Below are positions 1 through 64,000 of a DNA stretch of 64,000 nt, in pieces. This DNA is from Rikenellaceae bacterium (lineage in GTDB: Bacteria; Bacteroidota; Bacteroidia; Bacteroidales; UBA932), in the NCBI GenBank assembly GCA_039683455.1, contig JBDKRJ010000020.1:190278-254277 (forward strand), given 5' to 3'. The notes under the pieces were generated by a model. The model was not told the origin of the DNA, made no database searches, and was given only the letters and a program-made list of their open reading frames with translations. The translations under genes were made by a program, and so were the position numbers. Position 1 is the stretch's first letter. Every line of letters begins with the position of its first letter.

Positions 1-199
1 ACAGCTCTTCAAGAGCCAACTTTGAATTAGCTTCTACAGCCTTACATGTTTCGCATCTGCGTGTGTAGTGAAAATAGATAACTTCTACTTTAGGAGAAAC
101 TTCCTGCTTAGCTGTCTGTTTTTTTGCATCCTGAGCACTTACCGTTAAATTGCCCGACATCATTATAAGTGCCAATCCTAATGTTAAAATCTGTTTCAT
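1..199 (-). CDS. Secreted thioredoxin-fold protein, ArsF-like (5' part only; gene continues past the left edge)
   Basis: Absent from the ORF track because it is truncated. The reverse complement from ATG at 199..197 reads MKQILTLGLALIMMSGNLTVSAQDAKKQTAKQEVSPKVEVIYFHYTRRCETCKAVEANSKLALEEL.. This is a signal peptide followed by a CxxC (RCETC) motif. It is the third gene in a row after arsR and a thioredoxin-like gene. Confidence 0.5.
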   Translation of the reverse strand, partial: MKQILTLGLALIMMSGNLTVSAQDAKKQTAKQEVSPKVEVIYFHYTRRCETCKAVEANSKLALEEL

Positions 200-218
200 C
201 TGAATAGTCTTTATTTAA

Positions 219-455
219 TTAATATTTGCTTAAAATTTGTTTTATCTCTTCTGCAGAAGGAATGCGCCCTTTGATCTCTACCTTTTCGTCAACCACCAGT
301 ACCGGTGTAGTCATGATATTGTACTTCATGATGTCCATGATATCTTCTACCTTGGTTATGTTTGCGTTGATGTTGTTTTGTTCAACCACCTCTCGTACGA
401 TTTTTTCAAGTGCTTTACACTTTGGACAACCTGTTCCTAAAATTTTTATTTCCAT
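219..455 (-). CDS. Small thioredoxin-family protein (redox-active disulfide protein 2-like)
   Basis: 78-aa ORF with an N-terminal GCPKC CxxC motif and the size and layout of a single thioredoxin fold. It lies 50 nt downstream of arsR on the same strand. Confidence 0.85.
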   Translation of the reverse strand: MEIKILGTGCPKCKALEKIVREVVEQNNINANITKVEDIMDIMKYNIMTTPVLVVDEKVEIKGRIPSAEEIKQILSKY

Positions 456-504
456 TTGAATTTATTATTAAATATTGATTTTTTATCCTTGGCCATTGTA
501 TTGA

Positions 505-813
505 TTATCTATGAAAGAAATGACTAAGAAGAGTTTTTGCCTCCTCCCAGTTTTCTCTGTTTATGCAATACTTGATATATGGGGGATTGATTTCTCCTTG
601 AATTAGACCAGCTTTTTTCAGCTCTTTCAGATGTTCAGAAAGAGTTGACCGGGCTATGGGGAGAATCTCGGCCATGTCACCGCTGTAACAACACTTATTA
701 AGATTATTGGCAAGGTAGTCCAGAATAAAAATTCTTACCGGATGCGACAAGGCCTTTCCGTATCGCGCAATTTTTTCCTGATTTTCTGTGTAATATTTTA
801 ATTTTTTTGCCAT
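505..813 (-). CDS. arsR: ArsR/SmtB-family metalloregulatory transcriptional repressor
   Basis: 102-aa ORF with a winged-HTH signature (HPVRIFILDYL ... LSEHLKELKKAGLI). A Cys pair (NKCCYSGDM) sits where ArsR sensors carry their metal(loid) site. Confidence 0.9.
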   Translation of the reverse strand: MAKKLKYYTENQEKIARYGKALSHPVRIFILDYLANNLNKCCYSGDMAEILPIARSTLSEHLKELKKAGLIQGEINPPYIKYCINRENWEEAKTLLSHFFHR

Positions 814-821
814 AAATTCAT

Positions 822-846
822 TTCGTAAAATTACGAAACAAATTTA
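822..846 (-). promoter_or_regulatory. Putative arsR promoter -7 box plus palindromic operator
   Basis: The minus strand reads TAAATTTG (846..839), which fits the Bacteroidota -7 consensus TAnnTTTG. Immediately after it comes the perfect inverted repeat TTCGTAA-nn-TTACGAA (837..822), 9 nt upstream of the arsR ATG. Confidence 0.4.
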
Positions 847-861
847 TGCAATTTTTTTCAA

Positions 862-968
862 TGTCCAAGTCTTTCGTGGGAAAGTGTTGTCTATCTACGA
901 ATTACACAAACCCCCACAAGTTGCGTAATGTCTTATATATCAGTACTTTCCCACGAAAGACTTGGACA
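862..968. repeat. Perfect 24-bp inverted repeat with a 59-nt spacer (107-bp hairpin/MITE-like element)
   Basis: 862..885 TGTCCAAGTCTTTCGTGGGAAAGT is the exact reverse complement of 945..968 ACTTTCCCACGAAAGACTTGGACA. I checked this base by base. It lies in the intergenic region between arsR and the csp terminator. Confidence 0.9.
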
Positions 969-975
969 CATACCT

Positions 976-1018
976 GAAAAAAGAAAAAAAGGCTGTATCA
1001 TCTATTTTTGATACAGCC
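976..1018 (-). terminator. Rho-independent terminator of the cold-shock gene
   Basis: Stem GGCTGTATCA (991..1000) pairs with TGATACAGCC (1009..1018) across an 8-nt loop. On the minus strand it is followed by a T-rich run (plus-strand A-rich 976..990). It sits 33 nt downstream of the csp stop. Confidence 0.7.
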
Positions 1019-1050
1019 CCCAAAATTTTAAATGTTTATTATAAAATAAA

Positions 1051-1242
1051 CTATGCTCGTTTTACATTTACTGCATTTAATCCTTTTTTCCCCTCTTCCA
1101 GGTCGAAAGTTACTTCATCGTTCTCTTTGATTCTTTCTTTTAAACCATTTGAGTGTACAAAATACTCTTTCTGTGAATCTGAGTCCTTAATAAAACCAAA
1201 TCCTTTTGTTTCATTAAAAAATTTTACTGTTCCGTTGTTCAT
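1051..1242 (-). CDS. Cold-shock protein, CspA family
   Basis: 63-aa ORF reading MNNGTVKFFNETKGFGFI...EYFVH, which carries the RNP1 (KGFGFI) and RNP2-like (FVH) cold-shock-domain motifs. Confidence 0.95.
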   Translation of the reverse strand: MNNGTVKFFNETKGFGFIKDSDSQKEYFVHSNGLKERIKENDEVTFDLEEGKKGLNAVNVKRA

Positions 1243-1310
1243 GATATGAAATTAATTTGAGTGCGCAATGTAATATAAATTTTCGACGTATTGAATTTAT
1301 TTACAAAAAA

Positions 1311-2177
1311 TTATTTTTTTCTTTCAAGTGGAACTACTCCTGCCATCTCACCTATTATATTTACAAGGTCGGTTCCGGTTGGGATAACAATTTTTGAATT
1401 TTTCTCGAGCGATGCTGTTACAGTATCCAACTTCTTTAATAACTGAGCATTACCAATAAAATATTTGTCGGCTGCTTCATTTACAAGTCTGATTGCCTCA
1501 GCCTCTCCCTCTGCATGCAATATTTGCGATTGCTTGTACCCTTCTGCCTCTTTGATCTTGGCGCGTTTAACACCATCGGCAACAGTCTCAGCAGCTGTAG
1601 CAGAATCTATAGCAGCAATTTTCTCATTCTCTGCCTTTACAACTTTGTTCATTGTCTCCTGAACGTCTTTTGGAGGGTCGATCTGTTTTAACTCTGTACG
1701 AACGATTTCTATACCCCAGTCCTGAGTTTCTGTATGCAGGGTTTTATAAAGCTCGGCATTAATTTTTCCGCGTTCGCTGTTTGCAGATTTAAGTGTAAGT
1801 GTTCCTATAATATTACGTAATGTTGTGCGCGCAAGATTTACAATCTGCCATCTGAAATTATTAACATTATAAATAGATCCTTTAACGCTCTCTTCATCTG
1901 ATTTAACCCGGAAATAGACCTGGGCATCCACACTGGCGTTCAGATTATCATTTGTGATTATCTCCTGAGGCTCGGCGTCTACCATCTGTTCGGTAACATT
2001 TACCACATAAATTTTATCGATAATCGGAATAATCCAGTGAAATCCGGGCTTGGCAAATTTTGAGTATTTTCCAAGCCTCTCTATCAAACCTCGTTGAGTG
2101 GGACGTACAATTTTTATTCCTGCAGCGAAAACTATCACTACAAATAGAATTAATAAATACAAAAAGTTATTTTCCAT
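1311..2177 (-). CDS. SPFH/band-7 (stomatin/HflC-like) membrane protein
   Basis: 288-aa ORF. It has an N-terminal TM segment (FLYLLILFVVIVFAAGI), then typical SPFH-domain sequence (VRPTQRGLIERLGKY ... TNDNL.. VDA.VYFRV), then an Ala/Glu-rich coiled-coil tail. Confidence 0.9.
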   Translation of the reverse strand: MENNFLYLLILFVVIVFAAGIKIVRPTQRGLIERLGKYSKFAKPGFHWIIPIIDKIYVVNVTEQMVDAEPQEIITNDNLNASVDAQVYFRVKSDEESVKGSIYNVNNFRWQIVNLARTTLRNIIGTLTLKSANSERGKINAELYKTLHTETQDWGIEIVRTELKQIDPPKDVQETMNKVVKAENEKIAAIDSATAAETVADGVKRAKIKEAEGYKQSQILHAEGEAEAIRLVNEAADKYFIGNAQLLKKLDTVTASLEKNSKIVIPTGTDLVNIIGEMAGVVPLERKK

Positions 2178-2351
2178 TTCAATTTCCTTTTTTTAAGGGT
2201 TTTATAATTTGTATAAAAATAGTATAAACATGGGACTTTAACAAAAATTGTTAAATATTAATGAACAATTTTAATTCATTAAAAGCATACATGAGCTTTT
2301 TGCTTCTATATGATACCCCTTTAATTTACCAACGTAGCAAAACAAAAATTT

Positions 2352-2925
2352 ATGAAGAACTTGTTATTACTTGCTGTAATAGGTCTATTTGCCTTTACAG
2401 GATGTCAACAACAACCAAAACCGGTAAAAACCATTGAAAACCTAAAGGCTGCAATTAAAGGCGAAACAACTGCCAGCGCCAAGTACTCTGCTTTTGCCAT
2501 AAAAGCAACAGAAAATCACCCGGCTATTGCTAAACTTTTTGAAGCAGCTTCAAAAGCAGAATGTATTCATGCTTCTAATCACCGAAAAGCACTGGAAAGT
2601 CTGGACGAAAAAATGGAAGAATTTACACCGGAATTTGAAGTAAAGACTACATTGGAGAATCTTCAGGCTACTGTTCAAGGAGAGACATACGAGATCGAGG
2701 CTATGTATCCTCGGTTTTTAGCCGATGCTGCTGCAGAAAAAGTAGAAAAAACAATTATCTCAATATTTGAAAAGATTGAACAGTCCGAAAATGATAAGAA
2801 TCCTTTACCAACAGGATATGTTGTTTGCCCGATATGCGGCAATAGGCAATACATATGACAATGCAGCAATCGACGATAAGTGCGCATTCTGCCAGACAGG
2901 CAAAGAGAGTTTCATAAGCATTTAA
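2352..2925 (+). pseudogene. Rubrerythrin-like lipoprotein gene disrupted by a 7-bp tandem duplication (frameshift)
   Basis: Lipobox (LFAFTGC), then ferritin-like motifs (GETTASAKY, AECIHASNH, GETYEIEAMY). The ORF stops at 2858 just after the first CxxC (VCPICGN). GGCAATA is duplicated in tandem (2838..2844 and 2845..2851). The +1 frame then continues TYDNAAIDDKCAFCQTGKESFISI* to 2925 and supplies the second CxxC of a rubredoxin-like knuckle. Confidence 0.7.
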
Positions 2926-2932
2926 AAAGAAA

Positions 2933-2963
2933 GAGGCTGCCTCAAAATAATCTGAGACAGCCT
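2933..2963. terminator. Hairpin between convergent genes (possible bidirectional terminator)
   Basis: GAGGCTGCCTCA (2933..2944) pairs with TGAGACAGCCTC (2952..2963) with one mismatch and is flanked by A/T runs. It lies between the rubrerythrin-like gene end and the PmbA-like gene end. Confidence 0.45.
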
Positions 2964-3010
2964 CACGGTAATTATAGAAAGGGTGTTACATTATGTGCGT
3001 TGCAGCCTGC

Positions 3011-4720
3011 CTATTTTACAATAAGGGGCGATTCTTTTTGTACATTCAGAGGTTTGTTGTTGATCTCTACATCTTCTACCAAAATTGATATAGGATATAT
3101 TATTGACGTTGGAATCTCATCCTGATATAAAAAGTTAACGGCTGCCTGTTCTTTGCTTACACCAAGTACTCTTTTGAGTTTAGTAAAAGGTACAGGTGCA
3201 ATTTCAGAACCGGTAACCAGTGTTTCCGAGCCGTCCTTTACAGATACCTTATAGATGTACTGATCATCGGTGTTATTTGCTATTTTTCTTACTATATAGG
3301 CATAATCCAGGCCCTCTTCAACAGCTGCTTTAATAAGATCTGCCTTAAGCTCCGCAGAAGTGCTGCCGTTTGGAGCGCTAACTACAAGTGTTCCGGGAGC
3401 AACATTCAAAACAACTGCTCTTGGTCTGACACCAAATCTCATGCTTCCTGTGGATGCCTTGATCTTTTTGGTAGGAACGCGGCTGCTTAGAAGTGTCTTT
3501 AGTATCCCGTTTTCAATCAGTTTTACCTCTTTTACCGGAGAAACACCCTGAGCATCCAGATTATAGTTGCCAATAAGGGATACGTTGTTAAAATCAGTCA
3601 TGTCAGTTTTATTCGAAACACTTAATCTGCTGTCGATCACTTTCTTGTTTATTCTCTCTTCCAAAGGTTTAACGTCTCTTTTAGAGGAGATGTTTTCTAC
3701 TCTGGCCACAGTCGCCATAACTTGAATAGGTTTTCTGAAAGATATTATGCCGGATGCTGAGATCAGATTTTCCGAAAGAATCGAAGCAGCAGCTGCGTCT
3801 TCGAACAGAACAGGACCCTGATAGTATTCCTCCATAGTTGATGCTACCTGCAATGCCACCAGCTTGTTTGAAAATTCATTGACTCTGACTTTCAAAACTT
3901 CTGCAGAAGGTAATTTGTCAAACGATTTTGCAAATATAGTTTCCTGATCCTTGATAATCTGGCCTTTCGTATTTCTCACTTTACCCTTTAGTGTAATGGA
4001 AACATAACTTACAGGCTCTTTAATTTTAGTTCCCTCTGTAGATTGATAGTAATAAACTGTCTCAATACCGTCAATTTCGACACGGGAATCAATAATTACA
4101 GGATATTTTGCAAATTCCCTAGACAGAGTATTAGAAAGATCTTCATAAGACTTCTTGTCAAAATTGAAAGCGGGAAGAGTCGGTGTATAAACCTCAACTT
4201 TGGTCAGAGGAAGCATATCGGGTAAAGATTTCTCTTCATCTGTGAGTGTAGCTGTCTTAACACCATTCTTCTTTGAGTTGTAAACCTCAACAGCCAGTTT
4301 GTAAGCCACATCCGAGGTCTGCCAGAAATTACGCCTTAACTGATCGTAATTATTGTCACGCGCAGTGAAGTTAGGCGACATTACACCGTTGCCGGAATAT
4401 GAATAGTCACTCGAAAATTTATTATCCCCAACATAGAGATTAACCGAATGTATTCTCTCTTTAGGGCTCTCTTTTGTAGACAATATTGCGCCAAGTGAAC
4501 TGCTGACAGAGATGTATTGGGTCTCCCCAACTGTATAAGCTACAAAGAAAGGAGCCGGAGAGTCAGGTAGTATAAGTTCTTTTTTACTGCGATCCATCTC
4601 ATCCTGCATGGCTTTGAACAAAACGTTTTCGTTTGTCTGACCATACATAGATGCTGCAGATATGAGTTGAGCGAGTATTAATGTATAAATGAATCTCATT
4701 AATGTATATGTGTATCTCAT
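3011..4720 (-). CDS. TldE/PmbA-like metallopeptidase-family protein with signal peptide
   Basis: 569-aa ORF directly downstream of, and similar in size to, the TldD-like gene. The N-terminus is hydrophobic (MRFIYTLILAQLISAASMYGQ if the ATG at 4699 is used). There is no HExxxH motif, as expected for the non-catalytic partner. The assignment rests mainly on pairing and on general similarity to the neighbour. Confidence 0.65.
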   Translation of the reverse strand: MRYTYTLMRFIYTLILAQLISAASMYGQTNENVLFKAMQDEMDRSKKELILPDSPAPFFVAYTVGETQYISVSSSLGAILSTKESPKERIHSVNLYVGDNKFSSDYSYSGNGVMSPNFTARDNNYDQLRRNFWQTSDVAYKLAVEVYNSKKNGVKTATLTDEEKSLPDMLPLTKVEVYTPTLPAFNFDKKSYEDLSNTLSREFAKYPVIIDSRVEIDGIETVYYYQSTEGTKIKEPVSYVSITLKGKVRNTKGQIIKDQETIFAKSFDKLPSAEVLKVRVNEFSNKLVALQVASTMEEYYQGPVLFEDAAAASILSENLISASGIISFRKPIQVMATVARVENISSKRDVKPLEERINKKVIDSRLSVSNKTDMTDFNNVSLIGNYNLDAQGVSPVKEVKLIENGILKTLLSSRVPTKKIKASTGSMRFGVRPRAVVLNVAPGTLVVSAPNGSTSAELKADLIKAAVEEGLDYAYIVRKIANNTDDQYIYKVSVKDGSETLVTGSEIAPVPFTKLKRVLGVSKEQAAVNFLYQDEIPTSIIYPISILVEDVEINNKPLNVQKESPLIVK

Positions 4721-4750
4721 TTCTCTAATTTATTTATGATTATTAAGGTA

Positions 4751-6430
4751 TTACGGACGAGGCAAAAGTGCTGGTGTAACTGTCGGTTTTGCCTTCTTCT
4801 GCAACTCAACCTTATTTACCAGAATTGTTGGTGAAATAGCTGTTACAGGAACATTTCCGGAAGAAGCTCCGCAAGTCCCGGTAAAGATTTCAAAATCACC
4901 TCCTGCAAACTCTATGTTCGAGAACATAGAGAGCGGTGTTCCAATCATGTCAACACCTCTTACTAACTCATCCTCTTTGCCATCTACAAATATTTTGTAA
5001 ACTTCGAGAGGGGTTACATTAAATGAATTGGCTCCGGTTCTCCCTGTTTGGGTAAAACCACCTGTAACAGCCTTAAAGAAGTAACCATACTCCTTACCCT
5101 GCTTCTTAGCCTCATCTATCAGTAATTTCCTCAACTCTGCATCTGTTTTGTACTCGTTTGTCTCAACGATAAGATTAGACTGACGCGATGTTGGATCATA
5201 TTCAAATTCTGCTCTTGCATGGCCATTTGATTTTGGAAAACCATCTAGTCCCGTACGGGTCATAAGAAAATTTTCAAGTATGCCGTTCTTAACAACCTCA
5301 ACCCTTTCGCCTCTTACTCCCTGATCATCAAAAACATAATAGCCATTCAAAGGGTTTCCATGATACTTCTTAAGAGTAGGATCCATATAAACGCTCAGAC
5401 TTTTCGGCAAAACACTTTCACCAACCATGTTTTTAAATGTCTGACCATCCGTGTCGCTCTTCATCTTCTGACCCTCAACCCTGTGACCGAAAATCTCATG
5501 GAAGAATACGCCGGCAGCAGATCCCGACAATAGAGCAGGTCCTGTGTAAGGCTGAACCAAAGGGGCAACTTTCAATTTTGACAGTTTAGCAGACATCTCT
5601 TTGATATCCTTAATTATCACAGCTTCTGCCGGAAGCTCATCCAGCGAAAAAGCAAAGTAACTTTTGTATAATGGAAGCTCCATTCCGTCATCAGCCATTG
5701 TTATAGCCCTTATACTCATGGAGATATAAACCCTGTTCTCAGCAATTTCTGCACCCTCTGTAGAAACGAAATATTTGCGCCAGATCTTATAACTTAAAGT
5801 TGTATTGGAAGAAATTACATCTTTGTTTTCTGCAAAAAGGCCGCTGTACTTATTCAGCTTCTTTTGCCACAGATCCATATCCATTGCAATTTTATCCTCT
5901 TTAATTGCCGGCTCAAAATACTTTTCAGCTTTCACTTTTGTAAAGTCCGGTGATTTATCTGCATTTTCTACCTGAACACCCTTTTTCGCCTTTGCTCTTT
6001 CAAGGCTGTTTTTTGCAAACTTGTAACGGTTATTAACCTCTTCTTTAATTATCTCTCTAAATGGCTCAAGTCCATTTTGAAGATCCTTAGGCAGAAGAAC
6101 AGTCGGAGGTCCCATAAATCTGTTAATAGACACCCCGTTTTGCAATTCGTGAAAATTATCAAACTCAGGAGTGCCAATTCTGATTTGTGGAACAAAAATC
6201 ACCTGTTTTTCCTCTTCGATGGTGTTAGTTGCACCCATTGAAGAGCGGATTACTCTCGAGTAATTGTCAATTACCCTATAGTTCATATAATAAGGAGGAT
6301 ACTCCCCTTTCTGAAGAGTTGCCATCTGGCTATTCAACTCCCCTTTCAAAAGATCCAGCATTTTGTCCTGTGCCGGCAGTTGCAAGGCAACAAGTGCCAG
6401 CAGCGATATTAATAAAATTTTAAATTTCAT
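4751..6430 (-). CDS. TldD-like zinc metallopeptidase with signal peptide
   Basis: 559-aa ORF with a signal peptide (MKFKILLISLLALVALQLPAQ) and the TldD-type metal site HEIFGHRVEG (HExxxH). A Gly-rich C-terminal region (GTCGASSGNVPV) is typical of the family. Confidence 0.8.
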   Translation of the reverse strand: MKFKILLISLLALVALQLPAQDKMLDLLKGELNSQMATLQKGEYPPYYMNYRVIDNYSRVIRSSMGATNTIEEEKQVIFVPQIRIGTPEFDNFHELQNGVSINRFMGPPTVLLPKDLQNGLEPFREIIKEEVNNRYKFAKNSLERAKAKKGVQVENADKSPDFTKVKAEKYFEPAIKEDKIAMDMDLWQKKLNKYSGLFAENKDVISSNTTLSYKIWRKYFVSTEGAEIAENRVYISMSIRAITMADDGMELPLYKSYFAFSLDELPAEAVIIKDIKEMSAKLSKLKVAPLVQPYTGPALLSGSAAGVFFHEIFGHRVEGQKMKSDTDGQTFKNMVGESVLPKSLSVYMDPTLKKYHGNPLNGYYVFDDQGVRGERVEVVKNGILENFLMTRTGLDGFPKSNGHARAEFEYDPTSRQSNLIVETNEYKTDAELRKLLIDEAKKQGKEYGYFFKAVTGGFTQTGRTGANSFNVTPLEVYKIFVDGKEDELVRGVDMIGTPLSMFSNIEFAGGDFEIFTGTCGASSGNVPVTAISPTILVNKVELQKKAKPTVTPALLPRP

Positions 6431-6460
6431 CCGTAAAATTTTTATATTTAAATGGTCGTA

Positions 6461-8644
6461 TTATTTTGTCACAATATTCATCTCGTTAATTAACGAGCCA
6501 GCACCTGCATATTTGTCTATAACCCACAATACAAAGCGGATATCAACATTGACTGTTTTAAAATAGTATGGATGGTAATATACATCACCGCTCATAGACT
6601 CCCTGTTTCCATCAAATGCAAGGCCGATCAGTTCTCCCTTGGCGTTTATAACGGGACTACCCGAGTTACCCCCGGTGATATCTGTGTTTGTAAGAAAGTC
6701 TGTGTACAACTCTCCCTTCTCTCCCCATCTGCCCCAATCTTTGGCCTTTATAAGAGAATCCATTCTGTCGTTTACTTTAAACTCATAATTGGACTGATCC
6801 TTTTTCTCCCTGTAACCATTAATGGTTGTCCTGTAAGAATAGGTAACGCCATCAGAGGGAACCAGCCCTCCTACTGTACCATAAGATATTCTCATTGTCG
6901 AATTTGCATCGGGATACTGAGAGATGCCTTTTGACTCTTTCATCTGATAGAGAGCTCTGCCGTATTGTGTAGTAAGTGATTCAGGGTCAAAACCCAGCGT
7001 ATCGTTTACTTTTTCACTCTCTGCAATTATCATCTGAATTGAAGAGGAGGCTGCCAGTAGAATTGCAGGATCGGACAAGATCTCCTTCTTAGTTCTGGGA
7101 GTTTCAAAATACTTGACGAATTTCTCTCTGGTTGTATAGACAGAGTTGTCGAAAATATAGTCTGCTATCCTCTTTGCATCTCCGTTGAACTCCTCTTTCC
7201 ATTGGGCAAGAGCACCTGAATAGAGTTTTGGAGATATATTTTTAAGAAAGAATGCCAGTTGTTGTTGGAACAGTTCCCTGTCGGTTGCCAGATCATATAC
7301 TTTGTAAAGATCGTGATCAGCTGCTTTTAGCTCGGTCTGGAAAAGTGTGTCGTTTACAGATAATTTGTCCATACCAGCCTTTTCCATTTCCCTGGTCACT
7401 CGTGAAAATCTCCTGGCCTGTTGAACAACTTCAGAAACTGAAGTCCAGCACTCCCTAAAATAAGCTCTGTCTTTTATAAACTGAGCCCTTGCATCAAAGC
7501 CTTTTTTCATATTTTCCAGAAGTTTGCTGTACTTCTCAGCTGTTTTTGCATCTGAATTGATCCATTTCGCCAGCTCTACCTCCTCCTGCTCCCTTATTCC
7601 CACAACATCGTATCGGATAAAACATTTGTTTTCCCATTTTGCATAGTCGGTATAGTTGCTTATGCTAAAATATTTGTCGGAGTATTTAAGACGGACCGCA
7701 GGATCTGCATCCATATGTTTTTTCCATACATCAAGTTTTGCTCTTCTGATCTCTACAACTATCGGGTTGATTATTTCCTGTTTCTCTTTAACCTCAAATG
7801 AAGAGACATATCTGTTTGTTTTACCAGGGTATCCCATGATCATTGCATAATCACCATTTTTTACACCTTTTGCAGAAATATTTAACACTCTTTTCGGAAC
7901 AATCGGTTGATTGTCACTTGAATAAGCAGCAGGGCGACCATCTCTGTCGCCATATACTCTGTAAAGAGCAAAGTCACCCTTATGCTGAGGCCAGCCCCAA
8001 TTGTCTGCCTCTGCGCCAAATGCGCCGATAGAAACAGGGGGAGCGCCTACAAGTCTTATGTCTGTATATACATCATAAAAAAAGATATAGAACTTCGTAG
8101 AGTTCCACATTGATGCACAAATAACCTCGTTATCGGTACCTTTCTTATACTTGTTTTCTACATTCTTGAAGACTCTTCTCATCATCATCCCCTGAAAGCC
8201 CTCTTTCTGCATTGCTGTCACCTCTGCCTTAACCTCGTCGGTAACATCCAGAACCTTTCTTAAAAAGAGAGCATTTTTACCTTTGATAGGCTTTTCGTCT
8301 GTCTGTTTAAGTGCCCAGAAGCCATCTTCAAGATAGTTTTTTTCCGGAGTACTCAAAGAGTGAATATCTCCGTATGCACAGTGGTGATTAGTTATCAGCA
8401 ATCCACTGTTGGAAATCATGCTGCCTGTACAGCCAAAGTCCAGTGATACAATTGCGTTGCTGAGAACATTTTTGTCGGCCTCATTATAGATCTCCTTGGA
8501 TTTTAACTTGAGTCCCTTCTTTACCATTTGTGGGTAGATGCTATTCTCGAAAAGATTAACCAGCCACATACCCTCGTCCGCTATAGATTTAGTAGGGACT
8601 AATACTGCCACTATAAATAGAAGCAGAAATATTTTTTTGGTCAT
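6461..8644 (-). CDS. S46-family dipeptidyl-peptidase (DPP7/DPP11 type)
   Basis: 727-aa ORF with a signal peptide, then DEGMWL, catalytic His in ITNHHCAY and catalytic Ser in GGNSGSPV. The downstream FDGN (Gly) sits at the position I recall as Gly in DPP7 and Arg in DPP11, so it is tentatively DPP7-like. Confidence 0.9.
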   Translation of the reverse strand: MTKKIFLLLFIVAVLVPTKSIADEGMWLVNLFENSIYPQMVKKGLKLKSKEIYNEADKNVLSNAIVSLDFGCTGSMISNSGLLITNHHCAYGDIHSLSTPEKNYLEDGFWALKQTDEKPIKGKNALFLRKVLDVTDEVKAEVTAMQKEGFQGMMMRRVFKNVENKYKKGTDNEVICASMWNSTKFYIFFYDVYTDIRLVGAPPVSIGAFGAEADNWGWPQHKGDFALYRVYGDRDGRPAAYSSDNQPIVPKRVLNISAKGVKNGDYAMIMGYPGKTNRYVSSFEVKEKQEIINPIVVEIRRAKLDVWKKHMDADPAVRLKYSDKYFSISNYTDYAKWENKCFIRYDVVGIREQEEVELAKWINSDAKTAEKYSKLLENMKKGFDARAQFIKDRAYFRECWTSVSEVVQQARRFSRVTREMEKAGMDKLSVNDTLFQTELKAADHDLYKVYDLATDRELFQQQLAFFLKNISPKLYSGALAQWKEEFNGDAKRIADYIFDNSVYTTREKFVKYFETPRTKKEILSDPAILLAASSSIQMIIAESEKVNDTLGFDPESLTTQYGRALYQMKESKGISQYPDANSTMRISYGTVGGLVPSDGVTYSYRTTINGYREKKDQSNYEFKVNDRMDSLIKAKDWGRWGEKGELYTDFLTNTDITGGNSGSPVINAKGELIGLAFDGNRESMSGDVYYHPYYFKTVNVDIRFVLWVIDKYAGAGSLINEMNIVTK

Positions 8645-8676
8645 TAAATAAGATTATTTTGGATATTTCCTGTTTC

Positions 8677-9015
8677 TTAACGGTGCATGCGTCTTTGGTT
8701 AGCTGGATCAGCTGCTGCTTTTTCTCTGTAAATCTTGTATTTTTCTGCACCAAGAATTACTTCGATTTTACCTTGCAGACCTCTAACGATTTCCATTCGT
8801 TTAGCTCCTTCGGCAGATGTTGCTTCTTTTTGATAATCTACAAACAGAGTCTGCAGTTTTGTGCTGTCTTCTTTAGTCACCTCTACATACTTAGCAATAT
8901 TTGCAATTTTTTCTTTGGCAAAAGCAACCGGTTCTCTCGGACCCATTTGGTGTTGTTGTGCATTAGCACCTACTGCGAATAACGCAACGGCGATAAATAA
9001 AATAATTTTTTTCAT
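8677..9015 (-). CDS. Small secreted hypothetical protein
   Basis: 112-aa ORF with a clear signal peptide (MKKIILFIAVALFAVGANAQ) and a charged, helical-looking mature part. I recognise no family. Confidence 0.6.
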   Translation of the reverse strand: MKKIILFIAVALFAVGANAQQHQMGPREPVAFAKEKIANIAKYVEVTKEDSTKLQTLFVDYQKEATSAEGAKRMEIVRGLQGKIEVILGAEKYKIYREKAAADPANQRRMHR

Positions 9016-9177
9016 TGGGTAGTTAGTTATAATTTATAATATAATTTTTATTTGACTGCTCATATCCTAATTAGTTTAATCGTCCAATCAAAATATACAA
9101 GTTTCAATTGTGCCTACAATCGGACCTGTACAGGAGAATAAGACCAAAATATTTATTGTTCTCATGATTATATTATA

Positions 9178-9585
9178 TCAACATTGACGAAGCAAATTCT
9201 TCATCGTTTCCATTTGTTCGGGAGTAACAGATGTGTTGTTTTCATTACTTTTTATGAAATCCTCTATAACCATCTTGGCTTTATATGGGTAATTAAGCTC
9301 AATTAGATCTTTTGCAACAGTTTCGGCAACATTATATTGTTTACATATTGAATATGAGTAGTTTATCCACTCTATTACTTTGCCTGCTGCTTGATCCTTG
9401 TTATTGTAGAATTCTAAATAATCCCGATAGCCATTTAAAATATAACCCGCATAATATCTGTAAATAATTGTTTTAAAACCCATTATCATTTTCACAGCCA
9501 TTTCTGTGCTTTTTATATCTTCTCTACGTTTGCCACCCTCCTCTGCCATTTTATTTATACCGGTGTTAAATGTGGCATTAAACAT
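9178..9585 (-). CDS. Hypothetical protein P5 (small, Tyr/Asn-rich, helical-looking), last gene of the uncharacterised block
   Basis: 135-aa ORF with an ATG start, 53 nt downstream of P4 on the same strand. It has no signal peptide, no TM segment and no motif I recognise. Confidence 0.6.
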   Translation of the reverse strand: MFNATFNTGINKMAEEGGKRREDIKSTEMAVKMIMGFKTIIYRYYAGYILNGYRDYLEFYNNKDQAAGKVIEWINYSYSICKQYNVAETVAKDLIELNYPYKAKMVIEDFIKSNENNTSVTPEQMETMKNLLRQC

Positions 9586-9638
9586 GATATTTTCTTCTTC
9601 AATTTTGGAAGCAGAATTTGTCTTTATATAATTAATAC

Positions 9639-10649
9639 TTAACTAAACTTCCCTGTAATCTCCGAAATATTGAATTTCCCGCCAATAGTCTTAATCTCAA
9701 TCTTTCCGTGGAGGATGTTGAAGAAAAATTCGCGTATCCTTTCAAATGAGAGTGGAACAGGTTCTCCTTTTGCATCAAGACCAAGATCGAACTCTTTAAG
9801 CAGTTGTGAGCCCAGACTTGCGGCAGTCAGCAAGAAGTGGTTCTGGAATTTTTCCACATCCAGCAGATCTGCAGCGAGCACCTTGCCAACAATGGTGTAG
9901 CTGCACAGGGTCTTCTGTGTGTCTTCGTCTGTGAGGGTTGTTTTAACCTCGTCGGAATCGAGATTCATCTCTATACGTCCAGAGTTTGGCGACTGAGGAG
10001 TGCCTTTGTAGAGTGAACCCAGGTCCGCAAGACATAGGTTGTAAAATTTGGTTCCGGGTACGGAATTAATCTTCTCTATTGAAAATGCACTTGGCAGAAG
10101 AATTGTTATCTGATCGGCAACTTTTACAGAGGGGCTGTTGAATGTTCCCACCAGAGAGTTGGTGAAGTCTATGCTCTGTGTTGCAAATACCCCTCCAATT
10201 ACCACACAGTTAACCAGAATAACTTCATCTGCATAAATGCTGCCGGCAACAAATGCGTTGAACAGAGTCAGCTTTTTGGCGTTAATGTCTGAGCAGAATG
10301 TAAGGTTGCATTTAGTGGATCTTGAAACAATGGAATTTGCTGTTCCAACACTTTTTCTGAACGTGATATCTCCCTCTGCGTCTGTGTTGATGTACATTTC
10401 AAGTTGAGTAAAAACAGCTCCCTGAAACTCTGCATTTCCCTGTTGTATTTCGAGTTTGTAGGAGTAAACTGCACCCTCGATTACAATATCTCCCTGAACA
10501 ATAATGTTGCGGTCCAAATCTGCAATCTTTTCCGGCAGAATGGAACCTTTCACTAAATTATCTTTAAGTTGGATATTTGTTTCGTTAAATCGGATTTCCT
10601 TTATTTCTTTCATAGTTGAATATTTTTCTTTACTGAACACAGATAACAT
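9639..10649 (-). CDS. Hypothetical protein P4 with a bactofilin-like beta-helix repeat region
   Basis: 336-aa ORF. Residues ~45-180 show short repeats of G-[DN]-x-hydrophobic strands: QGDIVIEGAVYSYKLEIQQGNAEFQGAVF...EGDITFRKSV...FVAGSIYADEVILVNCVVIGGVFATQSIDF. The ATG at 10649 overlaps the P3 stop by 20 nt. An alternative ATG lies at 10613. Confidence 0.7.
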   Translation of the reverse strand: MLSVFSKEKYSTMKEIKEIRFNETNIQLKDNLVKGSILPEKIADLDRNIIVQGDIVIEGAVYSYKLEIQQGNAEFQGAVFTQLEMYINTDAEGDITFRKSVGTANSIVSRSTKCNLTFCSDINAKKLTLFNAFVAGSIYADEVILVNCVVIGGVFATQSIDFTNSLVGTFNSPSVKVADQITILLPSAFSIEKINSVPGTKFYNLCLADLGSLYKGTPQSPNSGRIEMNLDSDEVKTTLTDEDTQKTLCSYTIVGKVLAADLLDVEKFQNHFLLTAASLGSQLLKEFDLGLDAKGEPVPLSFERIREFFFNILHGKIEIKTIGGKFNISEITGKFS

Positions 10650-11667
10650 TTATTGAACTTAAATCGGCTATTTTCCGGATTGTCTCCCGCACCCTCACAG
10701 AGTGCTCATAGTTTGAATAATATTTTTTGTCGAGCTCGGAGTTGAAATAGAGCCGAAGGTAATTTTCTGACTCCTTGGACATCTTTTCCCATTTGTACAC
10801 ACTGGAGGACAACCTTTGAAAAAGGTCGTCGCCCGGAAGTTTATCTTCAAGGCCATCCAGAAAGTCCGATACGTAAAGATTTTTATCTGTTTGCCGGCGA
10901 ATGTTTGAGGTTTCAACATAACAAATCGGCGAGAATAACATGCCGCTTTTGTATTCGTTTAACATACTATTCTGGATGGAAATGTTTAATCGCTTCTGAT
11001 GCATAAGGAAAAGCTTTGCCTTGTCAATAGTGTCCAATGCCCTTTTCTTGGTGGCCGAAGTGCTTATTTTTGAAAGCAAATTATTGCTTTCAGCCCCAAA
11101 AACAGATATTGTGTTTATCAGGTTATTATTAAGGATACGAACAATATGATTATCGGTATCATTTTTAAATTCAAAGGCGGGTTTGTCAACTGTGAAGATC
11201 CGGTTGGAGAGTTCCCGGTCAAGGTCGTCAAAGATTTTGCGGTACCGGCCGGAAATTCTAAGATAGTCCTGCTCCATCTGATCTTTCTTTGACAATGCGG
11301 CTGTCATAAACTCTCTGAGCATCATCAACTGAGACTCAACTTTTTGTGCTAATTCCGTTACCTGCTGACTTATTTCCGAACGAATGTAGCTGAAGAAACC
11401 GTTGACTATAGAATTGGCAATCTTTATAGAGTTCCGATCTTTTGATTCAATTTCCGCAGTTTCCGTAGCTACAACTGCGGCAGTGAGCAAATCTACGCTC
11501 CTTTCGCAGACTCTTACGCTCGATTCAAACTGTTCTGTGTCTACCTCGATATTTATCTGGACAGGAATGTCAACAGTAACTGATTTCGATCCTCCTTTTT
11601 TAGAAGAACCATACGAAACTTCCACCGTTTTACTCACTGTCTCTGTATAGCTTTGTTTGTAACTCAT
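10630..11667 (-). CDS. Hypothetical protein P3 (paralog of P2)
   Basis: 345-aa ORF with an ATG start 4 nt after the P2 stop. It shares a long helical core with P2 (SIVNGFFSYIRSEISQQ ... MEQDYLRISGRYRKIFDDLDRELSNRIFTVDKPA). Confidence 0.8.
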   Translation of the reverse strand: MSYKQSYTETVSKTVEVSYGSSKKGGSKSVTVDIPVQINIEVDTEQFESSVRVCERSVDLLTAAVVATETAEIESKDRNSIKIANSIVNGFFSYIRSEISQQVTELAQKVESQLMMLREFMTAALSKKDQMEQDYLRISGRYRKIFDDLDRELSNRIFTVDKPAFEFKNDTDNHIVRILNNNLINTISVFGAESNNLLSKISTSATKKRALDTIDKAKLFLMHQKRLNISIQNSMLNEYKSGMLFSPICYVETSNIRRQTDKNLYVSDFLDGLEDKLPGDDLFQRLSSSVYKWEKMSKESENYLRLYFNSELDKKYYSNYEHSVRVRETIRKIADLSSINVICVQ

Positions 11668-11671
11668 AATA

Positions 11672-12589
11672 CTATACTTTAACAGTAAAATATTTATTAG
11701 ACTGAAACAACTTCATAGCCATCTCTTTTTCCCTCGCCGACTTTCCAGAGTCTGACAGTTGTCTGCTGAATTCGCTCAAAATCTCCATTTCTGCAGGGTC
11801 GTCTGCTTTCCATTCCATGTTTGAAAATTCAGAATACAAGTCTTCTGAGATGGTTGTCTTTGCAGTATCGTCTAGTTCGGTGTCGGTAAGAACAATTTCT
11901 ATGTTCGTCCTTCCCGTTCTGTCGCGGTTGAGCTCACAAACTATCACCGGGATATAGACTTTGCCAAGCTTTAATGGGTAATCGTCCACCAGAATTTTGT
12001 CGGTAAGTTTTTTCTGAATATTAATCTCGTGGATAAAATTGGCCATAGAGTCGATTACTTTGAGACCACGCTGTTTTAAGTTAGAGGCAATTATCTTCTG
12101 GCTCACCGATATCGATTCCAGTTGTGTAATTGGAATTGTTGCTGTCAGATACTTCGTTCTGTTGGAAATTTTTCCTATCTCTCTACGTACTAAGTTGATT
12201 GATGGTTTGTCCAGTTCAAAAACTCTTGTTCGCAAATTTGAATTAAGCCCATCAAAGAGTTTTGTGTATCTTCTGGAAATCATATTGTAGTCCCGCTCCA
12301 TTCTACCTTTAATGTTTAGCAGTACCCTCTTTTGCTGGGCAAGCTGCATAGTCTGTGAATCCACATCGCTCTTGTATTTTGCAAGTTTCTGTGAAATCTG
12401 TGCGCGAATGAGGGAGTAAAAGCCATTGTTAACATTGTCGCAAACATAATCGGAAGCTCTCTCTTCTGCTGCAATAACAGCCTCCTGCATGGAGACCATT
12501 GCTCCCGTTGTAAGGCTCACGTTATTGGAGACATTCCCCATTTCATTTGCCAACGGCTGCGTATCTATGCGATAGTTAAATGTTGCCAT
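11672..12589 (-). CDS. Hypothetical protein P2 (paralog of P3)
   Basis: The ORF-track start at 12664 is a TTG. The first ATG (12589, MATFNYRIDT...) gives 305 aa and overlaps the P1 stop by 14 nt. The core NVNNGFYSLIRAQISQK ... MERDYNMISRRYTKLFDGLNSNLRTRVFELDKPS matches P3. Confidence 0.8.
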   Translation of the reverse strand: MATFNYRIDTQPLANEMGNVSNNVSLTTGAMVSMQEAVIAAEERASDYVCDNVNNGFYSLIRAQISQKLAKYKSDVDSQTMQLAQQKRVLLNIKGRMERDYNMISRRYTKLFDGLNSNLRTRVFELDKPSINLVRREIGKISNRTKYLTATIPITQLESISVSQKIIASNLKQRGLKVIDSMANFIHEINIQKKLTDKILVDDYPLKLGKVYIPVIVCELNRDRTGRTNIEIVLTDTELDDTAKTTISEDLYSEFSNMEWKADDPAEMEILSEFSRQLSDSGKSAREKEMAMKLFQSNKYFTVKV

Positions 12590-14450
12590 AATCTTCCTGG
12601 GTTTCTTCAAGTTCTGCAAGTGCTTTTTTTGCAATTTGCGGAAGATTAATAGAGAAATGATCAAAAGTAATATCCTCTACACTTGGAGCTGGAGGAATTT
12701 CTGAAATCTTTGCAAAAAGAGGATTTACTGCAATGAGCGGTTTTCTGCGTTCATCCAATTCATGCATTTCGCCGGCCGCAACAGCAGTGTCCCTGGAATT
12801 TCCATCACGGAGCATCGCATCATAGTAATCTATGTGCTCAAATTTCTCTGCCTTAAGGTCTATGTCCTCTTTTAAATGATCCATATAATTTTCGAACTCC
12901 GTCTGCACCTTCTGGAACTCCTTTGACTGCATTTCGAATGCTGCCAGAACTTCTACTGAATTCCCTTTAAGTTCAACAATGGTAGAATCGAGAGATCCGT
13001 TAGATTGCTTCATTGTCTCCTCTGTCTTTTGAAGAGAGATCATAGTATTGTAGGCAGCAATGTAATCGCCCAGAGTTGTACGCATAAGATTTACCAGATC
13101 TACGCTCTCGGCTCTGTTTCTGCCGTAAAAATCCTCAGTGTCCTTATGCCACTGGTTCAGATAGTTGATTTTCTGATCTTTTATATGATTGTAAATTTTT
13201 AGTCTCTCTATGCGCGTCTCTCGCATAAGATTCAAAACTATAGGGGCAACTATCTCTTCGTGAATCTGGTGTATTCCAAAAGGAAGGTTTGTTGTACTGC
13301 CGTCCTCTGCCACCCAGGTGTCTGAAAGCAGGTCGTATCTCACACGGGAACTGCTTTTAAGCTGGAATGGGACATACTCCTGAAACGATTCGTCATAACT
13401 GAAGTTTTCGTTACGAATTCTCTCGATTTCTGCACTTTCCAGGACAGGAGAGTAGTGATTGTACGGCGATCTTAATATTTTGAAAAGCACTTTGTTAGAC
13501 TCGAAAACCATTTTGTCTGTGGATGCAACTTTAAGGGCAGAAATGGCCTGAACAGAGTTGGCCATAGTAATCATGAGCCCTTTTAATACATCTTCGAACT
13601 GGGCTGTATGCTTGGAGAGGGAGTCTTTAAGCTTATTCAGCTCCTGGAACTTGGCTATATGGTTATCATACTTTGCCGTATCAAAGACTTCAGTAACAGG
13701 GTAGCCTTCCGGAACTTCGGAAGTAGAAAATTCGCGGATAAAGTTGTGATATGTGCTATTATTCACCACCAATGGCAGCGAAACTGAAGTTATATCCAAA
13801 TCATCCATGCAAAAAGAGATTGAGCGGAGAGCTCTCTCCAGGGACCCGAAGTAGTCGTGATGGCTGAGGTGTTGCATAGATTGTGAGTACTGCTCTGTGT
13901 CAATTTTCTCAGTCTCATTTGAGGTTTCTACGATAGGAGCCTCTTTAGAAAGTTTTTCCAGTTCATCAATTTTCTCAACAAGCAAATCGTTTTGTCTTGA
14001 AAGCTGAAGTTTGAATTCGGCCTCTTTTGTTACACCAGTATGGTCAACGATAAAACTTCTGTTATCATACTTGACCTGAGTTGCAACAGGAACATAAGCA
14101 ACGCCTAATTTACTCACCTTGTAATCACGAAAAATTTCTTTGTGTTGTTTCTGCAGTTCTGCTATTTTCTGGTCAATCCCTGCTATTTTCTTCAGCAGTC
14201 CCTTCTCTTTCAACAAAAAATAGATGAAAGGAATAATCAGAATGCCAGTTACCCATTTCCAGATGCCGGCTCTTGATATCTCCCCATCTAAGATTTTTTT
14301 CTCTTCCTCCAGAGCAGCAATGTTCTTTTCTATCTTCTCCTCTTCCTGAACTATTTTTTCTGCTGCCTGCTGATAGTAATTAAGCAATATCTTCGCCTGG
14401 TCCTGGTAGATATTGCTGGACTCTTTAAAAATTTTCCCTTTCATAGTCAT
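12576..14450 (-). CDS. Hypothetical protein P1: N-terminal coiled coil, one TM segment, ~540-aa uncharacterised domain
   Basis: The ORF-track start (14459) is a TTG. The first ATG is at 14450 (MTMKGKIF...). There is a Glu/Lys heptad-like stretch (EKIVQEEEKIEKNIAALEEEKKILDGEI), then the hydrophobic segment IWKWVTGILIIPFIYFLL (about 14211..14264), then a second coiled stretch (IDQKIAELQKQHKEI). I did not see a Walker A, HExxH or nuclease motif. Confidence 0.8.
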   Translation of the reverse strand: MTMKGKIFKESSNIYQDQAKILLNYYQQAAEKIVQEEEKIEKNIAALEEEKKILDGEISRAGIWKWVTGILIIPFIYFLLKEKGLLKKIAGIDQKIAELQKQHKEIFRDYKVSKLGVAYVPVATQVKYDNRSFIVDHTGVTKEAEFKLQLSRQNDLLVEKIDELEKLSKEAPIVETSNETEKIDTEQYSQSMQHLSHHDYFGSLERALRSISFCMDDLDITSVSLPLVVNNSTYHNFIREFSTSEVPEGYPVTEVFDTAKYDNHIAKFQELNKLKDSLSKHTAQFEDVLKGLMITMANSVQAISALKVASTDKMVFESNKVLFKILRSPYNHYSPVLESAEIERIRNENFSYDESFQEYVPFQLKSSSRVRYDLLSDTWVAEDGSTTNLPFGIHQIHEEIVAPIVLNLMRETRIERLKIYNHIKDQKINYLNQWHKDTEDFYGRNRAESVDLVNLMRTTLGDYIAAYNTMISLQKTEETMKQSNGSLDSTIVELKGNSVEVLAAFEMQSKEFQKVQTEFENYMDHLKEDIDLKAEKFEHIDYYDAMLRDGNSRDTAVAAGEMHELDERRKPLIAVNPLFAKISEIPPAPSVEDITFDHFSINLPQIAKKALAELEETQEDYGNI

Positions 14451-14463
14451 TGTCGTCAAAAAT

Positions 14464-15264
14464 TTAATATCCTGTTAGGTTTTCTTTCCTTTTAGCATCT
14501 TTTTGCTGAGGAGTCAGTTTCCGGTCATAATCATATATTGCACTCTCCCACTCTCCATAAATGGCATTCGGCAGAACGATAAATTTTTTCCCCCATAAAT
14601 CATGAACTTTGTCAACCTCTGCTTTTCTGTCGGCAATAGTTCTCTTTTCAAAAAGGTGAGAAAAATCATTCAGATTGTCACCCATTAACATTACAATTTT
14701 GAAATTTTCTGCCACCTGCAGTCTTCTGGGCTCTTTGGTGGATGTGTCCGTTTGAAACAACATATGTTCTTCATCTGCGTTAGGTAAACATAATTTTTTA
14801 AGATTGAGAAGCGTCGTTTTTACATCGGATGTATTTCTGTTGCTTATGTAGAATATTGTAATATTTCGTTTGGCTGCCCATTGAAGGAAATTCACAGCAC
14901 CGGGTATTCCTGTTGCAGCAGACATACTGACCCATTTTTTCCATCCGACAGAGTTGTACACTTTTCCCTCCTTAATATCCCGGGCCTCCATGTAACTGTT
15001 GTCAATAATCGTTTCATCCAGATCTGTGATTATTGCATATTTTTCATTTGGTTGCCTGACAGGTAGAATTGCTTCCAGATAAGTACGTGCAGTATTGAAT
15101 GCCTGATAGCATAAAGCCCTGTATTCTGCAGATGTCTGATGCCATAATACGGGATAAGTTATAAGGTCTATCTCCCTCTGTGCCGACGAGCTGGTTTGGG
15201 CAGTATCCTGAGCCTGGAGACTATTAAACAAAAAAATTGAAATAATTAAAAATACTCTTTTCAT
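14464..15264 (-). CDS. Class C acid phosphatase / 5'-nucleotidase, e(P4) family (HAD superfamily)
   Basis: The track start is a TTG. The ATG at 15264 gives MKRVFLIISIFLFNSLQAQ (signal peptide). HAD motif I is present (ITDLDETIIDNS), as is the C-terminal GDNLNDF motif typical of class C phosphatases. Confidence 0.85.
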   Translation of the reverse strand: MKRVFLIISIFLFNSLQAQDTAQTSSSAQREIDLITYPVLWHQTSAEYRALCYQAFNTARTYLEAILPVRQPNEKYAIITDLDETIIDNSYMEARDIKEGKVYNSVGWKKWVSMSAATGIPGAVNFLQWAAKRNITIFYISNRNTSDVKTTLLNLKKLCLPNADEEHMLFQTDTSTKEPRRLQVAENFKIVMLMGDNLNDFSHLFEKRTIADRKAEVDKVHDLWGKKFIVLPNAIYGEWESAIYDYDRKLTPQQKDAKRKENLTGY

Positions 15265-15440
15265 CCTATAAAAATTTATGAATGTAAAGATAAGATATTT
15301 GACAACATATAGACAAGATAGGCCTGCCAAACGATTGTTTTTAAAAATCCCTGCACCAAATATTACTAAACGGAAATAACACCTGCTGTCGTTTTAATCT
15401 TCACAACATAAATGACTTTTTTGCCATAAACATCTGATTA

Positions 15441-16634
15441 TTATGATGAATCGTTTTGATCAATGGGCTTTTTCGTATCAGACATGAGCCCAAACATCAT
15501 CAGGATTGTAGTTAGCAGAATTACTTGTACAATGAGTGACTTATTTACAAACAATATATTTTGTTCAGGCGTAATCAATAGGAACAATACAATTGTAATA
15601 AGTCCTCTTGGTGCAACAAAAAGCAAGGGTTTTAACGGGAGTCCGGACAATTTTAACTGAATTGCTCTTACTGCAAAAATGATCAACACTATTCCCAAAG
15701 ACCATATTAAGGTGTCTGTATTCAATATTTCGTCTGTTTTAATAAGGTAACCGAACAGCAAAAAGAATAATGCTCTTACCAAAAAAGCTGTTTCTATCGT
15801 AAGTTCTTTGAATCTCCTCACCTCTCTGTTTAGTTCGTCAGGCCTGAATTTTTCTATCCACTTGAAACGTTTTAGCTGGTCGAGGTTTCCGAGAAAAAGA
15901 CCAAATAATAAAATAAAAATCAATGCCGGGAGATGGTAGAATTCAGAAATTGCATAAATTAAAATCACAAGAAGTATTATTGGAATGTATTTTATATGGT
16001 GTTCAATCTTATGCAGTAAAAATGAAAGCCCTAGAGTGGCAACGATTGATATTAAAGCAATACCTAAGATTTGCAAACTAAAAACTTTCAGAAGACGAAT
16101 ATTAATAGTGGCATTGAGAGTCACAAAATTAAAAAACAAAACACCTACAATATCAGACAAGCTGCTTTCGTAAATCACAAATTCTCTATGGGATGACCAC
16201 ATATTTCTGACACTTGGAATAGCAACTGCACTGCTGATAACACAAAAAGGAATAGCATTGATCAAACTTTCCCTGAAGGAACAATGCCCAAAATACTGGA
16301 ACAACCCAGCTAATATAAACGATAGCGCAAGCATAGAAAATAATGCGCCATTAAAGGATTTTCTTATAAGCCCTATTTTGGATCTGTTAAGTTCAAGCTC
16401 CAGAGAGCCTTCCAGTACTATAAGAATCAGTCCGATTGTACCAAGGATTGGTAATACCGTGCTAAGGTCAGGTATCTGAATTTCAAAAAGAGTGGTCAAC
16501 TGTCTGACAATCCATCCCAGAACCAACAATAATATTACTGATGGAACTTTTGTCTTTGAAGATGTTATGTCAAAAAGGTATGCAAAAAGAAGTAAGGCAC
16601 AAAAGATTATAATAATAGTTAATGTCATTATCAA
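15441..16634 (-). CDS. Cation:proton antiporter (Na+/H+ exchanger family)
   Basis: 397-aa polytopic membrane ORF with about 11-12 hydrophobic segments. The overall pattern resembles CPA-family exchangers. The assignment is by general resemblance only. Confidence 0.7.
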   Translation of the reverse strand: MIMTLTIIIIFCALLLFAYLFDITSSKTKVPSVILLLVLGWIVRQLTTLFEIQIPDLSTVLPILGTIGLILIVLEGSLELELNRSKIGLIRKSFNGALFSMLALSFILAGLFQYFGHCSFRESLINAIPFCVISSAVAIPSVRNMWSSHREFVIYESSLSDIVGVLFFNFVTLNATINIRLLKVFSLQILGIALISIVATLGLSFLLHKIEHHIKYIPIILLVILIYAISEFYHLPALIFILLFGLFLGNLDQLKRFKWIEKFRPDELNREVRRFKELTIETAFLVRALFFLLFGYLIKTDEILNTDTLIWSLGIVLIIFAVRAIQLKLSGLPLKPLLFVAPRGLITIVLFLLITPEQNILFVNKSLIVQVILLTTILMMFGLMSDTKKPIDQNDSS

Positions 16635-16775
16635 AGCAAAGTTTTTAGAATTTAAACCTAATAGAGCTTCAAAACGATACCAATCATATTCAACTTTATG
16701 AAATTATGAAATTTTTCTGGATCTTAACTTCATTATAAAGATAAAACAATTCTTTGGAATTGAAAATTTTTCTAA

Positions 16776-17527
16776 ATTGTATTAGGAAACTTTACTATTG
16801 GCGCTCAAACCAGAATTCTTTACAATTTTAACGATAGAGCAGTTGAAAATATTATTACTCCCCTGCTCCGTCACCTCAAAAACTTCTACAGTATGGAGGG
16901 GTTCACTCCTGCTTACCCAGGTAAAGCAGAAAAACACTCAATTTTTATTAACCTGAATCCTGCATCAATTATGCACAAGGAGGGCTACAAGCTTGATGTT
17001 ACAAAAAATGGGATTACCCTGGAGGCCTCAACTCCAAGGAGAAATTGGCTAAAGTTAAGGTTTCTCTGGCAGAGATAGTGGATTATCCTCGGTTCAAGTG
17101 GAGGGAACTTCACTTGGGTGTATGTCGTCATTTTATGCCTAAGGAATTTGTATTAAAGTACATCGACTATATGTCCATGCATAAGTTCAACACATTCCAC
17201 TTTCACCTTACCGAGGACCAGGGCTGGAGAATAGAAATTAAAAAGTACCCGCTTCTAACACAGATCGGCTCAGTGCGCAAGGAGACTTTGGACTCAGCCG
17301 TTGCTTATATAATGGGGGCACAACAGGGCAATGTATGGACAGAATACATGGCTACTCCCGAGCATGTGGAATACATGGTTTACCCAAGAGCCGCCGCTCT
17401 CGCAGAAGTTGTATGGTCGCCCAAAGAGTCACGCGATTATGTCAGCTTTAAGAATCGGATGAAAGAACAGATAAAGCGTTACGATGTTTACGGAATAAAC
17501 TATTTCAAAACAGAGAGCTCAAAGTAG
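16776..17527 (+). pseudogene. Eroded GH20 beta-N-acetylhexosaminidase remnant
   Basis: The open frame begins right after a TAA at 16773 and has no start codon (IVLGNFTIGAQTRILYNF...GYKLDVTKNGITLEASTP). The frame changes near 17040. The second piece (track start is a TTG) reads IVDYPRFKWRELHLGVCRHF...FHFHLTEDQGWRIEIKKYP and then jumps straight to QGNVWTEY...VEYMVYPRAAALAEVVW. The central catalytic segment, including the H-x-G-G-D-E acid/base pair, is missing. Confidence 0.8.
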
Positions 17528-17774
17528 CACTACAAGAATATGAGGGAAAAGGGATCATAAGTAAAATAATAATGGTCACATGGAATATTCGTGGGTATTT
17601 CATGTGACCATTGACGGTGCCCCCTTTATTATAACTACCCTTAAAATCCTGTTGCAAGGATTTCGACAAAAGTGCCGAGCAAACCCAAAATTCAATTCTC
17701 GACGGGTACCGTTTAAAAACTATATCTTGCTCAAATTTACTTTCTAATATTAATAATCCAAGCGGCAAACATAC

Positions 17775-17858
17775 TTGCTGCGCAAAGTTGCGCTAGACGA
17801 TCATGTATTTCGCTTGCAATCAACAACGTGGAAAAAAGTTGCTGCGCAAAGTTGCGCT
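17775..17858. repeat. Two identical 20-bp copies of TTGCTGCGCAAAGTTGCGCT, 64 bp apart
   Basis: The copies lie at 17775..17794 and 17839..17858. Each contains the palindrome GCGCAA-AG-TTGCGC. They sit in the 340-nt non-coding gap between the GH20 remnant and the convergent regulator gene. Confidence 0.85.
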
Positions 17859-17872
17859 TGAGAATTTTGAAT

Positions 17873-19540
17873 TTATTCTTTTTCGAAGATTTTAAACACA
17901 GATCGAGGATCAAAAGGAAGGTTTTCTACACCTGTAATTTTATCTCTGATTTTTGTTTTGGTTGCTCTTATACTTGAAGTGGAGGTACACAGTATATCCG
18001 CTATCTCTTGTGTCGAGTAATCATATTCGACTAATGCAAGCGTTATTTTTTCCAGATCCGACAAATCCCGGAAGTATTTTAGATTTGGATTAAGTGATAG
18101 AAAAGCTTCTTTTCTGACAATTGCTGCAAATTTGTTTTTTGATAACGTTCTAATTTCGTCGATGGATTTATTTAAATCTTCCGATAGCTCCTTTGAAAAT
18201 TTTCTGCTCCGGTTTGCTTGTATATTTACATCTTCAATAAATTTTGGCAATAATCCGGCAGATACTTTCTGAACTTCATTTATAAACCACGACTCTTTTA
18301 ATTCAGTCTCTGCAGAAAAGATCTGTTTATCTGTATGCTCTCTCTTTTTCTTATATCCGTTAACCATCAACCGTACAAAAAGAATGATCAATACAATTAA
18401 TAACAATAAAGAAAATAAGACATTAAAAAGAAAAGCATTATGCGCCTCTGATTTTGATAATTGAGCCTCTTTTCGTGATAAATCGTATCTCTTTTCAATT
18501 TCCAGAAATCTGCTTCTTGAAAGCTTGCTATAGGATTTAATGTATAAAAAATAGGCTTTCCTGTAATGTTCACTAGCTTGTTTATAATCTCCTTTTGCAG
18601 AATAAAGATCCGCCAGATATCTGTAATAGAAATGATTCTCCCTTGAGGATGAGTCCGTAATAGATTTCACTGCAAGTTTGCTGTAAAACAAACAACTATC
18701 TGGTCTGTTACTTCTTTTGTAATATGAAGCAAGTGAATAATATAATTTTGGATAATTTATATCAAGATTATCTTCACTCTTCATTTTAAGCATTTTTTTA
18801 ATATATTCGGTGGATATTTTATAATCTTTCTTTGCAGAATAATAACCTGCAAGAGCATTATAAAATTCGTATTGAATATGGGGAGATAGCGTGTCTGAGT
18901 CTGCAAAGGTGATAATGTTAGAGAGAGCTTCTGAATATTTTTTTTGTGAAAAATATGACCAAAAAAGATCTAATCTGGCAATCTGGACATTTCTAACATC
19001 ATTTAGTCTGGTGTATATTTCAATACTTTTTTTTAAATAGGATTCAGCCTCTTCGAAGTTGCTTTTTAAACTGCTTATTTTTCCAAGGTAAATATAAATT
19101 TGGCCTTTCATGGCCATATCATTGATGTTCTTTGAGACATAAGTCTCCTCAGCTTGCTTGATAAACATATAAGCCGAAGAATCGGCCCGGTTAATACCGT
19201 ATATAACAATCCCTTTGTAAAGGAGAGACCGGCAATAATTATAATAATTCTTGCTGCTTCGGTACCAGTTTACAGATAGTGTTATAGCTGAATCATTTTT
19301 AAAAGTTTCATAAATATTTTCTCCCGCAATAGTTCGTAGCAGGCTATAATAAGCTAAATTGCTGGTTGAAAGCTTCTCTTTCTGAATACTCTTCAGACTG
19401 TCTATAACACCTTTTGGGTTTTCCGATATGATTCTATCCCATGCTACTAATTTTTCATTTATATTTTGCTGCTCATGGTGAACTGATGTGCAAGAAAATA
19501 ACAATGCTGCAACAGATAAAACGAAAATAAGTTTTCTCAT
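17873..19540 (-). CDS. Membrane-spanning TPR-domain / LuxR-type HTH transcriptional regulator
   Basis: The likely start is the ATG at 19540 (MRKLIFVLSVAALLFSC, lipobox-like). About 350 aa of TPR-like repeats follow (many Y/A/L-spaced helices). An internal TM segment (AFLFNVLFSLLLLIVLIILFVRLMV) comes next. The C-terminus has a LuxR/GerE-type HTH (LSDLEKITLALVEYDYSTQEIADILCTSTSSIRATKTKIRDKI). Confidence 0.8.
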   Translation of the reverse strand: MRKLIFVLSVAALLFSCTSVHHEQQNINEKLVAWDRIISENPKGVIDSLKSIQKEKLSTSNLAYYSLLRTIAGENIYETFKNDSAITLSVNWYRSSKNYYNYCRSLLYKGIVIYGINRADSSAYMFIKQAEETYVSKNINDMAMKGQIYIYLGKISSLKSNFEEAESYLKKSIEIYTRLNDVRNVQIARLDLFWSYFSQKKYSEALSNIITFADSDTLSPHIQYEFYNALAGYYSAKKDYKISTEYIKKMLKMKSEDNLDINYPKLYYSLASYYKRSNRPDSCLFYSKLAVKSITDSSSRENHFYYRYLADLYSAKGDYKQASEHYRKAYFLYIKSYSKLSRSRFLEIEKRYDLSRKEAQLSKSEAHNAFLFNVLFSLLLLIVLIILFVRLMVNGYKKKREHTDKQIFSAETELKESWFINEVQKVSAGLLPKFIEDVNIQANRSRKFSKELSEDLNKSIDEIRTLSKNKFAAIVRKEAFLSLNPNLKYFRDLSDLEKITLALVEYDYSTQEIADILCTSTSSIRATKTKIRDKITGVENLPFDPRSVFKIFEKE

Positions 19541-19657
19541 TGAAAATGTGTTAACAACTAATGGCGTAAAGTTAAGCAAACATTTACTATTATTTATCCA
19601 TTACCTTCAACAAGCTTGAACCTATCTCTCTCTTTTATTTTTTATTCAAGAATAATT

Positions 19658-22210
19658 TTAGTTAATCCTTTCTTTAGCAAGTAATTCCCTAAAGAAAAGC
19701 GAATTCATAAACAATCTGGAACTGCCAAGCCAATAAGCTCTAAAGTATGGATCGTCCACAAAGTAAATCAGATTTCTGCCAGCCATTACTGCCGGAGTAT
19801 TTTTGATCAGATTTTTGTATTTGTCCGTCAAATAACCGCTTAAAAGAGGAGAGCCTGTGTAGTAGAGAGGAGTTACAAAGCGGTTTTTGGGCTTACTAAT
19901 TATTATGTCCCTCTCCTTAAACAGTGGTATCTCCTGGCTGATAATTCCATATCCCAGCGGGTGGGATGTATCCAGTTTTGAGTTAAGGATTATTCCGTTT
20001 ACCGGACTCACTCTTCTCTCCTGAAGATATTCCGAGTATTTTGCATATGAAGTAGTATCCTTATCGTCCTTCATTTTTGTACCCGTGATATTTGAGATGC
20101 CGAGTTCGTTAGTTGTCTTATATGCCGGGCCAATAGCAATGATTGTATTGTTTTTTGCCCATGAGGATAATTTGTCTGAAGCTGTTTTGCTAAGTTTAAA
20201 TTCGTTGTTTAAAACTATTATATTATACCGGTTTATATCTAAATCTGATAAATTGTCTGCATCTATCAGACTTACAGGAATATCAAACCTCCAGTCCAGC
20301 AGATGCCAGAGCTCCCCTATGCTGCCGTATGCTGCACCTCTGCCAATCAGTATGGCAATAATTGGTTTTGTAATTCGTTTAAAGTGGGTGCTGCCAAGAT
20401 CAAAATCATTTCCAAGGCCGCTGTTTACTGCATATACAGGAATTTTTCCTTTTCCGGAATAACTGTTAATTATTTTGTTCACATCACCTTCCGGAAGAGA
20501 TTGCTCCTTGACTGTAATAAGAAAAGTGCCGCATTTGAATCTCTTTTCGACGTTATCAATCGTATATGAAAAAGGAGCTTCGCTAACCTTTAATTTAATG
20601 CCATTTTTCATTAAATAGTATATAAAACTATATGAATAATAGTCGTTTATTTCAAACAGATATGCGTAGTTGGTCTGCTTTGCATTACTTATACTCTTTT
20701 CTGCTACTAAATCTGTTTCCTCTCCTAACAGTCCGCTGAGTTCCTTTACCTCTGAATAATACATATTAAGAGCCAAAGGTACAGTCCATGTTGAGATGTC
20801 ATAGAAAATTGAATCCTTATAATTTAAAGTTTTATCAAAAATGGTTTTAATGATTGTATAATTCATTTGGTCTGTAGGGATGATATATGAATATCCTTTA
20901 TTAAAGGTTTTGTTATTTATCGATAGATTTTTATTTAGCCTGTAAACTTTAATATCATGCGCCTTTAAAATCCTCATAAATTCTCTACTTAGTGAAATAT
21001 CCGAATCATTTCCAAAGACATAACCCTTTATAGGATCATTATTCGCCACAATCTTTTTGTTTAGAAAAAAGTTTTTTTGATAATTAAGCAATTCATTTTT
21101 CATTTCACAGGCAGCCTTTAATGCAGAAATCGAGCAGTAAACCTGATTTTGAATCATGTCGGTGAGACGGATTTCAACACCGTTTCGCTCTCTCTGTAAT
21201 CCTTTTGAATTTGGCTGTTCATATAGCAATCCTATACCGCCAGTTAAATCCGGGAGAGTTCCGCCCTTTCCTGTATAAAAGTCATCATAACCCTCTTTTG
21301 AAAAATAGACAGTACCTATTGTATTCAATATATCAGCATGATAAAGAGAAATCTTTTTACTTAGTTCCCAGTTTTCAAATGGAATGAGCGGGTTGGTACT
21401 GGCTTTTATTCCAGGAGAAAAAAATGAGCCGTATGTATTTCCATGTTCATGATAATCATTTAGCATAGTAGGCATCCATTGGTAAAAAATTTCCATTCTA
21501 TAGAAACTCTCCGGATGTTGAACAAACAGCCAGTCTCTGTTCAAGTCAAACCAGTAGTGATTAGATCTGCTAGTCGGCGAAGGTTCCTTAAACTCCCTCC
21601 CGTTTTCATCATTGTTACGACTGTAGGATAAATTCGAATTTACCCATGTAGCATATCTCTGAACTCCATCAGGGTTAAGGGCGGGTTGTAATATTATTAC
21701 ATTATTTTCGAGTATATTCTCAATAAAAGTATCTTGAGAAGAGGCCAGAATATATGAAACAACCAAGGACGCATTAACTCCGCTTGCTTCATTTCCATGA
21801 ATACTGTAGCCCAGCCATGTAACCACCGGCATTCCTTTAACATCCATTTTTACAGATTTATCCGGATTACAAAGATTTAAATGATTAAGCCGAATTGTTT
21901 CGAGGTTAGCCAAATTTTTTTCTGAACTAATAATCAAGAAAACCAGAGGTTTCTTTTCATAGGTAAAACCATTCTCAATAAGCTTAATCCTAGTAGACTT
22001 TTTTGAAAGTTCTCTAAGGTAAGAGATGGTTTGATCATAATTTACATGCATATCTCCAATTTCGAAACCCAGGTAATCTTTGGGTTTTGGTATGTCCTGG
22101 TTAAAAGTCCTGATATTATCGGGGATAAAAAAATTTAATTCCTTGGAAGGCTGTGCCTCCCCAGGAATTAAATTAAACATAAGAGCTGTTAATAAAAATA
22201 TTTTTTTCAA
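19658..22210 (-). CDS. M14-family zinc carboxypeptidase-like protein (large, secreted)
   Basis: 850-aa ORF with a signal peptide and the M14 zinc-binding HxxE motif in YSIHGNEASG. It is the last gene of the SusC/SusD locus. Confidence 0.8.
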   Translation of the reverse strand: MKKIFLLTALMFNLIPGEAQPSKELNFFIPDNIRTFNQDIPKPKDYLGFEIGDMHVNYDQTISYLRELSKKSTRIKLIENGFTYEKKPLVFLIISSEKNLANLETIRLNHLNLCNPDKSVKMDVKGMPVVTWLGYSIHGNEASGVNASLVVSYILASSQDTFIENILENNVIILQPALNPDGVQRYATWVNSNLSYSRNNDENGREFKEPSPTSRSNHYWFDLNRDWLFVQHPESFYRMEIFYQWMPTMLNDYHEHGNTYGSFFSPGIKASTNPLIPFENWELSKKISLYHADILNTIGTVYFSKEGYDDFYTGKGGTLPDLTGGIGLLYEQPNSKGLQRERNGVEIRLTDMIQNQVYCSISALKAACEMKNELLNYQKNFFLNKKIVANNDPIKGYVFGNDSDISLSREFMRILKAHDIKVYRLNKNLSINNKTFNKGYSYIIPTDQMNYTIIKTIFDKTLNYKDSIFYDISTWTVPLALNMYYSEVKELSGLLGEETDLVAEKSISNAKQTNYAYLFEINDYYSYSFIYYLMKNGIKLKVSEAPFSYTIDNVEKRFKCGTFLITVKEQSLPEGDVNKIINSYSGKGKIPVYAVNSGLGNDFDLGSTHFKRITKPIIAILIGRGAAYGSIGELWHLLDWRFDIPVSLIDADNLSDLDINRYNIIVLNNEFKLSKTASDKLSSWAKNNTIIAIGPAYKTTNELGISNITGTKMKDDKDTTSYAKYSEYLQERRVSPVNGIILNSKLDTSHPLGYGIISQEIPLFKERDIIISKPKNRFVTPLYYTGSPLLSGYLTDKYKNLIKNTPAVMAGRNLIYFVDDPYFRAYWLGSSRLFMNSLFFRELLAKERIN

Positions 22211-22222
22211 AATAGTATGGGT

Positions 22223-22816
22223 TTAGAATATTGTGGGGCTAGATGTGTTTCTTTTTCCAAAACACAACATTAAAATACTAGTAGGGACATTTGCTTTAAT
22301 CGATTCACTGTCTATCAATTCAATAAAAACCATTTTGCTTGTTTTAGTATTGGTATTGTCACTGTTTGTGAGCACTTCAATTTCAAAACTACCAAAGCTT
22401 GACCCGGAAGGAATAATAAAAGTGCCCGTTTCTGCTGCATTATATTGTATTCCGGCAACAGCTGTCGAAGAGATCTTGTACCATGCAGTATTTTCTACTC
22501 CTTCAGGTTGTTTGCCTGTAATAACATTTCTTGCTATATCAAAATAGACAAACTGCCTTATCACATAATTTACTTTAGTATCAACATCTCTTTGAGGTCC
22601 TATAAGTTGGACATAAAATTTATTAAGCCCTAGAACAGGCGCAATGTTATAATTATGGAAATAGTATCTCGCATTTAGATATTGCATGGTTCCGGAACCT
22701 TTTGTAGGTACAAATTCAACATAATCAGGACCTTCGTATGAAAAATCCTCTTTTTCACATGAGCTTGACATCACTACTGCCAGGCATACGAATATAAATA
22801 TTTTTATATGTTTCAT
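22223..22816 (-). CDS. SusD-adjacent lipoprotein of unknown function (possibly DUF4843-type)
   Basis: 197-aa ORF with a lipobox (VVMSSSC), 11 nt downstream of susD. The family guess comes only from position and size. Confidence 0.55.
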   Translation of the reverse strand: MKHIKIFIFVCLAVVMSSSCEKEDFSYEGPDYVEFVPTKGSGTMQYLNARYYFHNYNIAPVLGLNKFYVQLIGPQRDVDTKVNYVIRQFVYFDIARNVITGKQPEGVENTAWYKISSTAVAGIQYNAAETGTFIIPSGSSFGSFEIEVLTNSDNTNTKTSKMVFIELIDSESIKANVPTSILMLCFGKRNTSSPTIF

Positions 22817-22827
22817 ATAGTTTTTTT

Positions 22828-24339
22828 TTAATATCCAGGGTTTTGTACAAGATTTGGGTTTGCGCCATTCGGCTGAGCATCTGTTAGGGGAATTCTGGCA
22901 ACCACCCTAGGGTCGTCCCATGAAAGAGCAACATATCCGGCTGCAATACCTTCCTGTGATTTTGAAATGTCTCTGCCCCATCTTTTCAGATCAAAAAATC
23001 TCTGACCTTCTCCTATGAACTCTTTTCTTCGTTCGTTCTCTGCAAGAGTAAGCAATGCTTGTCCTGATACATTGTTCACTGGTGCTAGTTTTCTTGCTAC
23101 TCTCATAAAATTAATATCATTTAGAGCATTAAGCTCCTCCTTTACGGATTTTTTAAGATATGCTTCGGCTCTGATATGATACATTTCAGATAATCGTATA
23201 ACGGGAATATTATCAAGCCCGTATACACCATTGTATCCGTTAAATTTATATAACCATATTCCCTTTTCAGGGGTTGACAGGTTTGCACCGCGTATTACTT
23301 TCTTCATAATGGCAAGTCTGGAATCACCTGATTCATACGTATTGTATAATGCAATTGAAAATAGAACATCTCCATACCCACTGCCTTTTTTTTCATCACG
23401 ATACCATTCCGGATCATTCGCCAGGGGCTCAAGTAATCCTGTGTTGGTGTATATTGATTGCATAGAAGAAGATCCAAGATTATCAGTTTCTCTATATACA
23501 AGCTGAAAGATTGTCTCTTTTGACTGAGAAAATACAGTAGTATAATCTCCCGTAACTATTGATATCCCATATTTTGATGCATTGTCAATAACCCAGGTGG
23601 CAGCTGTAATTGCAGAGGAATAATCTTCTTTGTACAGATAAACCCTTGCCAACATAGCCTTTGCGGCAAGAGCAGTGCCTCTGTTTGGGAAATTGCCGTT
23701 ATCATTGTCTTGTAAAAGATTGAATGACTCTTCAAGATCGTTTATGATCTGCTCGTATGTTTCATTGACTGTAGATCGAGGCTTCTCAATTTCCGGGATA
23801 TTTGTGCCATCAAAAATAAATGGGTTAGTCTGTATAATCACACCCAGATCAAAATTTGGAATAAGATAATTTGGTTCTCTGGAGTACACTCTCGCCAGAT
23901 CGAAGAACTGCCAGCCTCTTAAAAAGTAGGCTTCACCCTTTATTAATCTTTTATTATAAGTATCTGCTGCTGTAATATCCTCAACTTTGTCAATAGCGTC
24001 AATTACAAAGTTTGCGTTTCTTATTACTCTATAGCTAATTGTCCAGTTATTGCCGTGAGCCCCAATTGTATTTCTCGCCTCACTTGTAATAACATTTCCG
24101 TGAGAAGTGGCAATTTTGGCATTATCTGCCATAACCTCAACACCTGCAATCATCTGTCTGCCATAAGAATCAGAGCCAATAAGCTGAGAGTATGCGGACA
24201 TCAATGTAGATGTATTTCCTGATATTGTACTCAGCGCCTTTTCTGCATTAACGGAATTTTCCGGCTCTACATCTAGCCAAGATTCACAAGAACAAATTAT
24301 TGGCGTAAGTGACACAATTATTATTAATAATCTTTTCAT
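22828..24339 (-). CDS. RagB/SusD-family nutrient-binding outer-membrane lipoprotein
   Basis: 503-aa ORF with a lipobox (PIICSC). It has the typical SusD features, including TPR-like helices (ARVYLYKEDYSSA) and a C-terminal ..NPNLVQNPGY. It lies immediately downstream of susC. Confidence 0.9.
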   Translation of the reverse strand: MKRLLIIIVSLTPIICSCESWLDVEPENSVNAEKALSTISGNTSTLMSAYSQLIGSDSYGRQMIAGVEVMADNAKIATSHGNVITSEARNTIGAHGNNWTISYRVIRNANFVIDAIDKVEDITAADTYNKRLIKGEAYFLRGWQFFDLARVYSREPNYLIPNFDLGVIIQTNPFIFDGTNIPEIEKPRSTVNETYEQIINDLEESFNLLQDNDNGNFPNRGTALAAKAMLARVYLYKEDYSSAITAATWVIDNASKYGISIVTGDYTTVFSQSKETIFQLVYRETDNLGSSSMQSIYTNTGLLEPLANDPEWYRDEKKGSGYGDVLFSIALYNTYESGDSRLAIMKKVIRGANLSTPEKGIWLYKFNGYNGVYGLDNIPVIRLSEMYHIRAEAYLKKSVKEELNALNDINFMRVARKLAPVNNVSGQALLTLAENERRKEFIGEGQRFFDLKRWGRDISKSQEGIAAGYVALSWDDPRVVARIPLTDAQPNGANPNLVQNPGY

Positions 24340-24357
24340 GATTTTGTATATTAATCT

Positions 24358-27300
24358 CTATAAATTCAATTTTATCACATAAGTTATAGTTCTTGACTGA
24401 GGATAGGTTCCTGAATCACTTCCTGTAAACTCCGGATCGTATCCTGTATATGGAGTAGTAGTCCATAGATTAAATGCATTTAAAGCCATAGTAAGTCCTT
24501 TTACGCCAAGTTTTGAAGTGATTTTCTTAGGAAACAGATAACTTATTGAGATGTTTTTAAGTTTTATAAAATCTGTTTTCTCATAATGATAGGAAGAGGA
24601 AGCAGAGTAAGAAGTAGTATTTCCTCCCGGCCCTAAATATGTGTTACCGGTCATTGGTTGGGCTACAGAGGTTATTTGTCCGGGCTCTCTCCAGAAATCT
24701 GTGTACATCTTCAATAGCTGATTTCTGTCGTTTGTATTTCCAACTCTTGATAGTTGTATCTTATCTGCATTGTATCTCCTTGCTCCTGACTGGAACTGAA
24801 ATAAGAAGGAAAAGTCAAAATTTTTCCATGAAAACGAGTTTATTACCCCTCCATAAAATGTGGGATAGATGCCATTAAGATAAACTCTGTCCACTGAGTT
24901 TTGTTTGTAAACAATATACCCGTCTTTGTCATACCACATAGGACGGCCATCAGCAGGATTTACACCTGCAAAATTATAAGTATAGAAAACATCAATCGAT
25001 TTTCCTACAACTAAACCAGTACCAATTTGAGAGGCACCACCGATTAAAGAGAGAATCTCATTTTTTAACCATGTAAAATTTGGAGAGATGCTCCAGGAGA
25101 AATCTTTATTTTTTATCGGAACTAAGTTAAGAGATAATTCTAATCCCCTGTTTCTAACAGAACCTACATTCTGAGGTATTGATGTGTAACCGGAGTTTAT
25201 AGGAACAGGCCGGTCAAACAACAGATTTTTGGTGATGTCATTAAAATAATCTGCCTGAACTGTTATTCTGTTATCAAATATTGCCAGATCAACTCCGAGA
25301 TTTAAAGAGTATTTGGTTTCCCAGGTAAGATCCTTATTGCCAGGAATAGAAGGAGCAATACCAGAGATATTGTCATATCTTCCGCTTCCTGCAAACTGTG
25401 GGTTGGCAACAAAATTTCCAATATCCGAATTGCCTGTCAATCCATAGCTTAGTTTAAATTTTAGATCGTTTATCCATTTCTTCTCTTTAAAGAAAGCCTC
25501 TTCACTTAATCTCCATGCAGTTGATGCAGATGGGAATACTCCCCATTTTCTATTATCTCCAAACCTCGAAGATCCATCTCTTCTCACTACAAAATTAAAA
25601 ATATATTTATCGCTAAGTGTGTACCCGACTCTTCCGAAAAGCCCGATAAGCTTATATCCGGTAAAGCTTTCTGAATATCCGTCAATCGCGCCTGCCTGAC
25701 TTAGAAGTTTAAAATCTGATGATGGAACACCTACTGCCGATGTCTGATTACTTCTGTTTTCATAGTCTTTGTATTCAAAACCAGCGAGAACATTAATCCT
25801 ATGCTTTCCATTTGCGGAGACTTTTCTGTAATTTAAAGTTTCTGATGTCTGCAAACTTAATATCTGTGTATTGGCAGTAGCTATAAACCCATTATATGCC
25901 ATTCCCTGAGGTGTTAATGGGTCGAGATATTGATGCTCGTAAAGTGTATTATAATCCAATTTTCCACTTGCTTTAAACTCAAGGTCAGGAAGGATATGAA
26001 AAACAAAATCAGTAGAGTGGGTAAGTTTGTTGATTGTGAGTTTATAAATATTCAACTCTGATGCCTGAACCGGATTTGTTGTCTGGGCTCCCTCAAGATT
26101 GCTAACATTTAATGATCCGTCTTCATTGTAAACTCTGTTGAAAGGAATCATATTCAATACACCACGAGCCGGAGTTGCAATTAGTCCCCCGGTTGTCGGT
26201 TGTCTTTGCTGGGTAGTGCCGAATGTAGTCGAATTATTGATATCTAACCACTTATTAACATTAATATCCACGTTCGATCTTAATGAAACCCTTTTGAAAT
26301 AGTTGAAAATAGTAGAGGCATCCGAGTTATTGAAACTGCCGCTTATGTACGATTTTACATGTTCATTTCCTGCTGAAACCCCAAGTTGGTATTCCCTGGT
26401 AAACCCGTTACGGAAAATGGCCTTTTTCCAGTTGTCGTGAGGTATCTTTTTTGAATCAAACACAATATTTGGATATTCTGATGCTTCACTTAATATCCAA
26501 CCTCTGCTTTTATAAGTATTAAAAGGAGTCGTGAAATTGGAACTACTGTTGCCATATCGGTTATATATTCCCATTAGATCAAGATCTATATATTGTTCAC
26601 TGTTGCATAACTTAATATTATCACTCACCATATCCAACCCGTAATTTACAGAGAAATTAATTTTAGGGACTCCCTGTGTTCCTCTTTTAGTCTTAATAAT
26701 TATTACACCATTGGCAGCCTGAGCGCCATAAATTGAAGCTGTAGCAGCATCTTTTAGGATGTCAATAGACTCTATGTCTTCGGGATTAAGACCGCTCATC
26801 ACATTGGATGTCTGAACAAGTTTAGAAAAATCTCCGGTAGTAACCTGAACTCCGTCCAAAATGTACAGAGGGGTAATACCTCCATTGATTGAGCTTTTAC
26901 CTCTGATATTGATGTTTACTGATGCTCCCGGAAGACCATTTGCAGATACTATCTGAACACCGGCAGCCTTTCCCTCCAGGGCTCTTTGTATATTGTCCAC
27001 ATTAGCCATATGTAGTTCTTTACTCGACACATTAGCAACCGATCCGGAAAGATTCTTTTTTTTCTCGGTAATATAACCGGTTGAAACCACAATTTCATTA
27101 AGTGCAATAGTTTCGGGCGTAAGTTCTATGTTTATTATACCTCTGTTTCCAATGGGGATCCTTGTCATTTGATAGCTTATATAAGAAAAAACAAGAATTT
27201 TACTATCCTCATCTACATTTATGCTATACTTCCCTTCGACATCTGTACTTACCCCCTTTGAAAAATTGTCATCTGGGACTACCGAAACACCAACAAGAGG

Positions 27301-27807
27301 CATTTTATCATCTGAAGAGGTAACGACTCCTGTTATGGTTCGTAACTTCTTTTGATTTTTTACATTGGATGAACCGGCAACAATTTTTTCTGCTATCTGC
27401 TTATTCTCAATAGTACTTGGTTCATTATCCATCCCTTTTGGAAAAAGAATTACCTGATTTTCAATAATCTTATAGCATATATTCCTGTCCTCGAAAAGTT
27501 TATCTAATATTGATGTTAAAGGCAGATCTTTCCTTTCGAAGGAGACAATTATTTTATCATCAATCAGATTATTGTTGTAAAGAAAATTATATCCTTTCTC
27601 TTTCTCTATCTCCTCGAACACCTGCCTCAGAGTTGCAGATTTTGTTAAAATACCGGGTTTTTTCTCATTCTGCATCACATTTACAGCTTTCAAGGGAAAG
27701 CTTGAACCTGTAATTATGATCATTAGGAAAAATGCGTGCAAAATAATCGCTGATAAGTTACCAGTTAGTTTGTTTCGCCACAAGTAATGTTCTTTAGTTT
27801 GTTTCAT
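24358..27807 (-). CDS. SusC/RagA-family TonB-dependent transporter with N-terminal STN signalling extension
   Basis: 1149-aa ORF. It has an STN-like N-terminal domain (TLRQVFEEIEKEKGYNFLYNNNLIDD...), a carboxypeptidase-regulatory-like domain (ITGVVTSSDDKMPLVGVSVV) and a TonB-box/plug region (NEIVVSTGY...). The barrel ends in a C-terminal aromatic-containing strand. Confidence 0.9.
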   Translation of the reverse strand: MKQTKEHYLWRNKLTGNLSAIILHAFFLMIIITGSSFPLKAVNVMQNEKKPGILTKSATLRQVFEEIEKEKGYNFLYNNNLIDDKIIVSFERKDLPLTSILDKLFEDRNICYKIIENQVILFPKGMDNEPSTIENKQIAEKIVAGSSNVKNQKKLRTITGVVTSSDDKMPLVGVSVVPDDNFSKGVSTDVEGKYSINVDEDSKILVFSYISYQMTRIPIGNRGIINIELTPETIALNEIVVSTGYITEKKKNLSGSVANVSSKELHMANVDNIQRALEGKAAGVQIVSANGLPGASVNINIRGKSSINGGITPLYILDGVQVTTGDFSKLVQTSNVMSGLNPEDIESIDILKDAATASIYGAQAANGVIIIKTKRGTQGVPKINFSVNYGLDMVSDNIKLCNSEQYIDLDLMGIYNRYGNSSSNFTTPFNTYKSRGWILSEASEYPNIVFDSKKIPHDNWKKAIFRNGFTREYQLGVSAGNEHVKSYISGSFNNSDASTIFNYFKRVSLRSNVDINVNKWLDINNSTTFGTTQQRQPTTGGLIATPARGVLNMIPFNRVYNEDGSLNVSNLEGAQTTNPVQASELNIYKLTINKLTHSTDFVFHILPDLEFKASGKLDYNTLYEHQYLDPLTPQGMAYNGFIATANTQILSLQTSETLNYRKVSANGKHRINVLAGFEYKDYENRSNQTSAVGVPSSDFKLLSQAGAIDGYSESFTGYKLIGLFGRVGYTLSDKYIFNFVVRRDGSSRFGDNRKWGVFPSASTAWRLSEEAFFKEKKWINDLKFKLSYGLTGNSDIGNFVANPQFAGSGRYDNISGIAPSIPGNKDLTWETKYSLNLGVDLAIFDNRITVQADYFNDITKNLLFDRPVPINSGYTSIPQNVGSVRNRGLELSLNLVPIKNKDFSWSISPNFTWLKNEILSLIGGASQIGTGLVVGKSIDVFYTYNFAGVNPADGRPMWYDKDGYIVYKQNSVDRVYLNGIYPTFYGGVINSFSWKNFDFSFLFQFQSGARRYNADKIQLSRVGNTNDRNQLLKMYTDFWREPGQITSVAQPMTGNTYLGPGGNTTSYSASSSYHYEKTDFIKLKNISISYLFPKKITSKLGVKGLTMALNAFNLWTTTPYTGYDPEFTGSDSGTYPQSRTITYVIKLNL

Positions 27808-27827
27808 AGTTGTTTATGTTTGGTAAG

Positions 27828-28904
27828 TTATTTCCACATAAGTTTATTACGTTTTGAAAGATGTATTACATTGTTTTCAGAAGAGTAATTTATAGGAGAA
27901 GAAAAAGAGAGAAACATAAGAATCTGGTCAAGGCTTCTGTTATCCAGTGTTGCAGTAAAATTGTATTGATATAATTCCTGATCGTCCACACTGATTTTTA
28001 CGTTGAACCATCTCTCCAGAATAGTTATTACATCCTTAAGTGAATGGTTTCTAAAGATAAGCTTTCCGTCTTTCCATGAATCGTATGCTGTCGTTTCTAT
28101 TGCAGATTGCTCTATCTCTCCCCTTTTTTTATCGTAAAGAACCTTCTGGGAAGGTTTCATTACAAATTCCTTGTCTTTATCCTCCGATTTATATTTAAGG
28201 TAAATTTCTCCAGAAAGAAGGACTGTTTCGATTTTTTCCTGATCTGGATATGCAGAAACATTGAATGTTGTACCTGTCACTCTGATTTTCATGTCATTCA
28301 AACTTACAGAAAATGGTTTCTCTCTGTTTTTTTTAACGGAAAAAAAGGCCTCCCCAATTAATTCAACATCTCTTGAACCATTGCCAAAATCAGAATAGAG
28401 CTTTAATCTGCTATTAGCATTCAGCCAGACCTCTGAACTGTCGGGAAGGATTATTCGAGTTCTGGTTCCCGGGGGTGAAAAGTACTCAGTGTTACTTAAT
28501 ATACTGGATATTAGCTCTGCTTTTTTATTATTATCATGATTATATTCCACCAGCAACAAAACCAACAATGGAATAAATAGCACAGCAGCGATCCTGCTGA
28601 GCCAAACCATCGTTTTTTTGAATATTGGTCTGTTTAACACATTCCTATTCGCGGATTGTCTGTCAATATTATACTCCTCAATCTGCCTGCTAATCTTAAG
28701 ATAAAGATGGTCAAGGTCAACTCCTATCTCTTCGTGCATTAATCCTGATTCTCTCCATTTTGAGTTTAAGTATGACTCCAAAAATATTTTCAAATCCGGA
28801 TTTTGAATAGAATAGAGCAGAGTGTACAACTCAAGCAACGTAAAATTGCCATCAGGGTTATCAAGCCACCTTTCAACTAATTTAATATTGTTAATTTCTT
28901 TCAT
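27828..28904 (-). CDS. FecR-family anti-sigma factor
   Basis: The track start is a TTG. The ATG at 28904 gives MKEINNIKLVERWL.. There is a single TM segment (WLSRIAAVLFIPLLVLLLV), and the periplasmic FecR-like part includes VWLNANSRLKY-type sequence (EVWLNANSRLKLYSDF). It sits between the ECF sigma gene and susC. Confidence 0.85.
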   Translation of the reverse strand: MKEINNIKLVERWLDNPDGNFTLLELYTLLYSIQNPDLKIFLESYLNSKWRESGLMHEEIGVDLDHLYLKISRQIEEYNIDRQSANRNVLNRPIFKKTMVWLSRIAAVLFIPLLVLLLVEYNHDNNKKAELISSILSNTEYFSPPGTRTRIILPDSSEVWLNANSRLKLYSDFGNGSRDVELIGEAFFSVKKNREKPFSVSLNDMKIRVTGTTFNVSAYPDQEKIETVLLSGEIYLKYKSEDKDKEFVMKPSQKVLYDKKRGEIEQSAIETTAYDSWKDGKLIFRNHSLKDVITILERWFNVKISVDDQELYQYNFTATLDNRSLDQILMFLSFSSPINYSSENNVIHLSKRNKLMWK

Positions 28905-28965
28905 TTGTATTATATCCTTTAAACATATAATATAATACAAATGAAAGAGGGGCTTCCGTGAATGG

Positions 28966-29520
28966 TCAGAAGAAAAAAGCGAAAAAATTAAGTTTAGACC
29001 TTAGATAATTTAAAGCTAAACGCATTTGCGTATCTACTGTGTTTTCAGAAATTCCCATTTTCCTGGCAATTTCATGATAAGTCATATGGTGAACTCTGCT
29101 TAAGAGAAAAATTTCCTTTCTCTTTTTTGGAAGCTCCCTGATAAGTTGGTTGAGGTGTTCACTAAGATCATTGGATATTATCTGTTTAATAATCGTATTC
29201 TCTCCTTCCGTAAGTGCAAACTGTGAATCTGCTTCAAAAGCCTGAATGTATAATTTTTTTTTATAGTAATTTATTATACAATTCTTTGCCACTGTATATA
29301 GATAACCGCTAATAGATTTTTCAGGGTCTATATTTGAGTGATTTTCCCAGATTTTGACAAATATCACTTGAACCAGCTCTTCACAATCTGCATAAGATTT
29401 TATCGATATGTGGACAAAATGAAATATCCGCCTTACAAATTGATTGTACAATTCGTAAAAAGCATCTTTATCTCCACTTTTTAAAGCCTTTGCCAGATTG
29501 ATTTCTTCTTGAGTTATCAC
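28966..29520 (-). CDS. ECF-type RNA polymerase sigma-70 factor
   Basis: 184-aa ORF with an apparent GTG start. It has sigma region 2 (FYELYNQFVRRIFHFV ... VQVIFVKIWE) and a region 4 HTH (MTYHEIARKMGISENTVDTQMRLAL). Confidence 0.85.
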   Translation of the reverse strand: MITQEEINLAKALKSGDKDAFYELYNQFVRRIFHFVHISIKSYADCEELVQVIFVKIWENHSNIDPEKSISGYLYTVAKNCIINYYKKKLYIQAFEADSQFALTEGENTIIKQIISNDLSEHLNQLIRELPKKRKEIFLLSRVHHMTYHEIARKMGISENTVDTQMRLALNYLRSKLNFFAFFF

Positions 29521-29957
29521 CTTTTTTGATAATATTGCTTATGTTTTGCTCAAAGGCATAGTAAATCTGCAAATATAATTACCGGATTCAGAAAAATCTA
29601 TGGTTATGTTCTTTTTTTGTGATTTTGGCCATAATAAAATGTCTTCCAGTAAATTATAGGTTTGTTTATAAAACTTGACTCTACAATAGCAGACGCCAGA
29701 TGCTTTGTTGCCACACTGATCTTGCCATGCTCCTACATTTCGCCTATATTGTAAAGTGCTCTTTTGATAATATGTTGACAATAAAATCAGAACTTTCAAA
29801 GCTAACTATAATTTCTTTAACATGGTTTTTGTTTAAGTGTAATTATTTTACGTTTGCAAAAGGCACCTGGTCAAAGCATTACTGCATTCAGAATTTATAT
29901 GCAACTAATTTTGATCCTTTATAACTAATAAATGCATACATTGCAAACAAAAATTTG

Positions 29958-31031
29958 ATGAGAAAATTTTCTATTGGGAACCTGGTTCTTTCTGTTCCAA
30001 TTGTTCAAGGTGGTATGGGTGTGGGGATCTCTTTGTCCGGGTTGGCATCAGCTGTTGCAAATGAGGGCGGTGTAGGTGTAATTTCATGTGCAGGAATAGG
30101 GCTGCTGTATAAGCAATCTTCCAAAAATTATAATGAAGCGTCAATAATAGGGTTAAAGGAGGAGTTAAGAAAAGCAAAAGAGTTGGCAAAAGGTGTAATA
30201 GGAGTAAATATTATGGTTGCACTCAGCAATTTTGCCGACATGGTTAGAACATCAATTTCTAACAAAGCCGATATCATTTTTGCCGGAGCAGGATTGCCTT
30301 TGGATTTACCGTCTTACCTGCAAAAAGATAGTATTACAAAACTGGTACCTATTATTTCATCTACAAGGGCTGCTCTTATCATTTGCGAAAAATGGATCAA
30401 GAATTACAACTATGTTCCAGATGCGATTGTTCTGGAGGGTCCTAAAGCCGGAGGGCATCTTGGTTACAAAGAAGCACAGATATCTGACAATAACTATTCA
30501 TTAGAGGAGCTTTTGCCGGATTTGGTTAAAAACATCAAAATTATTGAGGAACAGAATAACTGTAAGATTCCAATAATTGCAGGCGGTGGAATTTACAACG
30601 GAGAGGAGATGAAAAAAATTCTTGACATGGGAGCTTCTGCTGTTCAGCTTGGGACAAAATTCGTGACAACTTTGGAGTGCGATGCCTCTCTGGCTTTTAA
30701 AGAGACTTATATAAATGCCAAAGAATCTGATATTGAAATTATTAAAAGTCCGGTTGGTATGCCTGGGAGAGCAATTTTAAGTAAATTTATTGAGAGAGTG
30801 AAAGAGGGAACCGAAAGACCAAAAAAATGTCCTTTCCACTGCATTCGTACTTGCGATTACACAAAAAGCCCTTATTGTATAATTATAGCACTGTATAATG
30901 CCTTTAAGGGGAATTTCAACAAGGGCTATGCTTTTTGCGGCAGCAATGCCTACAAAGCAGAAAAAATTATTAGTGTAAAAGAGACAATCAAAACTTTAAT
31001 GGCCGAGATGAAGTCGTCTAACTCAGTTTAG
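29958..31031 (+). CDS. Nitronate monooxygenase-family NAD(P)H-dependent flavin oxidoreductase (FabK-like)
   Basis: The ATG at 29958 follows the track's TTG start. It has a TIM-barrel FMN-binding pattern (PIVQGGMGVG ... EGPKAGGH ... IIAGGGI) and a Cys-rich C-terminal extension (CPFHCIRTC). Confidence 0.75.
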   Translation: MRKFSIGNLVLSVPIVQGGMGVGISLSGLASAVANEGGVGVISCAGIGLLYKQSSKNYNEASIIGLKEELRKAKELAKGVIGVNIMVALSNFADMVRTSISNKADIIFAGAGLPLDLPSYLQKDSITKLVPIISSTRAALIICEKWIKNYNYVPDAIVLEGPKAGGHLGYKEAQISDNNYSLEELLPDLVKNIKIIEEQNNCKIPIIAGGGIYNGEEMKKILDMGASAVQLGTKFVTTLECDASLAFKETYINAKESDIEIIKSPVGMPGRAILSKFIERVKEGTERPKKCPFHCIRTCDYTKSPYCIIIALYNAFKGNFNKGYAFCGSNAYKAEKIISVKETIKTLMAEMKSSNSV

Positions 31032-31050
31032 TAGCCAGGATTTTTCGATT

Positions 31051-31755
31051 TTATTCAACCTCGTTTTCTACCTTCTTAAGGATATCATTCAACATGTCAA
31101 TCTGCTCTTTATGAGTTTCATAAAGCTCCTGCTGTTGGTTAATGATTAAATGGTCCAGTTTTTCATGCAGAATTCTGATCTCTAACTCAGATTTAAGATT
31201 TAGCATATAGTCCATTTTCCCTCTTTCCCTGTCTTTTTCTTCCTGCCGGTTTTGGCTCATCATAATTACAGGTGCCTGTAATGCTGCAAGGCTGGATAAT
31301 ATTAAATTCAGAAGAATGAACGGATATGGGTCAAATCCTTTGTTTGCAAGCCAGAATACATTTAGAGATATCCACACAAAAAGAAATACTCCAAAAGAAA
31401 TTATAAAAGTCCAGCTCCCTCCAAATGAGGCAACTTTGTCTGCAACTCTTTGCCCAACAGTTATAGTTTGCTTTTCTTCAACGTTAATTTTATTTGTAAG
31501 TGTAGTTTTGCCTGTAAGAGAGGTTAAAACTGTTTTTTCCAACTCTGTTAAATCGCCAACTTCTTTAATCATGTAATCAGAGATATACTTTTCTCTGTAA
31601 ATATTGAGTTCGCTTATTGACAGATATTTGTCCGGAGAGAACTCCGGATTGTCTTTTTGAATTAAATTCAATATAGACCATCTGATCGTTTTTCCCAAAA
31701 CTTTTTCCGTAATCGGGAATTCATTGTTTGAAAAGTCGCTGCGAAAAGTTTCCAT
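31051..31755 (-). CDS. DUF1003-family membrane protein
   Basis: 234-aa ORF with two TM segments and the conserved FDPYPFILLNLILS..AALQAPVIMMSQNRQEEKDR block, followed by a coiled C-terminus. Confidence 0.75.
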   Translation of the reverse strand: METFRSDFSNNEFPITEKVLGKTIRWSILNLIQKDNPEFSPDKYLSISELNIYREKYISDYMIKEVGDLTELEKTVLTSLTGKTTLTNKINVEEKQTITVGQRVADKVASFGGSWTFIISFGVFLFVWISLNVFWLANKGFDPYPFILLNLILSSLAALQAPVIMMSQNRQEEKDRERGKMDYMLNLKSELEIRILHEKLDHLIINQQQELYETHKEQIDMLNDILKKVENEVE

Positions 31756-31953
31756 ATTAATATTTTTTGTCTGTAATTTGTTGTCTGAGTTGAAGAAGAA
31801 TATGACGAATAGTTATCCTACCCCAAGGCTCTTCCGAATTTTTCAAATCCTTTGGGCACTGTTCGCATATGCATGCCTTCATATAAACAAGCTGTCCTTT
31901 ATATACTATAGCAAGCACTCCTCCGGGAATTATACTCTTCCTTATTACCTCAT

Positions 31954-33408
31954 TTATAAATTGACAACAGGTCTTCTGCTGAAAATATACATTCCTATAA
32001 ATGTAAACAACCCATTGAATATCAATAATGTGAACCCAAATCCGAAGTTAAAATAGGTCGTTGTTATTGTGTTCATTATCCAACAGAGCACAGGAGAGAT
32101 AGCAGCAACATAAGGGATAACTCTGTCCACAACAACTCTTTTGGTTAAGATGCCAAAGAAGAAGAGCCCAAGTAATGGCCCATATGTATAAGCTACCATT
32201 TTATATACCAGATCTATGACAGCCTCACTCTTTGAGAAAAAGAAAAACAAAATCAGAAAGACAAACAGCACAGAATACGAAAGGTGTACGATACGACGAA
32301 TTTTTGTCTGTTTGTTATCGTTAAGATCTGTTCTTTTATTAAAATTCAGAAAATCTATACAAAATGAAGTTGTCAAAGCAGTCAAAGCACCTGCTGCACT
32401 CGGGAAAGAGGAGGATATCAGCCCAATTACAAAAAATAGTGCTACTGCAGTTCCAAGATACTCATTTGCAATTACTCCGAATATGTTGTCGCTGTCTGGA
32501 ATTACTATACCTTTAGCCTGCATGTATATAACAAGCACTGCTCCCAACCATACAAAAAGGAAGTTTGCAACCACCAGGATAAAACTGGTCGTAAGCATGT
32601 TTTTTTGAGCCTTTTTCAAATTGCTGCAACTGATATTTTTTTGCATCATGCTTTGATCCAGACCTACAGCTGCAATCGTTATAAACATTCCGCTGAAAAA
32701 CTGTTTAAAAAAGTGGGTTCCTTTACTCCAGTCTGTATCTATCCATTTTGAGTAGTCACTATTGGTTACAGCAACCGTCATGTCTGAGAAAGACCATCCC
32801 ATCTGATTACATATTGCTATTACTGCAAGAACTACAGCAAGTAATGTGAAAGTCGTCTGAAGACAATCTGTCCATATAATTGTCTTTACTCCACCTCTGT
32901 ATGTGTAAAGGAATATAAGCAGCATAAAGACAGATGCTACAACTACAAATGGAATGTTAGCGTTTTTTGGAATAAGATTATACAAAACCAAAACAACCAG
33001 AAATACCCGAACCGTTGCTCCCAGAATTCTAGAGATCATAAAGAACACAGTTCCTGTTTTATAGGATCTATGCCCCAGTCGATTTTCCAGATAACCGTAA
33101 ATGGAGACAAGATTCATTTTGTAATAGAGAGGAAGCAATATTGTAGTAATAACCAAATAACCGGCAAGAAAGCCGAAGACCAGAGGCATATAGTAGAAAT
33201 TTGTGTTCAGAACATTTCCGGGAACAGACACAAATGTTACTCCCGATACGGATGTCCCCAGCATTCCATATGCCACAATTGGCCATGGTGATTTTTTATT
33301 ACCTTGGAAAAAAGATTTATTATCAGCTTTTCGCGAACTAAACCATGATATTCCGAATAACAGCAACAAGTAAGAAATTAATGAAATAAGCAGTACTGTT
33401 GAATGCAT
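31954..33408 (-). CDS. Sodium:solute symporter (SSS) family transporter
   Basis: 484-aa ORF with about 13 hydrophobic segments and an SSS-like N-terminal pattern (FFQGNKKSPWPIVAYGMLGTSVSGVTFVSVPG). It begins 5 nt downstream of the GNAT gene. Confidence 0.75.
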   Translation of the reverse strand: MHSTVLLISLISYLLLLFGISWFSSRKADNKSFFQGNKKSPWPIVAYGMLGTSVSGVTFVSVPGNVLNTNFYYMPLVFGFLAGYLVITTILLPLYYKMNLVSIYGYLENRLGHRSYKTGTVFFMISRILGATVRVFLVVLVLYNLIPKNANIPFVVVASVFMLLIFLYTYRGGVKTIIWTDCLQTTFTLLAVVLAVIAICNQMGWSFSDMTVAVTNSDYSKWIDTDWSKGTHFFKQFFSGMFITIAAVGLDQSMMQKNISCSNLKKAQKNMLTTSFILVVANFLFVWLGAVLVIYMQAKGIVIPDSDNIFGVIANEYLGTAVALFFVIGLISSSFPSAAGALTALTTSFCIDFLNFNKRTDLNDNKQTKIRRIVHLSYSVLFVFLILFFFFSKSEAVIDLVYKMVAYTYGPLLGLFFFGILTKRVVVDRVIPYVAAISPVLCWIMNTITTTYFNFGFGFTLLIFNGLFTFIGMYIFSRRPVVNL

Positions 33409-33413
33409 CTTTT

Positions 33414-33887
33414 CTATTGTTTAGGCTTGAACGATGTGAATGAACCGATTGATTTTCTGAGCAATAGCTCTGAATAGCCCTCAATTACAAAGTCTTTGAT
33501 CTCTCCAATAAGTTCGAATCCAAGACTAAAGTATAATTTTTGAGCACCTTTATTGAAAGAGGATACGCATAAGAAAAAGTTAGGAGAAACGGAGAAAATC
33601 CTTTTTTCGCAGAATTCAATTGCTTTATGTCCATAACCTTTTCCCCTCGCTTCAGGAGCAATGCATACTGACTGCAGATAACCACAGAATGTCCCTGTCA
33701 TCTGTAAAACAATTACACCTACGACCTTCTTTCTTTCTTTGATTGTATAGACCTCTTTCCCGTCTCCCCTAAGTGAATTAAGGCATGCCTGGTGACCTCT
33801 CTTAAGAGTAATCCAAGGTTCGGTGTTGCACATTATTGCTGCCATTTCGCTGTAATGGCTCTCATCATTTTGTAATATTATATCCAT
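33414..33887 (-). CDS. GNAT-family N-acetyltransferase
   Basis: The ATG at 33887 (MDIILQ..) is the likely start because the track start is a TTG. The acetyl-CoA-binding motif A is present (CIAPEARGKGYGHKAIEF). Confidence 0.8.
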   Translation of the reverse strand: MDIILQNDESHYSEMAAIMCNTEPWITLKRGHQACLNSLRGDGKEVYTIKERKKVVGVIVLQMTGTFCGYLQSVCIAPEARGKGYGHKAIEFCEKRIFSVSPNFFLCVSSFNKGAQKLYFSLGFELIGEIKDFVIEGYSELLLRKSIGSFTSFKPKQ

Positions 33888-34308
33888 CTGAAATGATTGT
33901 TTATAATTATTTAATACCAATCAAAATAAAAACACTACCCTTAATTCCGGCAAAGGTTGCGACAACTGTAAAAATAATGATTGCCTGTAACCGGAAATAT
34001 TTCCTGCCGCAGGTTCTACAAATTGGGGCAAAAAAGATATTATATTTGAGGGTTCTGTTGCAAATTGTATCATTGCCTTAAATTTTCATCAACCCAGCGA
34101 CAATTTTTTCTCCCAGACATACAAATTTGAGATTTCCGTTATAGATTTCTCTTCCGTTTTTTTCCATTTCATCATTTGAGAGCAGGTAAAAGTTAGAAGA
34201 GGGGATGGACAATTTTACTGCATTCCTATTCATTAAATAAAGGTAATAAAAATAATATGAAAAGTTGAGATTTCATCAAAGTTGGTATTTGTTTGTTGTA
34301 AATTTAAT

Positions 34309-34947
34309 ATGCAAGAAAACGAATTATTCAATATGCGAAAGGATTATGCCAGCCGGCCTCTCACCCGCGGGGAGATGCCGCAAGATCCATTCATCCTGTA
34401 TGAAAAATGGTTTAAAGAGGCTGTCGAGAAGGAGAGCGTAGAACCAAATGCAATGACATTGGCAACTGTGGGTAGTGATCTGATGCCATCTGTAAGGGTT
34501 GTCCTTCTGAAAAAATTCTCCAAAGATGGGTTTGTCTTTTTTACCAACTACCTTAGCAAAAAGGGGAAGCAACTGGAGGAAAATCCCAAAGCAGCTCTTC
34601 TCTTTTTCTGGCCTGGTTCAATTAGGCAGATAAGGATCGAGGGTAATGTAAAAAAGATAACGGAAAAAGAGTCTGATGAATATTTTTATTCACGTCCATT
34701 AGAGAGCAGGGCAACTGCAGCACTATCCATTCAAAGTGCTATTATGGAAGACCGGGAATCATTCGAAAATAATCTACGTACACTTATTGAGACCGCTGAT
34801 GAAATAATAAGACCTCAGCACTGGGGTGGATACATTGTAGAGCCATGCTCGTTTGAATTCTGGCAGGGTGGCACCAATCGTTTTCATGATCGTTTTCTGT
34901 ACTCAGGCAAAAGCGACGGATGGGAAATTATGAGACTCTACCCTTAA
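34309..34947 (+). CDS. pdxH: Pyridoxamine 5'-phosphate oxidase
   Basis: The ATG at 34309 is the likely start because the track start is a TTG. PdxH hallmarks are present: PNAMTLATV, VRVVLLK, FFTNY.S.KG.QL, IRIEG, HWGGY, EFWQG...R.HDR. Confidence 0.9.
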   Translation: MQENELFNMRKDYASRPLTRGEMPQDPFILYEKWFKEAVEKESVEPNAMTLATVGSDLMPSVRVVLLKKFSKDGFVFFTNYLSKKGKQLEENPKAALLFFWPGSIRQIRIEGNVKKITEKESDEYFYSRPLESRATAALSIQSAIMEDRESFENNLRTLIETADEIIRPQHWGGYIVEPCSFEFWQGGTNRFHDRFLYSGKSDGWEIMRLYP

Positions 34948-35085
34948 TTTTTGATTACGCATTTTGATACCATTACAAAATAATAATTGTAATAGTGGCT
35001 AAATATATGTCGAGGCGTTTCATGGCATATCATATATACCAAAGATAACAATAAAAAAGGCTAGTTGTAACAATTTAAGTTGTAA

Positions 35086-36336
35086 CTAAATTAAAAAACC
35101 GAACAGATCCTGTTTATCGTTAATATACTCATAAACAATCTCGTTTTTGTCCATTCTTTGGATAAGGGCATCAAAATCGTGGGAATCCGAAAGTTCTATT
35201 CCTATCACGGCAGGTCCCTGATCTCTGTTTGTCTTCTTTGAATAAGAGAAGTGAGTAATATCATCGTTAGGTCCGAGGATATTCTGTACAAAAGAGAGTA
35301 ACGCTCCTGAACGCTGGGGAAAACGGATAACAAAATAATGTTTGAACCCTTCGTACAGAAGAGACCGCTCTCTGATCTCTTCTGTGCGTGTGATATCATT
35401 ATTGCTGCCACTTACAATGCATACCACGGTTTTCCCCTTTATTTTATCTGCATAAAAAGAGAGCGCAGAAATAGATAGTGCTCCCGCAGGTTCAACTACA
35501 ATGGCATTTTGGTTGTAAAGTTCGAGGATTGTGGTACATACTGCCCCTTCTGGAACAGCAATAATGTCGTCAAGCACTCTCCTGCAAATATCAAATGTAT
35601 ATTTTCCTACTTTTTTTACAGCAGCTCCGTCAATGAATTTATCTACATGAACCAGTTCTGTTACCTCTCCTTTTTCAAATGAGGCTTTCATACTCTGAGC
35701 CCCATAAGGTTCAACGCCAATTATTTTTGTCTCGGGACTAATCTGTTTAAAGTATGATCCCAAGCCGGCAGCCAATCCGCCACCGCCAATCGGTATAAAT
35801 ATGTAATCAATTTTCTGGGGGCTGTCCTGCATTATTTCTATGCCGATAGTCGCCTGTCCTTCAATAATTTTTGGGTCGTCAAAGGGGTGTATGAATGTTT
35901 TATTGGAATTTTCACAGAACTTCTCCGCCTCCTTGTTTGCAGAATCAAAAGTGTCGCCCACAAGAACAATTTCAATATACTCTCTCCCGAACATCTTTAC
36001 CTGCTCTATCTTTTGCTTTGGAGTAGTGGTCGGCATATAAACAGTGCCCTTTATGCCTAGTTTCTGACATGAGAAAGCGACTCCCTGGGCATGGTTTCCG
36101 GCACTTGCGCAAACAATTCCGTTTTTCAGTTGCTCTTCTGTCAGACTCCTGATTTTATTGAATGCTCCTCTTATTTTGTAAGAACGGACAGTCTGAAGAT
36201 CCTCTCTTTTCAATAAAACATTTGCTCCGAATCTTTCCGATAGATTCGGATTACACATAAGAGGAGTCTGAACAACTACACTATTAAGTGTGAGCCTCGC
36301 CAGGGAGATATCTTTTAATGCGGGAAAATATGACAT
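35086..36336 (-). CDS. ilvA: Threonine ammonia-lyase (biosynthetic threonine dehydratase)
   Basis: The likely start is the ATG at 36336 (MSYFPAL..), 8 nt after the ilvC stop. It has the PLP-lysine motif SYKIRGAFN, a Gly-rich loop (PIGGGGLAAG) and a C-terminal ACT-like regulatory domain. It is the last gene of the ilv operon. Confidence 0.85.
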   Translation of the reverse strand: MSYFPALKDISLARLTLNSVVVQTPLMCNPNLSERFGANVLLKREDLQTVRSYKIRGAFNKIRSLTEEQLKNGIVCASAGNHAQGVAFSCQKLGIKGTVYMPTTTPKQKIEQVKMFGREYIEIVLVGDTFDSANKEAEKFCENSNKTFIHPFDDPKIIEGQATIGIEIMQDSPQKIDYIFIPIGGGGLAAGLGSYFKQISPETKIIGVEPYGAQSMKASFEKGEVTELVHVDKFIDGAAVKKVGKYTFDICRRVLDDIIAVPEGAVCTTILELYNQNAIVVEPAGALSISALSFYADKIKGKTVVCIVSGSNNDITRTEEIRERSLLYEGFKHYFVIRFPQRSGALLSFVQNILGPNDDITHFSYSKKTNRDQGPAVIGIELSDSHDFDALIQRMDKNEIVYEYINDKQDLFGFLI

Positions 36337-36344
36337 ATTATATT

Positions 36345-37394
36345 TTATTTTTTTCTCTCCGGTCTTAGACTTCTTACGGCTTCGCCGGTTGTCCACATTT
36401 CGCTCTCACGCATCTCCTTCAATTCCTGATCAAGCTTTTCTCTGTAGTCAGGTTTACTGTTCGAATCGATTGATAGTTGCGCTTCGTTTCCTGCCTTTAC
36501 TTCTGAATAAAGCTTTCTGAAAACAGGCAATGAAGCATCCCTGAATCTTTTCCACCAGTCCAGTGCACCTCGTTGTGCAGTTGTGGAGCAGTTTGCATAC
36601 ATCCAATCCATACCATTCTCTGCCACAAGCGGCATCAAACTCTGAGTGAGTTCCTCTACTGTTTCGTTAAATGCTTCTGATGGGGAATGTCCGTTTTCAC
36701 GCAAGGTATCATACTGTGCTGCAAAAATTCCCTGAATTGCACCCATAAGTGTTCCTCTCTCCCCTGTTAAATCTGAATAGACCTCTTTTTTGAATGTGGT
36801 TTCAAACAGATATCCGGAACCAATTCCCACACCAAGAGCTATTACCCTTTCAAACGCTTTTCCTGTTGCATCCTGATATACCGCATAGCTCGAATTTAAA
36901 CCACGTCCTTCAAGGAACAACCTTCTGAGTGAAGTACCGGAACCTTTGGGTGCAACAAGTATTACGTCAACATCTTTTGGCGGCACTATACCTGTCCTTT
37001 CGCTGTAAGTGATGGCAAATCCATGAGAGAAATACAGTGCCTTACCGGCAGTCAGGTGTTTTTTCACCTCAGGCCAAAGCAATATCTGTCCTGCATCAGA
37101 AAGCAGATATTGTATGATTGTACCTCTTTTGCAAGCCTCGTCAATATCAAAAAGAGTTTTCCCAGGAACCCATCCGTCGGCCACTGCTTTATCCCATGTT
37201 TTTGAATCTTTACGCTGTCCCACAATTACGTTGAATCCATTATCATGCAGGTTAAGCGCCTGCCCCGGACCTTGCACCCCGTATCCGATTATTGCTATCG
37301 TCTCATTTCTAAGGGTTTTTACTGCTTTAGCGAGTGGAAATTCATCACGTGTGACTACGTTTTCTTCAACTCCGCCGAAATTCATTTTTGCCAT
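36345..37394 (-). CDS. ilvC: Ketol-acid reductoisomerase
   Basis: 349-aa ORF with a Rossmann motif (IIGYGVQGPGQALNL) and a conserved knotted-domain sequence (..MDWMYANCSTTA..). Confidence 0.95.
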   Translation of the reverse strand: MAKMNFGGVEENVVTRDEFPLAKAVKTLRNETIAIIGYGVQGPGQALNLHDNGFNVIVGQRKDSKTWDKAVADGWVPGKTLFDIDEACKRGTIIQYLLSDAGQILLWPEVKKHLTAGKALYFSHGFAITYSERTGIVPPKDVDVILVAPKGSGTSLRRLFLEGRGLNSSYAVYQDATGKAFERVIALGVGIGSGYLFETTFKKEVYSDLTGERGTLMGAIQGIFAAQYDTLRENGHSPSEAFNETVEELTQSLMPLVAENGMDWMYANCSTTAQRGALDWWKRFRDASLPVFRKLYSEVKAGNEAQLSIDSNSKPDYREKLDQELKEMRESEMWTTGEAVRSLRPERKK

Positions 37395-37421
37395 AATTTT
37401 GATGTTTATAAGTTTAATAAT

Positions 37422-37940
37422 TTATGATACTTTTTGAAATATGTTTTCTATTGATTCTCTGTGTAACACAACAATACCTGATCTTGAATAACATGTAAGA
37501 ACATTTTTTTTCTCCAGCTCTTCCTTAAGCTTTTCAAGCTCCATCCTTGTTCCCGATTTTTCCATGATAATATACTCGTTGTTAATCTCAATTATTCGTC
37601 CGTTGGAACGATTCAGAATATATTCAAAATAGCTCCTTTCGTCCAAAATGTCTGCTGCAATTTTATACAGGCCCAGTTCTTTGTATATCAAATCATCTTG
37701 CAGGTAATAATCAACATAAATAATGTCAATATTATTACTCAACTGGTTAACAATCTTATCAATAGTATCAACAGAAGTATTTGCAGAAATTACCACTGTA
37801 CTGATCCCTTTGATGAATGATTCCGACACGTTCAGAGACTCAATGTTTATGTGCCTCTTTAAATATGAAGAAGTGATTCTGTTTAGAACAGATATCTGGT
37901 TATTTACAAAGGCTATCACTATGTACTCCGTTTGTTTCAT
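37422..37940 (-). CDS. ilvN: Acetolactate synthase small (regulatory) subunit
   Basis: 172-aa ORF with an ACT-domain-like N-terminus (IVIAFVNNQISVLNRITSSYLKRHINIESLNV), located between ilvB and ilvC. Confidence 0.8.
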   Translation of the reverse strand: MKQTEYIVIAFVNNQISVLNRITSSYLKRHINIESLNVSESFIKGISTVVISANTSVDTIDKIVNQLSNNIDIIYVDYYLQDDLIYKELGLYKIAADILDERSYFEYILNRSNGRIIEINNEYIIMEKSGTRMELEKLKEELEKKNVLTCYSRSGIVVLHRESIENIFQKVS

Positions 37941-37964
37941 AATAGTTTATTTTCATTTAAAAAG

Positions 37965-39662
37965 TTAATAAATAATGTCATCAAGAGAGGCTCCTGACGG
38001 AACCATAGGAAATACATTCTCCTCGCTATCTGAAATCACCTCCAGAAAATATGGTCCGTCACAGGCATACATCTCTTTTATTGCTTCCTTAAGTTCACCA
38101 TGTTTCACCACTCTTTTAGCAGGGATTTTATACGCTTCTGCAATTTTTAAAAAATCTGGATTTAGCATGCTGGTAAAAGAGTAACGACGATCAAAAAAAA
38201 GCTCCTGCCATTGACGAACCATCCCTAAAAAGGAATTATTAAGGACAACTATCTTCACCCCTATCTGCGACTGCATTATTGTTCCGAGTTCCTGTACAGA
38301 CATCTGGAAACCACCATCACCCAGTATCGCTACCACCTGACGTTCCGGCACTCCGAGTTTTGCCCCCATCGCGGCAGGAAGCCCATATCCCATTGTTCCG
38401 AGACCCCCGGAAGTTATCATGCTTCTCGTTTTTTTAAATTTTGAATATCGGGCGCTGAACATCTGGTTCTGGCCAACATCCGTAACAATGACAGCCTCCC
38501 CTTCCCCTGCTTTGGCTATTTCATCAACCACCTGAGCCATGCTGATTGGACCATCCCTTGCCTCCAATAATCTATTTATCACAGACGAATTCTCCAACTC
38601 CCATTTTTCTTTGGCAAAATTCATCCACTCTGTGCGATCCTTATACTCAACCCCCCCAATCAATTGCTCCAGAATTACACGTGCATCGCCCAAAACAGGC
38701 AGATCTGCCTTAACCACCTTATTTAACTCGGCCTTATCTATATCTATATGAATAATTTTAGCATTTGGTGCATATTTTGACACATCTCCGGTTACCCTGT
38801 CGCTGAATCGCATTCCAACGGCAATTATAAGATCGCTGGACTGAGTCATCATATTAGGAGCCAGATTTCCGTGCATACCAACATTCCCTGCAAAAAGCGG
38901 ATGGAAACTGGGAACAGCGGAGAGGCCCATAAGGGTAGATGCTATTGGTATGTTCCCTCTAACGGCCAGCTCAACAACCTCCTTTTCTGCACCCGAGAGA
39001 ATTACACCCTGCCCGACTATCAGTAACGGTTTCTCCGAAAGATTAATCATCTCTTTTACCTTATCAATAAGAGAATCTTTAACATTATTCTTCTTACTAC
39101 GTTCTAATAACTCGACAGGCTTATGAAAAGAGTATGCAAAATCTGCAAATTCTACCTGAGCATTTTTTGTAAAGCTTATAAGTACCGGTCCCGGCCTTCC
39201 GGCTCTGGCAATATAAAAGGCTTTGGCAATGATACTGGCAATTTCACCTGACTTTGTTATCTGGTAACTCCACTTTGTAACCGGTATTGTAATACTTATC
39301 ATATCTGCCTCCTGAAAGAAATCGGTCCCCAGTTTATCGAGAGTAACCTGGGCAGTTATACAGACCAGAGGAGTAGAATCGAGCATCGCATCTGCTATTC
39401 CTGTAACCATGTTTGTGGCTCCGGGCCCGGATGTTGCAAAACAGACACCCACCTTTCCTGTCGCCCTTGCATATCCCTCAGCAGCATGAACAGCTCCCTG
39501 CTCATGTCTTACCAATATATGGTTAAATTTGCTCTTGTAGTTATCGTTATAAAGCTCATCATAAATGGGTATTATTGTACCTCCCGGGTAGCCGAATATG
39601 GTATCAACCCCCTCCTCCAGCAAGGATAATAATAAAGCCTCTGTACCTCTTACATTTTTCAT
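37965..39662 (-). CDS. ilvB: Acetolactate synthase large (catalytic) subunit
   Basis: The ATG at 39662 (MKNVRGTEAL..) is the likely start because the track start is a TTG. It has the ThDP-enzyme N-terminus (GVDTIFGYPGG) and the ThDP-binding motif (ILGDGGFQM...LNN). Confidence 0.95.
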   Translation of the reverse strand: MKNVRGTEALLLSLLEEGVDTIFGYPGGTIIPIYDELYNDNYKSKFNHILVRHEQGAVHAAEGYARATGKVGVCFATSGPGATNMVTGIADAMLDSTPLVCITAQVTLDKLGTDFFQEADMISITIPVTKWSYQITKSGEIASIIAKAFYIARAGRPGPVLISFTKNAQVEFADFAYSFHKPVELLERSKKNNVKDSLIDKVKEMINLSEKPLLIVGQGVILSGAEKEVVELAVRGNIPIASTLMGLSAVPSFHPLFAGNVGMHGNLAPNMMTQSSDLIIAVGMRFSDRVTGDVSKYAPNAKIIHIDIDKAELNKVVKADLPVLGDARVILEQLIGGVEYKDRTEWMNFAKEKWELENSSVINRLLEARDGPISMAQVVDEIAKAGEGEAVIVTDVGQNQMFSARYSKFKKTRSMITSGGLGTMGYGLPAAMGAKLGVPERQVVAILGDGGFQMSVQELGTIMQSQIGVKIVVLNNSFLGMVRQWQELFFDRRYSFTSMLNPDFLKIAEAYKIPAKRVVKHGELKEAIKEMYACDGPYFLEVISDSEENVFPMVPSGASLDDIIY

Positions 39663-39692
39663 CCGTAAATAAATTAATTTCAACTATTGACT

Positions 39693-41519
39693 CTATTCAA
39701 CGATTCTGACACCACCTTTATCTGCAGATGATACCATGGCAGCATAGGCTTTAAGTGCATTACTGATAATTCGTTCTCTCTTCAGAGGTCTGAATGCTTT
39801 GTTTCCTTTTTGGAGCATTTTGCACCTGCGAGATTCAAGAATTTCCTCGGTCACATCTATGTAAATTTTTCTGTCGGGAATATTTATTAGTATCTTATCA
39901 CCATTTTCAATTAATGCAATGTTTCCTCCTGCTGCAGCCTCAGGAGATACATGACCTATGGACAAACCAGACGTTCCTCCTGAAAATCTGCCATCGGTTA
40001 TAAGTGCGCAAACCTTGTCCAGTTTTACAGACTTAAGGTAAGATGTAGGATAAAGCATCTCCTGCATCCCCGGACCCCCTTTCGGCCCCTCATAACGGAT
40101 AATAATAACATCACCAGCAATAACTTCTCCTTTCAGAATTCCGTCAGAAGCATCTTCCTGCGATTCATAAACCCTTGCTTTTCCCTCAAACTTAAGAACG
40201 GAGGAGTCAACACCTGCTGTCTTTACAATGCAGCCGTCAACAGCCAGATTCCCAAATAATACAGCCAATCCTCCATCTTTTGAATAGGCATGTTCACAAT
40301 CTCTCACACAACCCGTCTCATAATCTTTATCCAGAATCTGATAGTAACTCCCCTGAGACCCGAGTACAAGATTTTTAACTCTTCCTGGAGCTGAGAGATA
40401 TCTGCGAATGGCCTCCCAGGATACACTACTGTTCATTATGTCATTGTGGATAATTGCATCACCTAATGTTTGATAATCTACTCTTGGCACATCCGGATTA
40501 ATAAAACCAGATCTGTCCAATTCACCCAGAATTCTCATCACTCCTCCAGCTCTGTTCACATCCTGCATATGATATTTTCCGTTGGGTGAAACCTTGCATA
40601 ATACGGGAATCTTTCTTGAGAGCAAATCAATATCATTTAACGTAAAGTCAACTTCTGCCTCATGCGCAATTGCCAGCAGATGAAGAACGGTATTGGTAGA
40701 TCCCCCCATGGCAATATCGAGGGACATGGCGTTGACAAATGACTCTTTTGTTGCTACAGACCTTGGCAAAACCTTGTCATTTCCTTCAAAGTAGTACGCC
40801 TTTGCATTATTGACTATCAGCTTTGAAGCCTCCTGAAACATTTTTTTTCTGTTTGCGTGCGTTGCAAGGAGGGTCCCGTTTCCAGGAAGAGCCAGCCCCA
40901 GAGCTTCCGTAAGACAATTCATTGAATTTGCAGTAAACATTCCGGAACAGCATCCGCAGGTAGGGCATGCATTCATTTCAAATTGCTCAATTTCCTTCTC
41001 ACTGATTCTTTCGTCTGCCCCCTTTACCATCACATCAATAAGATCGCAGTCATTACCGTCAATATTACCTGCCTCCATAGGTCCGCCCGACACAAAAACA
41101 GCAGGGATGTTCAGCCTCATTGCAGCCATCAGCATTCCAGGAGTAATTTTGTCACAATTTGTAACACATATCATTGCGTCTGCCTTGTGTGCATTACACA
41201 TATATTCGACACTGTCTGCAATAAGTTCACGTGAGGGAAGCGAATATAGCATACCGTCATGCCCCATGGCTATACCGTCGTCAATGGCGATGGTATTGAA
41301 TTCTGCAGCAAAGCAGCCCTCATTTTCAATAAAGTTCTTGATTTCCTGGCCGATTGATTTCAGGTGCATATGACCGGGCACAAATTGTGTAAACGAATTG
41401 ACAACAGCAATAACCGGTTTTCCAAAGTGCTGCTCCTTCATTCCGTTAGCTCTCCAAAGGCTTCTTGCCCCGGCCATTTTCCTTCCTGTGGTTGTCTGAT
41501 TGCTTCTAAGTGGATTCAT
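39693..41519 (-). CDS. ilvD: Dihydroxy-acid dehydratase
   Basis: 608-aa ORF. It shows [37 protein letters not shown] (Fe-S ligand region) and TDGRFSGGT. Confidence 0.95.
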
Positions 41520-41545
41520 ATTTATTTTATTTTTTAAACATATAC

Positions 41546-41591
41546 AAAAAAAAAATTGCCCGCTTTTACAGGATCCTGTTTAAGCGGGCAA
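41546..41591 (-). terminator. Attenuator terminator in the ilv leader
   Basis: The minus-strand RNA reads UUGCCCGCUU-AA-ACAG-GAUC-CUGU-AA-AAGCGGGCAA followed by U10 (plus-strand A-run 41546..41555). It ends 26 nt upstream of the ilvD ATG. Confidence 0.75.
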
Positions 41592-41623
41592 TAATTTTAT
41601 ATTTTTTGGCTGTAAACGGGATC

Positions 41624-41689
41624 CTATATCAAGGGCACAATAATTATAATTGAATTAATGACTAAGACAAATCCCCAGAACAATAGCAT
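41624..41689 (-). CDS. Candidate ilv leader peptide (21 aa, 13 branched-chain residues)
   Basis: ATG CTA TTG TTC TGG GGA TTT GTC TTA GTC ATT AAT TCA ATT ATA ATT ATT GTG CCC TTG ATA TAG translates to MLLFWGFVLVINSIIIIVPLI*. The stop abuts a segment able to pair with the 5' arm of the terminator. Confidence 0.6.
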   Translation of the reverse strand: MLLFWGFVLVINSIIIIVPLI

Positions 41690-41700
41690 GTGATTATTAC

Positions 41701-41708
41701 CAAACTTA
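41701..41708 (-). promoter_or_regulatory. Putative -7 promoter box for the ilv leader
   Basis: The minus strand reads TAAGTTTG, matching TAnnTTTG, with 11 nt between the box and the leader-peptide ATG. No convincing -33 TTTG occurs at canonical spacing. Confidence 0.35.
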
Positions 41709-41944
41709 CATATTGAAACCTCTGTTGAGCTATCAAACAGAGAAAGACCCGACGAGCCATTAAAATGATTACCCCTTATTTTCAAGAGGTTACGCTGGTC
41801 TATCGTCTTTTTTGCTATCACTGTAAAGTGTTTCTATGTTTATGACAGGGCAAAAGTAAAAAAAAATATAACAAATCAACACATTTTTTAAAAAAAGAAA
41901 CAATTTCTTCTAATCGTTGTTAATTATAATAATCAAAAAAAATT

Positions 41945-42163
41945 ATGAAAAAGAACATGGGTACTATTGACAAGTGGATCAGGATACTGGTTGCCGTCGC
42001 CGTTCTTGTATTGTACTTAGCTAGTGTGATTTCCGGAACACTGGCAATTGTACTGCTTATTATTGCAGGAGTTTTTTTGCTAACAAGTCTCTTCGGTTTT
42101 TGCCCTCTTTATGCGCCGTTTGGTATAAGTACAATCGGTAAGAAAGAGAAAAAATCTTTATAA
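41945..42163 (+). CDS. DUF2892 (YgaP-like) small membrane protein
   Basis: 72-aa ORF with DKWIRILVAVAVL.., two TM helices and ..FGFCPLY, typical of DUF2892. Confidence 0.75.
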   Translation: MKKNMGTIDKWIRILVAVAVLVLYLASVISGTLAIVLLIIAGVFLLTSLFGFCPLYAPFGISTIGKKEKKSL

Positions 42164-42364
42164 TTGTAGAAATAATTAAGGTTCTAAAGGATTCGTCAGT
42201 AATTGGCTGTAAAACAGTCATATGAGAGGCCAGAAAATATTTGGGAAGGTCTCTTGTCCCCTTATGGAGTTACACAATGCAAACCAGACATATTTTACCA
42301 GTAAAGTTAATACAGGTTATAACCGTACCTGTAAATTTATACCTTTGATAAAAATTTATTTGAT

Positions 42365-43417
42365 ATGAAAGACAAATTAGTTATGTTGACTCTTTGTTGT
42401 GTTTTTCTTGGGAGGCCAGTAGCCGCACAACCTGCAAAACCGGTAACACCTTTAATCGGACTGGATAATTATACTATACCTACAAACCAGAAAGGTGCAT
42501 TGGTAGGCAAAGTATTATCCGCCAATGGCAAAAAACAGAGCATGATTTCGCTCGTTAAAGACACCTCAAACATATTCAGCCTAAATGGAAAAGGGGTGCT
42601 ATCATTAAAAAAGAGTGTGCAACTCTCACCCACTTCCCCTGTTTTTCGTTATGGCATCACTATTAAGGTAGATGAACAGACTAAAGATTTTGAACTGGTT
42701 AAAGATCAGTTTATAAAGAATGCTGTAGTTGCCCATCGCGGTGCATGGAAAAAAAATAATTATAGCCAGAACTCTTTGAGTTCACTGAAAAATGCTTTTG
42801 CCTTGGGATGTCATGCTTCTGAGTGTGATGTGTGGATGTCGAAGGACGGCGAAATTATTGTTTGTCACGATCCTGAAATTGGCGGTAAGGTTATTGAACA
42901 AACGAGTGCATCTGAATTGACTAAAATTGCCCTTAAAAACAACGACTTTGTACCTACTCTAAAAGAATACCTGCTCACACTAAAAGATCAGAACAAAACC
43001 CGTCTGTTTCTGGAGATAAAATCCTCTCTGTTAAGCCAGGAGAGAACTCTGGAGCTGACTGAAAAGGTAGTCAATATGGTGCACGAACTCAAAGCACAAG
43101 GCTGGGTCAATTATATCAGCTTCAACTTTGGTTGCCTCGTCAGAGTTATGGAACTGGATCCTGCGGCAAAAACAGCCTATGTGAGTGACGACAAAACAGT
43201 GAAGGAAATTGCAGATGCCAAAATGTGGAGTATAGACTTCAACGGCAAAATGTTTAAGACAGATCCAACACTCGTTAAGCAAGCTCACGACCGCGGACTG
43301 GTTGTGAATGTCTGGACCATAAACGATCCTGTGGAAATGAAAGCCCTGCTTGATCTTGGGGTAGATGTTATCACCACCAATGAGCCGGAAATTCTGCTGG
43401 AGCTGGTGAAACGCTAA
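42365..43417 (+). CDS. Glycerophosphodiester phosphodiesterase-family protein, secreted
   Basis: 350-aa ORF with a signal peptide and an N-terminal extra domain of about 115 aa. GDPD motifs follow: [37 protein letters not shown]. Confidence 0.8.
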
Positions 43418-43567
43418 AGCGGTTACTGCGCTGCACGCTCTTCAACAGTTTGTACGCCGCTGTTTTAGGTATATTCTTGAATCACATGTGATTTTAAATT
43501 TTCTCTCTTACTACTAGTTGCATGAAAATTCAGAGTTAATATTTTAACTATACTTGAACGAAAAAAT

Positions 43568-44152
43568 ATGAAAAAATCAATCTATCAGATTCAAATTGCT
43601 TTAAAAGGGTCTAAACCAAAGATCTGGAGGAGAATATTAGTTCCTTCGGATTTGTTATTGCCAGATCTACACAAGATCATTCAAACTACAATGGGATGGA
43701 CAAATTCCCATCTACATCAATTTATTAAAGACAGAACGTTCTACACTGTAAAAATGCGAGGTGACGATTTTTGGGATGAGTTGAACAATGTAGATTATAA
43801 AAAAATTAAAATATCCGATTTGTTGAAAGAGGAAAAAGAAAAGATTGTTTACGAATACGACTTCGGTGATGGTTGGGAACATGATTTATTATTAGAAAAA
43901 ATTCTTCCTGTTGATGAAAAATTGAACTATCCAGTTTGTTTGGCTGGCAAGATGAACTGTCCTCCAGAAGATTGTGGTGGAGTATGGGGTTATTCAGATA
44001 TGTTGGAAATATTAAAACAACCTGACCATGAAGAATATGACAGCTATAATGATTGGTTAGGAGAGGATTTTGACCCTGAGCATTTTGATAAAGATAATGT
44101 GAATGCAATGTTAAGGACAAAAGGTTACGGATGCATATCGTTGCTTGATTAA
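43568..44152 (+). CDS. pRiA4b ORF-3-like (IS-passenger type) protein
   Basis: 194-aa ORF. IYQIQIALKGSKPKIWRRILVPSDLLLPDLHKIIQTTMGWTNSHLHQF and later YEYDFGDGWEH..CPPEDCGG are the hallmark blocks of this family. Confidence 0.8.
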   Translation: MKKSIYQIQIALKGSKPKIWRRILVPSDLLLPDLHKIIQTTMGWTNSHLHQFIKDRTFYTVKMRGDDFWDELNNVDYKKIKISDLLKEEKEKIVYEYDFGDGWEHDLLLEKILPVDEKLNYPVCLAGKMNCPPEDCGGVWGYSDMLEILKQPDHEEYDSYNDWLGEDFDPEHFDKDNVNAMLRTKGYGCISLLD

Positions 44153-44243
44153 ATCTTTATAATACAACTACTTACGATATAAAACTGCATTCATGCCAAG
44201 GCACGCAATGCAATCCACAGTTGAGTTTACTAACGAATACGTT

Positions 44244-44408
44244 TCAAGCTTCTGGCCAGCATGACAGTGCATTGGTATTGGAATCTCCCTCTTCTTGAGT
44301 AGATTTTATCAGCTCCATCTCTCGAAGATACTTCTTTACAGTATTTTTACTTAATGACAAATTCCTTGCAATGGTCTTAATCTTAACTCCCCTCGGCCAG
44401 ATAGTCCT
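44244..44408 (-). mobile_element. 5'-truncated transposase-type HTH remnant (IS21-like)
   Basis: The minus-strand frame is open only from 44408, after a TAG, and has no start codon. It reads ..GVKIKTIARNLSLSKNTVKKYLREMELIKSTQEEGDSNTNALSCWPEA*. The block IARNLSLSKNTVKKYL resembles the N-terminal HTH of IS21-family IstA transposases. It overlaps the last codons of the thrC-like gene in another frame. Confidence 0.45.
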
Positions 44409-45591
44409 CTACATCTTTCAACTCTACAAATGACTCATTGAACTTATGATATTGCAGAACCTCGGAATCTTTTAATCCGGAGCCCGTAAGAATCATCACG
44501 ACTGAAGCGGTTCTTGCAATTTTCCCTTGCTCCCTTAGTTTTTTTATTGCAAAAAGTGAGGTTGCCGATGCCGGTTCAACAAAATACCCCGACTTCGCCA
44601 AACGTCTTTGAGATTCAATAATCTCATCCTCGGTAACACTCTCTGCCAGCCAATCATATTTGTAAGTCTTATATATGATTTCATTACCTCCCAGAGGATT
44701 CCCTGTTGTAATGGCTTCGGCAACTGTATGAAAATCCGAAAAAGGAATAATCTTTCTCTTTCCCCCCTTTATGGCACTTACAATGGGACTGTTATTCTGA
44801 GCCTGAACTACTATCATTTTGGGAATTTTACTAATAATTCCTGCCTGTTTCAGCTCTTTATAACCCTTGAATACTCCTCTGATATGTCCGCATGCCGATG
44901 TTGGAATTGCGATATAATCCGGTACCTCTTTGTTCATCTGTTCATACATCTCAAAAGAGGTCATTTTGTAACCCTCAACACGAATTGGTCCATTCCCCGA
45001 CACAATCCTCAGATTTAGTTTTTTAGCCAGACTCAGTATCTGCTTCTTCATCTCCGAGTAATCAGGAGCAATAATTTTCATTACAGTTGCTCCATGAATC
45101 CCCATCGCCATAACCTTCTCTTTAGGTGTGAATTCAGGCACAAAAACTATTATGTTTATACCCGCTTTTGCCCCATAGGCAGAGAGAGAGCATCCCATGT
45201 TACCGGTAGAAATTGTCGCGCTGACAGACTCCCCCATCTCCTTTGCCATTGCTACACAAGCCAGCGAGCCTCTGTCCTTAAAACTCCAGGTGGGGTTCTG
45301 AGTCTCGTTTTTAAGAAAGAGATTGTCCAGCCCTGCAAATTCAAGAAGCTTTTTGTCGGCCCTGATGAGTGCCGTGTTTCCCTCGCCCAGCGAAATAGAT
45401 TCATCTATTACTGAAAAAGGGAGAAAGTCGGCAAACCTCTCCCATAAAAACTTTCCGGTCTTGATTTTAGCATAATCTATCCCGTCTATATGAACTTCCA
45501 AAGATTCTCCGTTCTCAGCAAATTCTTCTATCCTCTCAAAAGGGTACCCGAGATTTGTTAGTGTAGATACAAGCTTAATCCCGCTTTTCAT
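44383..45591 (-). CDS. Threonine synthase-like PLP-dependent enzyme
   Basis: 402-aa ORF with the fold-type II PLP lysine motif (NPTWSFKDRGS), STGNMG, and overall threonine-synthase length and order. It is not part of a thr operon here. Confidence 0.75.
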   Translation of the reverse strand: MKSGIKLVSTLTNLGYPFERIEEFAENGESLEVHIDGIDYAKIKTGKFLWERFADFLPFSVIDESISLGEGNTALIRADKKLLEFAGLDNLFLKNETQNPTWSFKDRGSLACVAMAKEMGESVSATISTGNMGCSLSAYGAKAGINIIVFVPEFTPKEKVMAMGIHGATVMKIIAPDYSEMKKQILSLAKKLNLRIVSGNGPIRVEGYKMTSFEMYEQMNKEVPDYIAIPTSACGHIRGVFKGYKELKQAGIISKIPKMIVVQAQNNSPIVSAIKGGKRKIIPFSDFHTVAEAITTGNPLGGNEIIYKTYKYDWLAESVTEDEIIESQRRLAKSGYFVEPASATSLFAIKKLREQGKIARTASVVMILTGSGLKDSEVLQYHKFNESFVELKDVEDYLAEGS

Positions 45592-45723
45592 CCGTGTTTA
45601 TGTTTATCAAATATACGAATTAATTCCCCCGGTTTTGTAGTTACACAGTTAACAAAATAATAATTTTTTCTACACAATCCCGTAATCTTTGAGAGATATA
45701 TTTGTCTTCCAAAACATGGCAAA

Positions 45724-46788
45724 ATGAGAACAAAAAAAGGTATCATCAGCATACTACTATTTATAATAATATTACCATCGTTAAGTGCTCAGACAAGAGT
45801 GAGAAATATTATTTTCATGATCGGAGACGGCATGGGATTAAGTCAAATTCAAGCAGCACTTACAACACAAGGCTCTCTTAATGTACTAACTTTTCCATTC
45901 ACAGGCTTTGTCTCCACATTTTCTGCAAATGACTATAATACAGATTCCGCTGCAGCCGGAACAGCAATAAGCACAGGAGAAAAAACGAAAAACGGAATGT
46001 TAGGAATGAGTACAGATACAATTCCATTTGCTTCAATTATGGAAAATGCTCATATCATGGGATATGCTACAGGTATAGTCGTAACCTGTTCAATTACTCA
46101 CGCCACTCCGGCAGCTTTCTATGCACATCAGCCAAATCGGGAAATGGGCGAAGAGATTGCCAATGACCTGGTTAATTCCGGATTTGATCTGTTTATTGGT
46201 GGTGGTTCTAAGTATTTCAACAGGCGTAGTGATAATAAAGACTTAACAACGGAGCTAAAAACAAAAGGGTATAATATTGTATATGAACAATATAGCCTGG
46301 ACTCAATTGATTCTGGAAAAGTTGTTGCTCTTTTAGCAGATGATGCCCTTCCAAAAATTACTGAAGGAAGGGGCGAATATCTTTCAAATAATACAGAAAA
46401 GGCAATAAGCCTTCTGGAAAAAAAATCAGAGCTAGGTTTCTTTTTAATGATCGAAGGTTCCCAAATAGACTGGGGAGGTCATGCTAATGACAAACAATAT
46501 ACTATAGACGAGGTTATTGATTTTGATAACGCAGTAAAAGTTGCACTTGAATATGCAAAGAGGGATGGCAATACGTTAGTTATTGTCACTGCCGATCACG
46601 AAACGGGAGGAATGGTTCTTTTAGATGGAAATTATCAAAAAAAAGAGGTCGAAATTCACTATGCAACAAAGGGGCATACAGGAATACCTGTTCCGGTATT
46701 TGCCTTTGGCCCGGGAGCAGAAGAGTTTACAGGATATTTTGATAATACTGAATTCAAGCCAAAAATTGAAAGGTTGCTTAATTTTTAG
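45724..46788 (+). CDS. Alkaline phosphatase (short PhoA-type), secreted
   Basis: 354-aa ORF with a signal peptide, DGMG, the nucleophile region TDSAAAGTA, DWGGHAND, DHETGG and GHTG. Confidence 0.85.
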   Translation: MRTKKGIISILLFIIILPSLSAQTRVRNIIFMIGDGMGLSQIQAALTTQGSLNVLTFPFTGFVSTFSANDYNTDSAAAGTAISTGEKTKNGMLGMSTDTIPFASIMENAHIMGYATGIVVTCSITHATPAAFYAHQPNREMGEEIANDLVNSGFDLFIGGGSKYFNRRSDNKDLTTELKTKGYNIVYEQYSLDSIDSGKVVALLADDALPKITEGRGEYLSNNTEKAISLLEKKSELGFFLMIEGSQIDWGGHANDKQYTIDEVIDFDNAVKVALEYAKRDGNTLVIVTADHETGGMVLLDGNYQKKEVEIHYATKGHTGIPVPVFAFGPGAEEFTGYFDNTEFKPKIERLLNF

Positions 46789-46884
46789 TGATCCGGCATA
46801 ATATTATTGAAAATTTTAGCTTAATTTTGGTGAGTACCTGGGGACGCAGATTGTATCCCAATGTACTCACTAAACTTCAATATC

Positions 46885-47991
46885 ATGAAAAACTTAATAG
46901 TTGGGACTCTGTTGTCACTACTGATGATGACTGCAGTCAGCTCCGGAGCAAACAGTCAGTCCAGGCTGGATACTTTATTACCTGTGAGGGGGTTTTGCAT
47001 TGCATTGCCAACCCCGGAAGTTCTTGATGAGTTTGTAAATTTTATTAACACAGAATTGGCTCCCAGGCAGGTGAACACACTGGTTTTGAGAGTCGAATAC
47101 AAATACAAATTCAAAAGTCACCCCGAACTTATTGATACTCTGGCTCTCTCAAGAAGAGAGATTCGGAAAATTGTGAAAGCCTGCAAGAAAAACAATATAA
47201 GGATTATTCCCCTTATAGATTTGCTTGGCCATCAGTCGGGTGCAAAAGGTTTGGGACAACTTTTGCGCGTTTACCCTCAGTTTGACGAAACTCCAATGCC
47301 AAAGGTTCCCGATACTACAAAGGTGGTTCTCAACGGGTTTAATATGAAAAGTTACTGTCCGCTTCACCCCGATGTTCACACCGTTCTTTTTGACGTAATA
47401 GATGAAATTTGCGATGTCTTTGAGAGCGATGCATTTCACGCCGGAATGGATGAGGTTTTTGATATTGGAAACGACAAATGTCCGCGATGCGCCGGACGCG
47501 ACAAGGCCGACCTGTTTGCTGGTGAGGTGCGAGTTATACGCGACCATTTGGCCGGTAGAGACAGGACTATGTGGATGTGGGGAGATAGGTTCCTCGATGG
47601 TACGACAACGGGGATGGGCAGATGGGAAGCGAGTTATAACAATACACACAGAGCCATCGACATGATTCCTAAGGATGTTGTGATTTGCGACTGGCACTAC
47701 GAACGCCCCGACCTCTCCTCTGTCTATTTTGCAATTAAGGGATTAAGCGTAATGACTTGTCCGTGGAGAAACCCTCGAAGCGCAGTTATGCAGGTCGAAG
47801 ATATGGTCCGGTTCAGGCAAAATTCAACTAAGCAGATGAGCGAACGCTTTCTTGGAGTTATGGAGACAGTCTGGTCAAACACCGGAACTTTTCTGGATGG
47901 CTTCTACGGCAGAACAGAAGATGTAAAGACAGGGGAAAATACACCGTGGGACTGCTTCAGAAAGATGTACGAAAGAATTGCGGAGTTGTAG
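46885..47991 (+). CDS. GH20-like glycoside hydrolase-family protein, secreted
   Basis: The likely start is the ATG at 46885 (MKNLIVGTLLSLLMMTAVSSGANS). IPLIDLLGHQSG and FHAGMDEVFDIGNDKCPRC resemble the GH20 PGH and H-x-G-x-D-E/CxxC blocks. The assignment is by resemblance only. Confidence 0.55.
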   Translation: MKNLIVGTLLSLLMMTAVSSGANSQSRLDTLLPVRGFCIALPTPEVLDEFVNFINTELAPRQVNTLVLRVEYKYKFKSHPELIDTLALSRREIRKIVKACKKNNIRIIPLIDLLGHQSGAKGLGQLLRVYPQFDETPMPKVPDTTKVVLNGFNMKSYCPLHPDVHTVLFDVIDEICDVFESDAFHAGMDEVFDIGNDKCPRCAGRDKADLFAGEVRVIRDHLAGRDRTMWMWGDRFLDGTTTGMGRWEASYNNTHRAIDMIPKDVVICDWHYERPDLSSVYFAIKGLSVMTCPWRNPRSAVMQVEDMVRFRQNSTKQMSERFLGVMETVWSNTGTFLDGFYGRTEDVKTGENTPWDCFRKMYERIAEL

Positions 47992-48041
47992 CCAAACTGC
48001 ATCAAAACTATTTACCTTAGACCTTAGCCCGTAAATATATA

Positions 48042-49241
48042 TTAAGAGTGTGCAGATTCGATTAGCTGCTCCAGCGCCTCTATGCACATTCGGCTGTTGT
48101 GGTAAGGACATTTCCAGAAGCCTGCCTTGTCGTCAACGGTGTTGACAGATCCGTCTGCTTTTATGCTCCAGTACCACTCACCGTTTTTGTAGTCCAAAAG
48201 ATTATCAGAAATATATTGGAGTGACTTTTCGGCAAGTTTCCCTGCTATTGGATAGTCGTGAAACTTGTTAAGGTATATGAGGCCTATAAGTGTCTCAGCC
48301 TGCACCCACCAGTGTCTCTCCATGTCTGCTGTTCCATCGTTGTGAAGTTCATATATCATGCTTCCGTCCTCCTGAAGACCTTCCAGTGCCGCAAATGCTA
48401 TCTTCCTTGTACAGTCAAGAGCCATTGAAGTAAGATTTTTATCGTCCAGTACCTTTGCCGCTTCAAGAATGAGCCAAGAGGCCTCAATGTCATGGCCGAA
48501 TGAGATTTCGTTACCATGCCTGTGCCACTTCTCGTCAAAAAACAGCCCCAGGTGGTTAGTTTTCTTGTCCAATATCTTGTCCGGAAAGAGGTTCACAAGG
48601 TTTATAAGCTGATGGCGAAGTCTCTCATCCGGCCATATTCGGTAAAGATTGGTGTAGGACTCAAGGATGTGAAGATGGGTGTTCATCGTTTTCTTCTCAT
48701 TTACATCCTTATCGCTCAGGCGCATATCCTTAATCTCTTTCCAGTCACGTGTTGTTGCCTCAATGTAACCGTTGTGTTTAGAATCAAATGAGTGTTCCTC
48801 AATAGTATAGAAGAGTTTTTTCGCATATTTCAACGCCTCGGTGTCGTCTGTAGCGCGGAAATATTCACTAAGCCCGTAAATTGCAAAACCAAGAGCATAA
48901 AACTGTTTCTTTGTATTTACAGGCTCTCCTTTGTAGTTAACCGACCAATAAACCCCTCCATAAGTTTTATCATAGAAGTGATCGATTAAGTATCGTTTAG
49001 AAATAGTTGCAATGTTTAAAAACTCCGGATCAACCAGCCCCCTGTAATTGAGAAACCTGTTTACAGCCGAAAAAGTCCATAAGATTCTGGAATTGAGTAT
49101 TGCTCCCTTATCTGCTGTAGGTATGACCTCATTATCGCCTGTAACCCGGCCATAAAAACCTCCATTCTCCATATCTGACATTTTTTTGCTCCAGAATGGA
49201 AGAGTGTTGGTAAGCAGGATATCGAGTAATTTTTCTTTCAT
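48042..49241 (-). CDS. N-acylglucosamine 2-epimerase-family enzyme (cellobiose/mannobiose 2-epimerase-like)
   Basis: 399-aa ORF with (alpha/alpha)6-barrel AGE-family features (GGFY..., HLHILESYTNLY, FGHDIEASWL, WWVQAE, FWKCPYHN). Its position after the GH130 gene and the symporter matches the epimerase/phosphorylase mannan route known from Bacteroides fragilis. Confidence 0.8.
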   Translation of the reverse strand: MKEKLLDILLTNTLPFWSKKMSDMENGGFYGRVTGDNEVIPTADKGAILNSRILWTFSAVNRFLNYRGLVDPEFLNIATISKRYLIDHFYDKTYGGVYWSVNYKGEPVNTKKQFYALGFAIYGLSEYFRATDDTEALKYAKKLFYTIEEHSFDSKHNGYIEATTRDWKEIKDMRLSDKDVNEKKTMNTHLHILESYTNLYRIWPDERLRHQLINLVNLFPDKILDKKTNHLGLFFDEKWHRHGNEISFGHDIEASWLILEAAKVLDDKNLTSMALDCTRKIAFAALEGLQEDGSMIYELHNDGTADMERHWWVQAETLIGLIYLNKFHDYPIAGKLAEKSLQYISDNLLDYKNGEWYWSIKADGSVNTVDDKAGFWKCPYHNSRMCIEALEQLIESAHS

Positions 49242-49247
49242 ATTAGT

Positions 49248-50675
49248 CTATTGTAGTGAACGAAGTTTGTTGAGTTCTGAAGTCACATTCTTCATTTTCT
49301 TCTCTCCAAGCGGATAAAAAGATACAGCAACAACTGCAATTATACAGCCAATGGCCGGAAGCCAGCTCATCATCAGCCTCACTCCGTAAATAGCGTTTTC
49401 GCTCTGTTGGGCAACATCCTGGCTATATCCGAATGCAGCAAGCAACCAGCCTGTTATCGCCCCACCAATTGCCCAGCCAAATTTCTGCGACATTGATGAT
49501 GACGAGAGTATAAGGCCCGTAGCACGGCGACCGGTTTTCAACTCCTGATAGTCCACAATATCGGCATACATGCTCCAGAGAAGAGGAAAAATTATCCCTG
49601 CACAAATGCTTATAAGAGTCTGGAATACAAGAATCAACCCTAACTGATCGGGGCCAAGTTTAAAGAAAATTACGCTAAGTAATGCTGCAATGGACATTGC
49701 TCCAATGTAGGTAGATTTTTTTCCTATTTTGTTTGCCACAGGTGCGGCAAGGGCTACTCCTATCATATTTGAGGCCTGACCTACAAGTAGATAGATTGTC
49801 CCAAGTGTCCAGCCAAAAGCTGTACTCCTGTATGTATCAGTAATAAAATCTGTAAAATAGAATAGTGCCACTCCGTCTCTTATTGAGTTGAAAAGAAGGG
49901 CAGCTACGCCGGAAGCGAGAAGTATCCACCACGGTCTGTTTGCAAACAACAGCCTGATATCTTGCCAGACAGATGCTTTGTTCTTCGATTCGTCGGCAGC
50001 TTTTACCCTCTCTTTTGTCCATTTGAAACAGAGAAAGAAGAGGAGTGCACATATTGCACCTATGACAGCAACCGCCATAGTCCACGCTGCAGGATTTGTA
50101 GATATGCCAGATTCTGCTTCCAATACTGTAACATCTCCTCTCATTCTGGCAAAAAAATCGATTAGTGGCTGTATGAGCATAAATGTGATGAAGCTTCCTG
50201 CATATGCAAAAAACATTCTGTAAGAAGAGAGTATATTTCTGTCCTTTATCTCTGTAGAGATTACACCAAGCATAGAGGCGTAAGGTACGTTTACAACTGT
50301 ATAAATCATCATCATGAGAGTATATGTAGCATAGGCATAGATAAGTTTGGCGCTCTGGCTCCAGTCAGGTGTGTAAAATGTCAGTATGCCTATCAAAGCA
50401 AATGGAATTCCGCCCCAGAGAAGGTATGGGCGGTACTTGCCCCAGCGGGTGTGGGTCCTGTCTGCAATAAGACCCATTATAGGATCATTGGCCGCATCCC
50501 ATATTCTCGTTACAAGAAACATTGTACCTGCTGCTGCAGGCGATATTCCAAAAACCTTGGTGTAAAAAAACAGCAGATACATCCCAAATATTTTCCAGAA
50601 CATGCTCGAAGCCATATCCCCAAAGCCATATGCCAGTTTCTCCCTGAAACGAATAACGGTTGCATCGTTGTTCAT
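49248..50675 (-). CDS. Glycoside-pentoside-hexuronide (GPH):cation symporter-family transporter
   Basis: 475-aa ORF with 12 hydrophobic segments and the GPH-type N-terminus (EKLAYGFGDMASSMFW...RIWDAANDPIMG.IADRT.TRWGKYRPY). Confidence 0.85.
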   Translation of the reverse strand: MNNDATVIRFREKLAYGFGDMASSMFWKIFGMYLLFFYTKVFGISPAAAGTMFLVTRIWDAANDPIMGLIADRTHTRWGKYRPYLLWGGIPFALIGILTFYTPDWSQSAKLIYAYATYTLMMMIYTVVNVPYASMLGVISTEIKDRNILSSYRMFFAYAGSFITFMLIQPLIDFFARMRGDVTVLEAESGISTNPAAWTMAVAVIGAICALLFFLCFKWTKERVKAADESKNKASVWQDIRLLFANRPWWILLASGVAALLFNSIRDGVALFYFTDFITDTYRSTAFGWTLGTIYLLVGQASNMIGVALAAPVANKIGKKSTYIGAMSIAALLSVIFFKLGPDQLGLILVFQTLISICAGIIFPLLWSMYADIVDYQELKTGRRATGLILSSSSMSQKFGWAIGGAITGWLLAAFGYSQDVAQQSENAIYGVRLMMSWLPAIGCIIAVVAVSFYPLGEKKMKNVTSELNKLRSLQ

Positions 50676-50677
50676 AA

Positions 50678-51847
50678 TTATGATCTATATTTTAAGTTTT
50701 TATCAATTATAGATTTCAGCGTTTTTACTGAACTTGCCGATGTGAATCCGTCCACAGGGGTATTGAAACAGTAATCCAGCAATTTATCCACTGTTGAGGT
50801 TGCCACATGCATACGGGTATCGCTTGATGCATAGTAAATATATACTTTCCCATCATCATCGCAAATCCATCCATTCGAAAACAGTACATTTGAGACATCC
50901 CCAATCCGCTCCTCATTTTCGGGCGCCATAAAATATCCGGCAGGCTCTGCAATAAGTCTCCATGGCTCCTTGAGATCGGTAACGTAAAGAAATAATACAT
51001 ATCTTAGGCCGGCAGCGCAACTCCTTACTCCATGCGCAAGGTGTAGCCATCCACGCGAAGTTTTTAAAGGATGCGGTCCTTCTCCGTTTTTGGTCTCTTT
51101 GATTGTATGGTAATAGCGCTTGTTTATGATTTGCTCATTTTCCGCCCTGGCATTCTTGATGTCGTCTATAAGCGACCAACCTATGCCGCCACCATTACCT
51201 GCTGCAATAAATCCGTCCTGGGGGCGTGTATAAATAGCGTATTTGCCATTGACAAATTCAGGATGCAAAACAACATTTCTTTGCTGGCTCCTTGACTGAA
51301 GATCGGGAAGTCTTTCCCAGTTTACGAGATCTCTGGTTCTTGCTATGCCGGCCGATGCAATTGCCAATGAGAGGTCGCCCGCAGGAGCAGAATGGTCTTT
51401 GCGTTCAACACAAAAAACGCCGTATATCCAGCCATCTTCGTGAGCCGTGAGCCTCATATCATATATATTTGTAGCCGGCTCACCCCATTCAGGCATAGTA
51501 ACAGGATAATCCCAGAATTTAAAATTGTCAATCCCGTTTGGGCTTTCCGCTACTGCAAAAAAAGATTTTCGGTCGTAGCCTTCTACTCTCGCCATCATTA
51601 TATATCTGTCGTTCCATTTAATGGCACCCGCATTAAAGATAGCATTTATTCCAAATCGTTCCAAAAGATATGGATTGCTTTTCGAATCAAAGTCATATCT
51701 CCAAAAAAGTGGGGTGTGAGCTGCTGTTAGAACAGGGTTTTTGTATCGTGTAAATAATTGATTATCTTTCTCTATTGGGGTATTCTTTCGAGTTATAAGC
51801 TCTTTGTGTCCATCACTCAACTGTCTCAATCTTTCTGCAAATAACAT
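50678..51847 (-). CDS. GH130 beta-1,4-mannosyl-glucose/mannooligosaccharide phosphorylase
   Basis: 389-aa ORF with GH130-type five-bladed propeller sequence ([31 protein letters not shown]). The gene order GH26, GH130, symporter, epimerase supports the call. Confidence 0.8.
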
Positions 51848-51858
51848 GGGTTTATGTT

Positions 51859-52998
51859 TTAGTTATGAATTTTCTGTAAGTCTTTTAAAAATATTGTTTT
51901 TGGGGAGTTGTAAAACTCTATGAAATCCGGGGCCGATTGCTGTCCCAGGAAAGGGGCATAGTAATGCTCCGGCCTGTCATGTGCGTTTCTCCATACCAGA
52001 ATATAACACACATTTAGCTCTTTTACCGCTTCGAGTAGTCTGTTAGTCCACCACCTGGGGTCCGGAAGAGTCTCCAATCCTGTCTCGGTGAGGGCAATCA
52101 ATTTGTTGTGCTTTTCGCCAATGCGAGCTATCATCTTCAAATCCCTTTTGAGGTCTGACACATATTGATCACCACCTTCACTTCCTCCGAACTGGTAAGC
52201 ATCATAGCCCAGAAGGTCAACATATTCATCTCCTGGATAGTTTACCATATAACCTATGGAGTCAACTCCCAGATTTGGAGAATAAGCCCATATCAGATTT
52301 GAGAGCCCCTCCTTTGTTAAATAGTCGTGTGTCATTCTCCAGAGCTGAATATAATCTTCGGGCGACGAGTCCGGCTTGCCCCACCAGAACCAATGGCCGG
52401 TATGTTCGTGATATGGACGGAATATTACTGGTATCTGCATTCCGTCCTTGTCAGTCAGAGTTTTTAGGAATGTAGCTGCCCTTGTCAGCCACTGCATATA
52501 AGTTTCGTGATAGCTGTGGCCAGGAAGTAATGCCCTCATAACCGTATCACGGGAGCAGTCCCAGGAGTCGCCTCCTGTAACCGGATTTCTCGAATGCCAG
52601 CTTATGGCTGTTACTCCACCCATCTCGTGTTGTGCAATTATAGCCTCCCGCATAGTTTCAAAATGGACACTATCTAAATCATGGGTGTCCCCTCTTTCAA
52701 TGCCTCCCAGATCGCAACCCAGAACTGCAGGATAATCTCCGCACACATCTTTTATATCGCTGCGCCACTTTGCCGCTCCGGCGTAGAGTGTCCTATTTGG
52801 CCTCTTCCAGTGGTGGCCATAGAAATAGCTGTCCTGATGGCCAAAAAGGAATTTTCCCTCTGCCACTACAGTACTCAGTCTATTCAATATTTCCTTTTTA
52901 GGGGTAATCTCTTTAGAGTTGTTGCAGGATGTTGCTGTGATACTTATCATTGTCAATAGGGAGAGGAGAAATATAAGTGAATTGTAAAATTTCTTCAT
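51859..52998 (-). CDS. GH26 endo-beta-1,4-mannanase, lipoprotein
   Basis: 379-aa ORF with a lipobox (ITATSC) and GH26 blocks: [25 protein letters not shown] (acid/base Glu region) and ALTETG (nucleophile Glu region). Confidence 0.8.
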
Positions 52999-53005
52999 AA
53001 TATCT

Positions 53006-55300
53006 CTATTTTACAGTAAAACTTTTTTTAAGCAGGTCTTTGTCCATTGAGGAAGCACCTGCCATTACTATGAATTCTCCTGGTTCAATAACCGGCTTCA
53101 GGTTTTTGTCGAGGAACATGAGTTTATCGGGAGTAATTTTGAATTTAACCTCTTTACTCTCTCCTGCTTTCAGCTCAACTCTTGCAAAATCCTTAAGCTC
53201 TTTTACAGGACGGGTTACACTGCTGAATCTGTCTCTTATATAGAGCTGAACTATCTCCACACCATCTTTCCCGCCAATATTTTTGACAGTAACAGCCACA
53301 CCAACTGTCTGCCCGCTCTCAATTTCTTCAGAAGAGAGTACGAGGTTTGAATATTCATATTTTGTATAGGAAAGTCCATATCCAAATGGATAGAGCGGGG
53401 TGCTCGGGGTTAGGGCGTAAGGGTGGAAGTACTGCGATGGCTTATGATTATAAATCATTTGAATCTGCCCCGTGCCGCGTGGAATTGTAACTGCCAGTTT
53501 TGCCGACGGATTCACCTTTCCATAAATTATTTCTGCAATTGCTCTTCCTCCGTACATACCGGGCTCCCAGCCATTGATTATGGCCGTAAGGTTTTCGGCA
53601 GCCCATTCTGTTGCCAGTGGTCTGCCTGTAATAAGAACAAGGATCGTAGGTTTGCCAGAAGCTGCCACCCTTTTGATTAGCTCATCCTGAAGCCCTACAA
53701 GGTTTATGTCTGAGCGGTCTGTATCTTCACCTCCTGTGCGATCATTCCATTTAGCTCTGTTCATATATTCTCCCGCTACAACAATATTAAGATCACTCTG
53801 CCGTGCCTTAAGTCCGGCTTCGCGAACCTTTGCAGGGTCCATATTGCGGGGATCCCAGCCCTGATCTACAAATTCAACTTTGCTGTTTTTAGCAATCTCC
53901 CTGATTCCCTCGAGAATTGTGGTCACGTTCTCCTCTTTCTGAGGAGCCGACCAGTCGCCGAGGATATTCATGTCATTGGCGTTTATGCCGGTTACGAGCA
54001 CTCTTTTGTATTTGCTTTCGTCTATTGGCAGAGTGCCGTTATTTTTAAGGAGGACAACTGAATTGCGGGCTGCTTCAAGAGCTGTTGCCCTGTGCTCGTC
54101 GCAGAGACGAATTTTCATTGTCTTTTCGGAATCTGCAAAAGGCTCTTCGAAGAGTCCGAGGCGGAATTTCATTGTAAGAATGCGCCTTACAGATTCATCA
54201 ATTCTTTTTTCTGTAATGCGTCCTTCGCGAACAAGTTCACATACATACTCGTTCCAGTAAATTCCGTGCATATGCATATCTATGCCAGCCATAATCGACT
54301 GGAAAAAGGCCTCTTTAAGATTTCCGGCAGTTGCGTGGAGGTCATAAATATGTTCAATATCCATCCAATCGCTCACCACAAAGCCTTTGAACCCCCACTC
54401 TTTGCGAAGTACATCTTCCACGAGCCACTCATTTGAATGGCAAGGGATGCCGTTTAGTTCGTTATGAGACATCATAATAGAGAGCACTCCGGCATCAACT
54501 CCGTTTTTGAAAGGAGGAAAGAAAACCTCTCTGAGTGTCCTTTCGGAAATATCTGTCGGGGAACCGTTTGTACCGTTAATCGGCTGACTACCTGCCACAA
54601 AGTGTTTTATACAGGCCAAAACATCTTCTTTGCTGTTGAGCTGTCCTTGATAACCTTTTACAGTTTGTGCCCCCATTAGCGAAACAAGATATGGATCTTC
54701 GCCAAAAGTCTCTCCCACTCTTCCCCAGCGGGGATCACGGGCCACCTCTACATTAGGATTGAATGTCCAGTGCATATTCATGGCCCTCATCTCTTTTGCT
54801 GTCTGGCGTGCAATTTTATACGCCATGGATGTATCAAAAGAAGATGCCAGCCCTATATTGGTTGGATAGACAGTATTATCGGGTGCATTTGCGTTGCCGT
54901 GTATTGCATCAATTCCAAAAATGAGAGGAATTTGAAGGCGGCTTTTCATGGCAAGAGACTGAAGATAATTTGCCTCTTCGATTGTTAATACATGCAGAAA
55001 TGAACCAATGAGGCCATCTGCTGTCCACTGTTCAATTACAGGAGCGGGAAAGCCCGGATAAAATGCTTTAGCTGTATTATTTCGAAGCTCTTCCTCTGTG
55101 AGGGTTTTCTCATTTGAGCGGATATGCTCGAGGCCGACAAACTGGTTCATCTGGCCAACCTTCTCCTCGAGGGTCATTCTGCTTAACAGATCCTCAACCC
55201 TCTTGTTTATCGGAGCAGAAGAGTCTTTATATACTTCTGCAGAAGAATTGTCCCAAGAACAAAGTGCGGTAAGTACCATTGTTAGTAATATATACTTCAT
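53006..55300 (-). CDS. GH3 beta-glucosidase (BglX-like), secreted
   Basis: The ATG at 55300 (MKYILLT..) is the likely start because the track start is a TTG. GH3 motifs are present (EEKVGQM, GIDAIHG, KHF.., the nucleophile motif GFVVSDW) along with a C-terminal fibronectin-like domain. Confidence 0.9.
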   Translation of the reverse strand: MKYILLTMVLTALCSWDNSSAEVYKDSSAPINKRVEDLLSRMTLEEKVGQMNQFVGLEHIRSNEKTLTEEELRNNTAKAFYPGFPAPVIEQWTADGLIGSFLHVLTIEEANYLQSLAMKSRLQIPLIFGIDAIHGNANAPDNTVYPTNIGLASSFDTSMAYKIARQTAKEMRAMNMHWTFNPNVEVARDPRWGRVGETFGEDPYLVSLMGAQTVKGYQGQLNSKEDVLACIKHFVAGSQPINGTNGSPTDISERTLREVFFPPFKNGVDAGVLSIMMSHNELNGIPCHSNEWLVEDVLRKEWGFKGFVVSDWMDIEHIYDLHATAGNLKEAFFQSIMAGIDMHMHGIYWNEYVCELVREGRITEKRIDESVRRILTMKFRLGLFEEPFADSEKTMKIRLCDEHRATALEAARNSVVLLKNNGTLPIDESKYKRVLVTGINANDMNILGDWSAPQKEENVTTILEGIREIAKNSKVEFVDQGWDPRNMDPAKVREAGLKARQSDLNIVVAGEYMNRAKWNDRTGGEDTDRSDINLVGLQDELIKRVAASGKPTILVLITGRPLATEWAAENLTAIINGWEPGMYGGRAIAEIIYGKVNPSAKLAVTIPRGTGQIQMIYNHKPSQYFHPYALTPSTPLYPFGYGLSYTKYEYSNLVLSSEEIESGQTVGVAVTVKNIGGKDGVEIVQLYIRDRFSSVTRPVKELKDFARVELKAGESKEVKFKITPDKLMFLDKNLKPVIEPGEFIVMAGASSMDKDLLKKSFTVK

Positions 55301-55318
55301 TTTTACAATAATTTTCAA

Positions 55319-56728
55319 CTACTTAAAGCTTGGAAGATCTGAGCGGGTTACTACAAAACTGTTTGAAAATATTTTTTTCCAGTACTCTGCTCCGTTGTAT
55401 TTGTCTGCTTTGGTATAATCGCCGTACCATGGCATAAAGTATGACCATTTATCTCCATTGGCGAGCATAAGGTCGGGGTCAGGAATGTAACCACACTCGG
55501 TTAGTGCCACGATTTTCCTGCTACCTGCAATAAGGGCGGTCTTCTTGAAGAAGTCCAGATGAGAGCCGTGTGCCGCAGCGTCGTCATAGATGTCAATTCC
55601 AATAATGTCTACATAATCTTTACCCGGATACCATTTTAAACCGTCGGCATACCACAGATAGTCATAATTATCCAGAGAAACTGTCCATACCCATATGAGG
55701 TTATTCAAACCATGAAAATTAACAAGGCGGTTGTACATCACTTTCCAGAGCTGAACGCAGGATTCTGCCCCTTTACTCCCCCACCAGAACCAGTCTCCGT
55801 ACCGGTAAGAGCCCTCGGCTTCGTGAAGCGGTCTCCATATTAGGGGTACACCTGCATCTTTAAGTTTTTTCAGATGAGTTGCAACCTCGTCAATATCGGC
55901 AATCATTGCCTTATACTGTGTAGATGTGGGGTCAAAAATTTTCGAAATGTCAAATGAGGTCTTCTCTGAGTAGAACTCGTCTGTTATACGAGACGGATCG
56001 AGCCAATGCCACATAAGTGCGACTATGCCTCCATCTTGCCAGTATTTTATTGCGTTATTTGTCAAAGCATTATAATCTACCCAACTATCGTAATTTGTAC
56101 CTTTTCTTGTGTAATGAATAAAGTCAAAGCAGGCCATCGCCGGCCACTTGCCTGTTTGAGAATATACCCACTGTGCATTGTCAATATTCCAGTTTACCTC
56201 TGCCATTGTAGAGGATATGATTTTGTTGCCAAAACTCTGCTTCAGGTAGTCATAAACTTTTTTAGCCCCTGCAGAAACGTTTGTATTTACGGGGCTTGCA
56301 TCAATATTCCAGATGATGGAGGAGGGAATATCCGGATTAGGCGCAACGTATTCTACAGTACTGAATGATATGCTGAAAAACTCTGCTGCTGCATTGTCGG
56401 TTTTATTCAGAATACTCCCTTTTGGAATGGTAAGAGTGTAGCTTGTTGCATACTCAAGCCTGCCGAATGTGAGGACAACTGACTTATTTGTTGCATTGGC
56501 TGCAACACTTAAGTTACCAAGTGTGATACCCGGCGAGGTGGATATTTTCACTGGAACAGAGTAGGTAATTGTTATGGTTCCCAAGTTTACATCTACAACC
56601 AACCCCGCAGTTATAGATATTGTCTCTAAAACAGGAGTTACTGCCGGCGGATCAGGCTCGGGTTTTACACTGCAAGCGGTGAAAACGGCAAATAAGGGTA
56701 TTATACAACAGATGAGTATATTTTTCAT
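55319..56728 (-). CDS. GH26 mannanase with N-terminal Ig-like domain, lipoprotein
   Basis: The likely start is the ATG at 56728 (MKNILICCIIPLFAVFTAC). An N-terminal beta-sandwich of about 110 aa is followed by GH26 blocks (MWHWLDP, IWRPLHEAEGSYRYGDWFWWG, ALTECG). Confidence 0.8.
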   Translation of the reverse strand: MKNILICCIIPLFAVFTACSVKPEPDPPAVTPVLETISITAGLVVDVNLGTITITYSVPVKISTSPGITLGNLSVAANATNKSVVLTFGRLEYATSYTLTIPKGSILNKTDNAAAEFFSISFSTVEYVAPNPDIPSSIIWNIDASPVNTNVSAGAKKVYDYLKQSFGNKIISSTMAEVNWNIDNAQWVYSQTGKWPAMACFDFIHYTRKGTNYDSWVDYNALTNNAIKYWQDGGIVALMWHWLDPSRITDEFYSEKTSFDISKIFDPTSTQYKAMIADIDEVATHLKKLKDAGVPLIWRPLHEAEGSYRYGDWFWWGSKGAESCVQLWKVMYNRLVNFHGLNNLIWVWTVSLDNYDYLWYADGLKWYPGKDYVDIIGIDIYDDAAAHGSHLDFFKKTALIAGSRKIVALTECGYIPDPDLMLANGDKWSYFMPWYGDYTKADKYNGAEYWKKIFSNSFVVTRSDLPSFK

Positions 56729-56781
56729 AAAAAAGATAAAAGTGGTTTGCGGAGATTTAATTCCGCAAACCACAATGGATA

Positions 56782-58887
56782 CTATTTAAGCTGATAGCGG
56801 AAATTGTCGAGGCAAACATTTGCCCAGTCAAACGACGAATAGGCCGCTGCCATACCGGTTTGTAGTTTACCCGTTGCCGGAGCACCGGAGATTCCGAGCG
56901 TAGCGAAATCGATGGTAACAGTCATCCATCCGCCTCCGGTTGTTGCAGTCACTCCGTCGGCTGCAAGAGGGAAGAACCCGCTTGTGCACCAGCCCCATTG
57001 ATCATTGCCAAGTTGCATTTGAATTGCATAATCGCCAACAACAAAGTCGTTGAGTATTTTCATATCAAATTTAACAACATAATCGGTAATATTAGGACAA
57101 CCCGGAAGGACAATGTTATTATTTGCCCACAACCATGTGAACCCGCTTATTGCAGCTGTAGTAGTGCCTTTATAGAACTTGTTTCCATCTTCCGATGCAA
57201 TTTGTCCTACGCCACCCCAGAGACCCCATTCCCAGCTTACATCTTCAAAGTCGGCAAATACGAGGGAGGCATCAACAATAGGTTCTTGTCCGCTTAGAGT
57301 GATAGAATTAGTTGTCATTACATCTTCTCCTTCATACGGAACAAGCTTTATTTTGTATGATCCCAGAGGTGTCTCCTTAGGTATTGTAAACTGCAGCCTC
57401 GCTTCAGATCTTAAACTGTATTTCATAACCTTGGTGGTGCCAAAATATACTGCCTCTACATTGTTAAGATTTGTGCCCAGAAGAGATATCTCTTCGCCTG
57501 GTCTTGCCTTGGCAGGCATTGTTGTTACCGTTGGCTTGGTCGAAGCATTGACGGTTAAAGAGGCATCTGAAACAACAGAAACGCCATTGGCAAGAGTCAA
57601 TGTAACTTTTCCACTTGTGGTGGTAAGAGGAGTTGAAACAGTCAATGATGTAGATCCGCCTGATGTAATTGTGCAACTTAGTCCGTTTACTTTTACTCCG
57701 GTTACTAAATCGAGGTTTGTGCCTGTAACGGTAAATGATTCCCCTGCAGTAAATTCCATAGGAGCCAAAGAGGTAATAGCCGGTTTAGCAAGCGTGATTT
57801 CAGTAGTCGTTACACTTTTGCCAGCATCGGTTGTGAGTGTAATTACCCCATCGACTGCTGTTTCTGGTATAGTTACGCTAACGGACCCTGGTGCATATGT
57901 AAAGATGCTGGCAACATTATCTGAGAATTTTAGTGCCGTAACAAGATCAAGATTATTCCCGGTAATGGAAATTCTGTTGCCTGCTTTAAAAATTGAGCCT
58001 ACAGCAAAAGCGAGATCAGATGGTACTACCATATCAAGGGAAGCATTGCTCACAACCTCTGTCCCCGACCAAGCTATAGTTTTGATTGTGCCATCTTTTG
58101 CATCTGAAGGAACAGTAACCTGTATTTTGGTTGCAGTTGCCAAAGTAAATGCTTCGGCAGAAACGGAGGAGCCTCCGGCAAATGAGATGCTCTTAACCAG
58201 GTCAAGATTGGTCCCGTTAATAGTCAGAACTGTACCCGCTTTGATATTGAGAGGTGAGATACTGGTAATGGTTTGTTGAGATATAGTCAGCTCCTGGTCG
58301 GAGTATAACTCGTTCCCGGCTGCATCAGTAATTTTTATCTTCCCTGATTTTGCTTCATTAGGAACAGCAACAACTATCTCTTTACGGGATTGGAGAACAA
58401 ATCCTGTTCCTTTAGCTTCTACAGGTGCATTACTCATAAATACCACAGAAGTAATATTATAAAGGTAGTCCCCCGTGATAGTTACATGATCGCCTGCTCT
58501 TATTGCAGATCCGACAGGAGAAATTGACGTAATGGAATATGGCTCTGTGAAAGTGAGCAAAGATTTAGATACAATTACACCCCCATCGAATTTAATTGTA
58601 ATCTTGCCTTCTGTCGCCTCTTGTGGTACAGGTACTTCAATCTTGGAAGAGTTTACAACTGTTATGTTTGTAACTTCAATACCTACCTGGAACACTACGC
58701 TTTTAATTTTATCAAGGTTGCTGCCTATGATGAACATATTTGTACCACGAAGTATAGGACTTGGTCCAAAGGCCTCAAGTACAACAGTTTTGTTATCATC
58801 GTCCTTATTACAGCTTGTTAATAAGGAGAGAGCCCCTATGAAGCATAGTGTAAATACAATCAGTTTATTAAATATTATTCTCTTCAT
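56782..58887 (-). CDS. Surface lipoprotein with six IPT/TIG repeats and a C-terminal glycan-binding-like module
   Basis: Lipobox (SLLTSC). Six repeats of about 80-90 aa each carry I(T/S)S(I/L)(S/A)P...AG..(V/L)TI.G.NLD.V..V.F. The C-terminal ~170 aa end in ..CLDNFRYQLK. Confidence 0.8.
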   Translation of the reverse strand: MKRIIFNKLIVFTLCFIGALSLLTSCNKDDDNKTVVLEAFGPSPILRGTNMFIIGSNLDKIKSVVFQVGIEVTNITVVNSSKIEVPVPQEATEGKITIKFDGGVIVSKSLLTFTEPYSITSISPVGSAIRAGDHVTITGDYLYNITSVVFMSNAPVEAKGTGFVLQSRKEIVVAVPNEAKSGKIKITDAAGNELYSDQELTISQQTITSISPLNIKAGTVLTINGTNLDLVKSISFAGGSSVSAEAFTLATATKIQVTVPSDAKDGTIKTIAWSGTEVVSNASLDMVVPSDLAFAVGSIFKAGNRISITGNNLDLVTALKFSDNVASIFTYAPGSVSVTIPETAVDGVITLTTDAGKSVTTTEITLAKPAITSLAPMEFTAGESFTVTGTNLDLVTGVKVNGLSCTITSGGSTSLTVSTPLTTTSGKVTLTLANGVSVVSDASLTVNASTKPTVTTMPAKARPGEEISLLGTNLNNVEAVYFGTTKVMKYSLRSEARLQFTIPKETPLGSYKIKLVPYEGEDVMTTNSITLSGQEPIVDASLVFADFEDVSWEWGLWGGVGQIASEDGNKFYKGTTTAAISGFTWLWANNNIVLPGCPNITDYVVKFDMKILNDFVVGDYAIQMQLGNDQWGWCTSGFFPLAADGVTATTGGGWMTVTIDFATLGISGAPATGKLQTGMAAAYSSFDWANVCLDNFRYQLK

Positions 58888-58898
58888 AATGCTTATCA

Positions 58899-60086
58899 TT
58901 ATTTGATTTTAACGATTCGTAAATTATCCATCCATAACTTAACTGGATATGTACCATCTGCCGCTCCAAAGAACATTCCGTGAAAGTCAACCAATGAGTT
59001 AAGGCTTGAAATCTTCCTGCTGTTTTCAGATTCGTCTTTGCTGTAAATAAACTCGCTCAGAGGTATAGTTACTGTTTTCCAGCCCGGAGTTGTAAAGTTT
59101 GTTTTAACTCCGTTGTTAAGGTATGGTTTCCAGTGATACTGGGCATCTGCTCCATCGACATTATGAGAGCCCTCATCGCTTGTAAACCATAGCAGAAATG
59201 GAGTATCGTGCCATTCATGACAGTAGTATTCAAACTTAAGTGCATAGTCTTCTACTTCTCCTTCTGTTACAATTGGAGTGCGGCCAGGTCTGTTGTAGTA
59301 GAATTGAATGGCATTTGCAGGCCATGCCCACGAACCAGTAGTTCCCTCTAATTTAACATATTGACCACTTAATCCTCCCTCTGTTCCAAAATCAGCCAGA
59401 TTCCAGTTGTTCCATGCGCTTGGATTTTCTCCGTCAACAAACAGCCCCTCTGAATCGCGGAAAGTAAATTGTGAACGTCCCTTTCCATACAACGAGGTAA
59501 CTGTAATAGTTCCGGGAAGAGTTCCTGCAGGAACGGTGCAGGTAATACTTTGATTATTAAAAGTTTTAACAACACCAGGAAGGTTGCCAGGGAAGAGGAC
59601 TTCAATTTTACCATCTGCGTCGGCAAAGAAGAAATCGCCAAGGATGGTGACATCTGAACCATCTTTTGCCCATTCACAGTCGATAGAATTTACTCGTGGA
59701 GAAGGGATAATAACTGCAAAATCATAAGTTGCCTCCTTTCCTTTTTTTGTTATGAGTTTAATTGTGTTTGTAATCTCACCGGGCATTGAGCCCGGAACTG
59801 TCACAATTATTGCATTGTCGGTAATATAGGTCGGGTTTAATCTTGCTTTCTGGTCATTGAACCACATCTCGCAAACCCCGGCAAATCCCTCTCCTATGAT
59901 AGCTATTGTGCTGCCCATGGAAGCGCTTACCAACAGGGAGTCGGAAGTTGCAGCATTTGTAGGCCGAATATATTTTACTACAGGTGTAGCTTCGCTTTCC
60001 AAGCCTTCCTCTTTTTCACAGGAAACGAAGAGTAAAGTGGAGGCTAAGGCTAATAATATATATATAAATTTTGTTCTCATATTCAT
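58899..60086 (-). CDS. Surface glycan-binding lipoprotein (two IPT-like domains plus C-terminal binding module)
   Basis: 395-aa ORF with a lipobox (LLFVSC) and IPT-like segments (IAIIGEGFAGV.., VTILGDFF..). The C-terminal module ends in ..LWMDNLRIVKIK, resembling the C-terminus of the downstream neighbour. It lies immediately downstream of susD. Confidence 0.7.
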   Translation of the reverse strand: MNMRTKFIYILLALASTLLFVSCEKEEGLESEATPVVKYIRPTNAATSDSLLVSASMGSTIAIIGEGFAGVCEMWFNDQKARLNPTYITDNAIIVTVPGSMPGEITNTIKLITKKGKEATYDFAVIIPSPRVNSIDCEWAKDGSDVTILGDFFFADADGKIEVLFPGNLPGVVKTFNNQSITCTVPAGTLPGTITVTSLYGKGRSQFTFRDSEGLFVDGENPSAWNNWNLADFGTEGGLSGQYVKLEGTTGSWAWPANAIQFYYNRPGRTPIVTEGEVEDYALKFEYYCHEWHDTPFLLWFTSDEGSHNVDGADAQYHWKPYLNNGVKTNFTTPGWKTVTIPLSEFIYSKDESENSRKISSLNSLVDFHGMFFGAADGTYPVKLWMDNLRIVKIK

Positions 60087-60097
60087 TATCTGATTAA

Positions 60098-61804
60098 TTA
60101 TTTAGCGTAATAATCTACAGCAGGTTCATTCAAAATCGGAGCTTTTGTAGTAACAGCCGCCGGAATAGGAATATACATAGATGCCCTGTCAAACAAGATG
60201 TTATCTACCCGTGAATTATTATCATCCACATTCGAGAGAGTTTGCCAGGAGAGTACATAATTGTTCTTGTCATTTTCAAAAATATACTTTTCGGCAGTTG
60301 TCATATTGTTGTAGCCGGTTTCATAGTTCAGTTTATATATCTGATCTCTCTTCATACCGTTAAGATATGCGTAGGCACCCTCCGGATCTCTGTAGAAGAA
60401 GCGTTTAACATCGAGCCAGTTTATACCTTCAAATGCAAACTCTTTACGACGCTCCTGAATGAGAGTTTCAAAAGTGAGGGTTCCCACTAAGTCAGCAAGA
60501 TTTGCGCGATGACGAATCATATTTACATAACGCAAAGCATTCGCATCCGTAGTAGAATTTCCAGTACCCATGCAGGCCTCTGCATATATCATATAGACAT
60601 CGGAAAGTCTTAAAACATAAATATTATTACCAGCATCCTGGTTGAGACCAACCTGTCCGTCGCAGTCGGTAGCTTTACCAATTACATATTTTTTAATATG
60701 GGACAGCATTTCATTTGGAGACTCTACCTGTGTGTCAATATTGTCGGGATCACGGTAGGAGTATTTATAAGTGTAGCCTCCATTTAGTTTGTCAAGATTC
60801 TGATAGTAATCGCCGTTAGTCATATATACCCATTTACGACGGGAATCTCCTTGCGTGTAAAGTTTTTGAAGCGAAATAGTAGGTCCTTTGCCTGCACCCC
60901 AGGTCTGGTCGGCAATTCTTGCTCCGCGAGAAAAGTTAACATTTCTTGAACTTCCGTCGCCATATTCACCCTTCATGCACTGAATGGCAAACAAAGATTC
61001 AGAAGAGTTATTCGCCCCAACATCGAACATGGTGCTATAATCGCTCCATAGAGCCAGCCCGCTGTTTTCAATTACATCAGCAGCCAGAGTTTTAGCATTT
61101 GTATAATATTCTCCGGATTTCTCATATGCCGCACGGGTAAGATATACTTTGGCCAGCATGCCCTTTGCACTCCATTTTGTAACACGACCCGGTTGTTCGG
61201 AAGTCTCCGGAAGATGTTCCACCGCAAACTCCAGATCTTCACACATAAAGCGGTACAAATTGGACTGAAGATTCTTGTTTACATAAATAGCTGTCGGATC
61301 GCCGGAAGTAATAAGTTCTGTCGAATTCTCGATAATTGGAACTTCGCCCCAGTACTCGGTGAGAAAAAGGTATGCAGTTGCTCTCATAAAACGGGCCTCG
61401 GCAATTGCGCGGTTTATTGCATCCTCGGAAACACCGTTATTAGATGCAGGAAGCGGCATGTCGTTTATAATTGAGTTGGCAAAGGATACCACTCTGTAAA
61501 GGCCTGTCCAGCCAGTGTTGCTATGACTGTTACCGGCACCAACCTTGTTGTAGTAGTAATGACCCTCCTGGTCATAGGTATAATAGAGGTCTCCTGCCAA
61601 TTCATCGCCTCCGAGCCACATGAACTGACAATGGAAATCCCACCACACTTTGCCATAGAGAGATGCTGTGTTAGCTCTCAATGCAGTTTCACTGGTATAG
61701 TAGTTGTCGGCAACCAACGAATCCTGCGGGGTAACAGTCAGGAAGTCTTCACAAGATGAGAATAAGACCACAGACATAATTAACATTAAAAATATTTTTT
61801 TCAT
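60098..61804 (-). CDS. RagB/SusD-family nutrient-binding lipoprotein
   Basis: The likely start is the ATG at 61804 (MKKIFLMLIMSVVLFSSC). It shows SusD-like helices (RFMRATAYLFLTEYWGEVPI, LAKVYLTRAAYEK) and sits directly after susC. Confidence 0.9.
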   Translation of the reverse strand: MKKIFLMLIMSVVLFSSCEDFLTVTPQDSLVADNYYTSETALRANTASLYGKVWWDFHCQFMWLGGDELAGDLYYTYDQEGHYYYNKVGAGNSHSNTGWTGLYRVVSFANSIINDMPLPASNNGVSEDAINRAIAEARFMRATAYLFLTEYWGEVPIIENSTELITSGDPTAIYVNKNLQSNLYRFMCEDLEFAVEHLPETSEQPGRVTKWSAKGMLAKVYLTRAAYEKSGEYYTNAKTLAADVIENSGLALWSDYSTMFDVGANNSSESLFAIQCMKGEYGDGSSRNVNFSRGARIADQTWGAGKGPTISLQKLYTQGDSRRKWVYMTNGDYYQNLDKLNGGYTYKYSYRDPDNIDTQVESPNEMLSHIKKYVIGKATDCDGQVGLNQDAGNNIYVLRLSDVYMIYAEACMGTGNSTTDANALRYVNMIRHRANLADLVGTLTFETLIQERRKEFAFEGINWLDVKRFFYRDPEGAYAYLNGMKRDQIYKLNYETGYNNMTTAEKYIFENDKNNYVLSWQTLSNVDDNNSRVDNILFDRASMYIPIPAAVTTKAPILNEPAVDYYAK

Positions 61805-61823
61805 CTCTTTTCTTTTTAATTGA

Positions 61824-64000
61824 TTAGAAACCAACATTAATACCTATCGTAACCATACGAGGTGTAGGATAGCGGCCTCTGTCTATGTTTTGCAGAAGCG
61901 AGCTTTGGTTGTAAGCACCAATTTCGGGATCATAACCTGAGTAGTCGGTAAGTGTATAGAGGTTTTGCCCGTTGACATACACCTTAAGATTTTTCATCCC
62001 CACCTTCATAGCAATACTTGCCGGGACCTGATATGATAAAGAGAGGTTTTGAATTCTCAGATATGAGCCATCCTCAATGAAGCGGGTAGACATACGGTTA
62101 TTTCTGTTAAAATCGTTTGTAGAAGGCCTTGGCATTTTTGTATCGGTATTTATCAGATATGCTTTTCCGCTTCCATCAATTCCCACTTGTGCCCTATTGC
62201 TCACCGATGAGCTCTGGTTATCCCATATTGAGGTCATTCCCTCGGTGCGAAATTTTGCAAAATTCAGAATGTCCGCTCCGTATGAACCTGTAAGAACAAG
62301 ACCCAGACTCCAGTTTTTGTAGGTGAATGTGTTTGTGAAGCCAAAAGTGAAATCGGGATTAGGGTTACCAATAACAGTCTGGTCCTTATCATCTATTACA
62401 CCATCTTCATAAACATCCTTAAATTTGATGTCGCCCACATATACTCCGGTATTTTTATTGATAAGGTTTGTACCTGGCACCAATGAATTCTCTACCTGTA
62501 CCGGACTATTGAGAATCTCATCTTCAGATGCAAATATGCCGTCCACAACATAACCATAGAATACTCCTATGGGCTGTCCCACTTTAATCATTGTTGCATT
62601 CTGAAATTCAGACCACCAGTCAACTTTCCCATAAAGTACCTGAGCGTCGTCATTAAGGGAGAGTACTTTGTTACGGTTTACAGATACCGTAAGGTTACTA
62701 CTCCAGCTGAAGTTCTCTTTTTCAAGAATTACAGAATTGATTGAAATATCGATACCACGGTTGCGGGTTTTGCCAATATTTACCATTGGCGTTGCAATGT
62801 CATTGTAGTCTGTTGATCCCCCCAGATACGAAGGTACAGATACTTGCAATAATAAGTCCTTTGTGTCTTTCTGATATACGTCCAGTGTAAAAGATAATTT
62901 TTCGTTGAACAGGCCGAGGTCGAGACCTGCGTTATACTGTTCAGATGCCTCCCACTTCAAATCGGGATTTGCAATATTCTTCATGCGGTATGCAGTTCCC
63001 AGAGGAGTTGTCATAGTGTACATCCCAGAACCGTAAAGATAGGTGCCAATATTCGAGCTTCCCACCTGACCATAACCCAGACGAAGCTTTAAATTGGAGA
63101 TGAAATTCATATTCTTCATAAACTGCTCATTACTTATCCTCCAGGCAGCTGCCACAGACGGGAAGTATCCCCATTTATTGTTTGAACCGAATTTAGATGA
63201 TGCATCGGCACGGAAGGTGGCAGTAAGCAGATATCTTTCATCGTAATTGTAATTTACGCGGCCAAAGAGAGAGACAGATGTTACCTTGTCTTTCCACCCT
63301 CTGTTCGAAACAAAATCGCCGTCTGTTGTAGCTATGTGAACATCGTTGCTTGAGAGGTTCTGCTTTATTATCTGGTGTCCCGACCATTCGGAAGAGGAGG
63401 TCTCAACCCCCGCCATAGATACAAGCCGGTGTTTTCCTCCAAACGACCTGTCATATGTAAGGTAGTTTTTCCAGATCCAGTATGAAGACTGGTCGTTACG
63501 CTGCAACAACTGATTGATGTTGTTAGCAATAACTCCGAACGAGTATGTTGGAACAAAAGCGTAGTTATTGTTATTTGAGAAGTCATAACCATATTCAGAA
63601 CGGATATTGAGCCCGTTGATTATATCTGCACTCAGGTAAAAGTTACCCATAACACGATTTCTGTCATACTCGTTGTTTTTCATAAGGGCCAGCCATACAG
63701 GATTGTACTGAGATGCTCCATTTACATCATTCGGACCTGCCCATGTACCGTCGAAATTGTAAACAGGGATGTTTGGCTGCATTGTCAATGCCTGCAAGAT
63801 TACACCATCGGTGCCATCATTGTTTGTAATAGTTTCTTTTGTATTTGTAAATGCAAGCGAAGCTCCGGCTTTTAACCATTTGAATACATTTCCGTCTACA
63901 TTTAAACGGGCGTTGAATCGTTCAAATTCCGAACCGATAACGACGCCTTCCTGTTTCATGTAACCACCACTAGCTGCGAATTGAACTTTATCGCTGCCTC
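61824..64000 (-). CDS. SusC/RagA-family TonB-dependent transporter (C-terminal ~725 aa; gene continues past the right edge)
   Basis: The open frame runs to the window edge, so the track Met at 63959 is internal. The beta-barrel strand pattern is typical, as is the C-terminal ...RMVTIGINVGF ending in Phe. Confidence 0.9.
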   Translation of the reverse strand, partial: GSDKVQFAASGGYMKQEGVVIGSEFERFNARLNVDGNVFKWLKAGASLAFTNTKETITNNDGTDGVILQALTMQPNIPVYNFDGTWAGPNDVNGASQYNPVWLALMKNNEYDRNRVMGNFYLSADIINGLNIRSEYGYDFSNNNNYAFVPTYSFGVIANNINQLLQRNDQSSYWIWKNYLTYDRSFGGKHRLVSMAGVETSSSEWSGHQIIKQNLSSNDVHIATTDGDFVSNRGWKDKVTSVSLFGRVNYNYDERYLLTATFRADASSKFGSNNKWGYFPSVAAAWRISNEQFMKNMNFISNLKLRLGYGQVGSSNIGTYLYGSGMYTMTTPLGTAYRMKNIANPDLKWEASEQYNAGLDLGLFNEKLSFTLDVYQKDTKDLLLQVSVPSYLGGSTDYNDIATPMVNIGKTRNRGIDISINSVILEKENFSWSSNLTVSVNRNKVLSLNDDAQVLYGKVDWWSEFQNATMIKVGQPIGVFYGYVVDGIFASEDEILNSPVQVENSLVPGTNLINKNTGVYVGDIKFKDVYEDGVIDDKDQTVIGNPNPDFTFGFTNTFTYKNWSLGLVLTGSYGADILNFAKFRTEGMTSIWDNQSSSVSNRAQVGIDGSGKAYLINTDTKMPRPSTNDFNRNNRMSTRFIEDGSYLRIQNLSLSYQVPASIAMKVGMKNLKVYVNGQNLYTLTDYSGYDPEIGAYNQSSLLQNIDRGRYPTPRMVTIGINVGF

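Follow-up and report, generated by a model that had tools for sequence, protein, structure and literature searches.

[quoted passage not shown] Between them, YdjG and YdjH carry a TPM domain, and zinc ribbons together with an NTF2-like domain (PMC11237479). Loss of either protein leads to shape defects under stress (PMC8581546). The flotillin complex is described as a membrane-attached dome (PMC13000311).

Here we analyze a 64-kb stretch of Rikenellaceae DNA (the window) that holds the core, genes P1 to P4, of a horizontally mobile operon; in most genomes the operon has six genes. A flotillin-like SPFH gene adjoins it in most genomes, and the four proteins therefore probably belong to a lattice under the cell membrane. 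The fuller reading that we favor, with a probability of about 0.35, is that the operon builds a non-enzymatic lattice against the cytoplasmic side of the membrane that serves in membrane maintenance or organization. To our knowledge, the identity of SPFH effector partners outside PspA is an open question in the field; P1 to P4 are thus concrete candidates for such partners.

Results

A conserved four-gene core

Five ORFs are packed on the minus strand of the window. P1 (12,576-14,450) encodes a candidate membrane-anchored hub of 622-624 aa, P2 (11,672-12,589) a long-helix protein of 305 aa and P3 (10,630-11,667) a P2 paralogue of 345 aa. P4 (9,639-10,613) encodes 324 aa when read from the start of its homologues, a longer ORF form extending from 9,639 to 10,649. 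P5 (9,178-9,585) is a lineage-specific ORF of 135 aa outside the conserved module. The packing and junctions described in the original prediction are exact at all positions: P1 and P2 overlap by 14 nt, P2 and P3 are separated by 4 nt, P3 and P4 overlap by 20 nt (or leave a 16-nt gap if P4 begins at the ATG at 10,613) and P4 and P5 are 53 nt apart. Both the public gene calls and every homologue start P4 at 10,613; homologues do not use the upstream ATG at 10,649. For P1 there are three candidate starts, TTG at 14,459, ATG at 14,450 and ATG at 14,444. The last of these, giving 622 aa, is the likely one because homologues begin MKGKIF.

The order P1-P2-P3-P4 is kept on one strand in 72 of 72 informative loci from species genomes and in 63 of 63 from metagenomes, an association far beyond chance. 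Median junctions are 14, 5 and 12 nt. The tight spacing and frequent gene overlaps are consistent with the translational coupling proposed at the outset, and the operon is real. The fifth gene does not share in this conservation. No P5 homologue turned up among 160 related loci; the protein cluster of P5 has two members, of which the sole named one comes from the same MAG species, and P5 occurs only on contigs of that species. We therefore rejected it as a component. With P5 set aside as an orphan, the unit counts four genes in the window and six in most genomes, not the five first supposed.

Searches for known families

As had been noted from the sequence, no product can be placed in a known family: none of the five window proteins scores above a family cut-off in Pfam, PADLOC, NCBIfam, PHROGs or the PDB sequences, and orthologue sets scanned member by member yield no core-protein family at threshold. 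PDB sequence and profile searches with P1, P2, P3, P4 and the SPFH protein returned nothing useful. PspA_IM30 and Snf7 give no match to window P1, P2 or P3 at E <= 1, and neither is among the Pfam families listed for 57 P2 orthologues and 23 P1 relatives; profiles of P1, P2 and P3 likewise found no PspA, Vipp1 or ESCRT-III chain in the PDB. Homology of the core proteins to PspA/ESCRT-III, flotillin or any scaffold family was thus not detected. Nor did profile-profile comparison of P2/P3 with P1, of P4 with P1 or of P4 with P2/P3 reveal internal homology. P1 and the P2/P3 pair would be new protein families, with relatives detectable in none of the curated libraries searched.

The impression of a non-enzymatic set also held up, since no enzyme, NTPase or defense model matches any of the six operon proteins. 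In PADLOC-DB v2.0 these six proteins give only chance-level matches to unrelated models (E 0.003-0.008). Named homologues are annotated 'hypothetical' everywhere, P4 alternatively as 'polymer-forming' or 'CcmA'. Literature searches on homologue accessions, PF13421/COG4260 and bactofilins with Bacteroidetes found no description of the operon. The system appears undescribed, in line with the original prediction.

The long-helix paralogues P2 and P3

BLASTP aligns P2 with P3 at 31% identity over 263 aa (E 9e-29), which bears out the proposal that they are paralogues. Their genes are adjacent, separated by 2-11 nt or overlapping by 4 nt, so the two proteins are probably produced in equal amounts. 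AlphaFold2 predicts an elongated P3 (pLDDT 75), in which residues 45-171 (11,155-11,535, minus strand) form one unbroken helix rather than an alpha1-alpha2 hairpin (monomer pTM 0.26); pLDDT is ~87-94 over residues 51-150. The hydrophobic period of this helix is 3.65, a signal whose power was reached in 0 of 500 shuffles; that of the P2 helix is 3.66 (6 of 500). Because these periods are not 3.5, we rejected a heptad coiled coil for either long helix. P3 also has an N-terminal amphipathic beta-hairpin, absent from P2, that is predicted with low to medium confidence at residues 3-42 (11,542-11,661, minus strand; pLDDT 55-68). It has a Gly-rich turn and a second strand in which hydrophobic and polar residues alternate strictly, and it is also backed by the conservation pattern and a period-2 signal. 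In one 3.4-kb metagenome contig only, P3 is fused to a receiver domain (P0074); this fusion is probably an assembly chimera and was not used.

Could P2 and P3 instead be an exported two-component alpha-helical pore-forming toxin that lacks signal peptides, with P1 and P4 as accessories? Two paralogues of ~300-345 aa that have very long helices and lack signal peptides would suit a toxin pair, for which the YaxAB and ClyA/Hbl families provide the comparison. Yet no match to ClyA, HBL or YaxAB was found in Pfam or the PDB; the P2 profile, built from 57 sequences, matches nothing in either library, and in Foldseek the P3 model has no match in the PDB or BFVD at E <= 0.001. Neither P2 nor P3 shows a hydrophobic tongue or TM segment in its sequence. 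Their partners, the SPFH and bactofilin-like proteins, also lack signal peptides, YdjI, the studied SPFH relative, is cytoplasmic, and the module is found in free-living, digester and commensal taxa alike. We consider an exported toxin very improbable.

P4 and P1

The N-terminal half of P4 is bactofilin-like and the C-terminal half is highly conserved; the P4 alignment has a mean column identity of 81% and essentially no internal indels. Sub-threshold Bactofilin and DUF7305 matches mark a putative beta-helix region at about residues 13-170 (10,104-10,577, minus strand). The label 'bactofilin-like' survives in part. Weak matches to PF04519 recur in 25 of 29 orthologues, all sub-threshold (best E 1.7e-4), but the window copy scores 14.4-14.6 bits (E 0.04-0.05) against a gathering cut-off of 27.9. 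These scores would make P4 at best a very distant bactofilin relative.

This similarity raises the possibility of a cytoskeletal or morphogenetic system of the bactofilin type, in which P4 polymers, positioned by P1 to P3, localize cell-wall or division enzymes. JGI labels some P4 orthologues 'CcmA (bactofilin family)' and UniRef labels one 'Polymer-forming protein'; P4 is conserved to the very high degree seen in cytoskeletal proteins, and the shape defects of B. subtilis lacking YdjG or YdjH (PMC8581546) point the same way. Against a role in morphogenesis, the module is patchy among close relatives of the same cell shape and moves horizontally, no peptidoglycan enzyme is conserved beside it, and the bactofilin match, itself below threshold, leaves outside the Pfam model the conserved C-terminal half of P4. 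We judge this reading to be quite unlikely.

P1 starts with a helix, which is followed by a hydrophobic segment and a conserved, mostly helical domain of ~500 aa. The segment, read from the sequence, spans residues G62-L80 (GIWKWVTGILIIPFIYFLL; 14,211-14,267, minus strand). A single TM helix had been proposed for P1, and in a Kyte-Doolittle scan most orthologues do have one hydrophobic segment; those of one type (L003) have none, however, and distant representatives have two TM helices in a hairpin. P1 has 2816 homologues, with identities of 71-76% outside its own clade; among 50%-identity representatives there are 283 matches, mostly fragments, with ~22 full length. Its AlphaFold2 model is poor (pLDDT 50, from an alignment 71-90% identical) and was not used.

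Orthologues from different orders are 59-89% identical in P1 and P4, which likely places these two among the best-conserved accessory proteins and would also fit an unrecognized enzyme. Orthologues of both carry optional C-terminal additions. These comprise the L7/L12 C-terminal domain and tails of low complexity, the latter acidic in P1 and rich in proline in one P4 variant; zinc ribbons are a further addition, on P1. That the same kinds of addition occur on both proteins fits one shared complex. The idea that the C-terminal tail of P1 is lost in step with the SPFH and TM genes was dropped, as the correlation is only partial.

Upstream SPFH and 4-TM genes

In 67 of 75 genome loci the operon has six genes: an SPFH gene, a 4-TM gene and then P1 to P4. 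The same pair lies directly upstream on the same strand in 37 of 65 informative loci of a distant branch, among them a contig whose P4 falls in a 90%-identity cluster with a Victivallales MAG protein; in one locus (L032) P4 is closely followed by a second SPFH gene. The SPFH protein matches PF13421 (Band_7_1; E 6e-34), the family to which we take YdjI to belong, and has double zinc ribbons (DZR / Zn_Ribbon_1), making it of the YdjI/SamI type. The 4-TM protein, of 236 aa with a helical tail, matches no family in Pfam or NCBIfam.

The window's clade lacks both genes, and a tblastn search of the 64 kb with two orthologues each of the Band_7_1 and the 4-TM protein found neither; the SPFH clue is therefore indirect for this window. 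The suggestion of a membrane scaffold gains independent support from the upstream genes in most orthologous loci. Its filament function, like the protein-protein contacts, polymerization and physiological role of P1 to P4, is something we infer.

Distribution and mobility

Hundreds of Bacteroidota carry the operon, among them Bacteroides of the human gut and Capnocytophaga of the mouth, and it extends to Ignavibacteriota and Victivallales. Hosts include Bacteroides, B. stercorirosoris, Capnocytophaga sputigena and C. granulosa, Alistipes and Muribaculaceae; accession ALJ57734.1 is presumably from B. cellulosilyticus WH2. Of 185,579 species genomes, 257 match the pattern used, a sporadic distribution. 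The window's P1 is 71-72% identical to copies from Chitinophagales and Melioribacteraceae and only 60-65% identical to those of Alistipes, a member of the same family; such identities indicate that the cassette moves horizontally. In one sub-clade the cassette ends in non-coding sequence that is more strongly conserved than the genes themselves, which suggests a mechanism of transfer or regulation, and at one locus (L020) a tyrosine recombinase adjoins the cassette. No Rfam riboswitch or known RNA was found at the module.

Patchiness, signs of horizontal transfer, conserved ends and a neighboring recombinase are all features that would favor an anti-phage system of the abortive-infection type, the alternative offered in the original prediction. 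A membrane sensor complex would release P3 with its beta-hairpin, or P2 and P3, and the inner membrane would be permeabilized from inside. The absence of enzymatic domains agrees with such a mechanism, as do the alternating residues of the P3 hairpin and the fact that the top Foldseek matches of P3, though non-significant, are the stems of beta-pore-forming toxins. These matches reflect no more than long-hairpin geometry, however, and the hairpin model itself is of low confidence. None of the six proteins has a PADLOC match. The 138 nearest neighbor genes fall into 148 Pfam families, none found in more than three neighbors and those listed mostly housekeeping, with no recurrent defense or mobile-element family among them; P4 had no tblastn match on plasmids or in phages. 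P1 and P4 are, moreover, conserved far above the level usual for defense genes. The abortive-infection proposal thus found no support in these searches, and we regard a defense role as unlikely. If the operon is a defense system after all, it is one made wholly of structural proteins.

Discussion

How might four apparently non-enzymatic proteins work together at a membrane? In the lattice model that we prefer, the assembly would lie against the inner membrane, on its cytoplasmic side, and have a role in stress protection or microdomains. P1 would be the anchor or hub, its short hydrophobic segment or hairpin inserted in the membrane. P2 and P3 would associate through their ~125-residue helices, which bear a nearly straight hydrophobic stripe, and which may either build up an extended wall or rest on the membrane surface; the amphipathic beta-hairpin would be an addition by P3. 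P4 would contribute a bactofilin-like, self-associating beta-helical module and a conserved C-terminal interaction domain. Where present, the SPFH protein and its 4-TM partner may recruit or nucleate the assembly, as YdjI/SamI with YdjH/YdjG does for PspA. The window's clade would have lost this pair, leaving the core to run alone.

A more speculative variant, which has a small chance of being right, draws on the closed SPFH cages. By analogy, P2 and P3 would alternate like HflK/HflC or flotillin-1/2 in a barrel or dome on the inner membrane, with their ~19-nm amphipathic helices of 11/3 period as the wall, P3 hairpins as cap or collar, P1 as the foot and P4 as a beta-helical rim; the SPFH domain would come in trans or be missing altogether, as in the window. 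Such an assembly would define a novel class of bacterial protein cage that encloses membrane without depending on SPFH and that has spread in the form of a mobile cassette.

Whatever its architecture, the recurrent linkage of the operon with a YdjI-type SPFH protein ties P1 to P4 to membrane surveillance, and its hosts include experimentally tractable and medically relevant bacteria.

Comparison with known systems

The anti-phage systems of PADLOC-DB v2 resemble the operon in being multi-gene cassettes with membrane components, patchy distribution and horizontal transfer; they differ in that no model matches and the cassette lies outside defense islands. With bactofilins (PF04519; BacA, CcmA), the N-terminal half of P4 shares its recurrent weak model matches, and P4 has the short G-x-V/I repeats typical of beta-helices. 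Unlike them, P4 falls below the gathering score, its beta-helix fold and polymerization being only putative, has a conserved C-terminal half of ~150 aa beyond the 98 positions of the Pfam model, and is always encoded after P1 to P3.

SPFH cages of alternating paralogues (HflK/HflC, flotillin-1/2, prohibitin-1/2) share with P2 and P3 the use of two paralogous subunits with very long helices. The operon is genomically linked to an SPFH protein, and the hydrophobic period of the P2 and P3 helices is near 3.67 rather than 3.5. In contrast to the cage subunits, P2 and P3 have no SPFH domain, the SPFH protein here being a separate polypeptide, and the P3 model gave no structural match in Foldseek. 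The likeness is one of analogy only.

There is also a parallel with the pspA-ydjGHI (samGHI) operon of B. subtilis. Here too there are differences: neither PspA_IM30 nor Snf7 turns up in the operon proteins scanned, the 4-TM protein is without TPM or YdjG-type domains, P1 to P4 are unrelated families, and the window locus itself lacks the SPFH and TM genes. Both operons, however, combine a soluble SPFH protein with one or more membrane proteins and one or more long-helix cytoplasmic proteins; in both, the SPFH protein carries a linker of low complexity and, at its C terminus, a zinc finger or zinc ribbons (PMC8581546; PMC11237479), and none of the matched domains is enzymatic. By this analogy, the operon is not a member of the SPFH-PspA systems but resembles them in its context.

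A conserved unit of four genes

The original prediction described five closely packed minus-strand ORFs, and they lie exactly where it placed them: P1 (12576..14450), P2 (11672..12589), P3 (10630..11667), P4 (9639..10649 or 9639..10613, from two possible starts) and P5, a 135-aa ORF (9178..9585). Its junctions are also correct. P1 and P2 overlap by 14 nt, P2 and P3 are 4 nt apart, P3 and P4 overlap by 20 nt or leave a 16-nt gap with the alternative start, and 53 nt separate P4 from P5. The window derives from a Rikenellaceae MAG that carries proteins 100% identical to these; public gene calls for the same species give lengths of 624, 305, 345, 324 and 135 aa for P1-P5. P1 has alternative starts at TTG 14459 and ATG 14444. 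We favor ATG 14444 because the homologues of P1 begin MKGKIF, and the start at 10613 for P4 because its homologues are all about 324 aa long.

Which of these genes belong together? We scanned one genome per species and found a P1 relative in 257 species. In 72 of the 80 best loci, P1-P2-P3-P4 occur in the same order and on the same strand; the other eight end at a contig edge before the full set. A second scan started from the P1 branch that diverges most (35-48% identity); all 63 informative metagenome loci that it yielded had this order. Median junctions across loci are 14, 5 and 12 nt (P1/P2, P2/P3 and P3/P4), with ATGA overlaps common between P2 and P3. Identity to the window copies is 59-89% for P1 and P4, 38-80% for P2 and 30-82% for P3. 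The predicted five-gene module thus holds as a unit for P1-P4 but not for P5: no related locus has a P5 homologue, so we regard P5 as a lineage-specific ORF. Its protein cluster consists of two sequences, the sole named one from the same MAG species. P5 occurs solely on contigs of that species, each time after P4, and its one match is a weak, sub-threshold hit to the type III effector model PF04518 (E 1e-3).

Homologues are numerous. A database clustered at 90% contains at least 2816 for P1, at least 1904 for P4 and at least 201 for P3, almost all unnamed or 'hypothetical'. All but three of the best 80 loci among the 257 species are labelled Bacteroidota; the host groups include Bacteroidales, Alistipes, Muribaculaceae, Prevotellaceae, Chitinophagales and Flavobacteriales, and the named hosts include Capnocytophaga sputigena, C. 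granulosa, Dysgonomonas termitidis and Labilibaculum filiforme. One of the three is a Melioribacteraceae MAG, which we take to be Ignavibacteriota. The remaining two, MAG contigs with the labels Saccharibacteria and Pseudobacteroides, may be mis-binned.

The prediction placed none of the proteins in a known family, and this was borne out: P1-P5 all score below threshold in Pfam, PADLOC, NCBIfam and PHROGs, a PDB sequence search with them found no relative, and curated libraries hold no models for P1 or P2/P3. P2 and P3 are indeed paralogs (31% identity, E 9e-29). No homology was found among P1, P2/P3 and P4.

Genes that accompany the operon

When we clustered the flanking ORFs of related loci, two further same-strand genes appeared immediately before P1; 67 of 75 informative genome loci have them, as do 37 of 65 distant-branch loci. 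The product of the first is 416-480 aa long and combines a Band_7_1 SPFH domain (PF13421, E 6e-34) and a Gly-rich linker with four or five zinc ribbons. The second encodes a protein of about 236 aa with four TM helices and a helical tail of about 100 aa; it matches no family. In one distant-branch locus with this six-gene form (L086), P4 shares a 90%-identity cluster with a Victivallales MAG protein, so the operon reaches the PVC group. An uncultured Rikenellaceae locus, L032, has a second Band_7-type gene just 3' of P4 (13220-14350) besides the upstream copy.

The SPFH/4-TM pair is missing in the window's clade (L001, L005, L006, L022, L023, L048 and L064), and tblastn found neither gene in the 64-kb window. 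A second clade without it consists of human-gut Bacteroides (ALJ57734.1, 'MULTISPECIES [Bacteroides]'; B. stercorirosoris). There it is replaced by the gene for a 622-aa Sel1/TPR protein, which has the orientation of P1 and lies about 43 nt before it (L146 7079-8947; also L097 and 27 other human-gut loci). Bacteroides cellulosilyticus probably shares this arrangement of four genes after a Sel1 gene; the operon of Capnocytophaga has six genes.

The 138 nearest flanking proteins match 148 Pfam families, none recurrent, among them DapB, LpxK, YceG, RNase R and glycosyl hydrolases. Neither defence nor mobile elements emerged as a theme among these proteins, and no P4 relatives were found on plasmids or phages. 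We consider it unlikely that the operon is a defence system of the abortive-infection type.

In the window, a gene for a class-B acid phosphatase (PF03767) with an apparent N-terminal signal sequence lies at 14464-15330 (-). Its end lies about 20 nt or less from the alternative P1 starts, in the same orientation, so the gene may be co-transcribed with P1-P4 in the window's clade. A few related loci have this phosphatase immediately 5' of P1; in L023 it is found some 3.3 kb 3' of P4. A TldD/PmbA-family gene pair follows the module both in the window (4751-6430 and beyond) and in L001 (10962-14380); this shared pair suggests vertical inheritance of the four-gene form within the clade. A Flavobacteriaceae locus, L003, carries a DUF805b cis-regulatory RNA unrelated to the module (12172-12203 (-); Rfam RF02914, 38.8 bits).

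Mobility and non-coding ends

The window's P1 is 72% identical to its homologue in Melioribacteraceae, 71% in Chitinophagales and 69-70% in Flavobacteriaceae, as against 60-65% in Alistipes, a member of its own family. Together with the unrelated flanks, this pattern indicates that the cassette has spread by horizontal transfer.

A sub-clade of six-gene cassettes has conserved non-coding ends. A leader of about 300 nt adjoins the SPFH start codon (L010 5695-5998, L020 5688-5992, L024 5698-6001, L042 5687-5984 and L047 1813-2072). It is 83-87% identical between cassettes whose genes share just 53-69%, it holds repeated CCGAC(A/C)CAC-like motifs, and the sole ORF across it is broken by indels. 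This leader may serve in regulation or form a structured RNA. A 3' element of about 240 nt begins a few nucleotides past the P4 stop (L024 13112-13350, L010 13171-13410, L020 13201-13438, L042 13221-13449 and L027 7493-7726). It opens with a 20-bp hairpin that shows compensatory changes in eight pairs and is followed by no U-tract; possible roles for the element are those of a variant terminator, of an RNA stabiliser and of a site for recombination. Neither end was found in the window.

In L024 and L010, the 3' element and leader also stand fused to each other at the opposite, 'wrong' end of the cassette (further copies at L024 5483-5719 and L010 13511-13748), which places the six genes between direct repeats. 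Labilibaculum filiforme has a tyrosine recombinase gene (L020 4506-5615) that stops about 70 nt short of the leader. The repeats and the recombinase suggest that the cassette is mobile or tandemly duplicated. For about 1.9 kb 3' of the L010 cassette (13713-15589; GC 33%, free of Ns), neither strand has an ORF that reaches 70 aa.

Features of the individual proteins

P1 begins with a Glu/Lys-rich helix. The hydrophobic stretch predicted as its TM segment is present in the window (G62-L80) but varies among orthologues, being absent from some and replaced by two TM helices in distant ones; both large parts of the protein are therefore probably cytoplasmic. The conserved domain of about 500 aa has invariant residues P121, D136, P172, P226, E399, P403, R416, Y420, K427, Y430 and R446. 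The variable C-terminal tail is almost missing in the window's clade and elsewhere consists of acidic low-complexity sequence, zinc ribbons or an L7/L12 C-terminal domain. The P1 orthologues P0125, P0127, P0159, P0177 and P0222 carry this last domain (PF00542, best E 1.3e-17), and so does one P4 orthologue, P0326, likewise as a C-terminal fusion. The role of an L12-like domain on a membrane protein is puzzling. Three distant P1 relatives have N-terminal zinc ribbons. The AlphaFold2 model of P1 is poor (pLDDT 50) because the alignments were restricted to 71-90% identity.

P4 is exceptionally conserved: its mean column identity is 81%, internal indels are all but absent, and many polar residues are invariant. 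As to the bactofilin-like repeats ascribed to it, the N-terminal half weakly matches Bactofilin in 25 of 29 orthologues, always below the gathering score (best E 1.7e-4). A morphogenetic system of the bactofilin type is quite unlikely in our estimation.

The AlphaFold2 model of P3 (pLDDT 75) has an N-terminal hairpin (residues 3-42) and then one helix without a break from 45 to 171 (pLDDT about 90); residues 192-235 form a second helix, and the C-terminal domain is small and of alpha/beta type. Foldseek with this model found nothing significant in the PDB or BFVD. Strand 2 of the hairpin shows a strict alternation of polar residues and conserved V/I. The hydrophobic period of the long helices of P3 and P2 is 3.65-3.66, not 3.5; the observed periodicity power was reached by 0 of 500 shuffles for P3 and 6 of 500 for P2. 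A period near 11/3 is typical of right-handed or straight helix packing, or of amphipathic helices on a lipid surface, rather than of classical heptad coiled coils. That P2 and P3 are an exported pair of alpha-helical toxins seems very improbable. In one P3 orthologue, P0074 (L169 712-2028), the N-terminus carries some 95 aa belonging to a response-regulator receiver domain; this protein is known from a single 3.4-kb metagenome contig and is thus a rare fusion or an assembly chimera.

Discussion

We rate the P1-P4 operon as an undescribed kind of system. The literature library that was searched contains no mention of these proteins or of this gene combination, and our comparisons did not place the cassette among SPFH-PspA modules, bactofilins, ESCRT-III, defence systems or pore-forming toxins. 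Its attraction lies in its strong conservation, its occurrence in cultivable gut and oral bacteria, and its tie to SPFH biology.

What might it do? Our preferred reading, to which we give a probability of roughly one in three, is that the cassette forms a membrane-attached, non-enzymatic lattice. P1 would be the anchor, P2 and P3 paired long-helix elements, and P4 a bactofilin-like self-associating module; the SPFH/4-TM pair would act as an optional recruiter, lost in the window's clade. The contacts and physiological role in this scheme are inferred. The probability left over from this and the readings weighed above goes to explanations that have not been thought of so far, among them that P1 or P4 is an enzyme of unrecognised type.

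The lattice is proposed by the logic of the YdjI-PspA system, the SPFH protein being the sole component with a studied relative. In Bacillus subtilis, the SPFH protein YdjI/SamI is recruited by the membrane proteins YdjG and YdjH and is required for the ESCRT-III-like polymer PspA to reach the membrane (PMC8581546; bioRxiv 10.64898/2026.02.06.704340). Comparative work proposes that band-7 partners aid the assembly of sub-membrane complexes (PMC11237479; PMC10936438). Like the B. subtilis system, the Bacteroidota cassette combines an SPFH and zinc-ribbon protein, a membrane protein and long-helix cytoplasmic proteins; unlike it, the cassette has no PspA/Snf7, TPM or YdjG-type domains. At most, then, the cassette may resemble the SPFH-PspA module in its manner of working.
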